From a virus (Duplodnaviria > Caudoviricetes), in IMG/VR virus record IMGVR_UViG_3300035204_001725, positions 366 through 64,365 of that record: a stretch of 64,000 nt of DNA. One strand, written 5' to 3'. Every line of letters starts with the position of its first letter. Positions within the stretch are counted from its first letter, which is position 1. The translations under genes were made by a program, and so were the position numbers. The notes beneath the pieces are model-generated. The model saw only the letters and a list, made by a program, of their open reading frames with translations. It did no database searches and was not told where the DNA came from. Of the stretch, positions 1 through 64,000 are shown one piece after another.

Positions 1-63
1 GATGGAGGTCCAAGAACTCTACTAGAAGGAGAAAAAACGAAAAGGACGAGCTTAAGAAAATGA
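1..63 (+). CDS. 3' end of a truncated upstream gene, possibly N-acetylneuraminate synthase (NeuB-like)
   Basis: Frame 1 reads DGGPRTLLEGEKTKRTSLRK*, and its TGA overlaps the next ATG (ATGA at 60-63). It loosely resembles the end of short NeuB proteins, and a NeuA gene lies nearby. Only 20 codons are visible. Confidence 0.3.
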   Translation, partial: DGGPRTLLEGEKTKRTSLRK

Positions 64-1088
64 AAAAAGCTTTACATGCGTATGCGGTAAATGGAAAGGC
101 TAATTCGGGAGACTTTTTCTTGGGACCAGCTACTCGTTGGCACTTTGAAAAAAATATTGCCCAAGAAGACCTTGAGTGGAGCAAAATAGACATCCGCAAC
201 TCTTTTTCTCATGGTGAGGCGGATTACGCTAATACTTTTGATTATTTCGTTGTCGGAGGCGGAGGCTTAATGTTACCGGACACAAACAAAAACGATATTT
301 CATGCTGGCAGTGGCCCGTAAATAATGACGCACTCAAAAAGATAACTACTCCTTTACATGTGGTAAGCATGGGGTATAACTTGTTTCATGGTCAACGAGT
401 GGGAGACAGCTCGAGCGACGATTGCCCAAGATACAAAAAGTTTAAGAAGAGTATCGAGACTCTCATCGATGTCAGCAATAGCTTTTCTTTGCGCCACAAT
501 GGCGACTGTGAGCGTTTAAAAGAAATAGTAGACCCCAAGTACCATAATAAAATTAAACTTGAATTATGCCCCACTATTGATTATTGTAAACACCGTATAT
601 CTACTGAAGATCTTCCTTCAGTTAAAAGAGATATTTATGCTTTCGAGATCAAAGACGATAGGCCCGAAAGAAGATATTACAATACGTCTAGATCAATCTT
701 TTATGAGCATTTAAAAAACTTTATTTTTCACTTATTGGATTTAAATAAAGAAGTATGCGTATTGTCTCATGATGGAAGCAGATCTTTCAGAGACTATTTA
801 AACAGTAATAACGTAAATGTTGGATTTATTGACAACTCTGTCGCTTCTGAAAAAGAAATTATATCCAATTATTTAAAAATTGAAAAGTTATTCTGCACGG
901 CAGGCCATAGTCAGATGATGGGCCACGCTTTGGGGTGCGATGTTATTAGTATGATAACTCACGAAAAACAAAAATATTTTTTACAAGATATAGGAGAATA
1001 TACGGATAATAAATACATAGACGTCAATCATGATACCGTATACAACAAATTAATATTTATATATGAACAACTTAAAAAAGAAAATTAG
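60..1088 (+). CDS. Polysaccharide pyruvyl transferase-like protein
   Basis: N-terminal N-x-GD, VVGGGG, SLRH and a C-terminal GH..M motif match this family; sugar-cassette context. Confidence 0.6.
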   Translation: MKKALHAYAVNGKANSGDFFLGPATRWHFEKNIAQEDLEWSKIDIRNSFSHGEADYANTFDYFVVGGGGLMLPDTNKNDISCWQWPVNNDALKKITTPLHVVSMGYNLFHGQRVGDSSSDDCPRYKKFKKSIETLIDVSNSFSLRHNGDCERLKEIVDPKYHNKIKLELCPTIDYCKHRISTEDLPSVKRDIYAFEIKDDRPERRYYNTSRSIFYEHLKNFIFHLLDLNKEVCVLSHDGSRSFRDYLNSNNVNVGFIDNSVASEKEIISNYLKIEKLFCTAGHSQMMGHALGCDVISMITHEKQKYFLQDIGEYTDNKYIDVNHDTVYNKLIFIYEQLKKEN

Positions 1089-1731
1089 AAAAGATGGCTT
1101 TATTGTCATAAAAGACTTTTTTAGCGAAGAAGAAGCCTCCAGATATAGGGCCCTGTGTGACAATTATTTTAATAACCATTCGTCCTTTCAGTGTGACGGG
1201 GGCAAAGTCGTACCCGGTTGGGCGGGGAACACTCCAGAGATGGAGGAACTAAACCTATTATATGAAAATTCAAAAATGACAGATATAGTGAGTGAAATCT
1301 TGGGTGACGCTTATCTATTCGCGGAACACTCAGATTTACATCAAGATAAAATAACAGGGTGGCATAGAGACACTTATGACTACCAAAGAGGGGGAGGAGT
1401 ATGGCCTCAATGGACCGAGGACTTTTTTGTAATCAAAGTCGCCTTTTTGCTTCAAGACCATTCCAGTAACGATCATGGATTATGGATGGACATTTATTCT
1501 CATAGATCAGAGGGGAGCCACAATCCAATATATATACCAAGTGGGCCGATGGATCTAATTATATTTGATCAAAAAATAAATCATAGAGGTCAATCAAGTC
1601 AATATCTCGATAAATATGGAGAGCATAGATACTTAATAACTTATGGGTATGGACTAGATAACGAACACACGTTAATGCACAATGCTGGATGTAAGAAAAG
1701 GCAGGACGCTCAAAGATTGGAAATGAAATGA
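1063..1731 (+). CDS. Phytanoyl-CoA dioxygenase-like 2OG-Fe(II) oxygenase
   Basis: DGFIVIKDFFS start, WHRD (HxD) and distal D..IF...I.HRG iron-binding motifs. Confidence 0.75.
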   Translation: MNNLKKKIRKDGFIVIKDFFSEEEASRYRALCDNYFNNHSSFQCDGGKVVPGWAGNTPEMEELNLLYENSKMTDIVSEILGDAYLFAEHSDLHQDKITGWHRDTYDYQRGGGVWPQWTEDFFVIKVAFLLQDHSSNDHGLWMDIYSHRSEGSHNPIYIPSGPMDLIIFDQKINHRGQSSQYLDKYGEHRYLITYGYGLDNEHTLMHNAGCKKRQDAQRLEMK

Positions 1732-2549
1732 AAATAGACATAGCAATGAACTTTAATGATCTAATTCCACCAACAGGTCATTCTATGGCCATGTGGAATA
1801 AGCCTCCGTATTATGAACAGTTGTTATCTTTAATAAAATCAATAAAATTAAATTGGGACAAGCAAGTTTATGATTATTCTATATATGTTTATTATTCAAG
1901 AGATCTAGCTAGAGAAAAAATAGAAGAACTACGATCACTGGGATGTCATACAGTTTTTAACCCAAGTGAAATTCAACCATACTTTAATAGAGAAAACGTA
2001 TTTTCGCATCAAACCGATGGGGATTTTACATTAAACCTAGATACAGATATGCTTGTTCTTAATACCCCCTCTTTAAGCTTTGAGCATGAAGTATTAATGA
2101 AACCAGCAGGGCACTCCGCAATGTCGCACGATAAATGGAGGATTGCGTCAGAAAAACTAGGAATAAAGCATGACCCGCGATCGTATCATCATTTTAACGG
2201 GGGGTGCATGCTAATTAAAAATGATTGTAAAAAAGTACTATACGACTGGTATGTGGACCCAGAGAACCTAAAGATACTAAGACTATTAGAAAAGTATGAC
2301 CGTCACTTTTCAGAGCAATTTTATTATAGCATCTTAATTAGAAGATTAGATTGGGGAATCTTAAATAAAAGGGTAAACGCTTATTCCGACTCTTTTGGAG
2401 AATATAGTTTAGACATGCCTGTAGATATCTTACATTATTTAGGGAAAAATGGCTATAACGAAAAGGTGGAGTCTTTAATTAAAGAAGTAGTGAGGGGTTA
2501 TATCTTGAACAGTCGAACCACAAAATCCAGAGGTTTTAATGTTGCATAA
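1728..2549 (+). CDS. GT-A fold glycosyltransferase (GT8-like)
   Basis: LDTDM DxD motif, FNGG, EQ and ILHY motifs in GT8 order. Confidence 0.65.
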   Translation: MKIDIAMNFNDLIPPTGHSMAMWNKPPYYEQLLSLIKSIKLNWDKQVYDYSIYVYYSRDLAREKIEELRSLGCHTVFNPSEIQPYFNRENVFSHQTDGDFTLNLDTDMLVLNTPSLSFEHEVLMKPAGHSAMSHDKWRIASEKLGIKHDPRSYHHFNGGCMLIKNDCKKVLYDWYVDPENLKILRLLEKYDRHFSEQFYYSILIRRLDWGILNKRVNAYSDSFGEYSLDMPVDILHYLGKNGYNEKVESLIKEVVRGYILNSRTTKSRGFNVA

Positions 2550-3168
2550 TCCTTATAAAGCGGTAAGGATGTTTGAAGAAGAAATCGCTTCTTATACTGG
2601 TGCACCGTATGCGATCTCCGTAGATAGCTGTACAAATGCTTTATTTCTTTGCTGTAAGTATTTAAAGGCCAAAGAGGTCACTATACCCAGCAAAACGTAT
2701 CTTTCTGTGCCTATGAGCATTATTCATTCGGGCGGAGAAGTCGTTTTCGATAAATCAAAAGAAACGAACAGTTGGTCAGGAACTTATCAACTTAAGCCTT
2801 ATCCAATATATGATGCAGCAAAGAAACTAACCTCTAACATGTATATAGAGGGTACTTTTATGTGCCTGTCTTTTCACATAAAGAAGCTCTTACCCATAGG
2901 AAAAGGAGGTATGATACTCACAGATAACGAAGGAGCCGTAGAGTGGTTTAAAAGAGCTAGGTATGAAGGTCGAAGTGAAAAATTTTACAAAGAGGATAGC
3001 GTAGAGAGTTTGGGGTGGAATATGTATATGACTCCCGAGCAAGCAGTGCGTGGATTAGCGCTTTTTCAGAATTACCCAGAGTACCAAAAAGACTTGGGCG
3101 AACCCGGAGGGTATAGAGACCTAACGGAATTCCCAGTATTTAAAAATTGTAAAATAATTCAATCATGA
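2539..3168 (+). CDS. DegT/DnrJ/EryC1/StrS-family sugar aminotransferase (short form)
   Basis: FEEEIASYTGAPYAISVDSCTNAL, YDAA and LSFHIKKLLPIGKGGMILTD (PLP-lysine loop). Confidence 0.85.
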   Translation: MLHNPYKAVRMFEEEIASYTGAPYAISVDSCTNALFLCCKYLKAKEVTIPSKTYLSVPMSIIHSGGEVVFDKSKETNSWSGTYQLKPYPIYDAAKKLTSNMYIEGTFMCLSFHIKKLLPIGKGGMILTDNEGAVEWFKRARYEGRSEKFYKEDSVESLGWNMYMTPEQAVRGLALFQNYPEYQKDLGEPGGYRDLTEFPVFKNCKIIQS

Positions 3169-3839
3169 CAAATAGTGAAGAAGATAGAGGATCATGGGCT
3201 CGATCGACGCCGAGAGAGTATGTCTTACCCGACGGAATGAGAACAAGATTCTATAACCCCCAGCCCTATGACGAAAGCGGAGATACGACCCTGTTTAGGA
3301 CCTTAGAGTGGCATCAAGAAAATGTTATTCCATTAATTCAACAAAATCTCACTAGTCGAAAATCAGTGTTGGATTTAGGCTGTGGAAATGGGAGATATAA
3401 TAAATTAACTCACGGAATATTTGAAAATATACTATGCGTTGACCCCATAGAAACTATGGATGAAAAATTTACATTTAGTAACACAAAATTTGAGAGAACA
3501 CACCTTCATGAACTACAGGGTAAATTCGATAACATATTAATGATCGGGCCTATGTGTGCTATATGGAAAAAATACGGGGAGGACACCATGAGATATTTGC
3601 ACTCCTTATTAAATAAAAACGGCTTGGTCTTTATGGAAATCGATGAAGCGAGCCCGTGCTCTTTTAAGCGATGGAACGCTCGCGGTCAGTCGCCCGTGTT
3701 TCATCCGGTCTTTGAATACCGACCTCCCGACGGGTGTTCTGGTCGATACAAACCAGTTATTAAATCCGAAGGATATCATTTCACAGCCAAGCAATATGAT
3801 TTATATCGGACGACCTTGGTCGTTTGGGAAAGTAAATGA
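3165..3839 (+). CDS. Class I SAM-dependent methyltransferase
   Basis: VLDLGCGNG motif I, FDNI motif and LL.KNG post-motif. Confidence 0.8.
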   Translation: MTNSEEDRGSWARSTPREYVLPDGMRTRFYNPQPYDESGDTTLFRTLEWHQENVIPLIQQNLTSRKSVLDLGCGNGRYNKLTHGIFENILCVDPIETMDEKFTFSNTKFERTHLHELQGKFDNILMIGPMCAIWKKYGEDTMRYLHSLLNKNGLVFMEIDEASPCSFKRWNARGQSPVFHPVFEYRPPDGCSGRYKPVIKSEGYHFTAKQYDLYRTTLVVWESK

Positions 3840-4519
3840 AAGCATCTAAAGAGCTCCTTAGTAAAACGTTAAGTATCTCCAAGTGGGTTGCGGCCAACAT
3901 GCATGGAAGGGACGAAGCGGAATTTAAAAGGATTTATCACTGTGATCATCACATAGCGCTATACATAAAAGACTATGTAATGAAGGAGCAGTGTAAAACC
4001 TATTTTGAAATAGGCGCGCATTTTGGGCATAGTATATGTACGCTCTTACAGAGTCAATACAAATCAAATTTTATTACTTGTGATTTATTTGATTCGGGGG
4101 CATCTAATTTTTATACCAACAAAAACGTTCAGCATTTTAACTCACACAATTATAATTGTGAGATCATTAAAGCCAACTCTAATGAAGAAGGAACAAGAGA
4201 TTTAGTAAATGACTCTTGTCCAGACGGAATAGATTTACTTTTTATAGACGGTGATCACAGGTATTGGGGTGTGACTAAAGATTTCCAGCTTTATTTTCCT
4301 TTGGTAAATTCAGGGGGGTATATAGTATTCGATGATTATTTACCCTTTTCTTGGAAAGGTAAAGAAAGAGAATGTCCGGTAGCCATTAGGGACATTATAA
4401 AAAAACACGAAGACGAACTAGAGATCATGGGTGAAGCAAAAAGTATTGATCCAGACGACTCTCTCGGCGGCACGGAGTCTATCAGGGACAATACTGCGTT
4501 TATAGTTAAAAAGAAATGA
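3836..4519 (+). CDS. SAM-dependent methyltransferase (Methyltransf_24-like)
   Basis: EIGAHFGHS, IDLLFIDGDH.Y and GGYIVFDDY motifs. Confidence 0.85.
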   Translation: MKASKELLSKTLSISKWVAANMHGRDEAEFKRIYHCDHHIALYIKDYVMKEQCKTYFEIGAHFGHSICTLLQSQYKSNFITCDLFDSGASNFYTNKNVQHFNSHNYNCEIIKANSNEEGTRDLVNDSCPDGIDLLFIDGDHRYWGVTKDFQLYFPLVNSGGYIVFDDYLPFSWKGKERECPVAIRDIIKKHEDELEIMGEAKSIDPDDSLGGTESIRDNTAFIVKKK

Positions 4520-5148
4520 AAACATGCACGGTCATATTAGCTAGGGGCGGAAGCAAGGGTATACCCAACAAAAACATAATTAAATTAAAAGGGTCGCCCC
4601 TTCTGCAATATGTAATTGATTCCTCCAGAGGGTCTGAGGTAGATGAAACATGGGTAAGCACCGATTGTCCATTAATAAGCGGCGTAGCCGACGGGTTAGG
4701 TGCACGTGTTATACGTAGACCGAATGAGATTTCCCAAGATCACTCGAAAAGCGATGAAGCGCTAATCCATTTTGCCGAAAATATAGACTTCGATATATTA
4801 GTATTTATTCAGCCCACATCACCCCTTCTTAAGCCGGGAGATATAAATCGAGGCTTGGGAATGATTGAAGACTACGACTCGGTATTCTCTGTCTATAAAG
4901 AGCATTGGATTCCAGAGTGGAATTTAGATGGGACACCGCACAACTGGGATTTAAACAGCAGGCCCATGAGGCAAGACGTTCCAGAAACTTACGTGGAAAA
5001 CGGAGCTTTTTATATTACCACTAAGGAAGCCCTATTAAGCTCTGGGTTGAGGTACAGCGGTAAAATAGGAATGGTGGAGATGCCGAAATACAGGAGTTTT
5101 CAAATAGATACGTTAGACGATTTGACTTTAATTGAAAAATTGTTATAA
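4516..5148 (+). CDS. neuA: CMP-N-acetylneuraminate (nonulosonate) synthetase, acylneuraminate cytidylyltransferase
   Basis: ILARGGSKGIPNKN, VSTD, QPTSPL, RQD, ENGAFY and IDT..D motifs. Confidence 0.9.
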   Translation: MKTCTVILARGGSKGIPNKNIIKLKGSPLLQYVIDSSRGSEVDETWVSTDCPLISGVADGLGARVIRRPNEISQDHSKSDEALIHFAENIDFDILVFIQPTSPLLKPGDINRGLGMIEDYDSVFSVYKEHWIPEWNLDGTPHNWDLNSRPMRQDVPETYVENGAFYITTKEALLSSGLRYSGKIGMVEMPKYRSFQIDTLDDLTLIEKLL

Positions 5149-5154
5149 TAAATA

Positions 5155-5820
5155 GTGAGAAAGTCGCATAAAGAACTAAAAAATATACACAAAGGAAAGG
5201 ATATATGGGTTGTCGCCGCTGGGCCTTCTATGAACTATGTTGATCCCGGTTTTTTTGATAAAAATAAGATAGTCATAGGAGTTAATAGAATTAGTAACTT
5301 TTTCAAATGCGACTATACCGTAAATAAAGATCATAGAGGGTTTGAAGAACTAAAAGAGAACTTAAACGAAACTAAGGTTATACTCTCTCAGTGGCGACAT
5401 GGAAATCCGGGTACTCAAGAAAATACTATAGATTGCGATTTCTATTTTTTTACTCACCCGAGCAAGCCCGAGGAACAGCCCGACCTAGACGTAATAGGAA
5501 CAGACGATATAGTTGTTAGTTGGTCTACAATTACTAGCGCTCTACATTTGGCAGCGTATATGGGAGCAAAAAACATATTGATTTGCGGACACGATTGTGG
5601 CGCGCTTAACGGAGAAATTACGGTTAAAGATTATTATAAAAATTTAAATCCCGACCAAGGAAACATTGACGTATATCACACTTGGTTAAAAACGAGTATA
5701 GAAGATCACACCATTAAGGTGAAAGAAAAAATAAAAGAAATATACGGAACAAATATATATTCACTAAATCCTTTTATTAATTTAGCGTTGGAAGGCAATA
5801 AATATGAAAGAAGAAGCTAA
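5155..5820 (+). CDS. Maf/DUF115-like glycosyltransferase-related protein
   Basis: H.GKDIWVVAAGPS, IGVN and ALHLAAYMGAKNILICGHD motifs; adjacent to neuA. Confidence 0.65.
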   Translation: MRKSHKELKNIHKGKDIWVVAAGPSMNYVDPGFFDKNKIVIGVNRISNFFKCDYTVNKDHRGFEELKENLNETKVILSQWRHGNPGTQENTIDCDFYFFTHPSKPEEQPDLDVIGTDDIVVSWSTITSALHLAAYMGAKNILICGHDCGALNGEITVKDYYKNLNPDQGNIDVYHTWLKTSIEDHTIKVKEKIKEIYGTNIYSLNPFINLALEGNKYERRS

Positions 5821-6484
5821 GCTAGACGTTATAGTAGCGACTTATCACCAAGACGAGCCGCTAAAGTGCCTTATTAATTGTTTTAAGTCACAGACTAGTC
5901 CAGATTGGAACCTGTACCTTATTCATGATGGTGAGGATGACGAATATCACAGAATTAAACAAACCTTGGTTGACGATAATTACATAAACCAATCCAACAT
6001 TGTCTTTGATCACACACCTAAAAAATCTGAAACTCCTTGGGGGCACGAAAGTAGGGATTATGGGATGACAAAATACATTGAGGCTAACTCTAATGTATTA
6101 CTTCACACAAATGGCGACAACTATTATGCTCCTATCCTTGTAAAATATGTTTTGGAACAGTTTTCCTTAAATCCAGACTTAAAGCTCTTTTATTGGAATA
6201 TGATCCATTCTCATAATAATCCGGGTCACCCCAATTTTTATCCACCGGGAGCAGGAAGTTATTCGCTTTTGTATACGGAACTACAGCATGCATATGTGGA
6301 TTTGGGTTGTGTTGCCATTAAAAATAGTGTAGTTAAAAATATAGGATTTAAACATAACGAGCACGACGGAGATTGGTTTTATTTTAATGACGCCTTGGAT
6401 ACTCTGCCACACAGCATAAGTGAAACAAAAACAGAAGAAACAGTAGTCTCAAAATCTCATAAAACATTACTTGTACATAACTAA
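5804..6484 (+). CDS. Glycosyltransferase family 2
   Basis: VIVATY, Q...W....IHDG, WGH..R..G, NGDNYY and DGDW motifs. Confidence 0.75.
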   Translation: MKEEAKLDVIVATYHQDEPLKCLINCFKSQTSPDWNLYLIHDGEDDEYHRIKQTLVDDNYINQSNIVFDHTPKKSETPWGHESRDYGMTKYIEANSNVLLHTNGDNYYAPILVKYVLEQFSLNPDLKLFYWNMIHSHNNPGHPNFYPPGAGSYSLLYTELQHAYVDLGCVAIKNSVVKNIGFKHNEHDGDWFYFNDALDTLPHSISETKTEETVVSKSHKTLLVHN

Positions 6485-7461
6485 TGAATTTATTAATTAC
6501 AGGCGGAGCGGGGTTCATTGGAGCCAACTTTCTTAAATACGTGCTAAAGAAAAGAGCGGGCTTTAAGCTGTTTGTTGTAATGGATAGTTTAACCTACGCT
6601 GCGGACTATGAAAACATAAGAGAAGACGTAGAAGACCACCCAAAACTAAAATTCGCCAACGTTGATATAACGGACTCTCGGTATGTGGATGCCACGTTTG
6701 TGAAATATGGAATTACTCACGTAATTCACTTCGCCGCAGAGTCTCACGTAGACAATTCTATTTTGGGTCCCCAAACCTTTATCGAGACTAACGTGCTTGG
6801 AACGCTTAATCTTTTAGAGGCAGCAAAAAAGTACGAAATACAAAGATTTCATCACATTTCAACCGACGAAGTATTCGGTCATCTAGAAAAGGAAGACAAG
6901 AAGTTTACAGAAGAAACACCATACGCTCCTAGGAACCCGTATTCTGCTTCTAAGGCGTCTTCTGATCATTTGGTACGATCATACTACCACACGTATGATA
7001 TGCCCGTTACGATATCAAATTGCTCCAATAACTATGGGCCCTATCAGCATGAAGAAAAATTTATCCCCACAATCATCAATTCTATATTAAAAAGAAAAAA
7101 GATACCTGTATATGGCCAAGGCTTAAACGTAAGAGACTGGATCCATGTCGAAGATCATTGCGATGCTTTGCTTACCATACTCCAGAAGGGCAGAGAGGGG
7201 GAAACGTATAATATAGGAGCAAATTGTGAAAAAAGAAATTTAGATGTCATTCAAGCCGTGTGCGATATTTTAAAAGTAGAGTCTGAAGACTGTACGGAAT
7301 TTGTTTGTGACAGGCTGGGGCATGACTTTAGGTACGCCATAGACGCAGCGAAGATTAGAAAAGAATTAAAATGGAAACCAAAAATAACCTTTGAAAAGGG
7401 TATAGCTAGAACAGTTGCTTACTATAAAAGTATATATGATACCGAATTTCGTGATTTATAG
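6484..7461 (+). CDS. rfbB: dTDP-glucose 4,6-dehydratase
   Basis: ITGGAGFIG, HFAAESHVDNSI, STDEVFG, YSASK, NCSNNYGPYQ, RDWIHVEDH and GHDFRYAID motifs. Confidence 0.95.
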   Translation: MNLLITGGAGFIGANFLKYVLKKRAGFKLFVVMDSLTYAADYENIREDVEDHPKLKFANVDITDSRYVDATFVKYGITHVIHFAAESHVDNSILGPQTFIETNVLGTLNLLEAAKKYEIQRFHHISTDEVFGHLEKEDKKFTEETPYAPRNPYSASKASSDHLVRSYYHTYDMPVTISNCSNNYGPYQHEEKFIPTIINSILKRKKIPVYGQGLNVRDWIHVEDHCDALLTILQKGREGETYNIGANCEKRNLDVIQAVCDILKVESEDCTEFVCDRLGHDFRYAIDAAKIRKELKWKPKITFEKGIARTVAYYKSIYDTEFRDL

Positions 7462-7462
7462 T

Positions 7463-7473
7463 GTGTAATATTA
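7463..7473 (+). promoter_or_regulatory. Putative phage late promoter (GTGTAATATTA)
   Basis: One of nine intergenic GTGTA(A/T)+AT-rich motifs that sit just upstream of start codons. Confidence 0.55.
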
Positions 7474-7477
7474 ATTA

Positions 7478-8260
7478 ATGCCTGCTAAAAAAACTAATGG
7501 TAAGGTTAAGATTAGGGGCGATAGAGAATTCGCTGACGATCTAAACGAAACGGAAAAAAAATTTGTTGTTGAAAATCCAATCAAAAGACAAATTAAAATT
7601 AACCAACTACCGTGGACCGAGAAACAAAAAGAGTTTTTTAGAATAGCATTAGACTATAATACCAAAATAGTCTTTGTCAATGGACCAGCGGGCACATCCA
7701 AGACGCTTTTATCCGTTTACTGCGGGCTGCAGCTTTTAAATATGAAAGCTATTTCAGATATTATGTATTTGAGATCAGCCGTAGAGAGTTCTGAATCTAA
7801 ACTGGGTTTTCTCCCGGGATCAGCGGACGATAAATTAAAATTTTATAACTTGCCATTTTTAGATAAGCTAGACGAGTTATTAATAACTACCAAACCCGAA
7901 AAGCTAGAAGAGGAAAAAAGAGTTTCTATGTTTCCAGTGAACTTCGCAAGAGGCATGAACTGGACAGGAAAGTGTATTATTCTAGACGAAGCGCAGAACT
8001 CTACACTAAAAGAGATCGTAACCGTGCTTACAAGAATGGGACCGGGCAGCAGGTGCTTCGTGTTAGCGGACCCCATGCAAACAGACCTAAGGGGGGAGTA
8101 TAATCAAGGAGCTTTCGAAAAGCTAGAAAATATATTTTCTGACGACGAAAGCGCAGCAATGGGGATATATAATTTTAATTTTACTGAAGAGGATATTATG
8201 AGATCTGAATTGGTTAAATTTATCGTTCAAAAACTTAGTAAACAGGAGGAAGAAGAATGA
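7478..8260 (+). CDS. phoH: PhoH-like ATPase
   Basis: GPAGTSKT Walker A, LGFLPG, RG, IILDEAQN, LTRMG, DPMQTD, F..EDIMRS.LV. Confidence 0.9.
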   Translation: MPAKKTNGKVKIRGDREFADDLNETEKKFVVENPIKRQIKINQLPWTEKQKEFFRIALDYNTKIVFVNGPAGTSKTLLSVYCGLQLLNMKAISDIMYLRSAVESSESKLGFLPGSADDKLKFYNLPFLDKLDELLITTKPEKLEEEKRVSMFPVNFARGMNWTGKCIILDEAQNSTLKEIVTVLTRMGPGSRCFVLADPMQTDLRGEYNQGAFEKLENIFSDDESAAMGIYNFNFTEEDIMRSELVKFIVQKLSKQEEEE

Positions 8261-9063
8261 GTGAAGAAATAATTAAAAGAACCAAAAAAGAAATAGAACT
8301 TGATGTAAAAATAAAACAGGCCGAGCTGGACCAAAAACTGGCAGAAATCGATAAGACTAAGGCTGAAACTGAAAAAATGCAGAGTGAGTCCGGGAAGGCC
8401 TACCTTGAATACGAAAAAGCTTTATCTTCTAGAAACAAAGATACCTACTCAGACGAAGAAAATAATTTATATAGATTTTCTAAAGACGTTTCTCACCACT
8501 CTGTTCAGGCCTGTATGAGCAAGCTCACCCAGTGGCATCGCAAGGATCCGAAATGTAAGATAGAAATAGTCTTCTCTTCTCCCGGAGGAAGCATTATCGA
8601 TGGATTTGAATTATTTGATTTTATTCAAGAATTAAGAGCCAAAGGGCACCATATCACCACGGGGTCGTTAGGAATGGCTGCGTCCATGGCTGGGATCCTT
8701 CTTCAAGCTGGGAGCACCAGATGGATTGGTCATCAGGCTTGGATGATGATTCACCGTGCGGCCTTCGGGGCAATCGGCAAAACTTACGAAGTGGAAGACG
8801 AAGTAAGGCTAGTTAAAAGAATTGAAGAAAGATGCTTAGATATTTTTGTATCTCGTTCAAATCTAACCAAAATTAAAATTAAAAGAAACTGGGACCGCAA
8901 AGATTGGTGGATAGACGCAGACGAAGCCGTAACACTAGGCCTAGTAGATGAAGTCCGAGCGATGATGCCCGAACACCAAATCAACAATAAAAAACCTGCA
9001 ACGAAAAAAGCTGCACCCAAAAAGAAAGTAAAAAGAAATGTACGGAAATCTAAAGGATCCTGA
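8257..9063 (+). CDS. clpP: ClpP-family serine protease with an N-terminal coiled coil and basic tail
   Basis: SSPGGSI.DG, GMAASMA (catalytic Ser), MMIH (His), DWW..A.EA...GLVD. Confidence 0.85.
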   Translation: MSEEIIKRTKKEIELDVKIKQAELDQKLAEIDKTKAETEKMQSESGKAYLEYEKALSSRNKDTYSDEENNLYRFSKDVSHHSVQACMSKLTQWHRKDPKCKIEIVFSSPGGSIIDGFELFDFIQELRAKGHHITTGSLGMAASMAGILLQAGSTRWIGHQAWMMIHRAAFGAIGKTYEVEDEVRLVKRIEERCLDIFVSRSNLTKIKIKRNWDRKDWWIDADEAVTLGLVDEVRAMMPEHQINNKKPATKKAAPKKKVKRNVRKSKGS

Positions 9064-9196
9064 AAAATACGGAGCATGGACTAGAGCTATAAAAGCTTGG
9101 TTAAAAAAAATTTTTAATAAAGCTAGACATTGGGTTTGTAAGGTGGGACTTTGTACTTTAGACAAGTGCGGCTGCCTTTGTCATAAAGAAAAATGA
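9038..9196 (+). CDS. Small Cys-rich hypothetical protein (52 aa; below the ORF-track cutoff)
   Basis: MYGNLKDPEKYGAWTRAIKAWLKKIFNKARHWVCKVGLCTLDKCGCLCHKEK*. It fills the gap after clpP, and its TGA overlaps the next ATG (ATGA 9193-9196). Confidence 0.6.
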   Translation: MYGNLKDPEKYGAWTRAIKAWLKKIFNKARHWVCKVGLCTLDKCGCLCHKEK

Positions 9197-9927
9197 TCAT
9201 CAGTTATAGACATAAATTTATTTTCTTGTCTAACCCAAAATGTGGCTCTTCTTTATTTAGGAAAATGATGGGGCCCTATATGGACGCGGGAATCGGTCAC
9301 GTATTAAGGTTTGACCCCAAAACCGCTGAGGAAGGAGACTTAACCGAAGAACAGGTCAATTTGGTTAAAGGGGGGATTCTTAATTTATTGCATATTAGTG
9401 CCCCTGAATTAAAACCCGCGATCAACGACGTGGATGATTCTACCGCGGACGAGGACTACGGTAACTGGGACACTTATTATACATTTACGACAATAAGGAA
9501 TCCGTTTACGAGGTTCGTATCATGGTACTTTTTTCTCCAGCCAGATAAAAATTTTAAAACGATAATGCATAAGGGAGAATGGGACGAGAGCACGTCTTTT
9601 CATCACCACTTTAATGATTTTTTAGATTATGGTATTCATAACGATATAGCTCCCCCCACTTACGAGTGGTTTTGCTGCGATAGAGAAACTAAAGAAAAAT
9701 TAGTAACTGACGTTTTTAAGCTAGAAGAGATCAATGAAGTTTTTCCTTCTAGGTTTAAAGAAAAGACCGGAATAGACGTTTTAACTCCCCTTAGAAAGGT
9801 CGCTCCCGCATTAGGAATAAGATACAACGGGAACCCTTATGACTTGTATAACCAAAACTCAATAGACTTAATTAACGAGGTATACAAAAGTGATATAGAA
9901 ACTTTTAACTATGAATTTGGTCAGTAA
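9193..9927 (+). CDS. Sulfotransferase (family 2-like)
   Basis: FIFLSNPKCGSS (PAPS 5'-PSB loop), IRNPFTRFVSWY (3'-PB) and Y..DI..F.Y C-terminus. Confidence 0.85.
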   Translation: MIISYRHKFIFLSNPKCGSSLFRKMMGPYMDAGIGHVLRFDPKTAEEGDLTEEQVNLVKGGILNLLHISAPELKPAINDVDDSTADEDYGNWDTYYTFTTIRNPFTRFVSWYFFLQPDKNFKTIMHKGEWDESTSFHHHFNDFLDYGIHNDIAPPTYEWFCCDRETKEKLVTDVFKLEEINEVFPSRFKEKTGIDVLTPLRKVAPALGIRYNGNPYDLYNQNSIDLINEVYKSDIETFNYEFGQ

Positions 9928-10084
9928 GTTTTCTTTCTATTATTTTGCTTAATTCATGAGCTTCATTATTAATTCTAACTGAATAAGCTCTTATTTCATC
10001 GTCCGAGTCTTTACAGTAGTATAGAGATAATTTCATAATCTTTTCGGCCATCTCAAGCGCCTCTTTTTTAGCGGACTTCTCCAT
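9905..10084 (-). CDS. Hypothetical protein
   Basis: The only ORF filling the gap; helical composition. Start taken at MEKSAKK (10084); the track start at 10129 is also possible. Confidence 0.5.
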   Translation of the reverse strand: MEKSAKKEALEMAEKIMKLSLYYCKDSDDEIRAYSVRINNEAHELSKIIERKLTDQIHS

Positions 10085-10112
10085 GTCTATTTTAGCGGTA
10101 GAGCATAAAAAA

Positions 10113-10142
10113 TTAACAAAATAATTCAAATAGTGGTATAAT
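10113..10142 (+). promoter_or_regulatory. sigma70-like promoter
   Basis: TTAACA-18 nt-TATAAT with an extended -10 TGG, just upstream of ATG 10151. Confidence 0.55.
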
Positions 10143-10150
10143 ATACTGAT

Positions 10151-10510
10151 ATGTTAAAGCTATATTGTCAAAAGTGCGGAGCGCTAAACGCCTACGTTTC
10201 TGAAAAACCCAATTTTTGTCAAAAATGTGGGAAATCTTTTGGCGAAGAATCACAAGCCTCTTTGGAAGACGAAAGCGAAAACATTGAAGAAAAAGAAGAG
10301 CAAGAAACAGACTTTAACTTGCAAAACGGGCTAGATGTAGATATAGATACAGGAAGGACGAACACAGATAAACTAGGGTCTATTTTAGGCACGGCAAAAG
10401 AAGGTCAGGGAATGGAAGGGAAACCTCCCGCGGTCGACGAAAAATATACAATGGAAGATTTTCAAAGAGAAGCGGGGTCAATAAGAGGTGGGAATGGACC
10501 GGAAACCTAA
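10151..10510 (+). CDS. Zinc-ribbon hypothetical protein
   Basis: YCQKCG...PNFCQKCG followed by an acidic region. Confidence 0.7.
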   Translation: MLKLYCQKCGALNAYVSEKPNFCQKCGKSFGEESQASLEDESENIEEKEEQETDFNLQNGLDVDIDTGRTNTDKLGSILGTAKEGQGMEGKPPAVDEKYTMEDFQREAGSIRGGNGPET

Positions 10511-11210
10511 AAAGAAAACGACTAAGAAGAAGATCAAGAAAAGGTACGAGGATTATATAGATGTTATAAACGAAGAAATTGCAAAAAAAAGGTATAAGTG
10601 GAGCTTAACTTCTTTAACTTGGATGGATTACGACGATGTATCTCAGATACTGAGGTTCCATATTTTTAAAAAATGGCACCTATATGATCCCACCAAGAAC
10701 CTAAAGCCTTGGATTAGAACAGTTATAACTAATCAAATTAAAAATTTAATACGAAACAATTATACAAACTTTATTAAACCGTGCAATAGGTGCGAGGCCG
10801 CCAAGGAAGAAACTAAATGCGACATATACGAAACTCAATGCAGCCTGTGTCCTTTATATAAGAACTGGGAAAAAAATAAGAAAAGCGGGCTTGCGGCAAA
10901 AATGCCAGTTTCACTTGAAAATTATAAACAAGAAGTATATCATATATCTAACACGCAAAATATAAATTTAGAAAAAAGCGCTAGTAATTTACATAAAAAA
11001 ATGGAAAAAGTATTAAAGCCTCACGAATGGAAGATTTATGTTTTATTATATATAGATCACTTAAGTGAGCTAGAAGCCGCTAAAGAAATGGGATATAAAA
11101 CCTCAGAAAAAAATAAGTCTCCGGGGTATAAGCAAATTAAAAACGTTAAAAAGAAAATAATTACAAAAGCGAAAGAGCTAGTCAATAGTGGAGAGGTAGA
11201 TATTTGGTAA
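10488..11210 (+). CDS. Phage RNA polymerase sigma factor-like protein with a Cys-cluster insertion
   Basis: Region-2-like DYDDVSQ...YDP...LKPWIRTVITNQIKNLIR and region-4-like LKPHEWKIY.L.Y...LSELEAAKEMGY HTH. Confidence 0.7.
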   Translation: MGMDRKPKKKTTKKKIKKRYEDYIDVINEEIAKKRYKWSLTSLTWMDYDDVSQILRFHIFKKWHLYDPTKNLKPWIRTVITNQIKNLIRNNYTNFIKPCNRCEAAKEETKCDIYETQCSLCPLYKNWEKNKKSGLAAKMPVSLENYKQEVYHISNTQNINLEKSASNLHKKMEKVLKPHEWKIYVLLYIDHLSELEAAKEMGYKTSEKNKSPGYKQIKNVKKKIITKAKELVNSGEVDIW

Positions 11211-12298
11211 TGAACAAAATAGAATTAACAGAAGAACAAAAGGAAAAGGTCCTCAAAGAGTGGGACGATAGAGAAAGTAATCCGCCTTCGCTTTTGGAAT
11301 TGATTAGGATTGCGTATCCAGAAGAGCCTTACTTAGACGGTCGGAGCAAAGAGGGGAAAGCAGTCAAGGCTTTTTTAGCGACGAGGGAAATTAAGCCTCT
11401 CGCTTCTCACCAGTATCAACCGAAGAAGATAGAGCTAACGGAAGATTACAAAGAGTTTATTAATAACAACTTTGGAATGATGTCTGCGGTAGAGATGGCT
11501 AGAGTTTTATTTAAAAAAAACGAACTGACAAACCTTAATCAAGAATCTAGGGCTGTAGATGAATATGTGAAGACGTTAAATCCTGCCGCAGCTTTTCAGC
11601 CGAATAGTCAAATCCCAGAGGAAGAATATAAGCCGCCGAAGACTATGCCAGCAGCAATCGCCAAAATTAATCATTATGTTTTAAATGGTATAGATAAAAA
11701 TAAAATTACCCCTAGGAATAAAAAAGATATCAATTCTTTAATAGGTTATCTTCACACCTACAGATTCCTCCATCAAATGAACACTTATGAAAGTCAAACA
11801 GACAGGGAGCTGTTTGAAAGTAGTTTCGTCCGTTATACGCATGATAAAAATGATTTAACTCAAGAAGAAGTAGATCAGTATATAGTTTTATCAACGGAAG
11901 TTGTTATTGCTTCTAATATCCAAAGAAGAGTCGAGCGTTTGCAACAGCACCTCGATGCGTCCGCAGAAGACACGGACGGTAGGCGTATCGCCATGGCTCT
12001 TGTGGACGCTATCAATACTGCGCAAACGGAATATAATCAATGTGTTAATCGACAACAGAAGCTCCTCGAGAGCTTAAAAGAAAAAAGAAGCGATAAACTT
12101 AAAAAACAAATTAAAGAAAATGCTAGCATTCTTAGTCTTGTGGAAATGTGGAAAGAAGAAGAGACGCGGAAAAAGATGATAGAGTTAGCGGAAAAACGTA
12201 AGGAAATAGTTAAAGATGAAGTTAATAATTTAAGCTCAATGGACGATGTTAAAGCTAGAATATTGGGGCTATCAGAAGGGGAGGTTTTAGATGGTTAG
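11204..12298 (+). CDS. Hypothetical helical protein (possible terminase small subunit)
   Basis: HTH-like segments and a C-terminal coiled coil; lies two genes upstream of TerL. Function inferred from position only. Confidence 0.4.
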   Translation: MVMNKIELTEEQKEKVLKEWDDRESNPPSLLELIRIAYPEEPYLDGRSKEGKAVKAFLATREIKPLASHQYQPKKIELTEDYKEFINNNFGMMSAVEMARVLFKKNELTNLNQESRAVDEYVKTLNPAAAFQPNSQIPEEEYKPPKTMPAAIAKINHYVLNGIDKNKITPRNKKDINSLIGYLHTYRFLHQMNTYESQTDRELFESSFVRYTHDKNDLTQEEVDQYIVLSTEVVIASNIQRRVERLQQHLDASAEDTDGRRIAMALVDAINTAQTEYNQCVNRQQKLLESLKEKRSDKLKKQIKENASILSLVEMWKEEETRKKMIELAEKRKEIVKDEVNNLSSMDDVKARILGLSEGEVLDG

Positions 12299-13241
12299 AT
12301 GTAAAAAATGTAAGGATTGTTTCGAGAACGACGTGGCTTTACATAGACACCTAAAATCTCATAAGATATTAATTGTAGACTATTATCACGCTTATTATCC
12401 TAGGCGCGACTTGCACACTGGCGACTTAATAAAGTTTAAAAACAAAAATCAATATTATTCTGAAGATTTTAATACTAGAACAAGTATGAAGGCGTGGTTC
12501 AAAACCGCCGACGCGGAATCTGCTAAAAATTATTGTCATGATTATTTAAAGAGAAGGGTAACAAAAAAACAAATAAAATACACCCCTTGCGAAGTGGAAG
12601 TACGATCGTTAATGTGTCCGCCTGTGCCGTTTCTACAGCAATCCTTGGGTAGTTATTATCACCACGCGGAGAAAAATTTCGGCTTGATTAACAAATATAC
12701 AAAGTATCCAACTGAGGTACAAGACACTCAAGATGAAGCCAGCGCTTTTAAAAATCGCCTACATAAAATATTCGTTGATACAAGGGAGCAAAAGCCCCTC
12801 AAGTTCGCATTACCAATTGAAGTACAGACCCTAAAGTTCGGAGACTATGCATTTAGTAATTCGTCGATGAGTCTTAATACCTACATAGAGAGGAAGTCAA
12901 TTACGGATTTTATAGGAACCATGAGCGGAGGATTACAAAGGTTTAAGAAGGAGATAGAGAGATCGGAAGAACAAGAGGCTAAATTGGTAGTTTTAGTCGA
13001 AGAGAGTATGACTAGCTGTTTATCATTTAATCACCTGCCCTATGTTTCTAAGAAGATAAAAGCTACGCCTGAATTTATTTTTCATAACGTAAGGGAGCTA
13101 TTACAGTCCCATAAAAATTTACATTTTTTATTTGTTAAGGGCAGGAAAGAAGCCTCTAGGGTAATTGAAAAGCTATTTTTACAAGGAAGGATATATCATA
13201 AGGTTGACTTGCAGCTAGCTTATGACCTTAGAAAATTGTAG
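12291..13241 (+). CDS. C2H2 zinc finger plus ERCC4/XPF-type nuclease domain protein
   Basis: CKKC...LHRHLKSH finger; VDTREQ, GDY and IERKS..D ERCC4 signature. Confidence 0.8.
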   Translation: MVRCKKCKDCFENDVALHRHLKSHKILIVDYYHAYYPRRDLHTGDLIKFKNKNQYYSEDFNTRTSMKAWFKTADAESAKNYCHDYLKRRVTKKQIKYTPCEVEVRSLMCPPVPFLQQSLGSYYHHAEKNFGLINKYTKYPTEVQDTQDEASAFKNRLHKIFVDTREQKPLKFALPIEVQTLKFGDYAFSNSSMSLNTYIERKSITDFIGTMSGGLQRFKKEIERSEEQEAKLVVLVEESMTSCLSFNHLPYVSKKIKATPEFIFHNVRELLQSHKNLHFLFVKGRKEASRVIEKLFLQGRIYHKVDLQLAYDLRKL

Positions 13242-13242
13242 T

Positions 13243-15069
13243 ATGTGGTACTGCCCAGACAAATATAATAAAGATATTCCTAACGTTAATCAAGAGCTCT
13301 TGAAGCTGAAGGGCGATCTTTTAGATAAAGAGGCTAAAATTTCTTTAGCCAAGTTCCTTAAGTCTAACTTGGGGCTAACTACAGAATTAATATCGGATAT
13401 TAAGCTAGCCCCTTTTCAGGAGATTACACTAAAGGGAATGATGAATAGAAACTTCTCCATGTGTGTATGGGGTCGTGGTTGTGGTAAAACTTTTATCGCT
13501 TCAGTCTTCTGCTTCCTTCAGTGTATTTTTGAGCCCGGAACGAAAATTTTAATTGCGGGCCCCACCTTTCGTACAGCGAGATTTATATTTGAAAATTTGG
13601 AAAAGATAGTAGACTCTAAGGGGGCGGAGCTGTTAATGCAAGCTTTCGGAGCAAAGTCAAAACGCAATGATCAATTTAAGTGGGATATTAATGGCGGCAC
13701 GATTACGGCTATTCCGTTAAGCGGTGAAAAAATTCGTGGTTTCCGCGCTAACGTACTCGTGCTCGACGAGTATCTCTTACTCCCGGAAGATTTGATTAAA
13801 ACAGTTTTAATGCCCTTTCTGGTGGCGCCGCAAGACATGAAAGAGCGGATAGAGATAAGAGAAATGGAAGACAAGCTCATCTCTGAGGGTAAAATAGAAG
13901 AGGGGGACAGAATGGTATTTGAAAACGACTCCAAAATGATTGCTTTGTCTTCTGCCTCTTATACGTTTGAAAATTTATATAAACAATATAAAGAATGGAC
14001 AGAAAAAATTTATAGTTCAGAAACGTCTGACGCAAATTATTTTATTTCTCAAATGGGATACGAAGCATTACCAGAGCATATGATTGACACAACTATTATC
14101 GAGGAGGCCCAAAATGGAGGGCAAAGTCATTCTAGCTTTATGCGAGAGTACTGCGCTCAATTTACCGACGGGTCGGATAGCTATTTTAGTGCAAAAAAAA
14201 TGCACCTGTGTACGGTGCCAGACGGAGAATCGCCGACAACAAAAATAATGGGCGATAAAGATAAAAAATATATACTCGGCATTGACCCCAGCTTCTCTAA
14301 TAGTCCGACCTCTGACTTTTTCGCTATGTCTATTTTAGAGCTAGACGAAGAAGCGCAGCAAAGTACGTTAGTTCATAGCTATGCGATTGCGGGCGGGAAC
14401 CTTAAGGACCATATCCGATATATGTATCATGTAGTTAAAAATTTCAATTTAGAAATGATTGTTATTGATAATGCAGGTTATCAATTTATAGATAGCTGTA
14501 ATGAAAATGGCTTATTTAGAAATGATAAAATAGAATTAAAGTTTTTTGACTTTAAAAGCGACTTGGATGGCGCGGATTATGATAAAGAGTTAATTAACGC
14601 GAGAAGAGCATATAACAAAGAAGGGAAAGTCATATGCTTTAAGCAAGTGTTTTCGTCTGACTGGCTACGCAAGGCTAATGAGCACTTACAGGCCGCTATT
14701 GATCATAAAAAGATATGGTTTGCTTCAAAAACGGTAGCTAACCCGACCGCTTTCAATAGGTACTCGAGCCAAAGAGTCACCTTAAAAAACATCCCCGAAC
14801 CGACGGTACTTGAATTTATCGAAAGTCAGGACGCTTTAATATATCAAACAAAAAAGCAATGTACCCTAATTGAAGTTAAAACGACCGCAAGGGGCACACA
14901 AACATTTGACCTTCCTCAGCACCTAAAACGCTCCACAAGCGCGTCTAGGGCTCGCAAAGATAATTATACGACGCTTATGCTATCTAATTGGGCAGCTAAA
15001 TGCTACATTGATATGATGGCAAAACCTGTTGAAGATAATGTTGGCACTTTTGTTCCAAGGATGATATAA
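13243..15069 (+). CDS. terL: Terminase large subunit
   Basis: LAPFQ Q-motif, GRGCGKT Walker A, IRGFRANVLVLDE Walker B, LSSA coupling motif, EYCAQF, and LGIDP...DF RNase H-like nuclease. Start is probably 13243 (track: 13222). Confidence 0.92.
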   Translation: MWYCPDKYNKDIPNVNQELLKLKGDLLDKEAKISLAKFLKSNLGLTTELISDIKLAPFQEITLKGMMNRNFSMCVWGRGCGKTFIASVFCFLQCIFEPGTKILIAGPTFRTARFIFENLEKIVDSKGAELLMQAFGAKSKRNDQFKWDINGGTITAIPLSGEKIRGFRANVLVLDEYLLLPEDLIKTVLMPFLVAPQDMKERIEIREMEDKLISEGKIEEGDRMVFENDSKMIALSSASYTFENLYKQYKEWTEKIYSSETSDANYFISQMGYEALPEHMIDTTIIEEAQNGGQSHSSFMREYCAQFTDGSDSYFSAKKMHLCTVPDGESPTTKIMGDKDKKYILGIDPSFSNSPTSDFFAMSILELDEEAQQSTLVHSYAIAGGNLKDHIRYMYHVVKNFNLEMIVIDNAGYQFIDSCNENGLFRNDKIELKFFDFKSDLDGADYDKELINARRAYNKEGKVICFKQVFSSDWLRKANEHLQAAIDHKKIWFASKTVANPTAFNRYSSQRVTLKNIPEPTVLEFIESQDALIYQTKKQCTLIEVKTTARGTQTFDLPQHLKRSTSASRARKDNYTTLMLSNWAAKCYIDMMAKPVEDNVGTFVPRMI

Positions 15070-15072
15070 TTA

Positions 15073-15083
15073 GTGTAAATATT
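15073..15083 (+). promoter_or_regulatory. Putative phage late promoter (GTGTAAATATT)
   Basis: Recurrent motif upstream of the portal ATG. Confidence 0.55.
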
Positions 15084-15090
15084 TAAAGAG

Positions 15091-17181
15091 ATGAAAAAAG
15101 GTCAAAATAGCCCAAAAGAGACAACCGCTAAGACACCCACCAAAACCCCCGCGAAAAGGACGAGGAGAAAGACGGGAAAAGCGGCCGCTTCCGCCACACC
15201 CCTTATGGAGTCCTCTGCGGCAACGACAGCGACCCGATCAAGACGGAACAGGTCTTCCAGCATAGAACGAACAGATAGGTTTATTAATATTGATATGGGA
15301 ATGATCCCATTTAATTACAGTACGGCTGGATACGGAAATAAGACTTCCAATATTGACGTAAAAGACGCAGTTATTTTATGCCAAAAAGCGTATTATAACT
15401 TTTCTGTATTTAGAAACGCAATCGACATGATGGCCGAGTTTTCTTGTAGTGACATTTATCTTACCGGAGGAAGCAAAAAGTCTAGGGAATTTTTTAATAC
15501 GCTGTTTAGCAAGGTAAATATGTGGAATCTACAAGATAGATTTTTTAGAGAGTATTATCGTAGTGGTAATGTGTTTGTCTATAGGTTTGATTCTAAAATT
15601 AAAAAGTCAGATTTAAATAAAATGACGCGGACCTTCGGTCTGTCCGCTGCAAATCAGAAATATATTATTCCCGCTAGATATGTTATTTTAAATCCTGCTG
15701 ATATACAAGTCGGCGGAAACATCTCTTTTGCGGCAAGTGTTTACTATAAAAGAATCACGGGTTATGAGCTATCTAGACTTAGAAATCCGAGGACGGAAGA
15801 GGATAAAGAAGTTTATAATGCTTTATCTCCAGAGAGCAAGGAGCAAATTAAAACTAATACCGACGTCGTTATTCCACTTAATGAAAATAAAATTAATGCC
15901 GTTTTTTACAAGAAGCAAGATTATGAGCCGCTAGCTGTTCCCATGGGTTATCCAGTGCTAGATGACATCAACTGGAAAGCGGAAATGAAAAAAATGGACA
16001 TGGCTGTTTCTCGTACAATGCAGCAGACCATTCTTCTTGTTACGATGGGAACGGATCCCGAAAAGGGCGGAGTTAATCAACAAAACCTCGCAGCGATGCA
16101 AGAACTTTTCAGAAACGAATCGGTAGGGAGAGTTTTAATAGCAGATTACACCACTAAAGCAAACTTTGTAGTTCCCGAAATCGGGAATATACTTGATCCC
16201 AAAAAATACGAAGTCGTTGACAAAGACATCGCCATGGGATTAAGCGCAATCATCACCGGCGGGACAGAAAAGTTCGCAAACCAATCGATTAAGGTCGAAA
16301 TGTTCGTCGCTAGGCTTAAACAAGCTAGGCAAGCTTTTTTAAATCAGTTTTTACTTCCCGAGATAAAAAGGATAGCAAAAGATTTGGGTTTTAAAAGTTA
16401 CCCCAAAGCTAACTTCCATAAGTTGTCACTCAAGAATGACCCAATCTTGGCTAGGATTTACGCAAGGTTTGTGGAGATGGGAATCATGACTCCCGAAGAG
16501 GGAATGCAAGCAATTGAAAATGGTAGATTACCACTAAATGAAGAATCGATTACTTCTCAAGAGCAATTTAAGAAACTTAAAAGCAAGGGTCTTTACGAGC
16601 CCGTGGTCGGCGGGCCCGTTACCCAAAAAGAAATGGCTGACAAACAACACGAATCATCCATGGAGCTTCAGAAGGAAAGCTTAAAGTCTCAAGAAAAGAT
16701 CAATGATGAAAAAATAAAACAAGTAGAAAAAACTAGCAAACAACAGGCTCAGCAGAAAAAGCCAAACCAGCAAGCTGGTCGTCCCGGAGGAACGAGCTCT
16801 CCACAGACGACGAAGCGAGTGTCGCCAATCGGAGCAAAGTACACGAAAGACGGCAAGCCGTATAACTCATATAACTTCTTGCTTACAAAAGTTAAAGACA
16901 ACTTTATCGAAGCAGACAAGCTCAATAAAAAAGTAGAAGCTTCATTAAGAAGGAAGCACAAAATAAAAGAATTAAGCGAAGATCAAAAAGCTATCGCTTT
17001 TGATATAACCAAGATAATTGTCGCTAACGAAGAACCGGGGAACTGGAGCAAAAAAGCTAAAGACTATATAAAGAATCCGGTGGATACAAATCCAGACAGA
17101 GTAAAAGAAATTCAAGCTGTCGCCGCCGAACATCAGGTAGATGATTACCTCGCTAGCATCTTATATTTAAGTAAAGAATGA
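15091..17181 (+). CDS. Portal protein
   Basis: Directly follows TerL; FRNAID, EYYRSGNVFVY, YVILNP and a C-terminal GRPGG tail are typical of portals. Confidence 0.8.
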   Translation: MKKGQNSPKETTAKTPTKTPAKRTRRKTGKAAASATPLMESSAATTATRSRRNRSSSIERTDRFINIDMGMIPFNYSTAGYGNKTSNIDVKDAVILCQKAYYNFSVFRNAIDMMAEFSCSDIYLTGGSKKSREFFNTLFSKVNMWNLQDRFFREYYRSGNVFVYRFDSKIKKSDLNKMTRTFGLSAANQKYIIPARYVILNPADIQVGGNISFAASVYYKRITGYELSRLRNPRTEEDKEVYNALSPESKEQIKTNTDVVIPLNENKINAVFYKKQDYEPLAVPMGYPVLDDINWKAEMKKMDMAVSRTMQQTILLVTMGTDPEKGGVNQQNLAAMQELFRNESVGRVLIADYTTKANFVVPEIGNILDPKKYEVVDKDIAMGLSAIITGGTEKFANQSIKVEMFVARLKQARQAFLNQFLLPEIKRIAKDLGFKSYPKANFHKLSLKNDPILARIYARFVEMGIMTPEEGMQAIENGRLPLNEESITSQEQFKKLKSKGLYEPVVGGPVTQKEMADKQHESSMELQKESLKSQEKINDEKIKQVEKTSKQQAQQKKPNQQAGRPGGTSSPQTTKRVSPIGAKYTKDGKPYNSYNFLLTKVKDNFIEADKLNKKVEASLRRKHKIKELSEDQKAIAFDITKIIVANEEPGNWSKKAKDYIKNPVDTNPDRVKEIQAVAAEHQVDDYLASILYLSKE

Positions 17182-17182
17182 C

Positions 17183-18847
17183 ATGTCTAGAAATAGAATT
17201 ATCCACAATGTCCAAGACGTATTCGTGGGATCTGCGCCTGACGAAGCGGACGATTTGGTTACAGGTATAGTTAATCACCAAGTTCTAAAAAGATTAACTA
17301 GGGTTCAGAATTTTAATTATTCTATAGATTTACCTCAGCAAGATGCTTTAACTTTAGGAAGGTCAAAGCCTTTTTCTAGAAGAGTTAATGAGCCTCCCGC
17401 GATAAACGTTTCTTTTTCCTATCTTTTGAACGGCGTTGATAACGAAAGAAGAATCGGTTTAAATACGGGCTTAAGTCAGTGTCTCACTCATGACATACTG
17501 ACCTCAAGGACAAAAGATGCAAGGAATATCTATTTAACTGTTAATAGTCAAGAGGAAGACATGCATTCCGGCGCGACGTGGCCGCATGGTAGCGAACTAG
17601 AAAGTTATGAGCACACCGAATCCGAGATCGGTGACTCAAGCGCAACCGGGTATAGCGTTGTTGCTTTTCAAAATTGTTATTTAAATAGCTATAGCTTGGA
17701 TATCTCCCCGGGATCTTTACCAGCCGTTAGCTTAAGCTACGCTGCAGATAATATGAACGCTTACGCATCTGGCAGCGGAATTTACGTTCCTCACCTAGAT
17801 TTAAAAGATGGAAAAGTTACGAATAAAATTACCGATGCTTACATCTCAGATTTCGTTACGGACACAGACAATTGGGACGCGCAGAACGTGGTGACGGATA
17901 TAGTTGACGTTGTAGACGGTGTGCCCAATCCGCTTGAGATACAAGTCGGTGATGACGATGACGAAACGCATTATATAGAAAGAGATACCGCGTTCTTAAC
18001 AATAGGTAAAAAATATAAAATTACAGGATGGGGCCGATTGCACTCATCAGCAAGCTTTGACTCCATCCGTTTCTATGATGGAAATACATCTACCGAGTCT
18101 GTTTATAATATTGGGGACGCAGTTACTCAACAGCTCGGAACTTGGCAATATTTTTCATTAGAGTTTACGGCCCAAACGAATTATATTCAGATATATCTAA
18201 TAATGACTGGCGCGCCCGAGGAAGGGACAAAATGGAGTGGTAATACGACAACCGACGTAGCTTGGCTTAAAGACATCGTGATAAGCGAAATAACGGACGC
18301 TAGGAAGTTTATCATTCCCAAGTCTTTTAAAGATGACCCAAATTACACAAGCGACTTTACAAAAGACTATAGAAGAACTGTAGTTACCGTTTCTAACGCG
18401 GGGGTAAGCGGCGTAACCGGATTTCTTAATGATGAAATAACAGAGTGCTCCGTTGGCTTTTCGATAGCTAGAGACGATATAGCATTTGTGGGTCATAAAC
18501 TAATCTCCGAAAGGAAGCCTAAGATTCCCATGATGTCCGACCTTTCCTTCGGAATCATGGCAAAAGAAAATATAACTGGATCGTTCTTAGGTAACATGAA
18601 AGAAAACGAAAATTATAATGTTACTATAGACCTAAAAGATAAAGATGATTCTACACTTAGTAAGTATATTTTTTCTGGAGCCAAGTTCGAAGGGATAAGC
18701 TATGACTCTAGCATCGGCTCGAATAAAACGGCCTCTTTGAAATTTTCTAATTATATGGATTTAGAAAATCCAACAGAGGGGGTTTTTGTATCGGGGAAAA
18801 TAACCTCCGCGATTTCTGGCTCAAGTACTATATACCCCCAGTTTTAA
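17183..18847 (+). CDS. Tail tube protein paralogue with an inserted beta-sandwich domain
   Basis: Both termini align by eye with ORF 57897 (RNRIIHNVQDVFVG / KNRVIYQSQAVYAG; RVQNFNYSID / RVQSANYGFD; SSIGSNKT / QSIGDNQT). Confidence 0.65.
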   Translation: MSRNRIIHNVQDVFVGSAPDEADDLVTGIVNHQVLKRLTRVQNFNYSIDLPQQDALTLGRSKPFSRRVNEPPAINVSFSYLLNGVDNERRIGLNTGLSQCLTHDILTSRTKDARNIYLTVNSQEEDMHSGATWPHGSELESYEHTESEIGDSSATGYSVVAFQNCYLNSYSLDISPGSLPAVSLSYAADNMNAYASGSGIYVPHLDLKDGKVTNKITDAYISDFVTDTDNWDAQNVVTDIVDVVDGVPNPLEIQVGDDDDETHYIERDTAFLTIGKKYKITGWGRLHSSASFDSIRFYDGNTSTESVYNIGDAVTQQLGTWQYFSLEFTAQTNYIQIYLIMTGAPEEGTKWSGNTTTDVAWLKDIVISEITDARKFIIPKSFKDDPNYTSDFTKDYRRTVVTVSNAGVSGVTGFLNDEITECSVGFSIARDDIAFVGHKLISERKPKIPMMSDLSFGIMAKENITGSFLGNMKENENYNVTIDLKDKDDSTLSKYIFSGAKFEGISYDSSIGSNKTASLKFSNYMDLENPTEGVFVSGKITSAISGSSTIYPQF

Positions 18848-18848
18848 T

Positions 18849-19115
18849 ATGAAAAAGGATAAACCAAAAATGGATTTAGGTGAAGCATTTAATATGCTAG
18901 CGCAGTTAGCGAGAGCTAACAAGATGACTTATGCCGAGCATGAAAGAGCTACGGTTGCAATAGAAACAGTCCTAGCCGCTTTAAATAGAGACCCGGTAAT
19001 TAGAGAGACTAGACACTTGGACGCGCAAGAAAACAAGCAAAAAAAAGAAGAGAAAAAGGAAGAAAAGACCAGAATATTAAAAAAGTCCCCTTTTAATAAA
19101 ACGACAGCACAGTAG
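18849..19115 (+). CDS. Hypothetical protein
   Basis: Tightly packed ORF in the operon. Confidence 0.6.
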   Translation: MKKDKPKMDLGEAFNMLAQLARANKMTYAEHERATVAIETVLAALNRDPVIRETRHLDAQENKQKKEEKKEEKTRILKKSPFNKTTAQ

Positions 19116-19129
19116 AAAGCGCTTATAAA

Positions 19130-19140
19130 GTGTAATTATA
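19130..19140 (+). promoter_or_regulatory. Putative phage late promoter (GTGTAATTATA)
   Basis: Recurrent motif 4 nt before the GTG start at 19145. Confidence 0.55.
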
Positions 19141-19144
19141 CTAC

Positions 19145-19336
19145 GTGCTAACCTACCCAGAGATTCGCGGGGTATTAGCTCAAATGGAAGCAGAGTTTAA
19201 AGAGCAGTCCAAACACCCGCAACAAGAAGCCTTTGCAAAAAAGGCCGGTTTTGTCTTAGCTATGGTTGATAAAAGACTAGCGGATAAGATTCGAGAAAAG
19301 CATCGCAAGGACGGAAAACCAAAATTTTTCTTTTAA
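19145..19336 (+). CDS. Hypothetical protein
   Basis: ORF follows the motif and abuts the next gene. Confidence 0.55.
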   Translation: MLTYPEIRGVLAQMEAEFKEQSKHPQQEAFAKKAGFVLAMVDKRLADKIREKHRKDGKPKFFF

Positions 19337-19338
19337 TT

Positions 19339-19779
19339 ATGAAAAACCTACTACTTAAATTTAAAGGTTGGCTCGGCGCCGTATGGGCCGGGGTGCTAGA
19401 TCACTATGTATGTGTTTGTTCAGTTTTAATTCTGATCATCTGCTTTTTTAGTTATACGCTAAAGCTGACAGCGGATTACGAAAAAGAGCTAAACGAATTA
19501 ATGAAAAGCAACGTGGAGGCTATTGGTCTTATACAAGATCAAGGAGAAGCGCTCACGTTAACAGAGGGAGCAATGGAGAGGCAGAGTGACGCACTCCAAG
19601 AACAAGGAGAGCTTATTAACGAGTTGGTTAATGTACTTAATCAACAAAAAGCTACTATAGAATATCAAAATCGAATTATAGAAGGGCTGGTTAAAAGATT
19701 AAGAGATAATAACCTCTTACCCGAACCCCCTAGTAGAAGCGAAGCTAATTGGATCCTTTATGAGTCTCCGCATTTTTAA
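19339..19779 (+). CDS. Membrane-anchored coiled-coil protein (i-spanin-like topology)
   Basis: N-terminal hydrophobic helix (VCVCSVLILIICFFSY) followed by a long heptad coiled coil. Confidence 0.45.
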   Translation: MKNLLLKFKGWLGAVWAGVLDHYVCVCSVLILIICFFSYTLKLTADYEKELNELMKSNVEAIGLIQDQGEALTLTEGAMERQSDALQEQGELINELVNVLNQQKATIEYQNRIIEGLVKRLRDNNLLPEPPSRSEANWILYESPHF

Positions 19780-20038
19780 TAAAACCAACGCTCACTATTG
19801 GGATAAAAAAAAGACCGATTGGGCCGTGCAGGATAAAGACGGGTTTTGGTGGATCGTTCCCGGCTCTGAGATGGCAGAGAACAAACTCGACAAAACTAAA
19901 AAGATGAACATTCCGTCTAGAAAAAAAATGCGTCAATCCTCTATGATGGCAACTCCAGATAGAATGATTCTTATTATTGTCTCTGCGCTATTAGGTATAA
20001 GCTTGGGGATTAATGTGGTGTATTACTTAATGAGGTAA
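19760..20038 (+). CDS. Hypothetical protein with a C-terminal transmembrane helix
   Basis: MILIIVSALLGISLGINVVYYLM at the C-terminus. Confidence 0.6.
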   Translation: MSLRIFNKTNAHYWDKKKTDWAVQDKDGFWWIVPGSEMAENKLDKTKKMNIPSRKKMRQSSMMATPDRMILIIVSALLGISLGINVVYYLMR

Positions 20039-20041
20039 ACA

Positions 20042-20596
20042 ATGAAAGACTTACATATATTAACTTATCCGAAACTATCTCTTGATGAAATAAAAAGCTT
20101 ACACAATGAAGAATCCGATTTTATTGTGCTTAATTACGGCGGGGATGACGACATAAAGAACTGGGTCGACCTTATAAGCAACGTACGGGAGTATCATTAC
20201 TGCCTTAAGGATGGGCAGGAGTGGTCGAGCAAGGGAAGATCAGTTAGCGCTCACAGAATAAACTTTAATAATTTAGAAGAGGCAGAGGCTTATGTACTTA
20301 AAAATGTTTCTGGGGATTTCCAAGGCGAATACGCAAATTTTTTAATAGCGGGCTCAAACGATCACGCTAACGAGGTCGTTGAAGAGGTCGTTGAAGAGGT
20401 CGTTGAAGAGGTCGTTGAAGAAGACGAATTGCTTCACGAACATGAAGGCGGAGAAGTCCATTCTCACGAAGGTGGAGATCAACCTCACGAACACGAAGAA
20501 GACTTAGATGAAGAAATTGAAGATAATGACATATCTAGCGGCTCTGATTCTGGCAGTGGGACCAATCCTTGGGTGTGGGGTAATCAATCCTCATAG
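20042..20596 (+). CDS. Acidic, His-rich hypothetical protein
   Basis: (EVVE)4 repeat followed by HEHEGGEVHSHEGGDQPHEHE. Confidence 0.65.
   Translation: MKDLHILTYPKLSLDEIKSLHNEESDFIVLNYGGDDDIKNWVDLISNVREYHYCLKDGQEWSSKGRSVSAHRINFNNLEEAEAYVLKNVSGDFQGEYANFLIAGSNDHANEVVEEVVEEVVEEVVEEDELLHEHEGGEVHSHEGGDQPHEHEEDLDEEIEDNDISSGSDSGSGTNPWVWGNQSS
20372..20419 (+). repeat. 4 x 12-bp perfect tandem repeat GAGGTCGTTGAA (EVVE)
   Basis: Read directly from the sequence. Confidence 0.95.
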
Positions 20597-21029
20597 AAAA
20601 AACTCGGAAGGATACTATCAAGCACATTATTGTTCTTGCGGCCCACAAGCTTTAGAAAAAGCTTTTTTAGCATATTTCGAAAAAAAAGGAATAGCTTATT
20701 GCGTAAGAGCGGAACTGATTAGTAAACGAATTCAGTCCAAAGGAATGGCTAGAAAAGAGCTTCTGGCTTTTTTTGATAAGAATGCCATACAGATAACTTG
20801 GCCCGCGGAAATCAAAAAGATCGCAAGTGAACATGGATTTGATATCGTCACCATTAACAAATTAAGCTCGCTTGATCCTCTAAAAGACATTGCTATAGTC
20901 TTAATTCATGGTAAATTACTATCTAGACAATATCATTGGGTAGTATATCCAGTTGATCAAGTCGAAAGCTTTTATGAAAAAAAAACAGTTATTGACAAAA
21001 TATATCTACTAAAATGGAAAGGAGAATAA
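20508..21029 (+). CDS. Lipoprotein with a papain/C39-like peptidase domain
   Basis: Signal peptide with ILGC lipobox; CSCGPQAL (catalytic Cys) and YHWVVY (His). Confidence 0.55.
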   Translation: MKKLKIMTYLAALILAVGPILGCGVINPHRKNSEGYYQAHYCSCGPQALEKAFLAYFEKKGIAYCVRAELISKRIQSKGMARKELLAFFDKNAIQITWPAEIKKIASEHGFDIVTINKLSSLDPLKDIAIVLIHGKLLSRQYHWVVYPVDQVESFYEKKTVIDKIYLLKWKGE

Positions 21030-21033
21030 AATT

Positions 21034-21228
21034 ATGAAAAATTTAAAATTAATTCCACTATGGGCTTGGGCAGTTTTGCTCGGAGCGGGAATCGTACTGG
21101 GCGTTTGGCTTAGCGACGGCGATAACGGGTGTGACGGATGTGGTTGCGACGCTGGGTGTTGCGACGCTGGGTGTTGCGATTCTGGGGCTTGCGCTGTAGA
21201 AGACTGCGCCTGCGCCTGTAAAAAGTAA
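21034..21228 (+). CDS. Membrane-anchored Cys-rich metallothionein-like peptide
   Basis: TM helix then GCDGCGCDAGCCDAGCCDSGACAVEDCACACKK; 15-bp tandem repeat GTTGCGACGCTGGGT at 21143-21179. Confidence 0.6.
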   Translation: MKNLKLIPLWAWAVLLGAGIVLGVWLSDGDNGCDGCGCDAGCCDAGCCDSGACAVEDCACACKK

Positions 21229-21236
21229 AAAAATAC

Positions 21237-21265
21237 TTGCCTTAGCTTCGGTATTCTGCTATTAT
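21237..21265 (+). promoter_or_regulatory. sigma70-like promoter
   Basis: TTGCCT-17 nt-TATTAT with extended -10 TGC. Confidence 0.55.
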
Positions 21266-21304
21266 TAATCTATCCTCAAAGAGGGGGTTTAATTGATAAA
21301 TAGT

Positions 21305-21535
21305 ATGAAAATGATTAAAATTATCTGTATCGGGGCGTTGCTCACGGCTTATTCCGTGGGCTGCGCCGTAACTCAAAATCTGCCGTCAGTCACCCTTGGC
21401 CCTAAAGCTAACAGTCATAATAAACTGGTTGGAGCAAGCGTCAGTAAGGAAGGTGTATCGGTAGTAGCACCTCTTATAGAAGTGTCTGTACCAACTCCAT
21501 CACTTAAGTGCGGAGACGGCAAAAAGAAGAAGTAA
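21305..21535 (+). CDS. Small lipoprotein
   Basis: MKMIKIICIGALLTAYSVGC signal peptide and lipobox; has its own promoter and terminator. Confidence 0.6.
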   Translation: MKMIKIICIGALLTAYSVGCAVTQNLPSVTLGPKANSHNKLVGASVSKEGVSVVAPLIEVSVPTPSLKCGDGKKKK

Positions 21536-21556
21536 GATTCTCTATAGAGAATTCGC

Positions 21557-21592
21557 AAGCCCCCCATTTTAGATGGGGGGTTATTTTTTTTT
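21557..21592 (+). terminator. Rho-independent terminator
   Basis: CCCCCCAT-TTTAG-ATGGGGGG hairpin followed by a T tract. Confidence 0.85.
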
Positions 21593-21620
21593 AGTTTTGG
21601 CGATATTTAAACTAAAATAG

Positions 21621-21631
21621 GTGTATTAATT
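21621..21631 (+). promoter_or_regulatory. Putative phage late promoter (GTGTATTAATT)
   Basis: Motif variant right after a terminator and before the head-gene operon. Confidence 0.45.
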
Positions 21632-21677
21632 ATTAGCTCTTATTGCGCAGACAAATAATTTTAAGATAGATCTATTT

Positions 21678-22211
21678 ATGGATAAACTCGAGTTTGAAAA
21701 CTTTGAAGTAAATGCTTCTGAACAGAATGATGATCAGGAGCAAATTGATGATGTACGTCCTTCTGAAGAGCAAGCTATTAAATTTTCTTCAAACGTAATA
21801 GCCGCATTAGAGCAAAAAATCAAAGAACATAATAACAAATACGACTCTAAGGTATCCTCTAGTCAACTAAAAAAAGTATATAGGCGCGGAGCGCAAACCG
21901 TGGAAAAGGACAAGGGGTTACGCGCCATGGCTCGTGTTAATATGTTCTTGAGAATGAAACAAGAAGGCAAAATTACTTATCAAGCGCCTAGGGTAGAAGT
22001 AAAATCAGAATTAAAAGAATTAGTTTTTGAGACCAAAGCGAGAATTAAAGTAAATACTTTCGTTGACATCACTGAAAATTGGCTACCAATAGAGGGGGAC
22101 TTTATTCAGGCCGAGGAAGATATTAAAATATTTAAACTAGACTATGAGTTTGAAGACGTTAATGATCTATACCTTGATGATTACGAAAAATTAGACATTA
22201 TCTGGGGATAA
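21678..22211 (+). CDS. Hypothetical head-region protein
   Basis: Contains an LKKVYRRGA...AMARVNMFLRM block that I recall from other large-phage head regions (unverified). Confidence 0.55.
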   Translation: MDKLEFENFEVNASEQNDDQEQIDDVRPSEEQAIKFSSNVIAALEQKIKEHNNKYDSKVSSSQLKKVYRRGAQTVEKDKGLRAMARVNMFLRMKQEGKITYQAPRVEVKSELKELVFETKARIKVNTFVDITENWLPIEGDFIQAEEDIKIFKLDYEFEDVNDLYLDDYEKLDIIWG

Positions 22212-22212
22212 G

Positions 22213-22755
22213 ATGGAAATAGATTTCACAGACCAAATCAAAAAACTAAAAGAGCAAGAGCCCTGCAAGCACTGCACGTGTAATCCTTGTATTTGCGGCA
22301 CGCGCAATTGGAGAACTATCGCCGATCAAAAAGCCGGCTACCCGCCTAATTGTAATGAGGGTTATGAAGAGAAGGACGGCAAATGCATCATGATTGAGGG
22401 GTACTGGAAAAAGAAAACAAAGGCAGAAAAAAGTTATCCCGGAAAAAACGTAGAACGCCGTGAGGATGGAGTGCCCAAAAAGAAAATGAAAAAGCGCGCT
22501 TGCAAAAAGGGGGAGTATAGAGATAAGAGCGGCAAGCTTAAAAAAACAAAGGGAGCAGAAGACTTGGATCCGCAAGCTATCAAACCAAAAGGTATCTCCC
22601 CAGACCGTCTTGAAAGTAATCCCAATTTCAATAAAGAGAATATCGAAGTACAGGAAACCGAACTTCCGCTGCCTCCGACAAAGGGATTAGAAAACCCCCG
22701 AAACATAAACGAGTACTATAAAAATTTATACAGAAAAGTGAAAGGATTAGATTAA
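22213..22755 (+). CDS. Basic, Cys-containing hypothetical protein
   Basis: CKHCTCNPCICG and YPPNCNEGY..KDGKC; Lys-rich. Confidence 0.6.
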   Translation: MEIDFTDQIKKLKEQEPCKHCTCNPCICGTRNWRTIADQKAGYPPNCNEGYEEKDGKCIMIEGYWKKKTKAEKSYPGKNVERREDGVPKKKMKKRACKKGEYRDKSGKLKKTKGAEDLDPQAIKPKGISPDRLESNPNFNKENIEVQETELPLPPTKGLENPRNINEYYKNLYRKVKGLD

Positions 22756-23061
22756 ATGGCATTTAAAGATACAGGAAGACCTAGAGCGGGATTAGTCGTA
22801 AGCGTTCTAGCGAGCAGCCTTACAAACGGGTGGATTCTCGCGGCGCCGGGAGAAAATAAGCAATATGTTATACTTAGTATAGGTACTACGTCAAACGGAA
22901 GTCTGGGCACGGCTGCAGATGGAGCAACTAGGGTTTATTATATGCGAGACGGAAACATAACTTTCCCTCTTGGTTTTTCACTGGGAGAAAACAAGGGTCT
23001 GTCCACGGACGTAACAGGAACGAATTACATCAGTATAACTTATTATATAGAAAAGGCTTAA
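22756..23061 (+). CDS. Hypothetical small beta-rich virion protein
   Basis: Abuts both neighbours in the head module. Confidence 0.55.
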   Translation: MAFKDTGRPRAGLVVSVLASSLTNGWILAAPGENKQYVILSIGTTSNGSLGTAADGATRVYYMRDGNITFPLGFSLGENKGLSTDVTGTNYISITYYIEKA

Positions 23062-23062
23062 T

Positions 23063-24571
23063 ATGAAAGAGTTCAAATATACAACAGTTTTTAGTTCTAC
23101 TTTAAAACCGCTCGTTTCCGAAGAAAAAGATAAGTATCTAGCAATGGCCAGTTTAATGGAAATTGCGGACTTTATTCCTGATGTAGACACTAATAGAGAT
23201 GTAGATTTGTTACCCATTGCTTTTAATGCTTGTGTAGCCAATAGGGTTAATAAAAACGGAGATGTAATTGATAACGCTACAGCAGTAAAAGTTTATAAGA
23301 ATTTTATTAACAAACCTATAAATATTGAACATAATAGAGACAGAATTGTAGGTACGATTCTCACCGCAGGATTTAGCGAGTTTGGAACAGATAAGGCTCT
23401 CACTGAGACTGAAGCAGTCGAAATGAAAGCTCCTTTCAATATTACGCTGGGAGGAGTCATTTGGAAGGTCGCCAGCTCTGAACTGGCAGACCTGATTGAA
23501 GACTCCGCGGATCCTACGAGTGAGAATTATTTAAAAATTTCAGCCAGTTGGGAATTGGGTTTTACCGATTACCATTTGGTGATTTTGCCCGAAGATGAAA
23601 AAAACATTGAGAATGGTCAGTTTATTACGGAAGCGGAAGAAATTGACAAGCTCAGTAGTCATTTGAGGGCTTTGGGCGGTGACGGAAAGCTGGATAACGG
23701 CAAAAACGTTTATCGTCAGGTAGTGGCCGAAGTTGTTCCTCTGGGCATCGGCCTCACTGAAACTCCCGCGGCGGAAGTCAAAGGGGTTGCAACTGAGGAA
23801 GATAAGAAGGAGGGATCTCCGGACAATCAACAAAAGAACGAAAGTTCACAAATCGAAACAAATAAAGCGAGTGAAATAAAAATGAAAAAGACAATCGAAA
23901 ATATTAATGAAATCAACGATTCTTCGTTGAATGAGATGTCTGCTTCTACCATCACCGACTTCATTAAAAGCGAGCTCGAGAAGGCCGCTGATCAGTACAA
24001 ACTGGAGATGACCGAAAAGGAAGAGGCTCTTAAGGCCGCTACCGAGAAATCCGACACTCTTCAAGCGGAGCATGATCAGTTAACCGACGAACTCACCAAA
24101 GTGAAGGACGCCTTGGGCGAGCTTGAGAAAGCTAGTGCTGAAAGAGAAGCGGAAGAAAAGTTTAATCAACGCATGTCCGTCTTGGATGAAAAGTATGCCC
24201 TTACCGATGAAGATCGGGAAGTTATTGCTTCTGATATCAAGGACATGGACGAAGAGGCTTTTACTGCATACCAAACCAAGCTCTCTGTTCTTTTAAGTTC
24301 TAAGAGTAAAGCTGCTATCGCTGAGGCCGAGGCCAAAGCTGAAGAAGCTAAGACTGAAGAAGTAAAAGAGCAGAAAGAAGCTGTCGCTTCTGAGACTCCC
24401 GAGGAGACTCAAGCCGCAGTTAAGGAAGTAGTAGAAGAGGTTTTAGAGAACGCCGAAACTGAACAAGATGAGGTTCCGGTAAGCTCTGAGGCTCAAGAGC
24501 CCACTGTATATGATAAATATGCTAAAGCTTTTGGTCTCGATCAATTCGAAATCAATATCAACAATAAATAA
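23063..24571 (+). CDS. Prohead protease fused to scaffolding protein
   Basis: NKNGD, KPINIEH, ASWE and GIGLT..PAA protease motifs, then a long acidic coiled coil; upstream of the capsid genes. Confidence 0.8.
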   Translation: MKEFKYTTVFSSTLKPLVSEEKDKYLAMASLMEIADFIPDVDTNRDVDLLPIAFNACVANRVNKNGDVIDNATAVKVYKNFINKPINIEHNRDRIVGTILTAGFSEFGTDKALTETEAVEMKAPFNITLGGVIWKVASSELADLIEDSADPTSENYLKISASWELGFTDYHLVILPEDEKNIENGQFITEAEEIDKLSSHLRALGGDGKLDNGKNVYRQVVAEVVPLGIGLTETPAAEVKGVATEEDKKEGSPDNQQKNESSQIETNKASEIKMKKTIENINEINDSSLNEMSASTITDFIKSELEKAADQYKLEMTEKEEALKAATEKSDTLQAEHDQLTDELTKVKDALGELEKASAEREAEEKFNQRMSVLDEKYALTDEDREVIASDIKDMDEEAFTAYQTKLSVLLSSKSKAAIAEAEAKAEEAKTEEVKEQKEAVASETPEETQAAVKEVVEEVLENAETEQDEVPVSSEAQEPTVYDKYAKAFGLDQFEININNK

Positions 24572-24593
24572 ATTATAATAGGAGAAATATAAA

Positions 24594-25178
24594 ATGGCAT
24601 CAAAATTATTACCATTTAGACAAATCGACGAGCAAGATGTAGTAAACATGTTCGCGTATGACGGTACTACCGCTCAGCGGGGCTTAATTGTCAAGCTCAA
24701 AACTACAGCAGGGTGGAAACTGTCAGACGCTCACGAGCTTTCTGCAGTTAGCCCGAACAACAGCTATACTAACACGGTTACTGATCGTTATGCTGTCAAA
24801 GCCCGAGTGGAAACTTGTGCATCTGGCAACACACCTTTCGGTATGCTTATGTATGACGTAGCTGAGACGGATGAGAACGGGGAAAAGCTTATTTGGCATC
24901 CTCGTAAAGCTCATGAAATGCAAGTGTCTGTTAGCGGTCAAGCCGTTCCTGTATTAACCAAGGGCATTGTCCTTCTTAATATGGCTGACGCGGATCGCAA
25001 CAATGTAGCAATCGCAGCCGGTACCGAAGCTTACGCTGGTGCTGCTGGTGCGGTTATTGCTCATAGCAGCGCTTCTGGCACTGGACTTAAAAGAGTCGGG
25101 ACCTTCTTAGGCGCCCGTGAGACTACAGGCGAAGTCCTTGTGAAGCTAGACTTCCAAGGTGTAATCGACAAGGCCTAA
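24594..25178 (+). CDS. Head decoration/cement protein
   Basis: Lies between scaffold and MCP, has an AGGAG RBS, and shows the G..VPV.T.G and VG.FLG beta-tulip-like pattern. Confidence 0.6.
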   Translation: MASKLLPFRQIDEQDVVNMFAYDGTTAQRGLIVKLKTTAGWKLSDAHELSAVSPNNSYTNTVTDRYAVKARVETCASGNTPFGMLMYDVAETDENGEKLIWHPRKAHEMQVSVSGQAVPVLTKGIVLLNMADADRNNVAIAAGTEAYAGAAGAVIAHSSASGTGLKRVGTFLGARETTGEVLVKLDFQGVIDKA

Positions 25179-25204
25179 ACAATTAACATAGGAGAAATAA
25201 TATA

Positions 25205-26326
25205 ATGAAATTAAAGTTAAAAAATACTCCAGAACAGGTAGAATTAATTAAGGCCCTTGGCTCTAAAGATCAATTTATCTCTTCAGAAGCGGCTTCCGCT
25301 TTTGCAGCATTTATTGGCCCCGTGATCTCCAAGGTCATTTCTACAGCTGGAACAGCTAATCTTATTTTTAGCGACGTAGAGTACGATGAAGATGATAGCC
25401 CAAGCTATCCGCTTGATTTATTCTATGATGAAAAGGAGGGTTATGTAACCACTTGGTCACAGAATCTTGCTGGTGGTATGCCGACCTCGCAAGTCGAGGG
25501 CGTCAAAGAAATGAAGATTGCTACCTATCGTCTCGATAGCGCAGTAAGCTTCATGAAAAAGTATGCTCGCAAGAGTCGTCTTGATGTAATCAGCAAGGCT
25601 CTTGAGCGTATGGCACAGGAAATTCTTGTTAAGCAAGAAAGAAACGGCTGGGCTGTTGTACTTAAGGCTCTTGCCGAGTCCAGCACTTCCCATTCATCTG
25701 GTAAAGATGACTGTCACGTCCTTGCTTCTGATACGCAAGGCAGCTTTGTTGTCAACGACATGAGCAGGTTGTTAACCCTCATGAGGCGCTTAAGCACCTC
25801 TTGGTCGGGTCACACCCCTTCTGGCGGTGACTCTTATGGACTTACCGACTTGTTCGTAAGCCCCGAGATTAAGCAACAGATTCGTGGTTTTGCTTACAAT
25901 TCCATGAATGCCGGAAATGACTACGCCACGCTTCCCGATGGAACCAGACAAGGAATTTATAATTCCGCTGGCACCAACGAGATCTACGGCGTGAGAATTA
26001 CTGACCTCCTTGAGCTTGGTACGTCTAAAAAGTATAACATACTCTTTAACGACTTCAGCCCCAAGAGTGTCGGTCATACTGGTGCTTCTGGTAATGCTCA
26101 AAGCGATCCGTTCTCAACTTCGGCTGACGAACTTTTGATCGGTTTAGATGCTTCTCGCGAAGCGTTTATCCGTCCTGTCGCTCGTCAGAATGACAGTGGT
26201 GGAACCTTTAGTGCATTGCCTGATGATCAATTCGCTGCTCGTGCTGACAAGACCGGTTTTTACGGTTTCTTGGAAGAGGGCCGCGTTTGCATCGACGCAA
26301 AAGCTATCGTTGGCATGGTTGTCTAA
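25205..26326 (+). CDS. Major capsid protein
   Basis: 373 aa, AGGAG RBS, follows protease-scaffold and decoration genes, ends at a strong terminator; spine-helix-like RLDVISKALERMAQEILVKQE. Confidence 0.8.
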   Translation: MKLKLKNTPEQVELIKALGSKDQFISSEAASAFAAFIGPVISKVISTAGTANLIFSDVEYDEDDSPSYPLDLFYDEKEGYVTTWSQNLAGGMPTSQVEGVKEMKIATYRLDSAVSFMKKYARKSRLDVISKALERMAQEILVKQERNGWAVVLKALAESSTSHSSGKDDCHVLASDTQGSFVVNDMSRLLTLMRRLSTSWSGHTPSGGDSYGLTDLFVSPEIKQQIRGFAYNSMNAGNDYATLPDGTRQGIYNSAGTNEIYGVRITDLLELGTSKKYNILFNDFSPKSVGHTGASGNAQSDPFSTSADELLIGLDASREAFIRPVARQNDSGGTFSALPDDQFAARADKTGFYGFLEEGRVCIDAKAIVGMVV

Positions 26327-26347
26327 GACATTATGCTGAAAATTATT

Positions 26348-26378
26348 ACTCGGGGGGGAAACTCCCCGAGTTTTTTTT
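26348..26378 (+). terminator. Rho-independent terminator
   Basis: ACTCGGGGGG-GAAA-CTCCCCGAGT hairpin plus T tract. Confidence 0.9.
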
Positions 26379-26388
26379 GCTTTTAATT

Positions 26389-26399
26389 GTGTAATATAT
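26389..26399 (+). promoter_or_regulatory. Putative phage late promoter (GTGTAATATAT)
   Basis: Recurrent motif following the MCP terminator. Confidence 0.55.
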
Positions 26400-26425
26400 T
26401 ATAATAGACAGCGAATTTTACCATT

Positions 26426-27931
26426 ATGGCTAGGAACAAATACAAAAGCGAGCCAAGGCCCGAAGAGAAGCCCAAGGGGTATTTACAGATAGAAAAGAAT
26501 TTCAGCGTTCCCCTGTCTAAGACTCCTTATTTAAACGATGAGGGAGTTTTGTCCGTAGAAAATATAGAAGAAAGGACCAGTAGTGACTTGTCCTTTCAGT
26601 ACGATAAGAAGAACGAGTCTTTTCTTTTTGCTAAAAACCTAGATACAAATACTGAAGTCCAATACGTTCCGAAGTATGTAGACAAAGTCTATAAAACGAA
26701 AGTATCTTTCAAAGGCGAAATAAAAGAGGCCTTTGCTGTTTATAGAAACGAAGTGAAAAGGTTTATTATTGAAGAACTGGATCGATATACCTGTCTACCC
26801 AAAGCGCACAAAAAAGAGATAGATACCATTTTGAAAGCGAAAAATCAGTATATTTTTACTGAAGATATCGGAGGAATGAACTGGAATAAAGTATATATTG
26901 ACGCCACCTCTTTTGGCCCTTATAATTATGACGTTAATCTTTATGTGTCAAAAGATATAGAAATGATTAACGATTTAATTGTTGTAAAGACCGGATATTT
27001 TGACGCAGTAACGGCCCTACCGAGCGGAGGGAAACACGTAGCTTGGGTCTCTTCTCACGACGCGGTATCTTATTCGGACCCGACGATGTACCATTCCACT
27101 GGGTATTGGTATACCAACAGGGCGACGGGTGATTATATTGATAGCCCTTACGCTTCTGGCGCGACCTCTTTTAATAGAAATTTCGGAGTAACAAATACAG
27201 GTATTACAAATGCACTGACTTCTAAATTTAATATTATCGCTAAAGGGCAGAACCTGTATAGCGGAACTAGATATACTAATACAGTAAATGGTTTTGGTTA
27301 CGAAAGGCAAAATCCATTAATTGATGATTTCTCATATGTTTATGAAGAAAGCGGAAGGTATAGAACTACGTTTAACGATGTGGGCTGGAATGGTGTGATT
27401 CCTTCTGGGGTTCCATTTTCCATAGAGACTTGGTCTACAAATCCTAGATATATTGGTTTTGATGGAGAAATTACTATTAAACCAACCGGAGTTAACGATC
27501 CAACTTGTACTTATTCTGCCACAATTGAAGGGACGGCTCAATCTAAAGATTACCAAAAATCAATTAGGTACGCAATGGCTGCAGCAAAGAAAAAGTTTTA
27601 TAAAAATTTAAATAAAATTTTAATACAAAAAGGTATAAAAAAGAAAAATTCTAGAATTACAAGGTACGAAAAAATGCTAGAAAGAGTGGCTCAAAATGTT
27701 TATGATGGTCTCACCGTGGTCAGAAATGAGAATATAGCAAAAACACAAGGGCTTGAGTCTAATCCGTTGGACTCTCCGGTATACTATGACGGGACGGCAA
27801 AGATGTACGATGGAGACAACTCTACGTCTTTGTATGATGCTAACAAGACTCGCGCATATAGACTAGAATCGGGCTCTGCGGCGCAATCACAAACAAGTAG
27901 TAGTAGCAGTAGCAGCGGAGGGAGTTATTAA
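26426..27931 (+). CDS. Hypothetical (probable virion) protein
   Basis: 501-aa ORF in the structural region, with a Ser-rich tail ending SSSSSSSGGSY. Confidence 0.6.
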   Translation: MARNKYKSEPRPEEKPKGYLQIEKNFSVPLSKTPYLNDEGVLSVENIEERTSSDLSFQYDKKNESFLFAKNLDTNTEVQYVPKYVDKVYKTKVSFKGEIKEAFAVYRNEVKRFIIEELDRYTCLPKAHKKEIDTILKAKNQYIFTEDIGGMNWNKVYIDATSFGPYNYDVNLYVSKDIEMINDLIVVKTGYFDAVTALPSGGKHVAWVSSHDAVSYSDPTMYHSTGYWYTNRATGDYIDSPYASGATSFNRNFGVTNTGITNALTSKFNIIAKGQNLYSGTRYTNTVNGFGYERQNPLIDDFSYVYEESGRYRTTFNDVGWNGVIPSGVPFSIETWSTNPRYIGFDGEITIKPTGVNDPTCTYSATIEGTAQSKDYQKSIRYAMAAAKKKFYKNLNKILIQKGIKKKNSRITRYEKMLERVAQNVYDGLTVVRNENIAKTQGLESNPLDSPVYYDGTAKMYDGDNSTSLYDANKTRAYRLESGSAAQSQTSSSSSSSGGSY

Positions 27932-27934
27932 ATT

Positions 27935-29437
27935 ATGAGCAGTTATAAGCCGCCCGTTAGGAGCAATAAGATAAATAGGAACTTTCAAATAAAAGTACAT
28001 TTGTACTTTAACCCTAATTCTTTTAATAGATCTACAGATCCAACGCCGAGGTTTTATTTGGCGCCCATAGAGCTGTTACATGTAGAAGACGCGGCTTTTT
28101 CAGATAAAGCAGAAGAAAACGGGTATGTTAGGTATGCGAATAACTATTGGAGATATAAGGACAACACCTCCCTGTCAGAGTCTGAAGTTTTATCTATTTA
28201 CGAAAAAATAAAAACTAGTTATCCGTATGGATATATAACAAATGACCCAGCGTCTATTAATAAATATATTGCTGACGTAAAAGAAAATGAAGGCTTTCAG
28301 TCCTTTTATAAAAAATATTGGGAAAATAACTCGGCAAAAATTATCGAGCCAAGTTTCGCCTCAGACGGAACAAAGGAATATCCTTATTCATATATAGAAT
28401 TTACAATAAACGAAATTGTTACTCAAAAATATACGGTGGGCACCGTTCCAGCCCTAGAAGATGGTTTAACAACTGCCGCGGAGTATGGAACAGGCACAAT
28501 TTATTCAGAGCCAAGTATGTGGGCTTGTAACGACGACATTATTCAAGTCGGAACAAACGGTACAAGATTTTCTGTGCAAGGTATTCCTCATTACTCATTA
28601 AAACTTCAAACTAGCGGAAAATATAGAATTGATTTAATGTCAGATCTTGAAGGCTATAATTCAATGTACGTATGGCCCACGGGAGGGTCTTATGGCGGTT
28701 ATAGCGGTTATAGATTTAGACTAAGCACCGGGATAGATGGTAGTCACAATGGGTTTTCTGATTATACGAACGGAGTAAGCTACATCGAGACGCCTGAAGT
28801 AGGTAATTTTTTTACGAAAGTTATTCCAAAAACTAGCTATTTGGGCGGCAACGACGATACACACCCATATTATTATAGCGGAAGCTCAGATGGTTTTGGT
28901 TTAAGCGGGAGTGGGTCGGGAACGCTAGCAACGGGTATTAATATTAGCGGCTTTGGATATGATGAGGCCCCGCTTCTTACTTTAAGAAAACGCTCAACTT
29001 ATTACTTTAATCAATATGACAGTTCTAACGTTGGGCATCCCTTGTATATAAGCACTCATCCGTCTGGTCAGGGTTCTCACCTATACACCTCCGGTGTTAC
29101 ACATCATTTTTTTGGGGGAGACACTGTTTTAGGGGGCTCCTATTTACCCGGGACAACGGGTTACCACGTTAAATTTACGGTACCCGAAGACGCGCCGAGT
29201 ACGCTTTATTACGGTTGTCTCAATCATGCGTATATGGGGGGGCAAATTAACATTATAAGTGATCAGCCTCCCGCGTCTTACACGGGAAGTATTCCGCAAG
29301 AAAGTATCCTTATAGATTTAAGCAGTAACACAGAGGAAAAGACGATACATTACTACTCTCCTGACGTATCAGGTATGGGCGGAAGAGTTTTTATCAAAAA
29401 TGACTGCTCGGATGACGTTTTGTTTGCGAATTATTAG
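27935..29437 (+). CDS. Probable virion protein with cupredoxin-like repeat(s)
   Basis: LTLRKRSTYYF.Q...N.GHPL...VP.DAPSTLYYGCLNHAYMGGQINI, plus a degenerate second copy (YYSPDVSGMGGRVFI). Confidence 0.6.
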   Translation: MSSYKPPVRSNKINRNFQIKVHLYFNPNSFNRSTDPTPRFYLAPIELLHVEDAAFSDKAEENGYVRYANNYWRYKDNTSLSESEVLSIYEKIKTSYPYGYITNDPASINKYIADVKENEGFQSFYKKYWENNSAKIIEPSFASDGTKEYPYSYIEFTINEIVTQKYTVGTVPALEDGLTTAAEYGTGTIYSEPSMWACNDDIIQVGTNGTRFSVQGIPHYSLKLQTSGKYRIDLMSDLEGYNSMYVWPTGGSYGGYSGYRFRLSTGIDGSHNGFSDYTNGVSYIETPEVGNFFTKVIPKTSYLGGNDDTHPYYYSGSSDGFGLSGSGSGTLATGINISGFGYDEAPLLTLRKRSTYYFNQYDSSNVGHPLYISTHPSGQGSHLYTSGVTHHFFGGDTVLGGSYLPGTTGYHVKFTVPEDAPSTLYYGCLNHAYMGGQINIISDQPPASYTGSIPQESILIDLSSNTEEKTIHYYSPDVSGMGGRVFIKNDCSDDVLFANY

Positions 29438-29444
29438 AATTTAT

Positions 29445-29473
29445 TTGACTTAAATAATTTAATACTGTATAAT
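29445..29473 (+). promoter_or_regulatory. Near-consensus sigma70 promoter for the ribozyme transcript
   Basis: TTGACT (29445-29450), 17 nt, TATAAT (29468-29473); predicts a start near 29479-29481. Confidence 0.85.
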
Positions 29474-29479
29474 ATAATA

Positions 29480-29701
29480 GATTTAAATCGGCCTTATTGG
29501 GTGAATTCGGTAGAACTCTCTCGTAGACAATACCGAGCCAAGTCGGAAGTGGGCTTAGTGCTTCCGAAGGGTGTAGAGACTAGAGGGTGAGTCCCAACAA
29601 TAACCCCTCCACGAGCGCCCAACACCGAAAGGTGAAGATATAGTCCGAACTGTATGGCGACATACAGAAGTCGTAATTAAAAAAGCGACGGTAACATATT
29701 G
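29480..29701 (+). ncRNA. ORF-less group I intron ribozyme (IA-like), lacking an upstream 5' exon
   Basis: P3 TTGGGTG 29497-503 / CGCCCAA 29616-22; P4 TTCGGT 29506-11 / ACCGAG 29532-37; P6a TCGGAAG/CTTCCGA; P7 GACTA 29578-82 / TAGTC 29641-45; P7.1 GAGGG/CCCTC; P8 CACC-GAAA-GGTG; J8/7 AAGATA; P9 CTGTATG-GCGA-CATACAG; P9.1 GTCGT/GCGAC; omega-G 29701. Confidence 0.93.
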
Positions 29702-29777
29702 GATTACGTGATTGGTGCAGTGTACTAACTAGGGACCATGCAGTTTCTAGCCAAGTAAACTAAATTGCGTGTCGGCT
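29702..29777 (+). ncRNA. Predicted 76-nt circular RNA product (exon of the permuted intron)
   Basis: Bounded by omega-G 29701 and U29777; the predicted junction GGCU|GAUU pairs 8/8 with IGS AAUCGGCC, with the U-G wobble at the splice site; folds by hand into a rod. Confidence 0.7.
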
Positions 29778-29794
29778 GAACCCCAATTAATATT

Positions 29795-30181
29795 ATGGCT
29801 AAAAAAAAGAAAAGCGCGAAAGCGTCAAAGAAAAAGGTAGAACTAAAAGAGATGGATCAAACCGATGGAATGGACCAGACCGAAAAGAAGTTTCAATCCT
29901 CTACGTTGGATCAAGTGTGGGGAGATGATGGAACCTCTCAGTACAGGACCATGGACGCTGAAGTTTATGAAAAGGTTATTCATAACATGTCTAAAGCCGA
30001 CTTGAAAGCAGAAGCAATTAGGGTTGGACTATTGCCTATTGATAATGTTGATCAGCTTGTAATTAGGCTGGTTAGGCAATTTAATTCACACGTGTCCGCA
30101 TATAAAATGCCTCTTGATCAACAAAAAAAGGGGATGACTCTAAGTGAAGAGTCTATGAAAATTCTGGGAGAAGGTAAATAA
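29795..30181 (+). CDS. Hypothetical protein with a Lys-rich N-terminus
   Basis: 128-aa ORF starting 18 nt after the predicted 5' splice site. Confidence 0.7.
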   Translation: MAKKKKSAKASKKKVELKEMDQTDGMDQTEKKFQSSTLDQVWGDDGTSQYRTMDAEVYEKVIHNMSKADLKAEAIRVGLLPIDNVDQLVIRLVRQFNSHVSAYKMPLDQQKKGMTLSEESMKILGEGK

Positions 30182-30204
30182 TTTCTCAATAACCTAAGCA
30201 ACGA

Positions 30205-30215
30205 GTGTAATATCT
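30205..30215 (+). promoter_or_regulatory. Putative phage late promoter (GTGTAATATCT)
   Basis: Recurrent motif upstream of ATG 30226. Confidence 0.55.
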
Positions 30216-30225
30216 ATATGGTATT

Positions 30226-30585
30226 ATGGCACTCGTTAATTACAATTTAGACATTATTCAGGGCTCTACTTTTTCCGCCCAACTTATTGCGAAAAACGCT
30301 GATGGTACAGCCGTCAATTTAACTGACTATTCAGTTAGGGGCGTTATGAAATATAATTACGGCACGGGTGTGTCCCTGCTTAACTTAAACCCTTCTGTAA
30401 ATACAACCTCTCCGAACACTGCTGCGAGCGGTGTCATTGATGTAAGCATATCCGCTGCGGCTGCATCAGCCTTACCTGTTACCGTGGGCGTCTATGATAT
30501 AGAAATGTATAACAACAACGAAACCGAGGTTAAGAAACTGCTTGACGGTAGAATTAAGGTATATCCGGAAGTCACCAATATTTAA
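30226..30585 (+). CDS. BppU-like Ig-fold structural protein
   Basis: I.QGSTF...G.AVNLTDY...G.I....GVYDIEM...KLL.G.I.V.PEVT pattern. Confidence 0.7.
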   Translation: MALVNYNLDIIQGSTFSAQLIAKNADGTAVNLTDYSVRGVMKYNYGTGVSLLNLNPSVNTTSPNTAASGVIDVSISAAAASALPVTVGVYDIEMYNNNETEVKKLLDGRIKVYPEVTNI

Positions 30586-30590
30586 AGTGA

Positions 30591-31673
30591 ATGCCGAACG
30601 ATCCACAAAAAATTAATGTAGTCATATCTGGCAGTCCAGACGCGCAGGTAGTTTACCCTAGTGCGAATACAATTAATTTAAACCAAACTTCGAGCACGGT
30701 TAACGTTACGCAGTCCTCTTCTTCGTCGTCTGTATCGTCCACTCCAGAGTCTAATATAAATGTAGGCTTCATGGGTATTCAGGGTATAGCTGGAAGCGCT
30801 GTCACCGCTCCGGGAGCAGCTTTAGACGGAGAAGTATTATATAACGAAAATGGTTATGTTTCTGGTGCTCGGGGGTTCTTTTATAATAAAGGTGCGAGTG
30901 AAATTAAAATAAGCGGAAATAATTTACTGTTGACTAGTGGGAGCACGGCTGTTTTATCTGGAACGACTGACGAAAGTGCGTTCTTACTTAGAGATGCTAA
31001 CGCAGACCTACTCAAGGTTGATACTAAAAATAAAAAAATATTATTATCAAATAATACTTCATCAACTCAATACCGGATAGGAATTGGAGGGGATACGCCT
31101 CGGGAAAAAGTACATATATCAGGTGGCAACTTAAGGGTAGATGGAAACATGTTAGTAAGTGGCAATATTCTTCCCCTAAAGAGCGGTGAATTTAATTTGG
31201 GCTCTCCCACTTTTCCGTTCAAGGACGTATATCTTCATGGAGATAGTATTGTTTTCGTTGATAAAGACTCAAAGATAACCGCGTCAAATACAGGCTTTTC
31301 TTTTCAGGTTACTAACGCTGAAGGGGTGACTAGGGAAATAGGTTCAATTACAACAGAAAACGTGGGGATATTTAAAGGTGACGGCTCGGGATTAACTGGG
31401 GTTAAATATAGCGGTTTACAGGACGCTGGAGCATTTATACAACAAGTAGTACCAAGCGGATCAGAAAAGGTAACCGTTGACTATGGTAAAACTTTGAATT
31501 ATGACCCCGCCGTTATATGCGCTCTTACCTCGCCCACGGGCAATAACAATGCTTATTTTACACATGTAGAAAGCATTTCTAGAACCGGCTGTAAGGCCCT
31601 TTTTAGTGAAAATATTGACGGAAATGGATTTATCTTAAATTCTCACATTTCTCCCATAAACCCAGTATTTTAA
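30591..31673 (+). CDS. Tail fibre-like protein
   Basis: IGIG..TP.EK.H.SGGNLRVDG and ILP....FNLGS....KDVYL fibre motifs. Confidence 0.65.
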   Translation: MPNDPQKINVVISGSPDAQVVYPSANTINLNQTSSTVNVTQSSSSSSVSSTPESNINVGFMGIQGIAGSAVTAPGAALDGEVLYNENGYVSGARGFFYNKGASEIKISGNNLLLTSGSTAVLSGTTDESAFLLRDANADLLKVDTKNKKILLSNNTSSTQYRIGIGGDTPREKVHISGGNLRVDGNMLVSGNILPLKSGEFNLGSPTFPFKDVYLHGDSIVFVDKDSKITASNTGFSFQVTNAEGVTREIGSITTENVGIFKGDGSGLTGVKYSGLQDAGAFIQQVVPSGSEKVTVDYGKTLNYDPAVICALTSPTGNNNAYFTHVESISRTGCKALFSENIDGNGFILNSHISPINPVF

Positions 31674-31697
31674 TTTTCGGTATAACTCGCTAATTGC

Positions 31698-31708
31698 GTG
31701 TATAAATA
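31698..31708 (+). promoter_or_regulatory. Putative phage late promoter (GTGTATAAATA)
   Basis: Motif variant containing the T4 late-promoter octamer TATAAATA; AGGAG RBS follows. Confidence 0.55.
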
Positions 31709-31725
31709 GATAGGAGTTTTTAATT

Positions 31726-33501
31726 ATGGCCAATAAAGTATTTAATGTAGATCAACTAAGGTTAGGCGGCAACTTACTAACCGGTAATGTAGGCGGCGAG
31801 CTTTTCTATCAAGGAATTAAGTTAGCGAACGGCGATTCCGCAGTTCCATTAACGAGGACGATTACTCTCGCCGGAGGTGTTAGTTATAGTGACGGCACGG
31901 ACAGTAAGAGTCTTGCCACCAACTTAACTCTTCAAGTTAATGTAGACAATAGTACTATCGGAGTTAACGGCGCAGACGCGATATACGTTAAAACTGGTGG
32001 GGTTAACTGGAATCAATTGCATGCAGATGTCGCTGGCCCCGGTCTTGGTGGTGGACACACTAGTAATCTTTATGTAAATGCTGGCTCCGGTATTCAGGTC
32101 AGTAATGACCAAGTACACGTTAAGCCCTTGGGTATCGAAACCTCCATGATCAAGGCTGACGCGGTTACAAACGATCAATTGGCTCAGATAACTGAGGTCG
32201 GAAAAATCCAAGGTGGAGCGGTCACTCTACACGGAACTACCCTAGCGACAGGATCTACTAAGGGGTTAATGATTAAGGCTGGCGGAGTCGGCCTAGATGA
32301 AATTTCTACTAACATAGCTGGTAACGGTCTTCAAGGTGGAGGCGGTAGTAAAATTGATATTGTTCCAGCGTTTGGTTCGGGCATCGCCGTAAGCTCTACC
32401 GAGATCGGCGTTGGTCTCTTGGGCGTTACAAACGCCATGTTGGCTGGTAGTATCACCAACGGTAAATTAGAAGACATTACTACTACTAACAAGGTATACG
32501 GTGGAGCGGTAAGGCATGACTCTACCCTCGGTGTAACGAGTAACAACCTTCATATCGCTTCTCAAGGCGTTAACGTAAATCAACTTCATTCTAATGTAGC
32601 AGGTAATGGTATTAACGGAGGTAATGGTGCTCAACTTACTGCGGATCCGGGTTCCGGTATCGTAGTTAACACCAACGGCATTAACATTGGTCCTACTGGT
32701 GTTCTTACCAGCATGATCAAAGACGGTCAGGTTACCAATGCTAAGTTGGCCGGATCGATCGACTCTAGTAAGCTGAATCTGGTCGGGGGCTCTGGTCTAG
32801 TCCTAAATGGTAACGACATGGACGCCGGCGCCGGCGACGGTATTAACGTAACCGCTAATGCTATCAGCGTTGATTCTACCGTTGTTAGAACTAACGCTAC
32901 ACAAACTTTAGACGGAAATTACACTTTCAATAATGCTGTAACTTTCGAAACGGGAATCTTAGTTAAAGGTGATCTAACTGTTAAAGGTCAAACGATCCTT
33001 CTTGATTCCAATACAGTAAATATCGGTGACAATATTATCGTCCTTAATGCCGACTATGCGGGCACTGAAGCTGCAGCGGTAGACGCCGGTATTGAAATCG
33101 AACGTGGACAAGCGACTAACAACGCTTACATACTTTTCGATGATTATCAAAGCGACGTCTGGAAAATCGGTACGGCGCCCGCTAATGCGGCAGATCCGTC
33201 TGCCTCACTTTATCAAGTGCATAGTGCTGAGTTTACTCGCTCTTACTCCGCGGAAATTAGTTCTGGCGTATGTTACTATCACCTACCGTTTGCACACACT
33301 TTCTCATCACTGCCCAATGTGACCGTGTCCTTAGAGCACACTGGCAAATACAGCATAAACAATCCCGACCTACTCCATGCGATGGTGACCGGCCTATATA
33401 CAACTGGCGTACACGTGGCATTTTCTGCGAATACTCCTGCATCTGGTTATTTCTTACACGCTAACGTTTCTTCAGTAGGAACAAGAACGGTTCTTAGTTA
33501 A
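31726..33501 (+). CDS. Repetitive fibre protein
   Basis: Repeated VAG.GL.GG, GSGI.V and VT.A.LA units; DNIIVLN...AGIEIERG block; C-terminal F...F...P.V.V lectin-like domain. Confidence 0.7.
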   Translation: MANKVFNVDQLRLGGNLLTGNVGGELFYQGIKLANGDSAVPLTRTITLAGGVSYSDGTDSKSLATNLTLQVNVDNSTIGVNGADAIYVKTGGVNWNQLHADVAGPGLGGGHTSNLYVNAGSGIQVSNDQVHVKPLGIETSMIKADAVTNDQLAQITEVGKIQGGAVTLHGTTLATGSTKGLMIKAGGVGLDEISTNIAGNGLQGGGGSKIDIVPAFGSGIAVSSTEIGVGLLGVTNAMLAGSITNGKLEDITTTNKVYGGAVRHDSTLGVTSNNLHIASQGVNVNQLHSNVAGNGINGGNGAQLTADPGSGIVVNTNGINIGPTGVLTSMIKDGQVTNAKLAGSIDSSKLNLVGGSGLVLNGNDMDAGAGDGINVTANAISVDSTVVRTNATQTLDGNYTFNNAVTFETGILVKGDLTVKGQTILLDSNTVNIGDNIIVLNADYAGTEAAAVDAGIEIERGQATNNAYILFDDYQSDVWKIGTAPANAADPSASLYQVHSAEFTRSYSAEISSGVCYYHLPFAHTFSSLPNVTVSLEHTGKYSINNPDLLHAMVTGLYTTGVHVAFSANTPASGYFLHANVSSVGTRTVLS

Positions 33502-33552
33502 GGCGATCCGTCCTCTATTAACATAGAATATACATAATTCAGCCTTATAATC

Positions 33553-33580
33553 AAACCTCACTGAAAAGTGGGGTTTTTTT
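33553..33580 (+). terminator. Rho-independent terminator
   Basis: AAACCTCACT-GAAA-AGTGGGGTTT plus T tract. Confidence 0.85.
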
Positions 33581-33581
33581 A

Positions 33582-33611
33582 TTTACATTTCTTATTATTT
33601 AAAAATATAAT
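33582..33611 (+). promoter_or_regulatory. sigma70-like promoter
   Basis: TTTACA-18 nt-TATAAT after the terminator; the region is AT-rich, so a chance match is possible. Confidence 0.4.
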
Positions 33612-33631
33612 AAAAGTGGGATGCTATACCT

Positions 33632-33958
33632 ATGAATAAACTACAAAAAAAGAAGGTAGAACAAATTACTAATTTTATAGTAAATAATATCACCTTAGCT
33701 GAAGTTAGTTCTCTAGTTGTGGAGAGAGCCTCAGAGACAGCGGAGTTTATTGTAAAAAATGAACTAGACCCGAAAGACTTTAATTCCGCGATTGCTAGAA
33801 AAAAGCTATATAAGAAAATTGTAATAAAGGACGGAAAGGTACAAATAAAAGAAGAAAAGAGTTGGTATGATAATCTATTAAATAAAATCGGAATTCGTAA
33901 GGAAGAAAAAAAAGAAAAAAAAGTAGTTACCTTAACGACAAAGAATACTAAGGGATGA
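33632..33958 (+). CDS. Hypothetical basic protein
   Basis: ATGA overlap with the next gene. Confidence 0.6.
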
Positions 33959-34905
33959 ACGGAAGAAATTTATTTTTAGGTAATGTTTTAGGCCCTACGG
34001 GACCGCAAGGGCCTCCGGGCACCATAGGAGTGGATGGAGCCACGGGAGCGACGGGCCCCTCAGGAAGCCCCGGGGGAGCAACGGGCCCAACGGGGATGAC
34101 GGGACCTATAGGCCCTACGGGAGCTACGGGGCCCAAGATAAACATAACTGGTTATTCTAGTACGACTTTGACTTTGTCCGCCTTGACTACTGGAGACGCA
34201 ATTACTTTTACCGTGTCTCCTTCTAGTTTAGAGTATGCCGTAGGTCATCATATAAGGTTTTATAGTACGGGAACATCTACAGATCACGTAGAGGGCACCA
34301 TATTTTATTATTCTCAAGACACGCTATCCATTAACGCAGAAAATATCGTAGGAAACGGAACATACAGTGGGTGGAAGGTAAGTATAGCTGGAGAGAAGGG
34401 AGACAGGGGAGAGATGGGGTCCACCGGACCAGCGGGAGCATTGGGGCAGCTCCCAGCTAATTATTTTGTTAAAGCAAATAACGAAGGAATGAGTGACGTG
34501 GGAGTTTTATATCAAAGCGAAGCGGACGACTATATCGGCGTAAATAATACGGATCCCATCGCTCATTTGGATGTAAGTGGTACCTTGAGATCAAGGAACA
34601 TAAACCAAGGGGCCGCGGCGATGAGTGGTCATGTGGTAATTGATCCAGATCAGACGAGTGCTTCGTTTGGAATATTACACCATATAGTTCCCAAAGTAGA
34701 ATATCAAGAATTAGCCGGGGACGGATATATTTCTGACTTTGAATTGACCTCTTCGTGTAGGTCAAAAGACTGGTTATTCATTTGGGACGCAAATAATACG
34801 CGCCTCTATACTCCCAATGAATATGAAGTCAACGGAAAGATATTAACTTTCGCTAACGACAGCAAGCCCCCGGGAGCGTTTCAAGTAAGGCATACTATAT
34901 TATAA
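33955..34905 (+). CDS. Collagen-like fibre protein
   Basis: G-X-T/S triplets; IGVNN.DP...LDV.G fibre motif. Confidence 0.8.
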
Positions 34906-35993
34906 TGAGTACTCAGAAAACATTTGTTACTGATAAAATACGCACTTCAGAAATTTGCGGTTTGGATGGGGGAGCCGTAACTATTTGTGGCGTCCTCGCT
35001 GACTCTAATAGTATAGAAAGTTTAAGTGGTCATTTCATAACCGGAGACAATTTGACTATTAGCGGTTTAAATGATTCTTTGATATATACTAAATCTGGAA
35101 TATTTGATGTTATTAAAGCTAATGAAATAATAGTTGACGGAACTGGGAGCTTTGATGAATTAATTATTGACGGTATAAAGTATACGCCCAGAGATCATAT
35201 TGCTTACGCTTTTTATTTTGGTGGCCCTCCAGTAAAAGTACCTAATAGGTTTGCTCATATAACAGGACAAGGAATACCTGATGAAAATAACCCTCAGCTT
35301 TTTACGGGATTGGCCATGGGGCAAAATTATATATTTCTCGACTCTACAGAGTCCTTTAAGTCGGGAGATCATGGGATAATTAATCCCGGGGGAGTATATA
35401 ACGATGGGAAAACTCAAGAAAAATTTACGGTTTCTGGAATAGATTATTACAGACCTAGTAATTGTTGCAATGCAAAAGCTGCTGGGAGTTATGTCGCCGG
35501 AGTAGATACCGTTAGTCACCTTGACGAGGATAATGATGGTTACCGATTTTACGGTGGAGACGTAATAAAGATCGAGGGAAGTAATACCGCATATACCGTA
35601 ACTGGTACAGACGTATCTACATCAACTACTAGATACGTCGAAGTCTCCCCCCCCTTAACTGACGCGGTTCCTTTGAGCGGGTGTCTATGTCTGGTTCATC
35701 CTACATTAAAAACTAATGAAGTTTTAAAAAACAATTATCCACCGTGGACACGAGTAGCAAATAGGCACTCGGATCTGGTAGAAGGAAATCCCGGAACAGC
35801 TATCCCGGGATGCAGCGGTAAGTGTTATGATAATAAATATCTTTATCTTGAACAAGGAGTATATACTGGAAACTTCGATTGGTATTTAACAGGTTATAGG
35901 GAATATTTTGTAGACTTTTCTGGCATTGATGTTCATGCTACCGGCGATAATACATCGGGCATATTAACTTTAATATATCCAGACTTAATGTAA
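34905..35993 (+). CDS. Hypothetical fibre-associated protein
   Basis: TAATG coupling to both neighbours; rich in beta strands, Gly and Cys. Confidence 0.6.
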   Translation: MSTQKTFVTDKIRTSEICGLDGGAVTICGVLADSNSIESLSGHFITGDNLTISGLNDSLIYTKSGIFDVIKANEIIVDGTGSFDELIIDGIKYTPRDHIAYAFYFGGPPVKVPNRFAHITGQGIPDENNPQLFTGLAMGQNYIFLDSTESFKSGDHGIINPGGVYNDGKTQEKFTVSGIDYYRPSNCCNAKAAGSYVAGVDTVSHLDEDNDGYRFYGGDVIKIEGSNTAYTVTGTDVSTSTTRYVEVSPPLTDAVPLSGCLCLVHPTLKTNEVLKNNYPPWTRVANRHSDLVEGNPGTAIPGCSGKCYDNKYLYLEQGVYTGNFDWYLTGYREYFVDFSGIDVHATGDNTSGILTLIYPDLM

Positions 35994-38900
35994 TGGCTAA
36001 TTTATTTTTAGGTAATATTCTTGGAGCTACGGGCCCGACAGGGCCTCAGGGACTAATAGGCCCCAGTGGCGTTACTGGGCCGAGCGGATCGCCCGGGGGA
36101 GCTACGGGACCAAGCGGGGCAACGGGTGCGACCGGACCAATGGGCGCGACAGGTCCGCTAGCGGACTGTAACGATACGATATCCCTCACCCTAAGCATGT
36201 CTAGTTACAGCGAGGGTCAAACGGTTACAATGAACGTCAATACCGGAAAGTGCTGGGGCGCTGGACAGACTTTGATAATTAAAAATACAACGGGTTCGGC
36301 TTATTTTGTTGTTCGAGTCGTGAGTTATAACATTGCCACTGGAGAGTTGAGCTTCGTTATTTTAGTCAAATCGGGAGTGGGGGAATATAGTTCTTGGAAT
36401 ATTACCTTAACAGGAGAAATGGGTCCGTCTGGGCCAGTAGGCGGACAAGGGCCTGTTAAAGAAGATATAGATACGGTTACGACGAACTTGTTTATTACTG
36501 GAACAAATACGGTTTACGGTAGCGGGGGGGATGTATTTGATAATAATACTGGAACGTATTGGCTTGCCGAGGGTAATGCGCAGGGGGACCCTAATTGGGA
36601 TTCCACAAAGTTGCTTATTCAGTCGGAAGCAACAACAAGTAATGCGATTACTGATATTTCTAATAGTCAACAAGTCGTTACTCGTTACGGGGACGCGCGT
36701 CAATCTTCGCAGAATAAAAAATTTGGTAATTCATCAATGTATTTCGATGGTGATAAAGATTTTATTCAGATAACGGATGCGGCAGATTTACGTTTAGGAG
36801 CGGGAGACTTCACAGTGGAGTTTTGGTTATATTGGGAAGATAATGATTCATATTCGACCATAGCTTCAAAGGGGTATATTGATACGGACGGATGGGGTAT
36901 TCAGTCCCTTCAGAATTCAACACAACTTCAGTGGTTTGCAAAGGGAAATACGGAGCAAATTAATGAGACTGACGCGGGGCCCTTAAATCAATGGTTGCAT
37001 TATGCATTTGTTCGAGAGGGAATCTCGTTAAAAATCTATAGAAATGGTGTAGAGACGGGCTCGGGCACTTCCGCCTCTGAGTTAGACTCAACGGATCCTC
37101 TAAATATAGGCGCGACACAAGAGGGCGATAGCAATTCATTGGGCAATCATGAATTTAAAGGGTATATGGAAGAGTTCCGTATAACAAAGGGCGTCGCCAG
37201 ATCTATATCTGCTTCTCCTACTACTGCGTTTGGAAGGGACGACATAAACGATCCCTATTGGGACAATGTCACGCTCCTCCTTCCTCCAGACGTTACGTCC
37301 AGTCTTTTCACCGACTCTTCCCCTTCAAACCATGCTATTATTCCGTATGGCGGCGTTCAGCACAATGCGGGCGCCGCGAAATGGGGCAATACTTCTATTA
37401 ATTTTGATGGAAGTGTCGATAGACTGGCGATAAAAACTACAGCCAGTACAGATTTGTCCGCGACCGACTTCGCTATGGGAGGTTCTGATTTTACGGTAGA
37501 ATCATGGGTTAGGTTGGATAGCGATGCCCTAGGTGTCGATAGAAACATTATAGGAAAATGGGACGAGGGCGGACAAGGTACCAATTTTAAACAATTTTTA
37601 TTAAGCTACAATGGCGCTGGATATGCTAATAATTTTAACGATTCATCCGATAAGAATCATAGCATCGATAGTCATGCGGGGACCGTCGCTCACGACTCAA
37701 ATGAGGCGAGATGGGGGGATACCTCTATAAGGTTCGACGGCAACGGAGATTATTTAACCATTCCTCATTCAACAGATTTTAATTTTGATGATAGTCATGT
37801 GACTATAGAGTTCTGGTGGAAACACAAGGCTCATTCGTTCGTTGGTCATGACGCTTTAGCGGAAGATTGCATAATCAGTAAAGGAAGAACTAATACCGAG
37901 GAATATGGCTGGATGTTCCGCTTGGCTACGAATGGCTATCTTAATTTTTCGTTAATGTCAAATTTTTCGGGCGGGAGGAATTTGTCTTCAGACACTGCTT
38001 TAGATGATGGAACTTGGCATCATATTGCCGTTTGTAAGGATGACTGGCTGTCGCAAGACAATTGGTGGATGTATGTCGATGGAGTGAAACAGGCGCAAAC
38101 TGTTACTGACTTTACTCACAATTTTGATACGAGTTATGATATATTGATAGGTGCAGGTAGAAAGTATGGAAATGGAGAGATAGGTTATTTTGGTAACTTT
38201 TGGCTTGAAGACTTTAGATTTACGAAGGGCGTTGCTCGTTATCCGTCACAATTAGGAGCCACTTCAGCGACAAATATCGTAGATTCATCCGATGCCTCTC
38301 GTTCGATAACGATAAACGGGGACGTCCACCACAGTGAAGGCGCCGCGAAATGGGGCCATACTTCTCTTTACTTTGATGGAGCAGGGGATTATTTAACTAT
38401 CGATCAAGATTACAGCAATTTGAGTTTCAGCGCCGATCTTACTGTCGAGTGCTGGATTAAAACTGACGTTTCATCTCATTCTTCGGGCGGCTTCAATAAA
38501 AGGATTATAGCATTTGGAAACAACCCTGATAAGTCTATACAGTTGATATTGGATCAGCCGGGATCAACTGGAGGAATTAAGGTTGTTTTTCTGGGCGACC
38601 ACCAGTATAACTCCGGTGCTGCTTACCTGATAACGAACAATACCAGCATAGACGACAATAACTGGCATCACGTAGCCCTTGTACGAAAAAATGGTGTTTT
38701 TAAATTATATGTCGATGGTAACCCAACAGATATTAACGGTAGTACTGCTGGTTTGGCGAATACTGACACATGGGTTAATAACACCGACCTGACTATAGGT
38801 AAAATGCCTAACGGTTCGAGCGCGCAACAATCTTATTGCAGTAGTGTTAGCGGGGGGGATTGCGCGGGTTATTGGGAAGGATACATGGATGAAATTCGCG

Positions 38901-40501
38901 TAAGCGAAGTCGCTCGCTATGATGGGTCCTTTAATGCAGGAACGCTGATTCCATTCGTCTCAGATACCGACACTGAGTTGCTAATTCATTCTGATTTCCC
39001 AGCCCATCAAGGAGGTGCTACTTCAGCGACAGATATCGTAGATTCATCTAATACCTCTCTTTCGTTAGGACTGATCGGGGACGTCCACCACACGACGTCT
39101 AAAAAGAAGTTTAATTTTTCTTCTATTGAATTTGATCAAACTGATGGTAGCACCGATTACATTGATGTACCCACTAATAGCGTCTTTAATTTTGGAACCA
39201 ACGATTTCACTGTTGAGTTTTGGATGAACAGCACAGGGAGTTCGCTATCATATAATCAAGGAAGAATGCATGCAATTTCTTTCGGAACTTATGGATCAAG
39301 TAATCTGGAGTGTAATATCAATGATCCGGGCTTGAATGTCAACGGCGTTACAACGAATAAAAATATATCATGGTATTGGAATAGTAGCGGCGCCAACATG
39401 ATAAGGTCTGCTGTAGACGTGACTGACGGTGAGTGGCATCATATAGCCCTCCAAAGAACGGGAACTACAATAGAGTTTTACATAGACGGTGTGAAACAGG
39501 ATGACGGTAACGATCAGGGGGTTAATTATACTGCAGCGATCGATCTAACTAGCAGCAGGAGGATCATAGGTGGAGCCAGCACAATAGCCGGATGGTGGTA
39601 CGTTGGCTATCTTGATGAAATACGCATAAGTAAAACCGCTCGTTACTGCTCGCATTCTACGTGTAATCCGCCATTGCTTCCTCCGCCGGGAACAGCTTTT
39701 AATAACGACGATAATACCGTGTTACTAATTCATTCTGATTGGGCAAATTTTGGTTTTAATCCCGTGCAAGCCAAAACAGGAACAGATGACGAACACTGGA
39801 GTTCGGTAAATTTATTTCTGCGATCTGAAGTGATTGGCTCATCATTTAATTTCAAAGTAAGTACCGATGGGACCGCAAATGCGGCCGAAGCAGCGGGGGT
39901 GACTAGGCCTGTCGCGGGCCCTTGGTATCACGTTGCGGGAGTTAGGCATGGAAACGTTATTAAGCTTTTTGTAAATGGAAACTTGGAAAGAACTGTAACT
40001 TGTCTGGGAGACCTTTATAATAATTGGTCCGTACCTCTGACTATCGGTAATAAAAGGAGGAATGGCGTGGACATCGGGGCCGACGCAGAGAGCGTCGAGT
40101 TTTATAAAGGATATATGGAGGATATACGCGTAAGTAAAGTGGCGCGGTATACTACCACAGGCCCCATGCCTGCTTCGACATTTATTGCGCGGCAACAGGA
40201 AGACAATGACGTTTATTTGAAAGTAGATTATGGGGCGGGAGTTAAGCAGACAATAAATAAATACTATTTTACTGTTAATAGTACTGTCGACGCGGGCATG
40301 ATGCCTAAGGATTGGCACCTTCAGGCGTCCGACAACGATGTCGATTGGTCGACTTTGGACACTAGGATAAATCAATTTTTCGTTTCTGGAAGATTTAATT
40401 ATGGATTGGCTAATACAGAAGAATTTAGATATTATAGAATGCATCTTGTTTCAGGGCATAGTACTGGAATTAAACTAACCGAAATGGATTTCGTAGCATA
40501 G
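35993..40501 (+). CDS. Collagen + 5 LamG (concanavalin-like) domains + split F5/8 discoidin adhesin
   Basis: Five DSS..FDG..DFTVE.W...W.H.A.VR...G.M.E.R..K.ARY modules; discoidin motifs FDNN..TYW and PKDW.LQAS.....W..LD...RYYR. Confidence 0.85.
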   Translation: MANLFLGNILGATGPTGPQGLIGPSGVTGPSGSPGGATGPSGATGATGPMGATGPLADCNDTISLTLSMSSYSEGQTVTMNVNTGKCWGAGQTLIIKNTTGSAYFVVRVVSYNIATGELSFVILVKSGVGEYSSWNITLTGEMGPSGPVGGQGPVKEDIDTVTTNLFITGTNTVYGSGGDVFDNNTGTYWLAEGNAQGDPNWDSTKLLIQSEATTSNAITDISNSQQVVTRYGDARQSSQNKKFGNSSMYFDGDKDFIQITDAADLRLGAGDFTVEFWLYWEDNDSYSTIASKGYIDTDGWGIQSLQNSTQLQWFAKGNTEQINETDAGPLNQWLHYAFVREGISLKIYRNGVETGSGTSASELDSTDPLNIGATQEGDSNSLGNHEFKGYMEEFRITKGVARSISASPTTAFGRDDINDPYWDNVTLLLPPDVTSSLFTDSSPSNHAIIPYGGVQHNAGAAKWGNTSINFDGSVDRLAIKTTASTDLSATDFAMGGSDFTVESWVRLDSDALGVDRNIIGKWDEGGQGTNFKQFLLSYNGAGYANNFNDSSDKNHSIDSHAGTVAHDSNEARWGDTSIRFDGNGDYLTIPHSTDFNFDDSHVTIEFWWKHKAHSFVGHDALAEDCIISKGRTNTEEYGWMFRLATNGYLNFSLMSNFSGGRNLSSDTALDDGTWHHIAVCKDDWLSQDNWWMYVDGVKQAQTVTDFTHNFDTSYDILIGAGRKYGNGEIGYFGNFWLEDFRFTKGVARYPSQLGATSATNIVDSSDASRSITINGDVHHSEGAAKWGHTSLYFDGAGDYLTIDQDYSNLSFSADLTVECWIKTDVSSHSSGGFNKRIIAFGNNPDKSIQLILDQPGSTGGIKVVFLGDHQYNSGAAYLITNNTSIDDNNWHHVALVRKNGVFKLYVDGNPTDINGSTAGLANTDTWVNNTDLTIGKMPNGSSAQQSYCSSVSGGDCAGYWEGYMDEIRVSEVARYDGSFNAGTLIPFVSDTDTELLIHSDFPAHQGGATSATDIVDSSNTSLSLGLIGDVHHTTSKKKFNFSSIEFDQTDGSTDYIDVPTNSVFNFGTNDFTVEFWMNSTGSSLSYNQGRMHAISFGTYGSSNLECNINDPGLNVNGVTTNKNISWYWNSSGANMIRSAVDVTDGEWHHIALQRTGTTIEFYIDGVKQDDGNDQGVNYTAAIDLTSSRRIIGGASTIAGWWYVGYLDEIRISKTARYCSHSTCNPPLLPPPGTAFNNDDNTVLLIHSDWANFGFNPVQAKTGTDDEHWSSVNLFLRSEVIGSSFNFKVSTDGTANAAEAAGVTRPVAGPWYHVAGVRHGNVIKLFVNGNLERTVTCLGDLYNNWSVPLTIGNKRRNGVDIGADAESVEFYKGYMEDIRVSKVARYTTTGPMPASTFIARQQEDNDVYLKVDYGAGVKQTINKYYFTVNSTVDAGMMPKDWHLQASDNDVDWSTLDTRINQFFVSGRFNYGLANTEEFRYYRMHLVSGHSTGIKLTEMDFVA

Positions 40502-40511
40502 GAGAAAAACA

Positions 40512-41390
40512 ATGTCTGTTACATATTTAGGAAATATTTTAGGTCCGACTGGGCCGCAGGGGCAGGGATTAACTGGCTATACGGGACCCACTGGAGCGAC
40601 GGGCCCCGCTGGAGCTAATGGTTCTGCTGGTGGAGCAACTGGACCGACGGGCCCCCCGGGGCAAGAGGGAGGAACAGGCTCCACGGGCCCCTCTAAATCT
40701 TGTACGGGGACGTCTTCCACCTCTATCGATATAGCGAGCCTTTCTACGGGAGACCCGTTAAGCCTAACCACTCAAGCCGACAAGTGTTGGACTGTCGGAA
40801 ACTATATTTTAATATATAGCGCCGATACGAATTATAGCGGTCAATATATTTGCGGTAGGATTACGGTTTATGACCCCACGCAAACCATGCTCTCAATTAC
40901 CGTCTCTGAAAAAAGCGGAGCGAACACAGTAAGTAATTGGAACGTGGGTTTAAGCGGGGAGACGGGTAAGACCGGTGCCTCGGGACCTCTGGGTCCTTCT
41001 GGGCCCACGGGCCCCACGGGACCAAAAGGAGACCCGGCTGCATATAGTCTTAGGGGAGCAAGTAATAGCAAAATTGCTTTGACTACGACGGGAGCTACAA
41101 AAACGTTAAATGCTTCTGCTACAGACGCTTTTTATTTAGAGCTTTCAAACACGACCACTCTAAGCGTTTCCGGAATGAATAACGGACAGCAGGTATATAT
41201 TTTTGTAGAGACAACGCCCGCTGGTCAAAGTGGGGGAGCAGAAATAAATTGGGATTCTAATGTAGTTATAACTTGGAGAGATAAGGATAAGCCCAGAGCG
41301 CTTACGACCTCTAATAGGGGAGTGCTAATTAAACTTATAAAAATAAATGATAAAATTCTAGGCTCATACCAAAAAGAATATTATAACTAA
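40512..41390 (+). CDS. Collagen-like fibre protein
   Basis: GPT/GAT triplets; shares the LGNILGPTG N-terminus with the other collagen proteins; AGGAG RBS. Confidence 0.8.
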   Translation: MSVTYLGNILGPTGPQGQGLTGYTGPTGATGPAGANGSAGGATGPTGPPGQEGGTGSTGPSKSCTGTSSTSIDIASLSTGDPLSLTTQADKCWTVGNYILIYSADTNYSGQYICGRITVYDPTQTMLSITVSEKSGANTVSNWNVGLSGETGKTGASGPLGPSGPTGPTGPKGDPAAYSLRGASNSKIALTTTGATKTLNASATDAFYLELSNTTTLSVSGMNNGQQVYIFVETTPAGQSGGAEINWDSNVVITWRDKDKPRALTTSNRGVLIKLIKINDKILGSYQKEYYN

Positions 41391-42511
41391 TGAGGGTAAT
41401 ATTTATTAAGCCAATTTAAATTATTTTTATTATTTAATTCATAAAACCCTCCCCTGTTTAAATCATCTATATTTTCAAGGTACTCTTTATACATTTCAGA
41501 TACTCTTTTCAGGGAAAAATTATTTTTAGCCCAACTTCTACAGTCAGCGGGAACTATATTTTTTATATTATTAAGAGCCCATACAAAGTGGTTCATATTA
41601 CGACATCTATATCCAGTAACTCCATGGAGATTATTCTCTGAGAAACATCCCCAATCGGTAGTTATAATAGGAGTTCCGCTGAATAAAGCCTCTATTGTGA
41701 CTCCCCCGAAGGGCTCGATGTAGTGTGTCGGGAGGATAAGAGCCTGAGCATCTCTCAGAAGGGTCCTTCTTGCCTCCAGATTCGCGTATCCGGCGACTTT
41801 TACGTGGCTGGGTATTCGATCATACCCTAGGTCCTTAAGCTCTCCCTGACCCGCTATGACGAGCTTTTTGCCCGCTCTCTCGGTTGCGTCTATGGCGATG
41901 TGAAGACCCTTGATCTCAGTAACCCTTCCTAGATAAAGAATGTAATTATCTTTTGCGCAACCAAATTCAAAATCTTCAGGATCAAAGTAATTGGGAATAA
42001 CCGCATCGTACCAAGCGGGATGCTTCTTTCCTAGTTCGCCGTAGATAGTATGCATGACAGCGTATGACTCAAATACTTTATGCGGAGCAAAGGTTGCGCC
42101 CGCATCATATCCTATTCCGGGCTCAATTATAAAAGCCTGTTCTTTAAATTCGTCCGCAATCGGTTGATGGCCGTTTCCCCAAAAACATAATATCGCATCA
42201 CCCTGTTCTACTCTCTTTTTTAGTTCGATTTTTCCTTTTTGATAAAAAGTTTGATGCGCGTGATCAGCCGTATCGTGCTTAAAGAATTCCTTTTTCCAAT
42301 CATAACTACCATAAGCCTTAAATAGATCATCATTTGTCGTTAGAGTGACGTGCTCTGCGCAGTCTACTTCCGAGTCTTCGTGCCCATAATGAATAACCTC
42401 ATAATGTGGGCTCATCATTTCACAGAACTTTAATACTTTCTGGGTAAAAGCGCAGGAAAGATATTCTTTTGAGGTAATTGTGTGTGGTATAGCTAGCGCG
42501 TGTAGTTTCAT
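41387..42511 (-). CDS. Glycosyltransferase (GT4/GT-B fold)
   Basis: VIPNY.D, YLGRVTEIKG, EPFG.V.IEA..SGTPIITTD.G..E.......GY motifs. Confidence 0.9.
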   Translation of the reverse strand: MKLHALAIPHTITSKEYLSCAFTQKVLKFCEMMSPHYEVIHYGHEDSEVDCAEHVTLTTNDDLFKAYGSYDWKKEFFKHDTADHAHQTFYQKGKIELKKRVEQGDAILCFWGNGHQPIADEFKEQAFIIEPGIGYDAGATFAPHKVFESYAVMHTIYGELGKKHPAWYDAVIPNYFDPEDFEFGCAKDNYILYLGRVTEIKGLHIAIDATERAGKKLVIAGQGELKDLGYDRIPSHVKVAGYANLEARRTLLRDAQALILPTHYIEPFGGVTIEALFSGTPIITTDWGCFSENNLHGVTGYRCRNMNHFVWALNNIKNIVPADCRSWAKNNFSLKRVSEMYKEYLENIDDLNRGGFYELNNKNNLNWLNKYYPH

Positions 42512-42583
42512 TAGTTTACAATAAAAAAGATATTACATTTTACCTATTTTTGCAAGATAATACTAGGGAGAAAGTAACAAATT

Positions 42584-43222
42584 ATGTCACATAAACAGCC
42601 AGACGGAGATAGTTGTAAAAATTATTTTAAATATGGAAAATCTTTTCCGGATAATGTCGAGGATGCCATTTGCAACGCAAGCGGTATATTCGGTTCGACA
42701 GGGCCGACAGGGCCAGAGGGACCCGCGGGCCCATCGGGAGTCGGTGCGGTAAATTTTCCAGCGATTTTACCAGATATATTAGCCGGAGTAAACGGCGTAA
42801 GTACAAACAGAACTATTTCCACTTATGTTGATCCTTCGGGATGGTATCACGCTTCTAATCAATACGCCCCTTTGGTTGTAATCGAAAGTCTAACCAATGA
42901 AACGTATCAACCGGACGCATTGAATACGGTTATATTCGATATAACCTATAATGGAGCTTGTCTTATCGCTGCTCCTAAAAACATGGCGAACGGTAGAACG
43001 ATTACTATATGTTTAAGGCAGGGCGCTGGAGGAAATCACAGTATTAATTGGGATCCAGTTTATCATTTTGATGGAGGATATAAATTCATTACAGAAAACG
43101 AGGGGGCCAAGGATGTCATGGTCGGTACAAAAATTAATGATTTTGTTTTTAGTACCATAGCTTCAGATTGCAAAAATACAGATAGCACGATTTTGGGACA
43201 ATCTTCCACCATCGTTTACTAA
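42584..43222 (+). CDS. Short collagen-containing fibre protein
   Basis: GSTGPTGPEGPAGPSG; C-terminal P.N...G..I...RQ...G...I.W...Y.F domain like that of ORF 40512. Confidence 0.7.
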   Translation: MSHKQPDGDSCKNYFKYGKSFPDNVEDAICNASGIFGSTGPTGPEGPAGPSGVGAVNFPAILPDILAGVNGVSTNRTISTYVDPSGWYHASNQYAPLVVIESLTNETYQPDALNTVIFDITYNGACLIAAPKNMANGRTITICLRQGAGGNHSINWDPVYHFDGGYKFITENEGAKDVMVGTKINDFVFSTIASDCKNTDSTILGQSSTIVY

Positions 43223-43238
43223 GTTGGGTTAAAGATAG

Positions 43239-46200
43239 ATGAGGAATCATCCACAACCATTAAGAAGAAACTCAGCGCTTCATAGAGAGCTTGATGATTT
43301 AATTTTGTGGTTAAAGTATGAAGACAACTTTGATGACTCTAGCTATTATCAACAAAAGACAACTCCATTCAACCCGCACCCGATTCCAATAACGCAAGAA
43401 GTAATTGAAAATCCTGTATTTGATTTTAATAACTTTACTCATGATAAAAGTTCTGCTAGATATAATTTGGCAGGTTACCCCCCATTAACGGATCTATACG
43501 TATACGACTATAACAAAGCAGATAAATACGTATATGATGCCGCCGATCAAATCCCTGATAGTGTAGCGGCCAGATTTAAAAATATAACATTAACGAGCAG
43601 TGACGGTAACAATGACGGAGTTAACGCGAGCTCTAGCGCTATAGAAGCTCAGCACCTTACTCTCGGTCCACATGTAGATTTTGGAGACTATACGCTAGAG
43701 TTTAGATATCCAGATATAGTGCGAGTTTATAAAAAAACTGACTTAGGTGATACCGGCTTTATATCTGAAAAAAGATTAGGAACAGAAAATACGGTTGACC
43801 AATTTCGCGTGGGTACTTCCATGGCGCTTCCAACTCGTAAGTTCACAGTGGACTGGGAAAACAACGAAAAATCTACCCCTTTTAATTTGGATCCTAATGC
43901 TGAATATAATACTCTTCCGAACGAAGAGGTCGATCTTTTTTTGAGAAAGTTAGTTTGTATTGATCCAGATGAACAGTCTCGTGACGAGCACTTTTCTAAA
44001 GTTTCTCTCTTGGTTCAGTCCATGGACGACGATGGATCTACAAAAACGACTTTTAAGGACTCGTCGGTCTGGTCTCATGACATTCAAGTTGATATCGACA
44101 CTCAAAATTATATTAACGGAGTTCAGGGCGCAACGGATCCATGGGTTGAGCATTCTTTGCCAGTAACGGTGAATGGTATTCGGACGGGAGGGGGCCGCGT
44201 TGGCACAAGCGCTATTAATTTTAAGGAACAGGTAATAGATGCGCAACGGTATTCTTATATAGAGAAAAAAGGATTTTTGAAAATCGCTGATAATAGCGCT
44301 TTTGATTTGACTGCAGATTTTACTATAGATTTTTGGGTACAACCGGGAGTCACTAATGGAAAAAAGAAAGTGCCCTTTTTCGCTAGGGGAAATTACCACC
44401 CCAACGCGCTAAACTTTAATCCGGGCTTGGCACGCCAAGAAAACAAACATAACATTTTAATTAATCATACGAACGGTGAAGTGGAATGTATGATGCGAGG
44501 ACCAAGAACGATATCCTTTTCGGGTAATCCTGCAGCTCATTACCAAACCCATTATGCGATAATAGCAAAATTATCTTCAAGCCAAACGGGTATAAAATTA
44601 AAAAGTGATCAATGGAACCACATCGCATTTACTAGGGATGATGACAGTTTCTTTTTACATATAAACGGAGAATTCGCGGCTGAGGCCTCTTCAACAATAA
44701 CGCCCGCGGAGTTTAGCAAGGAGTTCAGCGGCGGGCTCATATCAATCGGAAACGAAATCGGGGACCTTTTAGCAGGGCACCCTTACCATTATCTGCAGGG
44801 TAATTCAATAGACGCTGATAATTTTTCTGGTTATATCGAAGACTTCAGGGTAACGAAGGGAGTAGCGAGATATACTAAGGACCCCTTTGTTCCTCCCGTC
44901 GTTGAGTCTCCCCAGTCCATGAATAAGAGCGAGGGTTTGTTAGTAATGCTCAACAAGGGCGACGAAGCTAACCCGCAAAGAACAGAAACTATAGTCTGTT
45001 ATTCTATAACTGAAACGGGAAAAGATTTGTCATTTAGTAATCCGCGAATGTGGTCTCTGAAAGATTATAACGACAAGTGGGGCACTTCATGGAATTTTAT
45101 AAACGATATTCGTTACGATCGTAAAGGTAGGTTATTTTATGCACCCGTCTCGGATGGGCCTACGATTTTTGCGGGCGGACGAAGAACTGCAACGGGCAAG
45201 GTAGGAATCGCAGTTTTCGAAATTACTTCGGTAAACGGAACGGACCAGCTTCGAATAGCTAACTCCGTAGCGGGTTACGATAGAGTAGGAATTTTTAACA
45301 GCGGACCGATTATACGACTCGAAACGTCTAATGGAGCAGGAAACTGTAGGACAGAAATAAACGCTTCTGGCTTATGGTGGTCCAACTTTGCTGTATCGAA
45401 CAATAACCTATACGCTAGTGAGTATTATTGGTTTGGTACGAACTGCTCCAAAATGGGCGTAAGAATTACCCGGTGGGAATGGGTCGGGGGGTATTTAGAG
45501 CATAAGGGGGCTATATTAGCTTTTGTTTATGACGAAGAAACGGATTGCGATATTACTAGAACGTCTCCTCTTGCTGTCAGCGAAGACGGAGAATATCTTT
45601 ATGCGTTAATTTACAAACATGGATGTGACGCGAGTAAAGGTCAGGTTTTAAAGGCTTTCAAGATCGCTGCAGATGGGTCCTTATCTGTCGCTGCTGCAGA
45701 CGTATCCAATACAAAATGGTCAAGTGAAAAATTTTATCAGACAATCCGATGCGTCGGGGGGTTTTTATTTGTTTATTATCAAACGCAAACCGTAAATGAC
45801 CCGTCCTTGGGAGCCGCGCCCCCGTCACACTATAGCCCTTATTGGACAGACGTATATGAACTTAAAAATGGAAGATTAGATATTATTTATAATGCTTATG
45901 AGAAATACCTAGCCGGAGAGAATCCAATTTTATTTAGATATGTTAATGACAAGATCGCATGGGCAGTCCAATACGATAAAGATAAACTTGTTGAGCCTAC
46001 TTATAAGGTAATGTCTTTGCCCGGAGGAGTCACGCATACTAAATCAAGACATCCTCAATCCGTTTTAGTTAGCGGAAGCGGGGTATATAGCTTATCTACC
46101 GATTTTGATTCTGCGGGGCTATTTAATTTAGAGGAAGATTTTACTATTGAATGCTGGGCAAAATTCAAGGGGATTCCAAAGGGCTCAGATGATAATCCCG

Positions 46201-49200
46201 GTGTAGTATTATGGGACTTCGGTAATTTAAAATTAAGCAATACCAGCGGGTACTTTTCTATGCATGGTCCAGACGGGGATGTTACAGATTATTTCGATCC
46301 AGAGCTGGTTGAAACGCAAGATAACGGGAAATCGCTTCTTGAAAATAAATTTATTCATTGCGCGGTTCAAAGAAGGGATAACGCGCTCCAGCTTTGGATG
46401 GACGATTACGATGAGAAAGGCAATAAGTACTTTAATATCGTTGCTGAAGATGAACAAGCGTTGGGAACAATTACGGGAATAGTCGGATCGCCTTATAATA
46501 GCGCTAGGGCAATAGGGAGTACGATAACGGGAACGAATTTCTTTACCGGGTGGATAGACGAGGTTAGAGTATGGAAAGAGGCTATATATGACGGTGTTAT
46601 CGTAGACGGTGGGCCTTCAGTGAATGGCATACATGTAAGTTATAACACTTATTATCGATGGGATTTTAGATATGGGCATAGATCTACTCATCATTGGAAG
46701 TATAAAAACTTGACTCATGTTAAAGCTTGCGAGGGGGATAAGATATTTCTCAGCGTCAGCGTCAAAACGGTTTATGACCCTAGATGGAGTACCCTTCGTC
46801 CTTTGCCTTACATTATAGAATGGTATAAAGACAACATACTCATAGCTGTGGTTAATAGCGAAGCGGGTTTTGCCGGAGCGCAAATACTTCCCAGTCTAAT
46901 AGGCGGCGCGGGTGGAGGTATTAGTTTAAATCAATATAACTATGGGGAACTTCAAATTAAAGCTGACCAAGGCAATGCAGGGTACTATAACGCCGTTGTT
47001 AAAATGGGTCCCGTTAATAGACCAAAATATATATTTAGATATCCCCCGATTGTGCCCGTGCGCCTTACTTGTAACGAATGTCCGGTTGTTTACCCTCCGC
47101 CTCCCCCACCCCCGAAGGCGGCTTTAATTCAAGTTTGCCCCAGTAATCGAATTGTCGAATTAGGAGCTAATGTAACCATAAGGGGCACTTTTTGGTGCCC
47201 GAACTGCTGGTGGGCAAAAGTGGCTCCATGGGGGCCATGGTGGCAAGGTACAGAAACCGTCGGACCCAAGAAGCCAATAAAATGGACGTGGACCAATAAG
47301 GGAAGAGGTATACAAAAGGATGGGTGTGATCCTAACGTGCCGTCCGGTCTGCTAAGTGGCGGCACTTACGGTCAACCGTGCTGGCCACAGTCCAAACTAA
47401 CATTTAATAACATAAGAAAGAGTATTAAAGGTCCCATATGCGTCGAGGCCGAAGACGGTGATGGATACACTCATGGACCGGTTTGCTGTAGCGGCATCAC
47501 ACTTAAATTACCAAATATAGAATGCCCCATTATTACTAATATACAACCCGACACGAGCACAAAAACATGGACCGTTACGAATTACCAGTATCGAAACCCA
47601 CGGTGGTATTATCGTATGTTATATTACTATTGTAAATATTTTTCTGGTTCACTTCAAGCTGCTCACGGATTAACGCAAGCGGATATAAAACTAAGTTTTG
47701 ACGTAACTGACCCAAATGTAGCAGAGTTGCTAACTGGCGGGTACACTGTATCGTGGAGGATGTGGGGAAGTGATTCTTCACCTACAACGGGTAACCCTAT
47801 AAATATTCGTGTTCCCTCGACAGGCTATACGCTAGGCGGGACCAGCAGGACATATACAATAAACGAGCACTTTAATGGAGTAGTAGAGGCTCTTATCCAA
47901 TGGGTTAATTACCCTAATGGGACAATATCACAGGACCCCGAGGGTAGAAATCAACACGGAAAGGGAGCCTTGATTAGCTGGAGTATAAATTTTCCAGAAT
48001 GTCACGAGCCTTATGTTACCGCGACTCGTCCATATATATCAGGTAGTTATATTCCCGGGAGAACGTCTGTGATTTATCGTTGGTGGGCGAGGGCGTCTAG
48101 TGCTGGCATCTACATCGCGGGATCTCATAACAGCATAACAACAAATCAATTAGGGCGGACAGGGAGAGAAATGGATATATCAGAGCAATCTATAGCTCTA
48201 CAGCCATGCACGTCTGTGGAATTTTCTCACGGATTCCTTCAGGAAACTCCCGGTAGGCTAGCGTGGTTTAAAAAAGATGCGTGGAACAATAGGGGTCTTA
48301 CAAAAACGATTGGGGTTCAGGGGACTATTGCGGGAATAAATGGCCCACAAATAACCTACAATCCGTATGCATTTGCGACAGGCGGTATGGGATTTAATAC
48401 GTATTATATGTCGAATCCTCCTGACCGAGCTGTTTTTGAAAAGACTTTCTATAGCGGTGATAGCGGCTATTTTGACATCGTATTCAAAAATGACTGCGGC
48501 GAAAGAAGACTAAGATATAACGTAACTGTTAATCAACAGCGTCCACCTCTACTCAGTCCGGGCGGTAGCTATGGTACGGGCGGTACACATAATCGTTTCG
48601 GAACGTCGTACTTCAACCCCCCGACGGCTTTAACTTTTTATTATCAAGAATGGTTATGGTGGAACTGGCCCGCTCAACAATATGAATTATATTATAAAAG
48701 ATGGCCATCGCACAGCTTGAGTTATATATCCGCATTTCATATGGGGTCTTGTTCTTGTAACAGGATAACGGTTAATGGCAAAGTAGTAAAAAATTGGGGT
48801 GATAATTGGGATTATAATTCTACTGGATTTACGGTAACAGGAAGCTCGGGAAGTCCTCAATATAATCTTATAACACTAAGCGTATTTCATGACCGAAACG
48901 CTTGGCCGAACGATAGCAATACAATAAAGTTTGAGATATCTAATAATTTGCCGTGCGCCCCTTCGCCGTCGTGCTGCTCTCAAGGACAGATCACAAGCTT
49001 AACATATACAGTTAATTTTAATACATTACCAAGATTTACTAGTCCTATGCTAAATCATTGGTGGACTTGCGGTTGGTGGGGAGGTGCAGGTGGGAGCTTG
49101 ATTAATTATGGATGGCAGTGGCCTTGGACTAGACGATTTGGAGACTGGGGTCGAAGGTCATATTGTTGGTATTATACCCCCACCAGCGGAGGGTGGATTA

Positions 49201-49301
49201 CTATGAACGTCATTTACGCGGCAAGTAGAGCAAACAGAATGGGCTCCGGAAGGGGGTATGCATTAACCCCGTTAACTACCACTCCAAATATAGCCCCATA
49301 A
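43239..49301 (+). CDS. Giant virion/adhesin protein with LamG, Ig-like and Cys/Trp-rich regions
   Basis: Two LamG modules (DFTIDFW..., DFTIECW...), Ig-like EWYKD...AGYYNAVV, and a PPPPPPP linker. Confidence 0.75.
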   Translation: MRNHPQPLRRNSALHRELDDLILWLKYEDNFDDSSYYQQKTTPFNPHPIPITQEVIENPVFDFNNFTHDKSSARYNLAGYPPLTDLYVYDYNKADKYVYDAADQIPDSVAARFKNITLTSSDGNNDGVNASSSAIEAQHLTLGPHVDFGDYTLEFRYPDIVRVYKKTDLGDTGFISEKRLGTENTVDQFRVGTSMALPTRKFTVDWENNEKSTPFNLDPNAEYNTLPNEEVDLFLRKLVCIDPDEQSRDEHFSKVSLLVQSMDDDGSTKTTFKDSSVWSHDIQVDIDTQNYINGVQGATDPWVEHSLPVTVNGIRTGGGRVGTSAINFKEQVIDAQRYSYIEKKGFLKIADNSAFDLTADFTIDFWVQPGVTNGKKKVPFFARGNYHPNALNFNPGLARQENKHNILINHTNGEVECMMRGPRTISFSGNPAAHYQTHYAIIAKLSSSQTGIKLKSDQWNHIAFTRDDDSFFLHINGEFAAEASSTITPAEFSKEFSGGLISIGNEIGDLLAGHPYHYLQGNSIDADNFSGYIEDFRVTKGVARYTKDPFVPPVVESPQSMNKSEGLLVMLNKGDEANPQRTETIVCYSITETGKDLSFSNPRMWSLKDYNDKWGTSWNFINDIRYDRKGRLFYAPVSDGPTIFAGGRRTATGKVGIAVFEITSVNGTDQLRIANSVAGYDRVGIFNSGPIIRLETSNGAGNCRTEINASGLWWSNFAVSNNNLYASEYYWFGTNCSKMGVRITRWEWVGGYLEHKGAILAFVYDEETDCDITRTSPLAVSEDGEYLYALIYKHGCDASKGQVLKAFKIAADGSLSVAAADVSNTKWSSEKFYQTIRCVGGFLFVYYQTQTVNDPSLGAAPPSHYSPYWTDVYELKNGRLDIIYNAYEKYLAGENPILFRYVNDKIAWAVQYDKDKLVEPTYKVMSLPGGVTHTKSRHPQSVLVSGSGVYSLSTDFDSAGLFNLEEDFTIECWAKFKGIPKGSDDNPGVVLWDFGNLKLSNTSGYFSMHGPDGDVTDYFDPELVETQDNGKSLLENKFIHCAVQRRDNALQLWMDDYDEKGNKYFNIVAEDEQALGTITGIVGSPYNSARAIGSTITGTNFFTGWIDEVRVWKEAIYDGVIVDGGPSVNGIHVSYNTYYRWDFRYGHRSTHHWKYKNLTHVKACEGDKIFLSVSVKTVYDPRWSTLRPLPYIIEWYKDNILIAVVNSEAGFAGAQILPSLIGGAGGGISLNQYNYGELQIKADQGNAGYYNAVVKMGPVNRPKYIFRYPPIVPVRLTCNECPVVYPPPPPPPKAALIQVCPSNRIVELGANVTIRGTFWCPNCWWAKVAPWGPWWQGTETVGPKKPIKWTWTNKGRGIQKDGCDPNVPSGLLSGGTYGQPCWPQSKLTFNNIRKSIKGPICVEAEDGDGYTHGPVCCSGITLKLPNIECPIITNIQPDTSTKTWTVTNYQYRNPRWYYRMLYYYCKYFSGSLQAAHGLTQADIKLSFDVTDPNVAELLTGGYTVSWRMWGSDSSPTTGNPINIRVPSTGYTLGGTSRTYTINEHFNGVVEALIQWVNYPNGTISQDPEGRNQHGKGALISWSINFPECHEPYVTATRPYISGSYIPGRTSVIYRWWARASSAGIYIAGSHNSITTNQLGRTGREMDISEQSIALQPCTSVEFSHGFLQETPGRLAWFKKDAWNNRGLTKTIGVQGTIAGINGPQITYNPYAFATGGMGFNTYYMSNPPDRAVFEKTFYSGDSGYFDIVFKNDCGERRLRYNVTVNQQRPPLLSPGGSYGTGGTHNRFGTSYFNPPTALTFYYQEWLWWNWPAQQYELYYKRWPSHSLSYISAFHMGSCSCNRITVNGKVVKNWGDNWDYNSTGFTVTGSSGSPQYNLITLSVFHDRNAWPNDSNTIKFEISNNLPCAPSPSCCSQGQITSLTYTVNFNTLPRFTSPMLNHWWTCGWWGGAGGSLINYGWQWPWTRRFGDWGRRSYCWYYTPTSGGWITMNVIYAASRANRMGSGRGYALTPLTTTPNIAP

Positions 49302-49309
49302 TAATATTT

Positions 49310-52300
49310 ATGACGCAGACAGTTAAAGTATATACGTTTGAATGGAGTGCTCTTTGCCCCTGCGGCCTTGAGTTCCCTGACGGTTTACCTGTCGGCTTCA
49401 CTCTGGTCGGCGGAACCAAGGGGGATGACGGAAAATATTCATCTCCGCCAGAATTACATATAACTGAAGACGTTGTCGCCGGGGAATATGAAATACAGGT
49501 AGTTTTAGTAGATGTCAATAATGTAAAATCTAATGATCCTAGATTCGGTGGGGATGGAGAGATATTTAAGATAGGCCCGCTCCTTATCCTCGAAGATAGT
49601 TTTATGGCCGTTGCTACGATGGCAGCTGATTTACAGGTACAATTTCAAAATATAGGTTTGTGCGAGGGCGGTTGTAATGCAGAAAATAAATTTATTAAAT
49701 TAGATGATAGTATAAATGATATTAACTCAACATATAAGCTGTCTAGAATTAGTACTAACACCAACGAGATAATCTGGGCTTATACTGGACTTGAAGATCC
49801 TATGCCTTTTGATAGGGGAATCTCTCCGACTCCCCCATTTAAATCTGAAACTATTTGCAATGACACAAATTCAAATTTATGCACAGGGTATGGAGTAAAA
49901 GGGGTCCTATATTATGAAAGAGATTTTTCTGCGGAAGAAGACGATTGTTCTTGCGGGGGAATTAATACGCCGGGATACGCTAATATACGCGCTAAGTTAA
50001 CGCATAATGCCTGTCCAGACTTAGAAGTCTTCGATAAGAAGGGAGATATATTTGAAATAAGTTATGACGGTGGGAGTTGCGATACCAGTGGGAATCTTTT
50101 TTATGCGAAATATTGCGAAGGAGATCCTTATACGGCATTGGGAGGAGAGGCATGGACGAATGTCCGTACTGACTGCGAGGTAAGCGGTATAGCGTGTGAT
50201 AATAAAGTCGTTGGAATCGGTGGGCAAGCCTATACCTCTTTTGATAATTGTGGGAATTTTAGTGAGATAATTATAAAACAAACCCCGACGCCTTATCCTA
50301 GCTGTACCGTTACGTTAACGCCGTCTGAGACCGCTACGTCTTCGGCCTCTGATTCGGCAACCGAAAGCGCTTCCCCTACGGAGAGCGCGTCAGTTGCTCC
50401 ATCAGAAACGATCACTCCGTCAGTTTCGCCGACATTTACGCCAAGTGAAACGACTACCCCTACCGCATCCGCTACGGACTTTCCGTGGAGCGGTGTTTTG
50501 TTTTCAGTGAAGTCGTGCGCATCCTCGTTCACCGCTTATCCGGGGGAAATTTTCTCTTGTATACTCGATCCAAGTAACTTTAAAATTCGTAATAAATTTG
50601 CTATACCGGGAAGCGATGACATATTAAAAATAAATAATATATGCTACACGAGTGAAGACATACATTCTGACCGGACTCGTCCGGATATGATTTATTTAGA
50701 GAGAAACGAATTTGGTGATCCGATCTACTCAAATGATAGTGCGAGTATTTATGGTGGCTTTAATAATTACTATACCCTAATGGGTGGACAAAATCTAGAG
50801 TCAATGGAGAAAAGCTGGTGGGACGCAAGAATTAGTGATACGGTATATGCTAGCTTAAGTGACGCTTTAAATAGCGTGGATAGTAATTGGTCTACCGTAG
50901 CAGGTTGTGATGACTGCGCTTCCGCTACAGCTTCATTGTCCCCCACTGCCACCGCTACGTTAACGGCGTCTCCGACGATTACGCCGACAACCTCGCTTAC
51001 TTTGACGCCGTCAGTTTCACCAACCGCTTCAATAAGTCCCACACACTCGCCAAGTGTTTCGGCGACGGCAGCCGCACAGGATTGTGATTATAGCGTAAAG
51101 TTCGAGTTGCATTGGCCCAAGTCAGACACGATCTTTAATTGGTTGGATGACGGCGATGGTCGTGATCACGATGAAGATAAGCCTCGCCGCCGCATCGAAA
51201 AAGGCACCCCTGTCGATTATGATCTTTATGTTGCAGCCGCCACGGACCAATCTACGATTTATAGACAGACTGGAGTTTATTTTAATAATACTCACCAAGA
51301 ATCTCTAGTTTCTGAATGTCCGTGGAGTTTAGATTTTAAGGAAGACGTTTATAAGGACTGTAAAGATGAAACGCTTGGAGGCTCGGAGGCTCATCCTCCA
51401 GAAATAATTGAAGGTCGTTTTAGTAGCGACGCTACTGTTGCTGTTTGGTATAATCGATACAATCAGCAATGTGGGGGAGTGATGTCGTGGCTACAAAATT
51501 TTGGCCCGGACCCCAATGACAGATTAGAGCCCCCGCATAGAATAGGGTTACCCCACGGTAACCGACAGGTTCAAAGCGTGGTTACGGTTAGAAACCATGG
51601 AACCTCCAGCATCAAAGTCACCAATCCTTTTGACGGCCAAGTGACGACTATTCCCGGAATTTTATCTACTTGGCAACCGGGTCAGGAAATAACTTTCGTA
51701 GGGGGAGGGGATACGGTGGGGGAACCGGGCTTTATGTTTGATCCTCAAGACGGTGAACGGCCAGACGTGCCCACTAACTGTCACCTCTGGAAAATAGAAA
51801 CAGACTGCTCTTGTCCTTCGACGACTGCTAGCCCATCTGCTAGTCATTCAATGACCCCATCGTTGACCGCTTCGCTATCAGCATCACCAAGTCCGACGGC
51901 GTCGTTAAGCCCGACAGCGTCTTTAAGCCCGACAGCGTCGTTAAGTCCGTCGGAATCGCCGACACCGTCCGCTTCGTTATCGGATGCGCCGTCCACTACG
52001 TTAACTGCGTCAGCGACACCGACCGCTTCGCTGTCAGCATCATCAAGCCCTACAGCGTCGTTAAGCCCGACAGCGTCGTTAAGTCCGTCGGAATCGCCGA
52101 CACCGTCCGCTTCGTTATCGGATGCGCCGTCCACTACGTTAACTGCGTCAGCGTCGTTAAGCCCGACAGCGTCGTTAAGTCCGACAGCGTCGTTAACGCC
52201 GTCAGCTTCGCCAACGTTATCGGCGTCGCCTACGATTTCACCGACCATCTCGCCATCAGCGTCGTTAACGCCGTCAAATTCGGCAAAGTTAACGGCGACG

Positions 52301-53149
52301 CCTTCGATTTCACCGACCATCTCGCCATCAGCGTCGTTATCACCAACTATGTCGGCATTAGCTACGCCAACGGCGTCAGATGAAGAAGCGACATGTTGGG
52401 GCTGTATAGAAGTCGCGGGTCATACTGTTGATAGACTTAACGGTATTTGGGAAAGATTAAGCTCTACACATGGAGGCAAAGCAGCTTGGCATAAATACAT
52501 CGGTGACAGTGGTATCTTTAACGATGCTTACATATATCATAACCCCGGAACAAGTAGGTGGGAAATGAGTTACTCTAGTTACAACGGTACCGGCACGGGA
52601 TATGCTTGGTTTGGATACGCAGATGTTGGGACGCAAGATTGCCCGCCGCCACATGATACCACCCTACTATATGTTGATAACTTTATCGAAGGTGCTTGTT
52701 CAGAGTGCGATAGCAGTGGATCGGCTTATTTCGATGTTGCTCCGAGCTATGACTGTACCACTAATACTAATACGCCATCTGCTACGGTGACGGCATCGGC
52801 ATCCGAAGAAGGTACAGAGGACGAATCTGCGTGTCCTGATTGCGTGGATAGCGGCGAGACGATTGAGGGGATAAAGTACAAGGTTTTCGAAGCGGTGGAA
52901 TGTAATCCGAATGACGGTTATTACCCAACCGGTCCGACTGTCTATGTTTGCGAAGAGAGCGTTGACGCGGTATCGTCTAATGTCCCATACTTTACTAGGG
53001 CTACATCTTGCATTGATCCCAATGATATAATTTGTGTGAAAATCGATTACGCCGACGACGTTCGTGATCAGCAGTTTGATGCCACAAGAGTCGTAACATC
53101 TAATATTGGAACTCATTGTGACGACTGTACTGATACGTTAGACGATTAA
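49310..53149 (+). CDS. Cys-rich virion protein with mucin-like Ser/Thr/Pro/Ala linkers
   Basis: Three long (S/T)P(S/T)xSx tracts separate Cys-rich globular segments. Confidence 0.75.
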   Translation: MTQTVKVYTFEWSALCPCGLEFPDGLPVGFTLVGGTKGDDGKYSSPPELHITEDVVAGEYEIQVVLVDVNNVKSNDPRFGGDGEIFKIGPLLILEDSFMAVATMAADLQVQFQNIGLCEGGCNAENKFIKLDDSINDINSTYKLSRISTNTNEIIWAYTGLEDPMPFDRGISPTPPFKSETICNDTNSNLCTGYGVKGVLYYERDFSAEEDDCSCGGINTPGYANIRAKLTHNACPDLEVFDKKGDIFEISYDGGSCDTSGNLFYAKYCEGDPYTALGGEAWTNVRTDCEVSGIACDNKVVGIGGQAYTSFDNCGNFSEIIIKQTPTPYPSCTVTLTPSETATSSASDSATESASPTESASVAPSETITPSVSPTFTPSETTTPTASATDFPWSGVLFSVKSCASSFTAYPGEIFSCILDPSNFKIRNKFAIPGSDDILKINNICYTSEDIHSDRTRPDMIYLERNEFGDPIYSNDSASIYGGFNNYYTLMGGQNLESMEKSWWDARISDTVYASLSDALNSVDSNWSTVAGCDDCASATASLSPTATATLTASPTITPTTSLTLTPSVSPTASISPTHSPSVSATAAAQDCDYSVKFELHWPKSDTIFNWLDDGDGRDHDEDKPRRRIEKGTPVDYDLYVAAATDQSTIYRQTGVYFNNTHQESLVSECPWSLDFKEDVYKDCKDETLGGSEAHPPEIIEGRFSSDATVAVWYNRYNQQCGGVMSWLQNFGPDPNDRLEPPHRIGLPHGNRQVQSVVTVRNHGTSSIKVTNPFDGQVTTIPGILSTWQPGQEITFVGGGDTVGEPGFMFDPQDGERPDVPTNCHLWKIETDCSCPSTTASPSASHSMTPSLTASLSASPSPTASLSPTASLSPTASLSPSESPTPSASLSDAPSTTLTASATPTASLSASSSPTASLSPTASLSPSESPTPSASLSDAPSTTLTASASLSPTASLSPTASLTPSASPTLSASPTISPTISPSASLTPSNSAKLTATPSISPTISPSASLSPTMSALATPTASDEEATCWGCIEVAGHTVDRLNGIWERLSSTHGGKAAWHKYIGDSGIFNDAYIYHNPGTSRWEMSYSSYNGTGTGYAWFGYADVGTQDCPPPHDTTLLYVDNFIEGACSECDSSGSAYFDVAPSYDCTTNTNTPSATVTASASEEGTEDESACPDCVDSGETIEGIKYKVFEAVECNPNDGYYPTGPTVYVCEESVDAVSSNVPYFTRATSCIDPNDIICVKIDYADDVRDQQFDATRVVTSNIGTHCDDCTDTLDD
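51820..52380 (+). repeat. Imperfect 18-bp tandem array (ASLSPT) with a 93-bp exact duplication
   Basis: GCGTCGTTAAGCCCGACA-type units; 51923-52015 equals 52061-52153; 52233-52267 equals 52305-52339. Confidence 0.9.
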
Positions 53150-53163
53150 AGGAGATATAAAAA

Positions 53164-55428
53164 ATGGCTAAATTACCACAATATCCTTCATTATTTGAGG
53201 AATGTAATAAACCAACTATGGAAAAGCCGCCACCGGTGGTGTTGTTTAGTTGTATTTATGAGTTTGTTTCTGTTTTAGATTGTGCTGCAAGGGGAATGAC
53301 TCAAAACGATTCAATTTATAATGATATTAATGGAACAATAATAACTATATCAGTGGGGGTTTTTAATAATTTAAGCGTGACTATGCTCGCGCCCGGCAAC
53401 TCAATAATTACCGTTGGCGCACCCGTTACACATCCATGGAGCTTGGGATACGTAACTGCCGCGAACTGGAAAATATTAGCGATTGATCAAGGGATGAGAA
53501 ACGTAAATACTATTACTGGCGGGCCGGGATGGATACACACTCCTCACCACAATGCTTTGTCTAATACAAATCGCTGGAAAGTAGCAAAATTTTATTATGA
53601 AACTAGGACTTACTTGCCCAAATGGGACCCGGAGACCGGAGTTCTAACCGAATTCAAGTGTCCAATATTCACAAGTTATAGCCCTCCTTCGCCTACCGCG
53701 GACTGGTGGGAGCAACACGTAACTTGTCCAAAATATTATGAGCTAAAAGCTTGTACTAGTTGCAATGCGGAAACATCTAATATCCCGAACGTTCTGGTTG
53801 AATCAAGCGATGACAACATGGACTCCCCCATAATTAACGCCAAGCCTGTTGGCGCGAAAGACAATACGGGCGCTTACCAGTGCTATGACGTAATTAGTAA
53901 GCCACAGGGAGAAGGGGTAAGAACAGATTCCGATTTATATCTAGCGCCTCCGCCGAATCCTGTTCCGGGCCAACTTAATACTTTTTATAAAAACCTAGTT
54001 ATAGAAAACTTTACTGGCGGTAAAGACAATTTATACAAGAACTATAAAGACTGTCAAGAATGTCGATTACCCTATATACTTATAACGTCTGATGTCGCCA
54101 ATTGCGAGAGCGAGGGGTGTGACGCTGCGCTTGTTGGTCGAATAAATATAATAAACGCTTGGGATCAGCAGATACAGGACTGGGTTGATGCTGGAAATCT
54201 AAATATTTATAGCCTTGATAAAAATGCTAATAATGACGCCTTTTTTAATAAGCATGGTCAAATCTTTTACTTTTGGGAATTTACTGGGGCAGCTTTAAAT
54301 ATTAAGGGTCGATGCAAAAAAGCGTACCTTATCGATATACCCAGCCTGCGGAGCGTCGGTAGTTGCGCTCATAAAGATATAATTGACAGGGCTCTCGCGA
54401 ACAACATGGGAGATATAGGATCAAGGATTCCTGACGCACAAATATATAAGACCACTTGCACGTGCGAAACTGGAGGGGGATATATCGGAAGCCCAATCGA
54501 TCAAAGTTCGGCGTGGAAGGCGTGTCACCCATTGAGCGGGTCTTTAACAATTTTAACGCACCCAACTAATCAAGAAGTTGACGAAGGAGAAGATGCTATA
54601 TTTTCAACTAGCGTGACCGCTCCAAATGCTTTTTTTAATTGGAGGATTGAGAAGCCGGGGTTAATACCGGGAACGGTAATGGCGTCAAGTAACCTGTGGA
54701 ATGGAATGACTTGGAATGAAACGGATTCAAGCGGGGTTAGGAGAACTATATCAGTTAGTATATCTAACACAACAGCATTTGGGGTAAGGTATAGTACTAT
54801 AACTTTAAAAAACGTATCAACGAATATCAGCGAATGGAACGTAGTGTGTACGATAAATAACGGATTGGGAACGACCAAACAGACAAACAGGGCTATGCTC
54901 GTGGTAAATGAAACTGCCAAGAAAATTATATTAGACTCCACAACGGTGACCCTCATGAAAATTAGCTCTTGGTGTATCGACAGTTTCGACCCAGTCGCGA
55001 GTGGATACGATGTGAAACGGGGAGCGCTATCTATAGATAATGAGTATCGTTGGGTCGTGGGGGATTTTTCTGCTTGGAAAAATAAATGGTTTCTAACGTC
55101 AACGACAGGCGCGAACTTGCGAGCAACGTGCTTGTCTTCGGCGTGGGACTGTAAAAAGATAGGCGGAATAGAATATGCGAGTAACTTACCGCGATGTAGC
55201 ATTTTTTGGGACGGTCTTGACTCGGCCGGCACACTAAATCAGCGCCCGATAGCTTTTAAAATAAACGAAATTACCGCAACGACAACTTGGAAATACCTCA
55301 AGAGGAGGTACCCTTTCGTAAAGGGGATTACTCCTAAATCTAAAGGTAATGAAACAAATAGGTGGCAATTAGGAATTCTTAGCGGCCCGTATAACAAATG
55401 GGATGAGATACCATATGTCGTAAGTTAA
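53164..55428 (+). CDS. Cys-rich virion protein with an Ig-like domain
   Basis: ILTHPTNQEVDEGEDAIFSTSV...FNW...L.....C.I.N..G......A.L.V I-set pattern; AGGAG RBS. Confidence 0.7.
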   Translation: MAKLPQYPSLFEECNKPTMEKPPPVVLFSCIYEFVSVLDCAARGMTQNDSIYNDINGTIITISVGVFNNLSVTMLAPGNSIITVGAPVTHPWSLGYVTAANWKILAIDQGMRNVNTITGGPGWIHTPHHNALSNTNRWKVAKFYYETRTYLPKWDPETGVLTEFKCPIFTSYSPPSPTADWWEQHVTCPKYYELKACTSCNAETSNIPNVLVESSDDNMDSPIINAKPVGAKDNTGAYQCYDVISKPQGEGVRTDSDLYLAPPPNPVPGQLNTFYKNLVIENFTGGKDNLYKNYKDCQECRLPYILITSDVANCESEGCDAALVGRINIINAWDQQIQDWVDAGNLNIYSLDKNANNDAFFNKHGQIFYFWEFTGAALNIKGRCKKAYLIDIPSLRSVGSCAHKDIIDRALANNMGDIGSRIPDAQIYKTTCTCETGGGYIGSPIDQSSAWKACHPLSGSLTILTHPTNQEVDEGEDAIFSTSVTAPNAFFNWRIEKPGLIPGTVMASSNLWNGMTWNETDSSGVRRTISVSISNTTAFGVRYSTITLKNVSTNISEWNVVCTINNGLGTTKQTNRAMLVVNETAKKIILDSTTVTLMKISSWCIDSFDPVASGYDVKRGALSIDNEYRWVVGDFSAWKNKWFLTSTTGANLRATCLSSAWDCKKIGGIEYASNLPRCSIFWDGLDSAGTLNQRPIAFKINEITATTTWKYLKRRYPFVKGITPKSKGNETNRWQLGILSGPYNKWDEIPYVVS

Positions 55429-55434
55429 TTTTAA

Positions 55435-55445
55435 GTGTAATTATA
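55435..55445 (+). promoter_or_regulatory. Putative phage late promoter (GTGTAATTATA)
   Basis: Recurrent motif 4 nt before ATG 55450. Confidence 0.6.
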
Positions 55446-55449
55446 TAAT

Positions 55450-55929
55450 ATGAAAATAGTAGACGTCGCAAATGAGTTATATATGGAATTGGGGGAACCC
55501 ACTTCCCTTTCGGTTCCAGCCATTGCCTTTTGGATAAGGACCAATTTGGGCAATTTGAACGCTAGGCTTAACACCGTTTATAATATGGGTAGCGACTTTG
55601 AGATCACGCCGGTGTTGGGATTAAAGGAAAAGGATATTTTTAAAAAGCTTTATTTGATTCATCACTACGATTCTCAGCTAAGATCTTCCCTAGGCGCGGC
55701 GTCTACAGACACTTGGGTAGAGATCTCATCTGATGGCACGTCGGTTCGCAGAGTAAATAAGATACAACAGAGCCAAACTTATCAAACCGCGAAAAGGGTT
55801 GAGCTAGAAGAGCTAGAAAGGTTGGTGGCATCCTATAAGATGAGCGCTTCTTCCCCGTTGCAAATCGCTGGAGACGATACGGTAGAAGGAAGCTATTCGC
55901 CAGACAACATTAACATTAGGGGAGAATAA
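55450..55929 (+). CDS. Head-tail adaptor (neck) protein
   Basis: Helical N-terminus, then a W.EISSDGTSVRR beta-hairpin; first gene of the neck cluster. Confidence 0.55.
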   Translation: MKIVDVANELYMELGEPTSLSVPAIAFWIRTNLGNLNARLNTVYNMGSDFEITPVLGLKEKDIFKKLYLIHHYDSQLRSSLGAASTDTWVEISSDGTSVRRVNKIQQSQTYQTAKRVELEELERLVASYKMSASSPLQIAGDDTVEGSYSPDNINIRGE

Positions 55930-56376
55930 ATGGGTAGTTTATTAACAGACGCAGACAAACTTTCGTTTAAGAATTCAATCATTGATTTGTTTGATACTTT
56001 TTCTAGGTCTATAGTTATACATAAAGAACCTAAAAAAATCGTGTCCCAAACTAATCCAGCCAGCCCTCCTTTACCGGGTTACGGAAACGATGCAAGTCCG
56101 GCTAACATCGAATATGTTCCCGAATCGAAAACCTTTAAAGCGATGATCAGGTATAACAATAAACAGAGTATTGAAACCGATCACTTTGCAGGGACGCAAA
56201 TCCCCACAGGCATGGTAGCTATTAAAGTTCAAGAAGATGCTAGAGACTATATAAATATCGGGAAAACGGAAAAGGTCGTATTAGATGGAAAGTCATTTAA
56301 GATCGCTAGTAGCGACGCCGTAAAGGACCATTTCGGTTATGCTCTGTATGTTTATTTTATAGAAGAAATTAAATAA
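55930..56376 (+). CDS. Head closure/stopper protein
   Basis: 148 aa, beta-rich, LDG..F.I motif, neck-cluster position. Confidence 0.5.
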   Translation: MGSLLTDADKLSFKNSIIDLFDTFSRSIVIHKEPKKIVSQTNPASPPLPGYGNDASPANIEYVPESKTFKAMIRYNNKQSIETDHFAGTQIPTGMVAIKVQEDARDYINIGKTEKVVLDGKSFKIASSDAVKDHFGYALYVYFIEEIK

Positions 56377-56975
56377 TGGCTAGGTATACAAAAATATTAA
56401 AAACAAAAGCTATAAACAAGCTGTCTAAGGATACGACTGTCCAGCAGAGAGTATACCAAAAAAGCAAGGAGATCTTTGACCTGAGAAAGAGGCAAATGCT
56501 GGAGGAATTTAAAAATCATCCAGTTACAAGAGAAATAGAAGAGGGGCCAGAGGCTTCAAATGTAAGTAATACGATTTTGGGAAAGGGGAACTTATATAGT
56601 TTTATTGGTTTCAGAGACGGAGAAAGACCCATCGATAAAGTATATAACTTATTAAATGCGGGGACAAAATTATCAAGAATAAAACCCAGAACTCAGAAAG
56701 TGGGTCGTAGTGTATATATGGGATTCAGGGTCATAACTCCCACTGTATCAGAATTGTCTAGAGTAAGCAAAATGCCTTGGGAACCCGGGAGCTGGCTGTT
56801 TAAGGTAGAAAGGGGCATATCTGGGCTGGGCTATTACATATATGAAAAATATATCAAGGCTAGTAGGTCTGGTACGGGTATTCAGGTGGATGGAAAAGTA
56901 AGAGCAGGTGGGTATAAGGCCACGAAATATATGAGTGCCATATTAAACACGTTTAAAAAGAATTTTAGAAAATGA
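56376..56975 (+). CDS. Tail completion / neck protein
   Basis: Basic protein in the canonical third neck position. Confidence 0.45.
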   Translation: MARYTKILKTKAINKLSKDTTVQQRVYQKSKEIFDLRKRQMLEEFKNHPVTREIEEGPEASNVSNTILGKGNLYSFIGFRDGERPIDKVYNLLNAGTKLSRIKPRTQKVGRSVYMGFRVITPTVSELSRVSKMPWEPGSWLFKVERGISGLGYYIYEKYIKASRSGTGIQVDGKVRAGGYKATKYMSAILNTFKKNFRK

Positions 56976-57823
56976 AAACTCAATACGAAAATAGAGTATT
57001 ATCAAGTTTTTTATTGTGGTTTGATCATACGCTTCTAGACAAGGGAGAAGCGTTTACTAATCACGGGTCCAAGTTTTACTCGACTAATGGGCTTTATTAT
57101 AACTATTTTGCCTACGGTGCGCCGTTTAAACAGTTTGTTACTGACTCCTCAATAAGCAACGCTGTTGTGATGAGTGGCGTACACGTAGGCTCTTCTTTTC
57201 ATAAGACTGGACAGGGAAATCTCGTTGATATCAACTATGACCAAGGTCAGGTTTATTTTAGCGCAGATCAAGGAACCAGTGTTCTTAGCGGAAACTATGC
57301 CCTTAAGGACTTTAATGTATACCTTACCAGTAAGGCCGAGCAAGAGATCCTCTTTGAAGATAAAATCCAGCTAAGGCCGTCGACTTCTCAAACGGAGACG
57401 GGCTTGGCTTCGGAAGTGTCAACTTATCCAGCGGTTTTTATCAAAAATAACGGGGGCCAAAACGACCCCTTTGCCTTTGGGGGCGAAGACGCGACGAAAA
57501 CAGATGTTAGGGCGATTGCTCTGGCTGATTCCCAATTTAACCTAGATGCGCTGTGCTCAATCTTTAAAGATCAAGCGCGAATTCGGGTTCCAATTTTACC
57601 TGATGATAAATATCCACTAAATGCTCTCGGCGGACTGAAATCAGGTGTATATAATTACACAGGACTTGTGGACGGGATACAAGACGAAGTTTATTTAAAA
57701 AACGTTGAAGTTTCCCGCTTTAGTTTAGGGTATATGGAAAATCTTAATAACACCAACCCTGATGTTTTTAAGGCAATAATTGATTTCGAATTAGAAGGTT
57801 ACCGCTTTCCTCGCGCGAGTTAA
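56972..57823 (+). CDS. Tail terminator-like protein
   Basis: YPAVFI....N.PFAFGG motif; directly upstream of the tail tube gene. Confidence 0.5.
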   Translation: MKTQYENRVLSSFLLWFDHTLLDKGEAFTNHGSKFYSTNGLYYNYFAYGAPFKQFVTDSSISNAVVMSGVHVGSSFHKTGQGNLVDINYDQGQVYFSADQGTSVLSGNYALKDFNVYLTSKAEQEILFEDKIQLRPSTSQTETGLASEVSTYPAVFIKNNGGQNDPFAFGGEDATKTDVRAIALADSQFNLDALCSIFKDQARIRVPILPDDKYPLNALGGLKSGVYNYTGLVDGIQDEVYLKNVEVSRFSLGYMENLNNTNPDVFKAIIDFELEGYRFPRAS

Positions 57824-57896
57824 GCTAGGCTAAAGGCACAAGTTCAGTAAAACTAACAACAAATTAACAATATATATATAAGGAAAATAACTAGTT

Positions 57897-59036
57897 ATGG
57901 CTAAAAACAGAGTAATCTATCAAAGTCAGGCCGTATATGCAGGTCGTGACAAAAACGCTAAGGGTGATACCGGATGGCAATCCGAGTCCGGAGACGGAAG
58001 TGCGACGCACGCAAATCACCCCAACCAATTAAAACGAGTACAGAGTGCTAACTATGGGTTTGATATCACTCGTACTGATGTAAACCAATTCGGCGAATTG
58101 GCTCGTATCGACAGTATCATTCTTGAGTCTCCAGTGGTAAACTTTGACTCTTCTTGGTACCTGTGTAACTTTTATAACGAAGATCAAATCGGACTTAAAG
58201 TTAATCAAACCGGTGTAGCAAACGCTAGCTTGGCGAGTATCTTGTCAGATGTTCTTACGTCACACGCTGGAGAAAGAAATTATTATATCCGCGTCGTTGA
58301 CGAAGGTAGCGATGCCAAAGGATATACTAACGCCAGTGAAGTTAGTACTAACAGTGACGTTATCGGTATTGGTAACGCTTTCTTAACTAACTGGAGCTGC
58401 GAAGGCGCAGTCGGTGGATTCCCAACAGCGAATATTACTGTCGAAGGTATGAACATCGCGTTCACAAAGGGAACCGGCGGCTTACAGCCTTGGGTCAGTG
58501 GCGCTAATGGAGCAAAGAACACCTCTAAATACTTCACCCTTCCTGCGGTTACATCCGCTGGCGACTCAGCGAGCACGCAGTCGGCTATCAAGCCCGGAGA
58601 TGTTACCCTAACCTTACCGAGTGAGCAGGGTGGCGCGGAGTTGGGTCAAATGCACGTTCAAAGCTTCAACGCTGCCGTGGATATGTCCAGAGAGCCATTG
58701 CAAAAGCTTGGTTCACGTTTTGCTTATTCCCGTGAGATCACGTTCCCAATTAACGCGACAATGTCTGTTGACGCGTTGGTAAGTGACATGAAGACTGGCG
58801 ACTTAGTAGACATGATTGACCGTAACATCGACAATACTATCATTGTCAATATGACCAATACAGCCGGCGACAGCAAAGGCGACATGGCAATCGTCATGAA
58901 AAAGGCTAAGTTGGATAGTCAGAGCTTGTCTCAAAGCATCGGTGATAATCAAACTGTTACCTACAACTGGAGCGCCCAGATCGGTTCCTCGACGGATACC
59001 GCTAATGGCCTCTTCTTGAGCGGTAATCACGCTTAA
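57897..59036 (+). CDS. Major tail tube protein
   Basis: RVQSANYGFDITRTDVNQFG and the internal repeat VQSFNAAVDMSREPLQKLG; followed by a terminator, chaperones and TMP. Confidence 0.75.
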   Translation: MAKNRVIYQSQAVYAGRDKNAKGDTGWQSESGDGSATHANHPNQLKRVQSANYGFDITRTDVNQFGELARIDSIILESPVVNFDSSWYLCNFYNEDQIGLKVNQTGVANASLASILSDVLTSHAGERNYYIRVVDEGSDAKGYTNASEVSTNSDVIGIGNAFLTNWSCEGAVGGFPTANITVEGMNIAFTKGTGGLQPWVSGANGAKNTSKYFTLPAVTSAGDSASTQSAIKPGDVTLTLPSEQGGAELGQMHVQSFNAAVDMSREPLQKLGSRFAYSREITFPINATMSVDALVSDMKTGDLVDMIDRNIDNTIIVNMTNTAGDSKGDMAIVMKKAKLDSQSLSQSIGDNQTVTYNWSAQIGSSTDTANGLFLSGNHA

Positions 59037-59052
59037 TCTAACCCCAATTCAC

Positions 59053-59081
59053 AAGCCCCCCAAGAAATTGGGGGGTTTTTT
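59053..59081 (+). terminator. Rho-independent terminator
   Basis: AAGCCCCCCAA-GAAA-TTGGGGGGTTT plus T tract. Confidence 0.9.
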
Positions 59082-59128
59082 ATTTTATATCTATATCGCT
59101 TTTTCTTATAATAAGTAGGAAAAAGGCT

Positions 59129-59356
59129 ATGACTGGGGATCCGGATAAAGGGAGGGATTTCATTAAATTCCATCACAAGCGCAAGACAATTAACTTGTGT
59201 AAGTCTTTTTTGTTTTTATTAGAAGACATAAAGGGCGAATCGTTGTCTGAAGATAAGTATCAAAAAGTTAGAAAAAGGATTCTTGATATGGGTAATGATT
59301 CCATAAGGGAGTTCGATGATCATTTAGAAAGCTTTAACATTAATATAAGGTTATAA
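59129..59356 (+). CDS. Hypothetical protein
   Basis: 75-aa helical ORF preceded by TTTATA-17-TATAAT (59084-59112). Confidence 0.6.
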   Translation: MTGDPDKGRDFIKFHHKRKTINLCKSFLFLLEDIKGESLSEDKYQKVRKRILDMGNDSIREFDDHLESFNINIRL

Positions 59357-59360
59357 GGAT

Positions 59361-60233
59361 ATGAAAAAATTATTTGAATTTACGCTTCCAAAGGAAGAGC
59401 TGGTAAAAGAAACCGAAACGTCGAAAAACGAAAATGGCGAAGAAATCACCACCACCAAAGAAGTTAAAAAAACAATAGACAAGCAGTACTTTTTGCGTAA
59501 ACCTACGAGAAGGCTCTTCGACGAAGCGGAGTTATTTTACGGAGTACAATTGTCCAAGGGTATTAAAGCTGGACTATTAACTAGAGCTTTACTGCAAAAA
59601 AGATTTAGTAATGACGGAGGTACGCTTGGAGAAAAAGAGCGCGAAGAATGGGCAAATTTATATAGTGAAATTTTTGATAAACAAGTCGAAATACAAAAAC
59701 TTGTCCTTATCGATGACCGTTCTCCAGAAGAGGAGACTCAATTTTTAAACGCAAAAGAATACCTTAAAGATGCAAGAGTACGTATTCAGGAATTTGAAAT
59801 GCAACAATCTTCGTTGTATGACCAAACCGCTGAGAACCGAGCGAGAAACAAAACTATTTTATGGTGGGTATTACATTTAGCTAGCTATACAGATAGTGAA
59901 GATAACCAGAAACCCTTTTTTGGAGACGGGGAATACGAAGATAGGATTCAAATATACGACCGTATGGAAGAGGAGGAAGAAGAGTTCATGGCGACATGTA
60001 TTAATAAGTTCTTTTATTATGTGAGCTTCTGGTACGTTAGTAAGACTAGTGATCCCGAACAGTTTAAGGATTTAATTAAATTTGCCGAACAACAAGACTT
60101 GGAGGATAGAGAAAGAGCTTCTGTCGAAGAAGCGAGTGAAGAAGAATCCACGACAACAGAAATCACTGAGGAGCCCGCTGAGGAAGATCCATTTGAGGAT
60201 ATTACTGAAGAAGCTCCAGATAGTCAAGACTAA
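59361..60233 (+). CDS. Probable tail assembly chaperone
   Basis: Acidic and helical, LRKPTRR motif, located between tail tube and TMP. Confidence 0.55.
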   Translation: MKKLFEFTLPKEELVKETETSKNENGEEITTTKEVKKTIDKQYFLRKPTRRLFDEAELFYGVQLSKGIKAGLLTRALLQKRFSNDGGTLGEKEREEWANLYSEIFDKQVEIQKLVLIDDRSPEEETQFLNAKEYLKDARVRIQEFEMQQSSLYDQTAENRARNKTILWWVLHLASYTDSEDNQKPFFGDGEYEDRIQIYDRMEEEEEEFMATCINKFFYYVSFWYVSKTSDPEQFKDLIKFAEQQDLEDRERASVEEASEEESTTTEITEEPAEEDPFEDITEEAPDSQD

Positions 60234-60252
60234 TAATGCCTATCGTAACCTT

Positions 60253-60280
60253 GGGGGCCCTAACAACAGGGCCCCTTTTT
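60253..60280 (+). terminator. Rho-independent terminator-like hairpin
   Basis: GGGGCCCT-AACAAC-AGGGCCCC-TTTTT. Confidence 0.75.
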
Positions 60281-60284
60281 GCTT

Positions 60285-61319
60285 ATGCCCGAAGAAGTAA
60301 TACCAAAAGCCGCAGAAATTGACTTAAAGCTGGTCTTCGCTGACGTTTTAAGGGGCCATACGGTCATCAAAAATAGACACTTGGGGGAAAATGAATTTTA
60401 TATTAAACATTTAAATTTGTTTGATAATATCCAAACCGACAAGAACTATAACGAAGCCTTAGAGAAAGCGAAGAAAAAAAATCTTCCGACGGAAAGAGAT
60501 CAAAAAAAATATTTAGAAGAAGAGGGCCTTTGGACGAAAGAAAACGAAAGGGAGGTGGCTGAACTAGGGCCTTATATATCTAATTTAAAAGTTACTAAAA
60601 GTAAATTATTTTTATTGTCCCAAGTAAAACCAATTAAAAAAGACATAGAAGAAGCCGAACGAAAGCTAGAGTCTTTGATATTAGAGCGTTCAGAACTAAT
60701 GGGGTTTACTGCAGAAAGATACGCTCACAAGAAATCAAATGAAATGTATATTCAATACGCTGTCTACAAGGATAAAGAATTTAAAGAGCTGGCTTTAGAC
60801 GATGAAAAGTTTAATCATCTGTCGGACGAGCAATTAAGCGAATTAACTACTGACTATAATAAAGCGACCTTGTATGTAACTTTGGATAATTTAAAGAGAA
60901 TATCACTATCTCCCTTTTTCGGTAACTACTTTTATTTATGCGACGATAATCCTCAAATTTTTTACGGAAAACCCGTGATAAACTTAACCTTTTTTCAGGC
61001 AGAGCTTTTTGCTTATGGAAGATATTTTAAAAGCTTGGCTCAGGACTCCAAGGCCTCTCCTCCAGATGATATAAGCAATGATCCCGATAAGCTAATAGAA
61101 TTTTATGAAATGAGAAAGAACGCGGACGAAGTTATGCAAAAGATTGACGAGAAAGCCGGAGACAAATCGGGCGCGACATCTCTTGTCGGCGCGACGAAGG
61201 AGGATTTGAAGGCAATCGGCGTTAACAGTGCCGGGCCGCAAACAGTTAATTTGTCAAAACTCGCCAAGGAAAAAGGCGGCACTTTAAGTATGGATGATTT
61301 TGTAGATTTACATAGCTAA
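60285..61319 (+). CDS. Probable second tail assembly chaperone
   Basis: Directly upstream of TMP; LT..Q..L..Y...F...PP......D.L..F pattern. Start is probably ATG 60285. Confidence 0.55.
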   Translation: MPEEVIPKAAEIDLKLVFADVLRGHTVIKNRHLGENEFYIKHLNLFDNIQTDKNYNEALEKAKKKNLPTERDQKKYLEEEGLWTKENEREVAELGPYISNLKVTKSKLFLLSQVKPIKKDIEEAERKLESLILERSELMGFTAERYAHKKSNEMYIQYAVYKDKEFKELALDDEKFNHLSDEQLSELTTDYNKATLYVTLDNLKRISLSPFFGNYFYLCDDNPQIFYGKPVINLTFFQAELFAYGRYFKSLAQDSKASPPDDISNDPDKLIEFYEMRKNADEVMQKIDEKAGDKSGATSLVGATKEDLKAIGVNSAGPQTVNLSKLAKEKGGTLSMDDFVDLHS

Positions 61320-61333
61320 AATTCCCAAAATTA

Positions 61334-61344
61334 GTGTAATTATA
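61334..61344 (+). promoter_or_regulatory. Putative phage late promoter (GTGTAATTATA)
   Basis: Recurrent motif upstream of the TMP ATG. Confidence 0.6.
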
Positions 61345-61359
61345 TATGGAATAAGGTAA

Positions 61360-64000
61360 ATGGCTAGAGACGACACAATGATCATGGAGCTGAGGCTTAG
61401 GCTTGACAAGGCCGAAAGAGAATTGGGTCGTTTCGTAAAAAAAGCAGAACGAACACAGATCAACCTTAAAGGTATCGATCATAGAAAATTTACTCAACCC
61501 TTGGGTAAAATTACCGGTTCCGTTTCGGAATTTCAAAAGTCCTTAGAAGCTTCTAACGCGCGCGTTATTGCGTTTACTGCGTCGGCGGGAGTACTGTTTA
61601 CTGTTACCAAGGCTTTTCAGGAGATGGCGAGAGCTACGATTAACGTTGAAAAGAATTTACAAGACATCAACGTTATCATGGGGGCCACCACCAGAAATTT
61701 AAAACAATTTGGTAATGAATTGTTTAACGTAGCGCAAACCACTGGCCAAAGTTTTGATGAAGTCGCCCAAGCCGCAACAGAGTTCGCTCGTCAAGGGTTA
61801 ACTATGGAGAAAACCCTTATTCGTACGAGAGACGCTCTGATTTTAACAAGGCTTTCGGGTATGGATGCAACCGCTGCGGTTAATGCTCTAACTGCCGCTA
61901 TTAACTCTTTCAGTAGAAGCGCTATTACTTCGACGGAAATTATTAATAGGATGGCTAATGTCGATGCCGCATTCGCTGTAAGTACGAATGACTTAGCTGA
62001 AGCTATTCGTCGTGTCGGCGCAAGCGCAGACGACGTTAACGTATCGTTTAACGAACTGATTTCCGTCGTTACTTCGGTTCAGCAAACTACCGCTCGTGGC
62101 GGTAATGTCATTGGTAACTCGCTTAAGACTATCTTCACTAGAATTCAAAGGACAGAGGTAATCGATCAACTTCAAACCCTAGGGGTAACAGTTAGAGACC
62201 TACAAGGCAATATGCGTCCCGCCATGCAGGTCTTACAAGACTTTGCTAAGGTATACGATAAAATCAATCCCGCTCTTAAGGCTCAAACCGCCGAGTTAGT
62301 CGGTGGCGTATACCAAATGAATATTTTAAAGTCTATCCTTAAAGACTTAAAGAGCGAATATTCAATCTATAACAACGCATTGGATGTTGCAAATAACAGT
62401 ACGGATGAGGCAATTAAAAGGAACGCCGAACTGAATAAAACCCTTTCTGCTTTAATCAATGAATCTATACAGGGATTAACTAAAATTGGGGCGGAAGCGG
62501 GCAAGGTAACTTTAGAGCCATTGTTTAGGAGGATATTAGACGGCTTTAATACCTTAAGTAGCGAAATAGAATTGTTCGGCGACATTGGTGACCTATTTGG
62601 CTTTAACAAAGAAGACGCCAGTAAATTCGGTAAAGATTTGGCTAGTAATATAATGGGCTCTATCGGCAACTTTCTGTCTGGCCCGGGTTTCATTGCGTTG
62701 GGCGCGATAGCTGGCAAACTGTTTTTAGATTTTACAAAGTTCTTGGGCAAGGCGGTAATGGATTTCGCTAATCTTAATAAAAATGCTCAACAGCAAGCGG
62801 TTCTACAGGAACAAATTAGGTTGTCCTTAGCCTCAAACCCAGATCTAGTAGACTCTATCACTAGGAAAGAAAAGACTCGTAATGATGTAGAACGAATGAT
62901 CTTGGCCTCATTAAAAGAAGAAATTTTACTAAGACAACAAATAGAAAAATTGTCTGCCGGCGCGGGAGCTAGAGCTCAGGCCGCGGGTTATGGCGCGGTT
63001 ACTAATAAGGGAACTGGAGAAAGCAGAATTACTTATCGAGGTAAATCTAAAGGATTTGTTCCCAACTTCAGCAATATACAAGAATACGTGGGTGCGGTTT
63101 CTGGGGGTTATAAACCCGGCGATATCAAAAAGATGTTTATTAAAGGCGAGGGTAATGTAACATATAATACCGCAGAAAAAGTTAAGAAGTTCCCGGGGAT
63201 GGAACAACGAGCCATTATGCCACCAGAGAACAGTGAAGCGGGAGAAGAATACAAAAAGAAATTTTCGAAACAGCACGGTTTCAATCCCTATGCAAGTGGC
63301 GGTTTCCTTCCTAATTTGATGGGTGTTCTTACCTCGATGAGGACACATGTTTCAAACCCAACCGGGGGGAAAACTGGAAGTATGTCGAACATGCTTAAGA
63401 TTCCTTACGACAACCTAACTAATCTCAGTAAGGATAATGGTACCAAACCATGGATGAAGCCGATTTGGAAACACATACTTAGACCCGGCGAAGGGGTTAA
63501 TTTAAGAACGATGGGTCATCAGCCCACCCTCCAGAATCAAGCTGGACTTTCAACAGGCCGAGGTAGAGGGGGGCATGATCGAGGGCTTGAGGTAGAATCG
63601 CGCTTGGCGCAAAGACAAGGGAATTTTTCGTTTAAGGATAAGTTTAAGGCTTCCGGTGGTAAGGGCACATTGCCGACTCTTCCTGTAGACTTAGGAACCA
63701 TGTCCAAAACTGGGAGAGCTTACCCGGTAGAATCGAAGAGTAAATGGGCGAGTAAAACATTTGCCCAACTTTTACACAAGACTCTTTATGAAAACAACAG
63801 TCAATCTTTACGTCAGGTAAAGATGAGATTAAAAAGAAAAATGGATACTGGTGATTCAAAAGCGGGAGGGATGTTGGATACGCTTCAAAGACAAATGGGT
63901 CTTTATACACATTCTCAAGATAAGCAGCTCTCAGAATATACTGGCGGTAAAATTACGAGCTTGGACCAATTTAATCGTCAAGTGGGTTATGATAGTAAAA
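61360..64000 (+). CDS. Tail tape measure protein (TP901-like), truncated by the window end; absent from the ORF track
   Basis: ATG 61360 MARDDTM...; ATEFARQG, ANVDAAFAVSTNDLAEAIRRVG and TARGGNVIGNSLKTIFTRIQR; the frame is still open at 64000. Confidence 0.92.
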   Translation, partial: MARDDTMIMELRLRLDKAERELGRFVKKAERTQINLKGIDHRKFTQPLGKITGSVSEFQKSLEASNARVIAFTASAGVLFTVTKAFQEMARATINVEKNLQDINVIMGATTRNLKQFGNELFNVAQTTGQSFDEVAQAATEFARQGLTMEKTLIRTRDALILTRLSGMDATAAVNALTAAINSFSRSAITSTEIINRMANVDAAFAVSTNDLAEAIRRVGASADDVNVSFNELISVVTSVQQTTARGGNVIGNSLKTIFTRIQRTEVIDQLQTLGVTVRDLQGNMRPAMQVLQDFAKVYDKINPALKAQTAELVGGVYQMNILKSILKDLKSEYSIYNNALDVANNSTDEAIKRNAELNKTLSALINESIQGLTKIGAEAGKVTLEPLFRRILDGFNTLSSEIELFGDIGDLFGFNKEDASKFGKDLASNIMGSIGNFLSGPGFIALGAIAGKLFLDFTKFLGKAVMDFANLNKNAQQQAVLQEQIRLSLASNPDLVDSITRKEKTRNDVERMILASLKEEILLRQQIEKLSAGAGARAQAAGYGAVTNKGTGESRITYRGKSKGFVPNFSNIQEYVGAVSGGYKPGDIKKMFIKGEGNVTYNTAEKVKKFPGMEQRAIMPPENSEAGEEYKKKFSKQHGFNPYASGGFLPNLMGVLTSMRTHVSNPTGGKTGSMSNMLKIPYDNLTNLSKDNGTKPWMKPIWKHILRPGEGVNLRTMGHQPTLQNQAGLSTGRGRGGHDRGLEVESRLAQRQGNFSFKDKFKASGGKGTLPTLPVDLGTMSKTGRAYPVESKSKWASKTFAQLLHKTLYENNSQSLRQVKMRLKRKMDTGDSKAGGMLDTLQRQMGLYTHSQDKQLSEYTGGKITSLDQFNRQVGYDSK

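What the first reader, a model, noticed from the sequence alone, without database searches (positions are those of the whole stretch)
29445..29780. Natural circularly permuted (self-targeting) group I intron: a stand-alone circular-RNA generator
Seen in sequence: a complete group I core (P3-P9.1, omega-G 29701) with no endonuclease ORF and no interrupted gene. A TTGACT-17-TATAAT promoter starts transcription only about 7 nt before the IGS (AAUCGGCC, 29486-29493), so there is no 5' exon; the upstream ...AUAAUA cannot pair with GGCC. The best P1 partner I found lies downstream of the 3' splice site: GGCU|GA (29774-29779) pairs with UCGGCC, with the diagnostic U29777-G29490 wobble. P10 is GAUU (29702-29705) with AAUC (29486-29489). 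A 12-bp exon stem (29705-29716 / 29759-29771) brings the two splice sites together. Established knowledge: group I chemistry with the 5' splice site placed 3' of omega-G yields a covalent exon circle, as in engineered PIE and end-to-end self-targeting constructs; natural permuted group II introns are known. Inference: the phage has domesticated a group I intron to make a small circRNA. I do not recall a natural group I example, but novelty needs a literature check.
Basis: partly seen in the sequence, partly recalled or inferred. Interest (0 to 1): 0.96.

Follow-up and report, generated by a model that had tools for sequence, protein, structure and literature searches.

The report
Permuted group I ribozyme in phage
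A marine phage carries a self-splicing-type RNA enzyme that sits in front of a gene instead of inside one, with its cut site moved behind it, so it should trim that gene's message and probably close a 76-base RNA into a ring.

Summary
Rfam finds one group I ribozyme in the window (29446-29667, 64 bits, cut-off 50). It interrupts no gene. It lies between a promoter-like site (11 of 12) and a 128-aa Lys-rich ORF. I collected 33 distinct relatives with the same layout from viral and marine metagenome contigs. In 31 of 33, the 6-nt guide at the 5' end pairs fully with a site 75-80 nt downstream of omega-G. Two of the six P1 pairs covary: G-C 24/A-U 8, and U-A 26/C-G 4/U-G 3. The U.G wobble is present in 33 of 33. 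No conserved upstream 5' splice site exists: 4 of 33 have any match, at scattered places. The intervening RNA keeps its length and a covarying closing stem that abuts both splice sites.

Best reading: a guide-first (permuted) group I ribozyme in an mRNA leader. It cuts 17 nt before the start codon and probably ligates a 76-nt circle. No RNA data exist, so cleavage and circle are inferred. The layout matches engineered self-targeting (STS) constructs. One coral mitochondrial intron back-splices, so "no natural example" is not quite right. Seven literature searches found no phage or bacterial case. This scan has noted the same layout on at least eight other genomes.

The parts
29445..29473 (+). 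Promoter-like site TTGACT-17-TATAAT. The inferred transcription start is near 29480, about 7 nt before the guide.
   Evidence: 11 of 12, the best site in 27500-31000; a -35/-10 pair scoring at least 9 of 12 lies directly upstream of the guide in 23 of 33 relatives. The hexamers are conserved while the spacers differ.
29486..29493 (+). Internal guide sequence. UCGGCC 29488-29493 is the P1 strand, and G29490 is the wobble partner. AAUC 29486-29489 can form P10.
   Evidence: P1 pairs at alignment columns 7-12 with 343-348. The guide is separated from P3 by 3 nt, as in the P2-less ordinary relative L237, whose guide lies 6 nt before P3.
29494..29700 (+). Group I catalytic core. Helices: P3 29497-29503/29616-29622; P4 29507-12/29531-36; P5 29517-19/29525-27; P6 29537-39/29570-72; P6a 29543-49/29561-67; P7 29578-82/29641-45; P7.1 29583-87/29605-09; P8 29623-26/29631-34; P9 29650-56/29661-67; P9.1 29670-73/29686-89.
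   Evidence: RF00028, 64 bits; these helices are 97-100% paired over 33 sequences. Compensatory changes occur in P3, P4, P6a, P7.1, P8, P9 and P9.1. P7 is invariant.
29701..29701 (+). Omega-G. The 3' splice site lies between 29701 and 29702.
   Evidence: UUG|G is invariant in 33 of 33. In the ordinary relative L237 the same ...AUAACAnnUUG|GAU end joins an open capsid-protein frame in register.
29702..29777 (+). 76-nt structured RNA between the 3' and 5' splice sites, the predicted circular product. It folds as a rod. Its closing stem starts at the first nucleotide and ends 4 nt before the 5' splice site.
   Evidence: length 75-80 nt in 33 of 33, and 76 nt in 19. helix 12: 10 of 11 pairs change on both sides; 27 pairs, 18 of them compensatory, in 14 sequences of the window's type. 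No Rfam match at E up to 10 and no tRNA.
29774..29779 (+). P1 target GGCU|GA. The 5' splice site lies between U29777 and G29778.
   Evidence: the homologous site pairs with all 6 guide nucleotides in 31 of 33; pair types are GC 24/AU 8/other 1, and UA 26/CG 4/UG 3.
29778..29794 (+). 17-nt leader that would remain on the downstream mRNA after cleavage, with one added G.
   Evidence: the distance from the 5' splice site to the first ATG is 2-41 nt across 33 relatives.
29795..30181 (+). 128-aa Lys-rich protein gene of unknown function, always the gene behind the element.
   Evidence: There is no family match in Pfam or PHROGs; the single Pfam row, TCL1_MTCP1, scores 16.6 bits against a cut-off of 25 and counts as chance. 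In the Atlas it falls among hypothetical viral protein clusters, with one weak structural row (TM 0.40) to a SAP-domain cluster.

Best explanation
This is a guide-first (topologically permuted) group I ribozyme built into the 5' leader of a phage mRNA.

Inferred pathway:
1. Transcription starts a few nucleotides before the internal guide sequence, so there is no 5' exon (inferred from the promoter-like site).
2. The contiguous catalytic core folds. It is followed by omega-G (29701) and then a 76-nt rod-shaped RNA whose closing stem brings both splice sites together.
3. The 4-nt tail GGCU (29774-29777) pairs with the guide to form P1, with the U29777.G29490 wobble (shown by covariation).
4. Exogenous G then attacks after U29777 (inferred from group I chemistry). 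This frees the downstream mRNA with a 17-nt leader and one added G.
5. The new 3'-OH of U29777 attacks the omega-G|G29702 bond (inferred). This closes the 76-nt RNA into a circle whose junction sits in a GGCU tetraloop, and releases the linear ribozyme.

The element is inherited at this position in a sub-lineage of marine phages. It is not an intron that repairs a gene.
For: Fold:
- RF00028 full-length hit at 64 bits against 50.
- Over 33 distinct relatives the core helices are 97-100% paired, with compensatory changes in seven of them.

P1 with the downstream site:
- 99% of P1 cells are paired and the U.G wobble is present in 33 of 33.
- The second exon pair is G-C in 24, A-U in 8 and mispaired in 1.
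- The first pair past the splice site is U-A in 26, C-G in 4 and U-G in 3.
- Full 6-nt complementarity holds at the homologous site in 31 of 33.
- On a tree of the core, with the P1 columns left out, the GACC~GGUU state falls in two separate clades. The UC~GA state is scattered.

No upstream exon:
- Only 4 of 33 sequences have any 6-nt match within up to 294 nt upstream, and at different places. The window has none.
- Promoter-like hexamers with 16-18-nt spacers lie directly upstream. In the window's clade they score 10-12 of 12, and the -10 ends 7-18 nt before the guide.

Positions by homology:
- L237 is an ordinary endonuclease-bearing intron in a capsid gene. It has the same core and no P2. 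Its guide lies 6 nt before P3.
- It has the same ...UUG|GAU 3' end, and that end restores an open frame.

The intervening RNA:
- Length 75-80 nt in 33 of 33.
- 10 of 11 closing-stem pairs covary.
- The window's type forms a rod of 27 pairs, 18 of them compensatory.
- The other types keep a 13-pair closing stem, 7 of the pairs compensatory.

Context:
- 33 of 33 lie 2-41 nt before the same Lys-rich gene.
- Only 6 of 57 syntenic loci in viral contigs carry the ribozyme.
- In 13 of the 14 ribozyme-less loci I read, an ORF end, a stem-loop with a U run and a short intergenic stretch precede the Lys-rich gene. In 12 of those 13 the ORF ends like the window's capsid-like ORF 25205-26326. L173 and L208 have other ORF ends, and L208 shows no terminator.

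Chemical feasibility: the engineered Tetrahymena STS construct has this topology and makes circles with P1 alone (PMC10457212; abstract and sections 7, 10 read).
Against: - There is no RNA evidence of any kind, so the transcript start, the cleavage and the circle are all inferred.
- Only two of the six P1 pairs vary. The number of independent switches is small, and it rests on an unsupported, midpoint-rooted FastTree.
- Two relatives break P1: L231 has GGAU, and L248 has a distal A.A.
- In the window alone a 6-nt match is not rare: 3 in about 900 nt.
- P10 is only 2-5 bp, and it competes with the exon's own closing stem.
- In 3 of 33 relatives (L236, L254, L262) the best sigma-70-like -10 ends 2 nt before the guide. 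A start 7 nt later would delete the guide. In L228 the guide follows an ORF with no clear promoter. Ten of 33 score only 7-8 of 12.
- The host and its promoter type are unknown.
- Conserved unpaired nucleotides in the 76-nt RNA could be tertiary contacts that serve the ribozyme, rather than a function of a free circle.
Confidence: 0.72

Rival explanations
1. Cleavage-only leader ribozyme. P1 forms as described and exogenous G cuts the leader, which defines a short 5' end for the Lys-rich gene's mRNA. The second step is inefficient or irrelevant, and the 76-nt RNA is a structural clamp or peripheral domain of the ribozyme rather than a product.
For: The element always lies 2-41 nt before the same start codon. 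P10 is weak at 2-5 bp. The interior of the 76-nt RNA falls into several sequence types while the ribozyme stays conserved. Conserved unpaired nucleotides could be tertiary contacts.
Against: UUG|G at the 3' splice site is invariant in 33 of 33. The closing stem places the 3'-OH of the cut exon next to omega-G. Engineered constructs of this topology circularise with P1 alone (PMC10457212, section 10). A constant length of 75-80 nt is not needed for cleavage alone.
Confidence: 0.18
2. Trans-acting ribozyme. The freed or nascent ribozyme uses its open guide on another RNA, of the phage or the host, carrying GGCU or GGUU. It would cut that RNA or splice the 76-nt RNA onto it.
For: The guide is at or near the 5' end and is unpaired until the target is transcribed. 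After the reaction the ribozyme is released with a free guide.
Against: A 4-6-nt guide has little specificity. The cis target covaries with the guide, which a trans target elsewhere would not explain. The closing stem ties the cis target to the 3' splice site.
Confidence: 0.04
3. Ordinary cis-splicing intron whose 5' exon lies upstream, in ORF 27935-29437 or its 3' untranslated region, and whose 3' exon is short.
For: Close relatives of the core are ordinary introns in split genes: L002/L005/L006, L003, L004, L009 and L237. No terminator separates the upstream ORF from the ribozyme.
Against: No site pairing with the guide lies within 294 nt upstream in the window, and none is conserved in relatives (4 of 33, scattered). 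The upstream ORF ends with its own stop in relatives, and the upstream genes differ between clades. All three frames after 29701 hit stops within 20 codons (read). In several relatives only 7-9 nt lie between the -10 and the guide hexamer, which leaves no room for a P1 hairpin.
Confidence: 0.02
4. Decaying orphan intron with no activity, left behind after loss of its host gene.
For: It has no endonuclease ORF and no interrupted gene.
Against: Thirty-three diverged copies keep every core helix through compensatory changes. P7 and J8/7 are invariant, and so is omega-G. A relic would not keep guide-target complementarity.
Confidence: 0.03

Closest known systems
[quoted passage not shown] 2023, PMC10457212; abstract and sections 7, 10 read). 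Related ribozyme-first designs PMC10415121 and PMC11417360 were seen only as search listings.
   Same: The order of parts matches: guide at the 5' end of an intact ribozyme, then the RNA to be circularised, then the target site. Two transesterifications cut after the target U and join it to the first nucleotide after omega-G. P1 alone suffices in vitro.
   Different: STS constructs are man-made, T7-driven and Tetrahymena IC1-based, with long cargo. Here the element is natural, the core is a phage IA-type with P7.1 and no P2 (subgroup recalled, not tested), the cargo is a conserved 75-80-nt rod, and an mRNA continues behind the target.
Ordinary phage group I introns of the same sequence subfamily (RF00028): L237 in a capsid gene, and the Pseudoalteromonas phage H101 type (L002/L005/L006)
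   Same: The same core, with P3-P6 91.5% identical to H101 over 47 nt. L237 has the same P9.1 and ...UUG|GAU 3' end, no P2, and its guide just before P3.
   Different: In those introns the 5' splice site and the P1 hairpin lie upstream of the guide, and they interrupt protein genes. Some carry endonuclease ORFs.
ND5-717 group I intron of corallimorpharian mitochondria (Chi et al. 2019, PMC6545197; abstract and section 9 read)
   Same: [quoted passage not shown]
   Different: That intron is split in P8, so the intron halves flank the exons (PIE type). The exons encode ND5 and the circle is a 2.1-kb intermediate. The permutation comes from transcription of a circular genome. Here the core is contiguous and the circle is small and non-coding.
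Natural circularly permuted group II introns (Roth et al. 2021, PMC8637638; passages read)
   Same: Free-standing permuted self-splicing ribozymes of bacteria that interrupt no ORF and make small RNA circles of unknown function.
   Different: A different ribozyme class (group II, branching). Those do not abut an ORF, whereas this one always precedes one gene.
Group I-derived ribozymes in mRNA leaders: the lariat-capping (GIR1) ribozyme, and the c-di-GMP-dependent allosteric group I ribozyme of Clostridioides difficile (Lee et al. 2010). Both are recalled. GIR1 is also described in passages of PMC8637638.
   Same: A group I-type fold used to shape the 5' end or leader of a downstream mRNA rather than to repair a gene.
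   Different: Neither family gives a Rfam match at gathering score in the window. GIR1 branches and lacks ordinary splicing. The C. difficile ribozyme has an upstream 5' exon and an aptamer.

Membership tests
Group I intron ribozyme (Rfam RF00028) | Covariance-model match above the curated cut-off | tested here: met
   64.0 bits against 50, model positions 1-253. One search gives the same on the whole record.
Group I intron ribozyme (Rfam RF00028) | Conserved P3-P9 core with the P3/P7 pseudoknot, kept by covariation | tested here: met
   helices 2-11 are 97-100% paired in 33 sequences, with compensatory changes in P3, P4, P6a, P7.1, P8, P9 and P9.1. P7 is invariant, which is uninformative.
Group I intron ribozyme (Rfam RF00028) | P1 helix between the guide and the 5' splice site, with a U.G wobble | tested here: met
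   U.G in 33 of 33, and 99% of P1 cells paired, but the substrate strand lies downstream of the core.
Group I intron ribozyme (Rfam RF00028) | Terminal omega-G at the 3' splice site | tested here: met
   UUG|G is invariant; the same end is the true 3' splice site of the ordinary relative L237.
Group I intron in the strict sense (an intervening sequence) | 5' splice site upstream of the core, with the element interrupting a gene whose exons are rejoined | tested here: not met
   no conserved upstream site; complete ORFs on both sides. So it is a group I ribozyme but not an intron of a gene.
Group I intron ribozyme (Rfam RF00028) | G-dependent self-cleavage and ligation activity | not testable with these tools
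   No RNA run holds the locus. A bench test is needed.
Permuted intron-exon (PIE) type, as in coral ND5-717 and engineered td/Anabaena PIE | Ribozyme split in a peripheral loop, with the 3' half upstream and the 5' half downstream of the exons | tested here: not met
   the core is contiguous from P3 to P9.1. Only the P1 substrate strand is relocated.
Self-targeting (STS-like) layout. This is 'works like'; it is not a natural family. | Order: guide, intact core, omega-G, insert, target U | tested here: met
Lariat-capping (GIR1) ribozyme and the c-di-GMP-II allosteric group I ribozyme | Match to their own Rfam models, or presence of the aptamer | tested here: not met
   RF00028 is the only family at gathering score in the window. 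That the library holds models for these two is recalled, not checked.
Circularly permuted group II introns | Group II domain architecture | tested here: not met
   no group II family match.

The most novel reading that the evidence does not exclude
The 75-80-nt circle is the selected product. It would be a phage-made, exonuclease-proof, rod-shaped circular RNA with conserved loop nucleotides. It would accumulate late in infection and act on a host or phage protein, as a decoy, sponge or packaging cofactor, perhaps together with the basic protein encoded just behind it. This family would then be the first natural, dedicated circRNA generator built from a group I ribozyme in any virus or bacterium, and the natural counterpart of engineered self-targeting circRNA systems.
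Probability: 0.35. Interest if true: 0.92.

Novelty: new variant of a known kind. Interest (0 to 1): 0.85.

Why it matters
Group I ribozymes are textbook selfish introns, and natural re-use for other jobs is rare. If the reading is right, phages arrived at the guide-first self-targeting design that RNA engineers published in 2023. They have kept it for long enough that guide and target have changed together more than once.

It would matter in four ways:
- It would add a second class, beside permuted group II introns, of natural ribozymes that make small RNA circles in the prokaryotic world.
- It would give a ribozyme-based way of defining mRNA 5' ends in phages.
- It would supply compact, naturally optimised scaffolds for circRNA production: about 215 nt of ribozyme, no P2, and a 4-nt scar.
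- It would leave an open question that can be tested directly: what does a conserved 76-nt RNA ring do during infection?

Tried and rejected
Searches that found nothing or did not help:
- Single-protein searches for relatives of the two flanking ORFs in viral contigs found nothing. An alignment query was needed.
- My pattern had 17 Ns where 15 were needed and found nothing. That scan was wasted.
- A genome-contig scan with the family pattern found 0 stretches, so there is no host clue.
- GenBank phages hold no match longer than 10% of a 601-nt query.
- Pfam and PHROGs gave no family for the Lys-rich protein, only one sub-threshold Pfam row. The Atlas gave only hypothetical viral clusters and a weak SAP-like row. 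I did not fold the protein.

RNA evidence:
- No RNA holder is listed.
- I laid DNA contigs of four runs on 29400-29850. There were no joints, as expected for DNA. Depth in the core was far above the flanks, and many loose ends led into other guide and insert variants. This fits many related copies in one sample but says nothing on splicing.

Ideas about the 76-nt RNA that I rejected:
- A permuted tRNA or other known RNA. ARAGORN finds none, and Rfam finds 0 matches at E up to 10 on 29690-29800.
- The junction loop as an anticodon-like 7-nt loop. It is a 4-nt loop on an 11-pair stem.
- A second GGCU|AA at 29796-29801, in the start-codon region, was picked first by my script. I set it aside because it has an A.C mismatch to the guide and is not conserved.

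Rows dropped before the counts:
- 15 of 54 loci were cut by contig ends. Duplicates reduced 39 full copies to 35.
- L222 and L237 were set aside as different layouts.

Limits of the literature check:
- Seven searches cover only Creative Commons PMC papers and bioRxiv.
- Subscription journals are not covered, and supplements are closed, so I could not see them.

Failed calls: script slips were corrected and rerun. One search failed on a phrase that was too long, and I did not repeat it.

Full report
WHAT IS THERE. The window is nearly all of a 64,365-base IMG/VR phage record, estimated 42% complete. Rfam's only hit in it is a group I ribozyme at 29446-29667 on the + strand: 64 bits against a cut-off of 50, over the full model. 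It lies in the 357-nt gap between ORF 27935-29437 and ORF 29795-30181. The first is 500 aa, with a tail-fibre-like stretch by PHROGs. The second is 128 aa and Lys-rich, with no family. No tRNA is present. A TTGACT-17-TATAAT site at 29445-29473 scores 11 of 12 and is the best in 3.5 kb. I checked the helices on the sequence. The core runs from P3 to P9.1. Omega-G is 29701. The guide UCGGCC is at 29488-29493, three nucleotides before P3. There is no P2.

RELATIVES. GenBank phages share only short core stretches, and those lie in ordinary introns that split genes. Examples are a tape-measure gene, a primase/helicase gene and a Pseudoalteromonas phage H101 gene. Pattern scans of IMG/VR found true syntenic relatives: L007, L008, L016, L025 and L154. 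An alignment of the Lys-rich protein (A1) then retrieved 57 syntenic loci. My family profile found the ribozyme upstream in 6 of the 57. I read 14 of the ribozyme-less loci. In 13 of them an ORF end, a stem-loop with a U run and a short intergenic stretch precede the Lys-rich gene. In 12 of those 13 the ORF end resembles the end of the window's capsid-like ORF 25205-26326; L173 and L208 differ, and L208 shows no terminator. So the cassette appears to sit in the leader of that gene. One metagenome scan gave 47 more stretches. Of 54 loci examined, 39 held the full element and 35 of these were distinct. Two had other layouts (L222, L237), which left 33.

THE KEY TEST: DOES THE GUIDE PAIR WITH THE DOWNSTREAM SITE? 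In all 33 the order of parts is the same. A short AT-rich upstream region is followed by the guide, the core, UUG|G, a 75-80-nt insert, GG(C/U)U|(A/G)(A/G), a short leader and the Lys-rich ORF.
- On alignment A2, P1 is paired in 99% of cells.
- The wobble U.G is present in 33 of 33.
- The neighbouring exon pair is G-C in 24, A-U in 8 and mispaired in 1 (L231).
- The first pair beyond the splice site is U-A in 26, C-G in 4 (the window among them) and U-G in 3.
- The homologous site pairs with all six guide nucleotides in 31 of 33.
- A 6-nt match anywhere within up to 294 nt upstream occurs in only 4 of 33, at unrelated positions, and not in the window.
- On a FastTree of the core without the P1 columns, the GACC~GGUU state falls in two separate clades. 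The UC~GA state is scattered. This suggests repeated compensatory switches, but the tree is unsupported and midpoint-rooted.
- For the whole structure, 91.3% of cells are paired, against 80.8% in shuffles (0 of 500) and 37-39.5% for slid partners. Forty-six of 83 pairs show changes on both sides.

ANCHORS FROM AN ORDINARY RELATIVE. L237 has the same core and the same P9.1, but it is a normal intron. It has an endonuclease-size ORF in P8 and lies in an HK97-type capsid gene. Its 5' splice site GAGGGU| pairs with a guide GCUCUC six nucleotides before P3, with no P2. Its ...AUAACAUAAUUG|GAU end restores the reading frame. This supports the position of the guide in the window. It also supports taking the first G of UUGG as omega-G.

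THE 76-NT RNA. Its length is 76 nt in 19 of the 33 relatives. It is 75 in 3, 77 in 2, 78 in 1, 79 in 4 and 80 in 4. Its first three nucleotides pair with the three just before GGCU. After ligation the junction would therefore sit in a GGCU tetraloop on a long stem. Ten of the 11 closing-stem pairs change on both sides. In the window's type (14 sequences) RNAalifold gives a rod of 27 pairs, 18 of them compensatory, with conserved unpaired nucleotides. The other 19 sequences keep a 13-pair closing stem but differ inside. Rfam finds nothing in this stretch at E up to 10.

PROMOTER. A -35/-10 pair with a 16-18-nt spacer scores at least 9 of 12 in 23 of 33. In the window's clade it scores 10-12 of 12, and the -10 ends 7-18 nt before the guide. 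That leaves no room for a 5' exon and P1 hairpin. Against this, in L236, L254 and L262 the best -10 ends 2 nt before the guide. L228 has an ORF running up to the guide. The host is unknown (one search found no prophage copy).

MECHANISM. Shown by sequence comparison:
- an intact, selected group I core;
- a guide at or near the 5' end;
- P1 formed with a site behind omega-G;
- a stem that holds both splice sites together.

Inferred from established group I chemistry and from engineered constructs of the same topology (PMC10457212, sections 7 and 10):
- exogenous G cuts after U29777 and frees the mRNA with a 17-nt leader;
- U29777 then attacks the omega-G|G29702 bond, giving a 76-nt circle and a linear ribozyme.

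I cannot separate 'circle is the point' from 'leader trimming is the point' in silico. Invariant omega-G and the fixed insert length favour a real second step. The constant position before one gene favours a role in that mRNA. Both may hold.

COMPARISON WITH WHAT IS KNOWN. It is a member of the group I ribozyme fold family, but it fails the defining feature of an intron because no gene is interrupted. It works like STS constructs. It differs from the PIE type, including the one published natural case, coral ND5-717 (PMC6545197; abstract and section 9), because the core is not split. It parallels natural permuted group II introns (PMC8637638; passages). Seven full-text searches found no natural phage or bacterial example. 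That library omits most subscription journals, and supplements were closed.

EARLIER NOTES OF THIS SCAN. The same layout has been noted by this scan on at least eight other genomes, with the same reading. Those are unchecked AI notes and not independent evidence. They do suggest that the layout is widespread in aquatic phages.

VERDICT. I class it as a new variant of a known kind and score interest at 0.85.

Noticed in passing
L002 2453-3418 (Pseudoalteromonas phage H101, KR534323.1): Three group I ribozyme matches in tandem within about 1 kb (66, 54.5 and 80 bits), between an unannotated gene end and an HNH endonuclease gene. None is annotated in the record.
   Followed up: partly
L222 about 2790-3105: A relative with the same P7-P9.1 but a different guide (AGGCC). 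Only about 16 nt lie between the omega-G-like position and a GGGU site. It sits between ORFs of 930 and 1184 aa, not before the Lys-rich gene. It may be a mini-insert or cleavage-only variant. Unresolved.
   Followed up: partly
L237 about 3050-4180 (reverse strand of the locus): The closest ordinary intron found. It lies in an HK97-type capsid gene and is P2-less, with a 274-codon open frame in P8. It could resemble the ancestor of the permuted form.
   Followed up: yes
window 29796-29801: A second GGCU|AA overlaps the start codon region of ORF 29795. It pairs with the guide except for one A.C mismatch and is not conserved in relatives.
   Followed up: partly
window 25205-29437 compared with L167-L214: In most ribozyme-less relatives I read, the Lys-rich gene directly follows an ORF that ends like the window's capsid-like ORF 25205-26326, and its terminator. 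In the window two 500-aa ORFs of unknown function (26426-27931, 27935-29437) lie between them. Carriers of the ribozyme have various extra genes there.
   Followed up: no
window 29480-29700 in runs X2, X4, X8, X14: Contig depth over the ribozyme core is up to about 20 times that of the flanks. Contigs break there, with loose ends leading into other guide and insert variants, some unlike any of my 33. Many related copies seem to coexist in single marine samples.
   Followed up: no
window 29795-30181 and alignment A1: The Lys-rich protein has an invariant LDQVWGDDG motif. Its C-terminal helix-rich part gives one weak structural row to a SAP-domain cluster (TM 0.40). It is possibly a nucleic-acid-binding virion or packaging protein.
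   Followed up: partly

What the first reader, a model, noticed from the sequence alone, without database searches (positions are those of the whole stretch)
29702..29777. The predicted 76-nt circle is a closed, viroid-like rod with two palindromic UGCA elements
Hand folding gives UACGUGAUUGGU (29705-16) with ACUAAAUUGCGUG (29759-71, one bulged A); UACU (29723-26) with AGUA (29754-57); and CUAGGGAC (29729-36) with GUUUCUAG (29743-50) closing a CAUGCA loop. The ligation junction forms the opposite loop, UCGGCU|GAU. The many G-U pairs point to selection on RNA rather than DNA structure. Self-complementary UGCA occurs in the apical loop (29739-42) and at the internal bulge (29716-19), so loop-bulge kissing oligomers are possible, loosely like phi29 pRNA. 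Its function is unknown; speculative options are a nuclease-resistant decoy or antitoxin against host defence, a protein sponge, or a virion/packaging RNA.
Basis: partly seen in the sequence, partly recalled or inferred. Interest (0 to 1): 0.78.

Follow-up and report, generated by a model that had tools for sequence, protein, structure and literature searches.

The report
Phage ribozyme gene for 76-nt circle
This stretch is the conserved, rod-shaped 76-base product of a rearranged self-splicing ribozyme found in many uncultured marine phages, which most likely ties the RNA into a tiny circle of unknown function.

Summary
Its folding energy is no better than that of shuffles (z -0.48 linear, about 0 circular). 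Homologues, however, show heavy covariation.

I found 51 distinct homologous loci in marine viral and metagenome contigs. All share one layout:
- promoter-like site
- guide sequence (GGCC)
- group I ribozyme core ending in omega-G (29701)
- a 75-80 nt exon (29702-29777)
- a 5' splice site GGCU| (U29777)

The guide and the exon end change together: GGCC/GGCU versus GACC/GGUU. So the 5' splice site lies downstream of the 3' splice site. This is a natural permuted group I ribozyme that should back-splice the exon into a circle.

Compensatory changes support the terminal stem and the apical hairpin. The two UGCA elements covary with each other (GCCA/UGGC, UGGG/CCCA and others), so they pair. What is conserved is this pairing, not the palindrome.

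Circularity itself, whether the loops pair within one molecule or between molecules, and the function are all inferred. The one RNA-read check was uninformative. In my searches I found no paper describing a natural phage or bacterial permuted group I ribozyme.

The parts
29445..29473 (+). Sigma-70-like promoter: TTGACT (29445-29450), 17-nt spacer, TATAAT (29468-29473). The predicted start lies a few nt before the guide sequence. Rfam's 'P1' alignment falls on this A/T-rich stretch and is probably spurious.
   Evidence: One search gives 11 of 12 matches. Promoter-like sites of at least 9/12, ending 0-20 nt before the guide region, occur in 30 of 49 homologues with enough upstream sequence (my tally of the table). 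Only the two hexamers are conserved in the leaders printed.
29486..29493 (+). Internal guide sequence AAUC|GGCC. GGCC (29490-29493) pairs with the exon end GGCU (P1; G29490 wobbles with U29777). AAUC (29486-29489) pairs with the exon start GAUU (P10), or with GA after the 5' splice site (P1 extension).
   Evidence: Sequence. Covariation GGCC/GGCU in 33, GACC/GGUU in 5, and 1 mismatch, of 39 non-redundant loci (raw list). P10 positions 3-5 give 64 paired cells against 54.8 +/- 2.2 in permutations, 0 of 5000 reaching it.
29497..29701 (+). Group I ribozyme core without P2: P3-P8 with a P7.1/7.2-type insert, P9 (29650-29667), P9.1 (29670-29689, loop AAUUAAAAAA), then GGUAACAUAUUG ending in omega-G at 29701.
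   Evidence: Rfam RF00028 at 29446-29667, 64 bits (gathering score 50). 18 of 20 homologous loci also exceed the cut-off. The 3' splice-site rule UG|GA was checked on ordinary relatives in capsid-like genes: frame 0 after the site is an open capsid-like frame in 8 of 10.
29702..29777 (+). The 76-nt exon, predicted to be circularised by joining U29777 to G29702.
   Evidence: The covariance model R1 hits exactly these ends at 88.8 bits. Exon length is 76 in 30 of 51 homologues, range 75-80.
29702..29715 (+). 5' strand of the terminal stem. 29702-29704 pairs with 29771-29773, and 29706-29715 pairs with 29760-29770 (A29763 bulged).
   Evidence: 96-98% paired, and 12 of 12 (A1) or 12 of 13 (A4) pairs with compensatory changes.
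29716..29719 (+). UGCA in the internal loop. It pairs with the apical-loop UGCA (29739-29742). The core pairs are 29717-29741, 29718-29740 and 29719-29739.
   Evidence: helix 2 is 87% paired with 4 of 4 pairs compensatory; ranks 5, 9 and 16 of 4278; class list (GCCA/UGGC, UGCC/GGCA, UGGG/CCCA, UAGC/GCUA, GCCG/CGGU, CGCC/GGCG and others).
29723..29726 (+). UACU, which pairs with AGUA at 29754-29757 (middle helix).
   Evidence: 88.2% paired, 2 of 4 pairs with changes on both sides. Support is weaker on the MAFFT alignment (62.8%).
29729..29750 (+). Apical hairpin: CUAGGGAC (29729-29736), loop CAUGCA (29737-29742), GUUUCUAG (29743-29750).
   Evidence: 94.2% paired, 8 of 8 pairs compensatory on the model-fitted alignment. 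One search gives 61.9% on the MAFFT alignment, which is out of register for some classes.
29774..29779 (+). 5' splice site GGCU|GA, cut after U29777. GGCU forms P1 with the guide. It would be the 4-nt junction loop of the circle.
29795..30181 (+). Downstream gene for a 128-aa protein with a Lys-rich N-terminus. It starts 17 nt after the 5' splice site and has no Shine-Dalgarno match. A weak fold match points to a SAP/HeH-type nucleic-acid-binding domain.
   Evidence: ORF; a homologous ORF follows in 49 of 51 loci; 42 homologues, none with a functional name; pLDDT 66 overall, 85-89 for residues 61-100. SAP-domain chains on top, but E about 1. Shine-Dalgarno scores.

Best explanation
The 76 nt at 29702-29777 are the single exon of a naturally permuted group I ribozyme gene. 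The break in the intron lies in the P1 loop.

The transcript starts a few nt before the guide sequence (AAUC|GGCC, 29486-29493), runs through the catalytic core to omega-G29701, then through the exon. The exon's last four bases, GGCU, pair back onto the guide. The 5' splice site (after U29777) therefore lies downstream of the 3' splice site (after G29701).

Inferred chemistry, which is standard group I chemistry as used in engineered permuted intron-exon constructs:
1. A free guanosine cuts after U29777. This releases the downstream mRNA (ORF 29795-30181) with an added G at its 5' end.
2. The 3'-OH of U29777 attacks after omega-G. This releases the linear ribozyme and closes the exon into a 76-nt circle.

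The circle is a rod made of:
- a 13-bp terminal stem closed by a GGCU loop at the junction
- an asymmetric internal loop
- a 4-bp helix
- an 8-bp apical hairpin

Three to four bases of the internal loop (UGCA) pair with the apical loop (UGCA). This happens either between molecules (head-to-side oligomers, as in phi29 pRNA) or as an unusual fold-back within one molecule.

Shown here: the architecture, the splice-site pairings, the rod and the loop-loop pairing, all by covariation.
Inferred: the reaction itself, circularity, cis versus trans pairing, and function. My best guess for function is a stable, exonuclease-resistant structured RNA that acts together with, or on, the small basic SAP-like protein encoded next to it. 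Ribozyme cleavage may also mature that protein's mRNA.
For: - Ribozyme: RF00028 at 64 bits in the window and over the cut-off in 18 of 20 homologous loci.
- Family: 51 distinct loci share the same order of parts.
- P1: guide GGCC with exon end GGCU in 33, GACC with GGUU in 5, and 1 mismatch, of 39 non-redundant loci. Among all loci with a recognisable exon end, 10 of 10 GACC guides have GGUU.
- P10: positions 1-2 pair in 39 of 39. All 12 loci with G at guide position -3 have C at exon position 3. Permutation test: 0 of 5000.
- 3' splice site: the same UG|GA motif in ordinary relatives is followed by an open capsid-like frame in 8 of 10.
- Rod and loop-loop pairing.
- The covariance model finds exactly 29702-29777.
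- Stand-alone units: 8 of 51 loci have a hairpin plus T-run between the 5' splice site and the next gene. The scan tool confirmed this for L074 and L043. The element is thus kept even where it cannot serve the downstream mRNA.
- Strand: 6 of 25 pairs are G-U, and the plus strand is more stable in 44 of 51.
- Engineered analogue with the ribozyme upstream of the RNA to be circularised: Cui 2023 (abstract).
Against: - No RNA evidence. In 4 marine RNA runs, only contigs of relatives' ribozyme cores were laid. There was no joint, and one contig ran unspliced from ribozyme into exon.
- Folding energy is not better than shuffles.
- P1 is short: 4 bp plus a 2-3 bp extension.
- P10 is weak in part of the family. 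Position 3 is unpaired in 11 of 39. The cross-partner control for contiguous P10 length is close to the real value (3.29 against 2.93).
- One locus (L117) has a P1 mismatch.
- The first three exon bases also pair within the rod, so P10 and the rod end compete.
- The neighbouring protein gene exists without the element in 31 of 39 loci found from the protein side.
- In the window's class the gene has a short leader without a Shine-Dalgarno match. That also fits an mRNA-processing role.
- All sequences are related, so shuffle controls overstate significance.
Confidence: 0.68

Rival explanations
1. The selected function is maturation of the 5' end of the downstream mRNA. The ribozyme sits in the 5' leader of the small basic protein's gene and cuts the mRNA free, possibly depending on guanosine/GTP. 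This creates a short-leader or nearly leaderless message. The 76-nt segment would then be only a structural clamp that presents the cleavage site, and a circle, if formed, would be a by-product.
For: - The element always lies upstream of the same gene (49 of 51 loci).
- Relatives of the gene without the element carry their own promoter plus a strong Shine-Dalgarno match in 29 of 31. Element-bearing loci have a full match in only 24 of 47.
- The window's class has leaders of 11-26 nt with no Shine-Dalgarno match (L036, with ATG at +2, was not picked up by that script).
- Precedent for a group I-derived ribozyme that shapes the 5' end of a downstream mRNA: the lariat-capping ribozyme, as described in the Discussion of Roth 2021 (passage).
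Against: - 8 of 51 loci have a terminator-like hairpin plus T-run right after the 5' splice site, yet keep the ribozyme, the exon and all pairings.
- A mere clamp would not need a conserved apical hairpin, nor a covarying loop-to-internal-loop pairing.
- Omega-G, the P10 covariation and the tightly kept exon length point to a second step.
Confidence: 0.17
2. The exon is released as a linear 76-nt small RNA, not as a circle. This could occur by hydrolysis at the 3' splice site plus cleavage at the 5' splice site, or by omega-G attacking the 5' splice site as in intron-circle side reactions.
For: - Group I ribozymes are known to hydrolyse splice sites (recalled knowledge, not tested here).
- P10 is short or imperfect in part of the family.
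- The rod would be stable without ligation (linear MFE -18.3 against circular -12.5).
Against: - The rod end places G29702 directly opposite C29773, only four bases from the U29777 3'-OH.
- P10 covaries.
- Engineered constructs with the same order of parts give circles (abstract of Cui 2023; Chi 2019 abstract, for a natural mitochondrial case).
Confidence: 0.12
3. It is a decaying intron remnant or a chance hairpin next to an ordinary intron, with no product of its own.
For: The folding energy of the 76 nt is indistinguishable from shuffles. Rfam aligns a conventional P1 upstream, with two non-standard pairs.
Against: - 51 distinct homologues show compensatory changes in every helix and in P1.
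- The ribozymes score above the Rfam cut-off in 18 of 20 loci.
- The stretch that Rfam calls P1 is a promoter-like site in which only the two hexamers are conserved.
Confidence: 0.03

Closest known systems
Engineered permuted intron-exon (PIE) group I constructs, including the Tetrahymena design with the ribozyme upstream of the RNA to be circularised (Cui et al. 2023, abstract read; the original PIE work is recalled, not read)
   Same: The order is 3' splice site, then exon, then 5' splice site. The guide sequence pairs with the far end of the exon. The expected products are a circular exon and linear intron pieces.
   Different: This one is natural. It is permuted exactly at the P1 loop, so nearly the whole intron is one upstream piece. 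The exon is a tiny non-coding rod whose own stem brings the ends together.
ND5-717 group I intron of mushroom-coral mitochondria (Chi et al. [quoted passage not shown]
   Same: A natural permuted group I arrangement with a circular exon-containing RNA.
   Different: There, back-splicing serves to join coding exons of a mitochondrial gene. Here the exon is a 76-nt non-coding RNA in a phage, with its own promoter and sometimes its own terminator.
Circularly permuted group II introns of bacteria (Roth et al. 2021, passages read)
   Same: Stand-alone permuted self-splicing ribozymes that make small RNA circles of unknown function and do not interrupt a gene.
   Different: A different ribozyme class and chemistry (branching rather than exogenous G). 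They are bacterial, not phage.
phi29 pRNA (recalled knowledge; Rfam gave no match to any other family here)
   Same: A hairpin loop and an internal loop of about 4 complementary bases covary across relatives. In pRNA these pair between molecules to build rings.
   Different: No sequence or fold homology was detected. This RNA is 76 nt and probably circular, and this phage has a large terminase. Intermolecular pairing was not tested.
Lariat-capping (GIR1) ribozyme (as described in Roth 2021's Discussion)
   Same: A group I-derived ribozyme that sits upstream of a gene and defines the 5' end of its mRNA.
   Different: That ribozyme makes a 3-nt lariat cap by branching. Here the core is a standard group I core with omega-G and a P1 wobble pair.

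Membership tests
Group I intron (Rfam RF00028) | Catalytic core P3-P9 scoring above the curated cut-off | tested here: met
   64 bits against a cut-off of 50 in the window. 18 of 20 homologous loci are over the cut-off.
Group I intron (Rfam RF00028) | P1 helix between the guide sequence and the 5' exon end, with a U-G wobble at the cleavage site | tested here: met
   GGCU (29774-29777) pairs with GGCC (29490-29493). A compensatory change to GGUU/GACC is seen.
Group I intron (Rfam RF00028) | Canonical order: 5' splice site upstream of the core, the intron interrupts a gene, and the flanking exons are joined | tested here: not met
   The 5' splice site lies 76 nt downstream of the 3' splice site. 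A promoter-like site, not an exon, lies upstream. The element is intergenic.
Group I intron (Rfam RF00028) | Omega-G at the 3' splice site | tested here: met
   G29701 lies in the conserved motif UG|GA. The same motif precedes an open capsid-like frame in 8 of 10 ordinary relatives.
Permuted (back-splicing) self-splicing ribozyme | 3' splice site, exon and 5' splice site lie in that order on one transcript | tested here: met
   Seen in 51 of 51 family members, which were selected by core and guide motifs.
Permuted (back-splicing) self-splicing ribozyme | A covalently closed exon is produced | not testable with these tools
Only contigs of relatives were available.
Viroid / viroid-like circular RNA | Autonomously replicating RNA genome of a few hundred nt, not encoded in DNA | tested here: not met
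   The RNA is encoded in DNA phage contigs and is 76 nt long. Rfam found no self-cleaving ribozyme of the viroid kind. The size range for viroids is recalled.
phi29-type pRNA | Homology to the pRNA family | tested here: not met
   No Rfam family other than RF00028 matches the region, even at E up to 10.
phi29-type pRNA | Covarying complementarity between a hairpin loop and an internal loop | tested here: met
phi29-type pRNA | The loop pairing is intermolecular and builds oligomers | not testable with these tools
   Only steric reasoning is available: the internal loop and apical loop are about 13 stacked pairs apart if the middle helix forms.
tRNA (same length, 76 nt) | Cloverleaf recognised by ARAGORN | tested here: not met
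   0 tRNA or tmRNA genes in the window.

The most novel reading that the evidence does not exclude
The circles are a new class of phage non-coding RNA. These covalently closed 76-nt rods would join head-to-side, through the conserved apical-loop to internal-loop pairing, into defined rings or chains. Together with the neighbouring Lys-rich SAP-like protein they would form an RNA-protein particle used in virion assembly or genome condensation, or used to soak up a host factor. The ribozyme would at the same time switch on that protein's mRNA.
Probability: 0.2. Interest if true: 0.92.

Novelty: new variant of a known kind. Interest (0 to 1): 0.84.

Why it matters
Natural circular RNAs made by ribozymes are rare. 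[quoted passage not shown] The permuted group I design is otherwise a laboratory invention, used to manufacture circular RNA.

If this reading is right, marine phages have long used the same design as an ordinary gene: promoter, ribozyme, 76-nt exon, and sometimes a terminator. There are at least 51 sequence variants.

That would provide:
- a compact natural circularisation module to study
- a first dedicated circular RNA gene in phages
- a small RNA whose conserved loop-to-loop pairing invites direct tests of RNA self-assembly

It also shows that intergenic 'group I intron' hits in phage genomes should not be dismissed as misannotated introns.

Tried and rejected
- **Thermodynamic significance of the rod:** not significant, so it was dropped as an argument.
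- **Single-protein searches for related loci** with both neighbouring proteins: nothing found.
- **blastn against cultured phages:** only short conserved core pieces, with 0 of 101 records covering 80% of the query.
- **tblastn of the downstream protein against cultured phages:** no match.
- **Genome-contig scan with the guide/P3 pattern:** 4 hits, all without a ribozyme, so there is no host clue.
- **RNA runs:** 6 marine RNA runs held small shares. Four were laid. Only contigs of relatives' ribozyme cores appeared, plus unrelated highly abundant pieces over 29634-29673. There were no joints, so this says nothing about circles.
- **Free-form search for loop complementarity in each sequence:** noisy. 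Own mean was 4.25 against 3.47 for the cross-partner control, and 72.5% against 46.5% had at least 4 pairs. I rely on the column-based tests instead.
- **The L105 class:** RNAfold prefers a different central fold there, a 9-10 bp hairpin that uses the GGCA. I could not decide between the two folds because that class hardly varies.
- **Pfam and PHROGs on the downstream protein:** nothing meaningful.
- **Model of the downstream protein:** low confidence overall (pLDDT 66), and the SAP-domain fold matches have E about 1. This is a hint only.
- **Conventional upstream P1** as aligned by Rfam: rejected, because that stretch is a promoter-like site without compensatory changes.
- **Supplementary files of papers:** not consulted.

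Full report
**What is at the coordinates.** The window is a 64-kb piece of an uncultured virus record, with CheckV completeness 42. It carries phage structural genes: a large terminase at 13222-15069, and tail-fibre-like genes. The finding lies in the 357-nt gap between a 500-aa tail-fibre-like ORF (27935-29437) and a 128-aa ORF (29795-30181). Rfam finds one family in the whole window, a group I intron at 29446-29667 (64 bits, cut-off 50). Nothing else is credible in 29300-29900, even at E up to 10. ARAGORN finds no tRNA.

**Is the fold more than chance?** By energy, no. The linear MFE of -18.3 has z = -0.48 (60 of 200 shuffles fold as well). The circular MFE of -12.5 equals the shuffle mean (234 of 500 as low). 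The case therefore rests on homologues.

**Finding homologues.**
- Close relatives are absent from cultured phages (0 of 101 matching records cover 80% of the query).
- A pattern from the P4-P6 region found 49 viral loci.
- A pattern from P9.1 to the 3' splice site found 59.
- A pattern spanning guide, P3 and P4 found 62 metagenome loci and 4 genome contigs. The 4 genome contigs and 10 of the 62 metagenome loci are chance matches without a ribozyme.
- After removing duplicates, contig-end truncations and chance matches, 51 distinct loci share the window's layout.
- The same ribozyme subfamily also occurs as ordinary introns. In 8 of 10 examined, the frame starting right after the conserved UG|GA is an open capsid-like frame such as DEFRAEVIRD...PMKRD. 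This validates the 3' splice-site assignment after G29701.

**Architecture.** In all 51 loci the order is:
1. an A/T-rich leader, often with a sigma-70-like promoter. The window has TTGACT-17-TATAAT at 29445-29473, 11 of 12 matches. At least 9 of 12 matches near the guide occur in 30 of 49 loci with enough sequence (my tally)
2. the guide sequence
3. P3 only three bases later, with no P2
4. the core, P9, and P9.1 with an invariant AAUUAAAAAA loop
5. GAUAACA..UG
6. an exon of 75-80 nt, 76 nt in 30 of 51
7. the exon end ..UCGGCU
8. then R-A

The stretch Rfam aligns as P1 is the promoter-like site. Only its two hexamers are conserved among relatives.

**Splice-site pairings.**
- The exon end GGCU pairs with the guide GGCC (U29777 with G29490).
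- Where the guide is GACC, the exon ends GGUU. Of 39 non-redundant loci, 33 are GGCC/GGCU, 5 are GACC/GGUU and 1 is a mismatch (L117). In the raw list, 10 of 10 GACC loci with a recognisable exon end have GGUU.
- The two bases after the cut pair with the guide in 39 of 39. G follows the cut in all 3 loci where the guide has C; where the guide has U it is A in 29 and G in 7.
- The exon start pairs with the same guide bases (P10). Positions 1-2 pair in 39 of 39 and position 3 in 28 of 39. All 12 guides with G at that position face a C.
- Variant exons that start with AAC have matching guides, up to 8 contiguous pairs in L136.
- Permuting partners never reaches the observed pairing at positions 3-5 (0 of 5000).
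- The simpler contiguous-length control is only slightly lower than the real value (2.93 against 3.29), so P10 support is moderate.

The 5' splice site thus lies downstream of the 3' splice site. This is a circular permutation at the P1 loop.

**The rod.**
- On the MAFFT alignment A1, the terminal stem is 96.2% paired with 12 of 12 pairs compensatory. The whole structure is 80.3% paired against 36-42% for slid partners. 0 of 500 shuffles reach the score.
- MAFFT puts some classes out of register in the apical hairpin. I therefore built a covariance model from 14 close sequences and realigned.
- The model gave 32 matches, all spanning model positions 1-76, the window at exactly 29702-29777.
- On that fitted alignment, 95.5% of cells pair and 22 of 25 pairs are compensatory. 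The apical hairpin is 8 of 8 compensatory and the middle helix 2 of 4. This alignment leans towards the model by construction.
- The first three exon bases pair with the three bases before GGCU (G-C 40, G-U 7, A-U 3 at the outermost pair).

**The two UGCA elements.**
- RNAalifold on A1 preferred pairing the internal-loop element with the apical-loop element.
- In an unbiased scan of all 4278 column pairs, the top ten are eight terminal-stem pairs plus two of these pairs. The third ranks 16th.
- The classes are UGCA/UGCA, GCCA/UGGC, UGCC/GGCA, UGGG/CCCA, UAGC/GCUA, GGCA/UGCU, GCCG/CGGU, CGCC/GGCG and more.
- The conserved feature is therefore complementarity between the two sites, not palindromy.
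- If the middle helix and the apical hairpin stack, the two sites are about 13 pairs apart. In addition, the loop strand abuts the 3' strand of the hairpin while its partner lies upstream, which is not the classical H-type pseudoknot arrangement (my reasoning from recalled geometry).
- This makes pairing between molecules at least as likely as a fold-back. I cannot decide between them.

**Surroundings.**
- A homologous ORF with a Lys/Arg-rich N-terminus follows in 49 of 51 loci.
- It has 42 homologues, none with a functional name, several from marine surveys such as Tara and GOS, and no Pfam or PHROG family.
- It has a confident helical core only at about residues 55-102. That core weakly resembles SAP domains: 3'hExo, DEK, Tho1 and the Rho N-terminus, with probability above 0.9 for the top six matches (0.57-0.80 for Tho1 and Rho) but E about 1.
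- Approached from the protein side, only 8 of 39 viral loci carry the ribozyme and exon. The other 31 have a terminator, a TTAGAC-17-TATAAT-type promoter and a strong Shine-Dalgarno match (29 of 31).
- Element-bearing loci often lack a Shine-Dalgarno match (full match in 24 of 47) and have short leaders. The window has 17 nt and no match.
- So ribozyme cleavage probably also matures this mRNA.
- Against that being the only role, 8 of 51 loci have a terminator-like hairpin and T-run directly after the 5' splice site and still keep everything.

**RNA data.** One search and one laying were allowed. Marine RNA runs held only relatives' ribozyme cores. No joint was seen, and one contig ran from ribozyme into a relative's exon. 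This neither supports nor opposes circles.

**Literature.**
- Five full-text searches (listings only) returned engineered PIE systems, permuted group II introns and reviews. None described a natural phage or bacterial permuted group I ribozyme.
- I read passages of Roth 2021, and the abstracts and outlines of Chi 2019 and Cui 2023.
- Subscription journals and supplements were not visible, so a prior description cannot be excluded.
- Facts about phi29 pRNA, the original PIE work and pseudoknot geometry are recalled, not read.

**Verdict.** The most likely reading (0.68) is a natural permuted group I ribozyme gene that back-splices a conserved 76-nt rod into a circle. The main rival is that mRNA maturation is the selected function. 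It is a new variant of a known kind, and of high interest.

Noticed in passing
L002 (Pseudoalteromonas phage H101, KR534323.1) 1453-2418: Three group I intron hits stand in tandem (1453-1694, 1763-2091, 2097-2418; 66, 54 and 80 bits). They lie in an unannotated stretch after a 436-aa hypothetical gene, with only 68 nt and 5 nt between them. The first is the closest cultured-phage relative of the window's ribozyme core (47 nt at 91.5% identity).
   Followed up: partly
L012 (minus strand), ribozyme plus about 62 nt downstream: A more distant ribozyme has a guide of GUCC, and GGAU lies 62 nt after a possible omega-G. The intervening RNA folds as a rod (-15.5 kcal/mol) and a different ORF follows. 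It may be a second permuted family. The P10 pairing is weak and model R1 does not hit it.
   Followed up: partly
L126, L135, L161: about 15-60 nt after the 5' splice site: A shared segment (GGGGCGUGGAGAUACACGAAAGAAGGCGUGUG-like) sits between the 5' splice site and the terminator in three stand-alone units. It may be another small hairpin element.
   Followed up: no
L044/L050 and L063: Ordinary introns of the same ribozyme subfamily sit in capsid-like genes. The P3-P6 part lies 0.8-1.0 kb upstream of P9.1, so they carry a large insertion (probably an ORF) inside the intron.
   Followed up: no
L117 1487-1562: One family member has GGAU at the exon end opposite a GGCC guide, which is a P1 mismatch. 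It may be an inactive copy or a sequencing error.
   Followed up: no
window 33553-33611: A terminator-like hairpin (33553-33576) is followed at once by a promoter-like site with 11 of 12 matches (33582-33611). This is the same terminator-then-promoter layout seen upstream of the small basic protein gene in phages that lack the ribozyme.
   Followed up: no
window 29795-30181 and 31 of 39 loci L167-L205: The small Lys-rich protein gene is widespread in marine phage contigs, where it has its own conserved TTAGAC-17-TATAAT-type promoter and a strong ribosome-binding site. The ribozyme-exon unit is present only in a subset (8 of 39), inserted between promoter and gene.
   Followed up: yes
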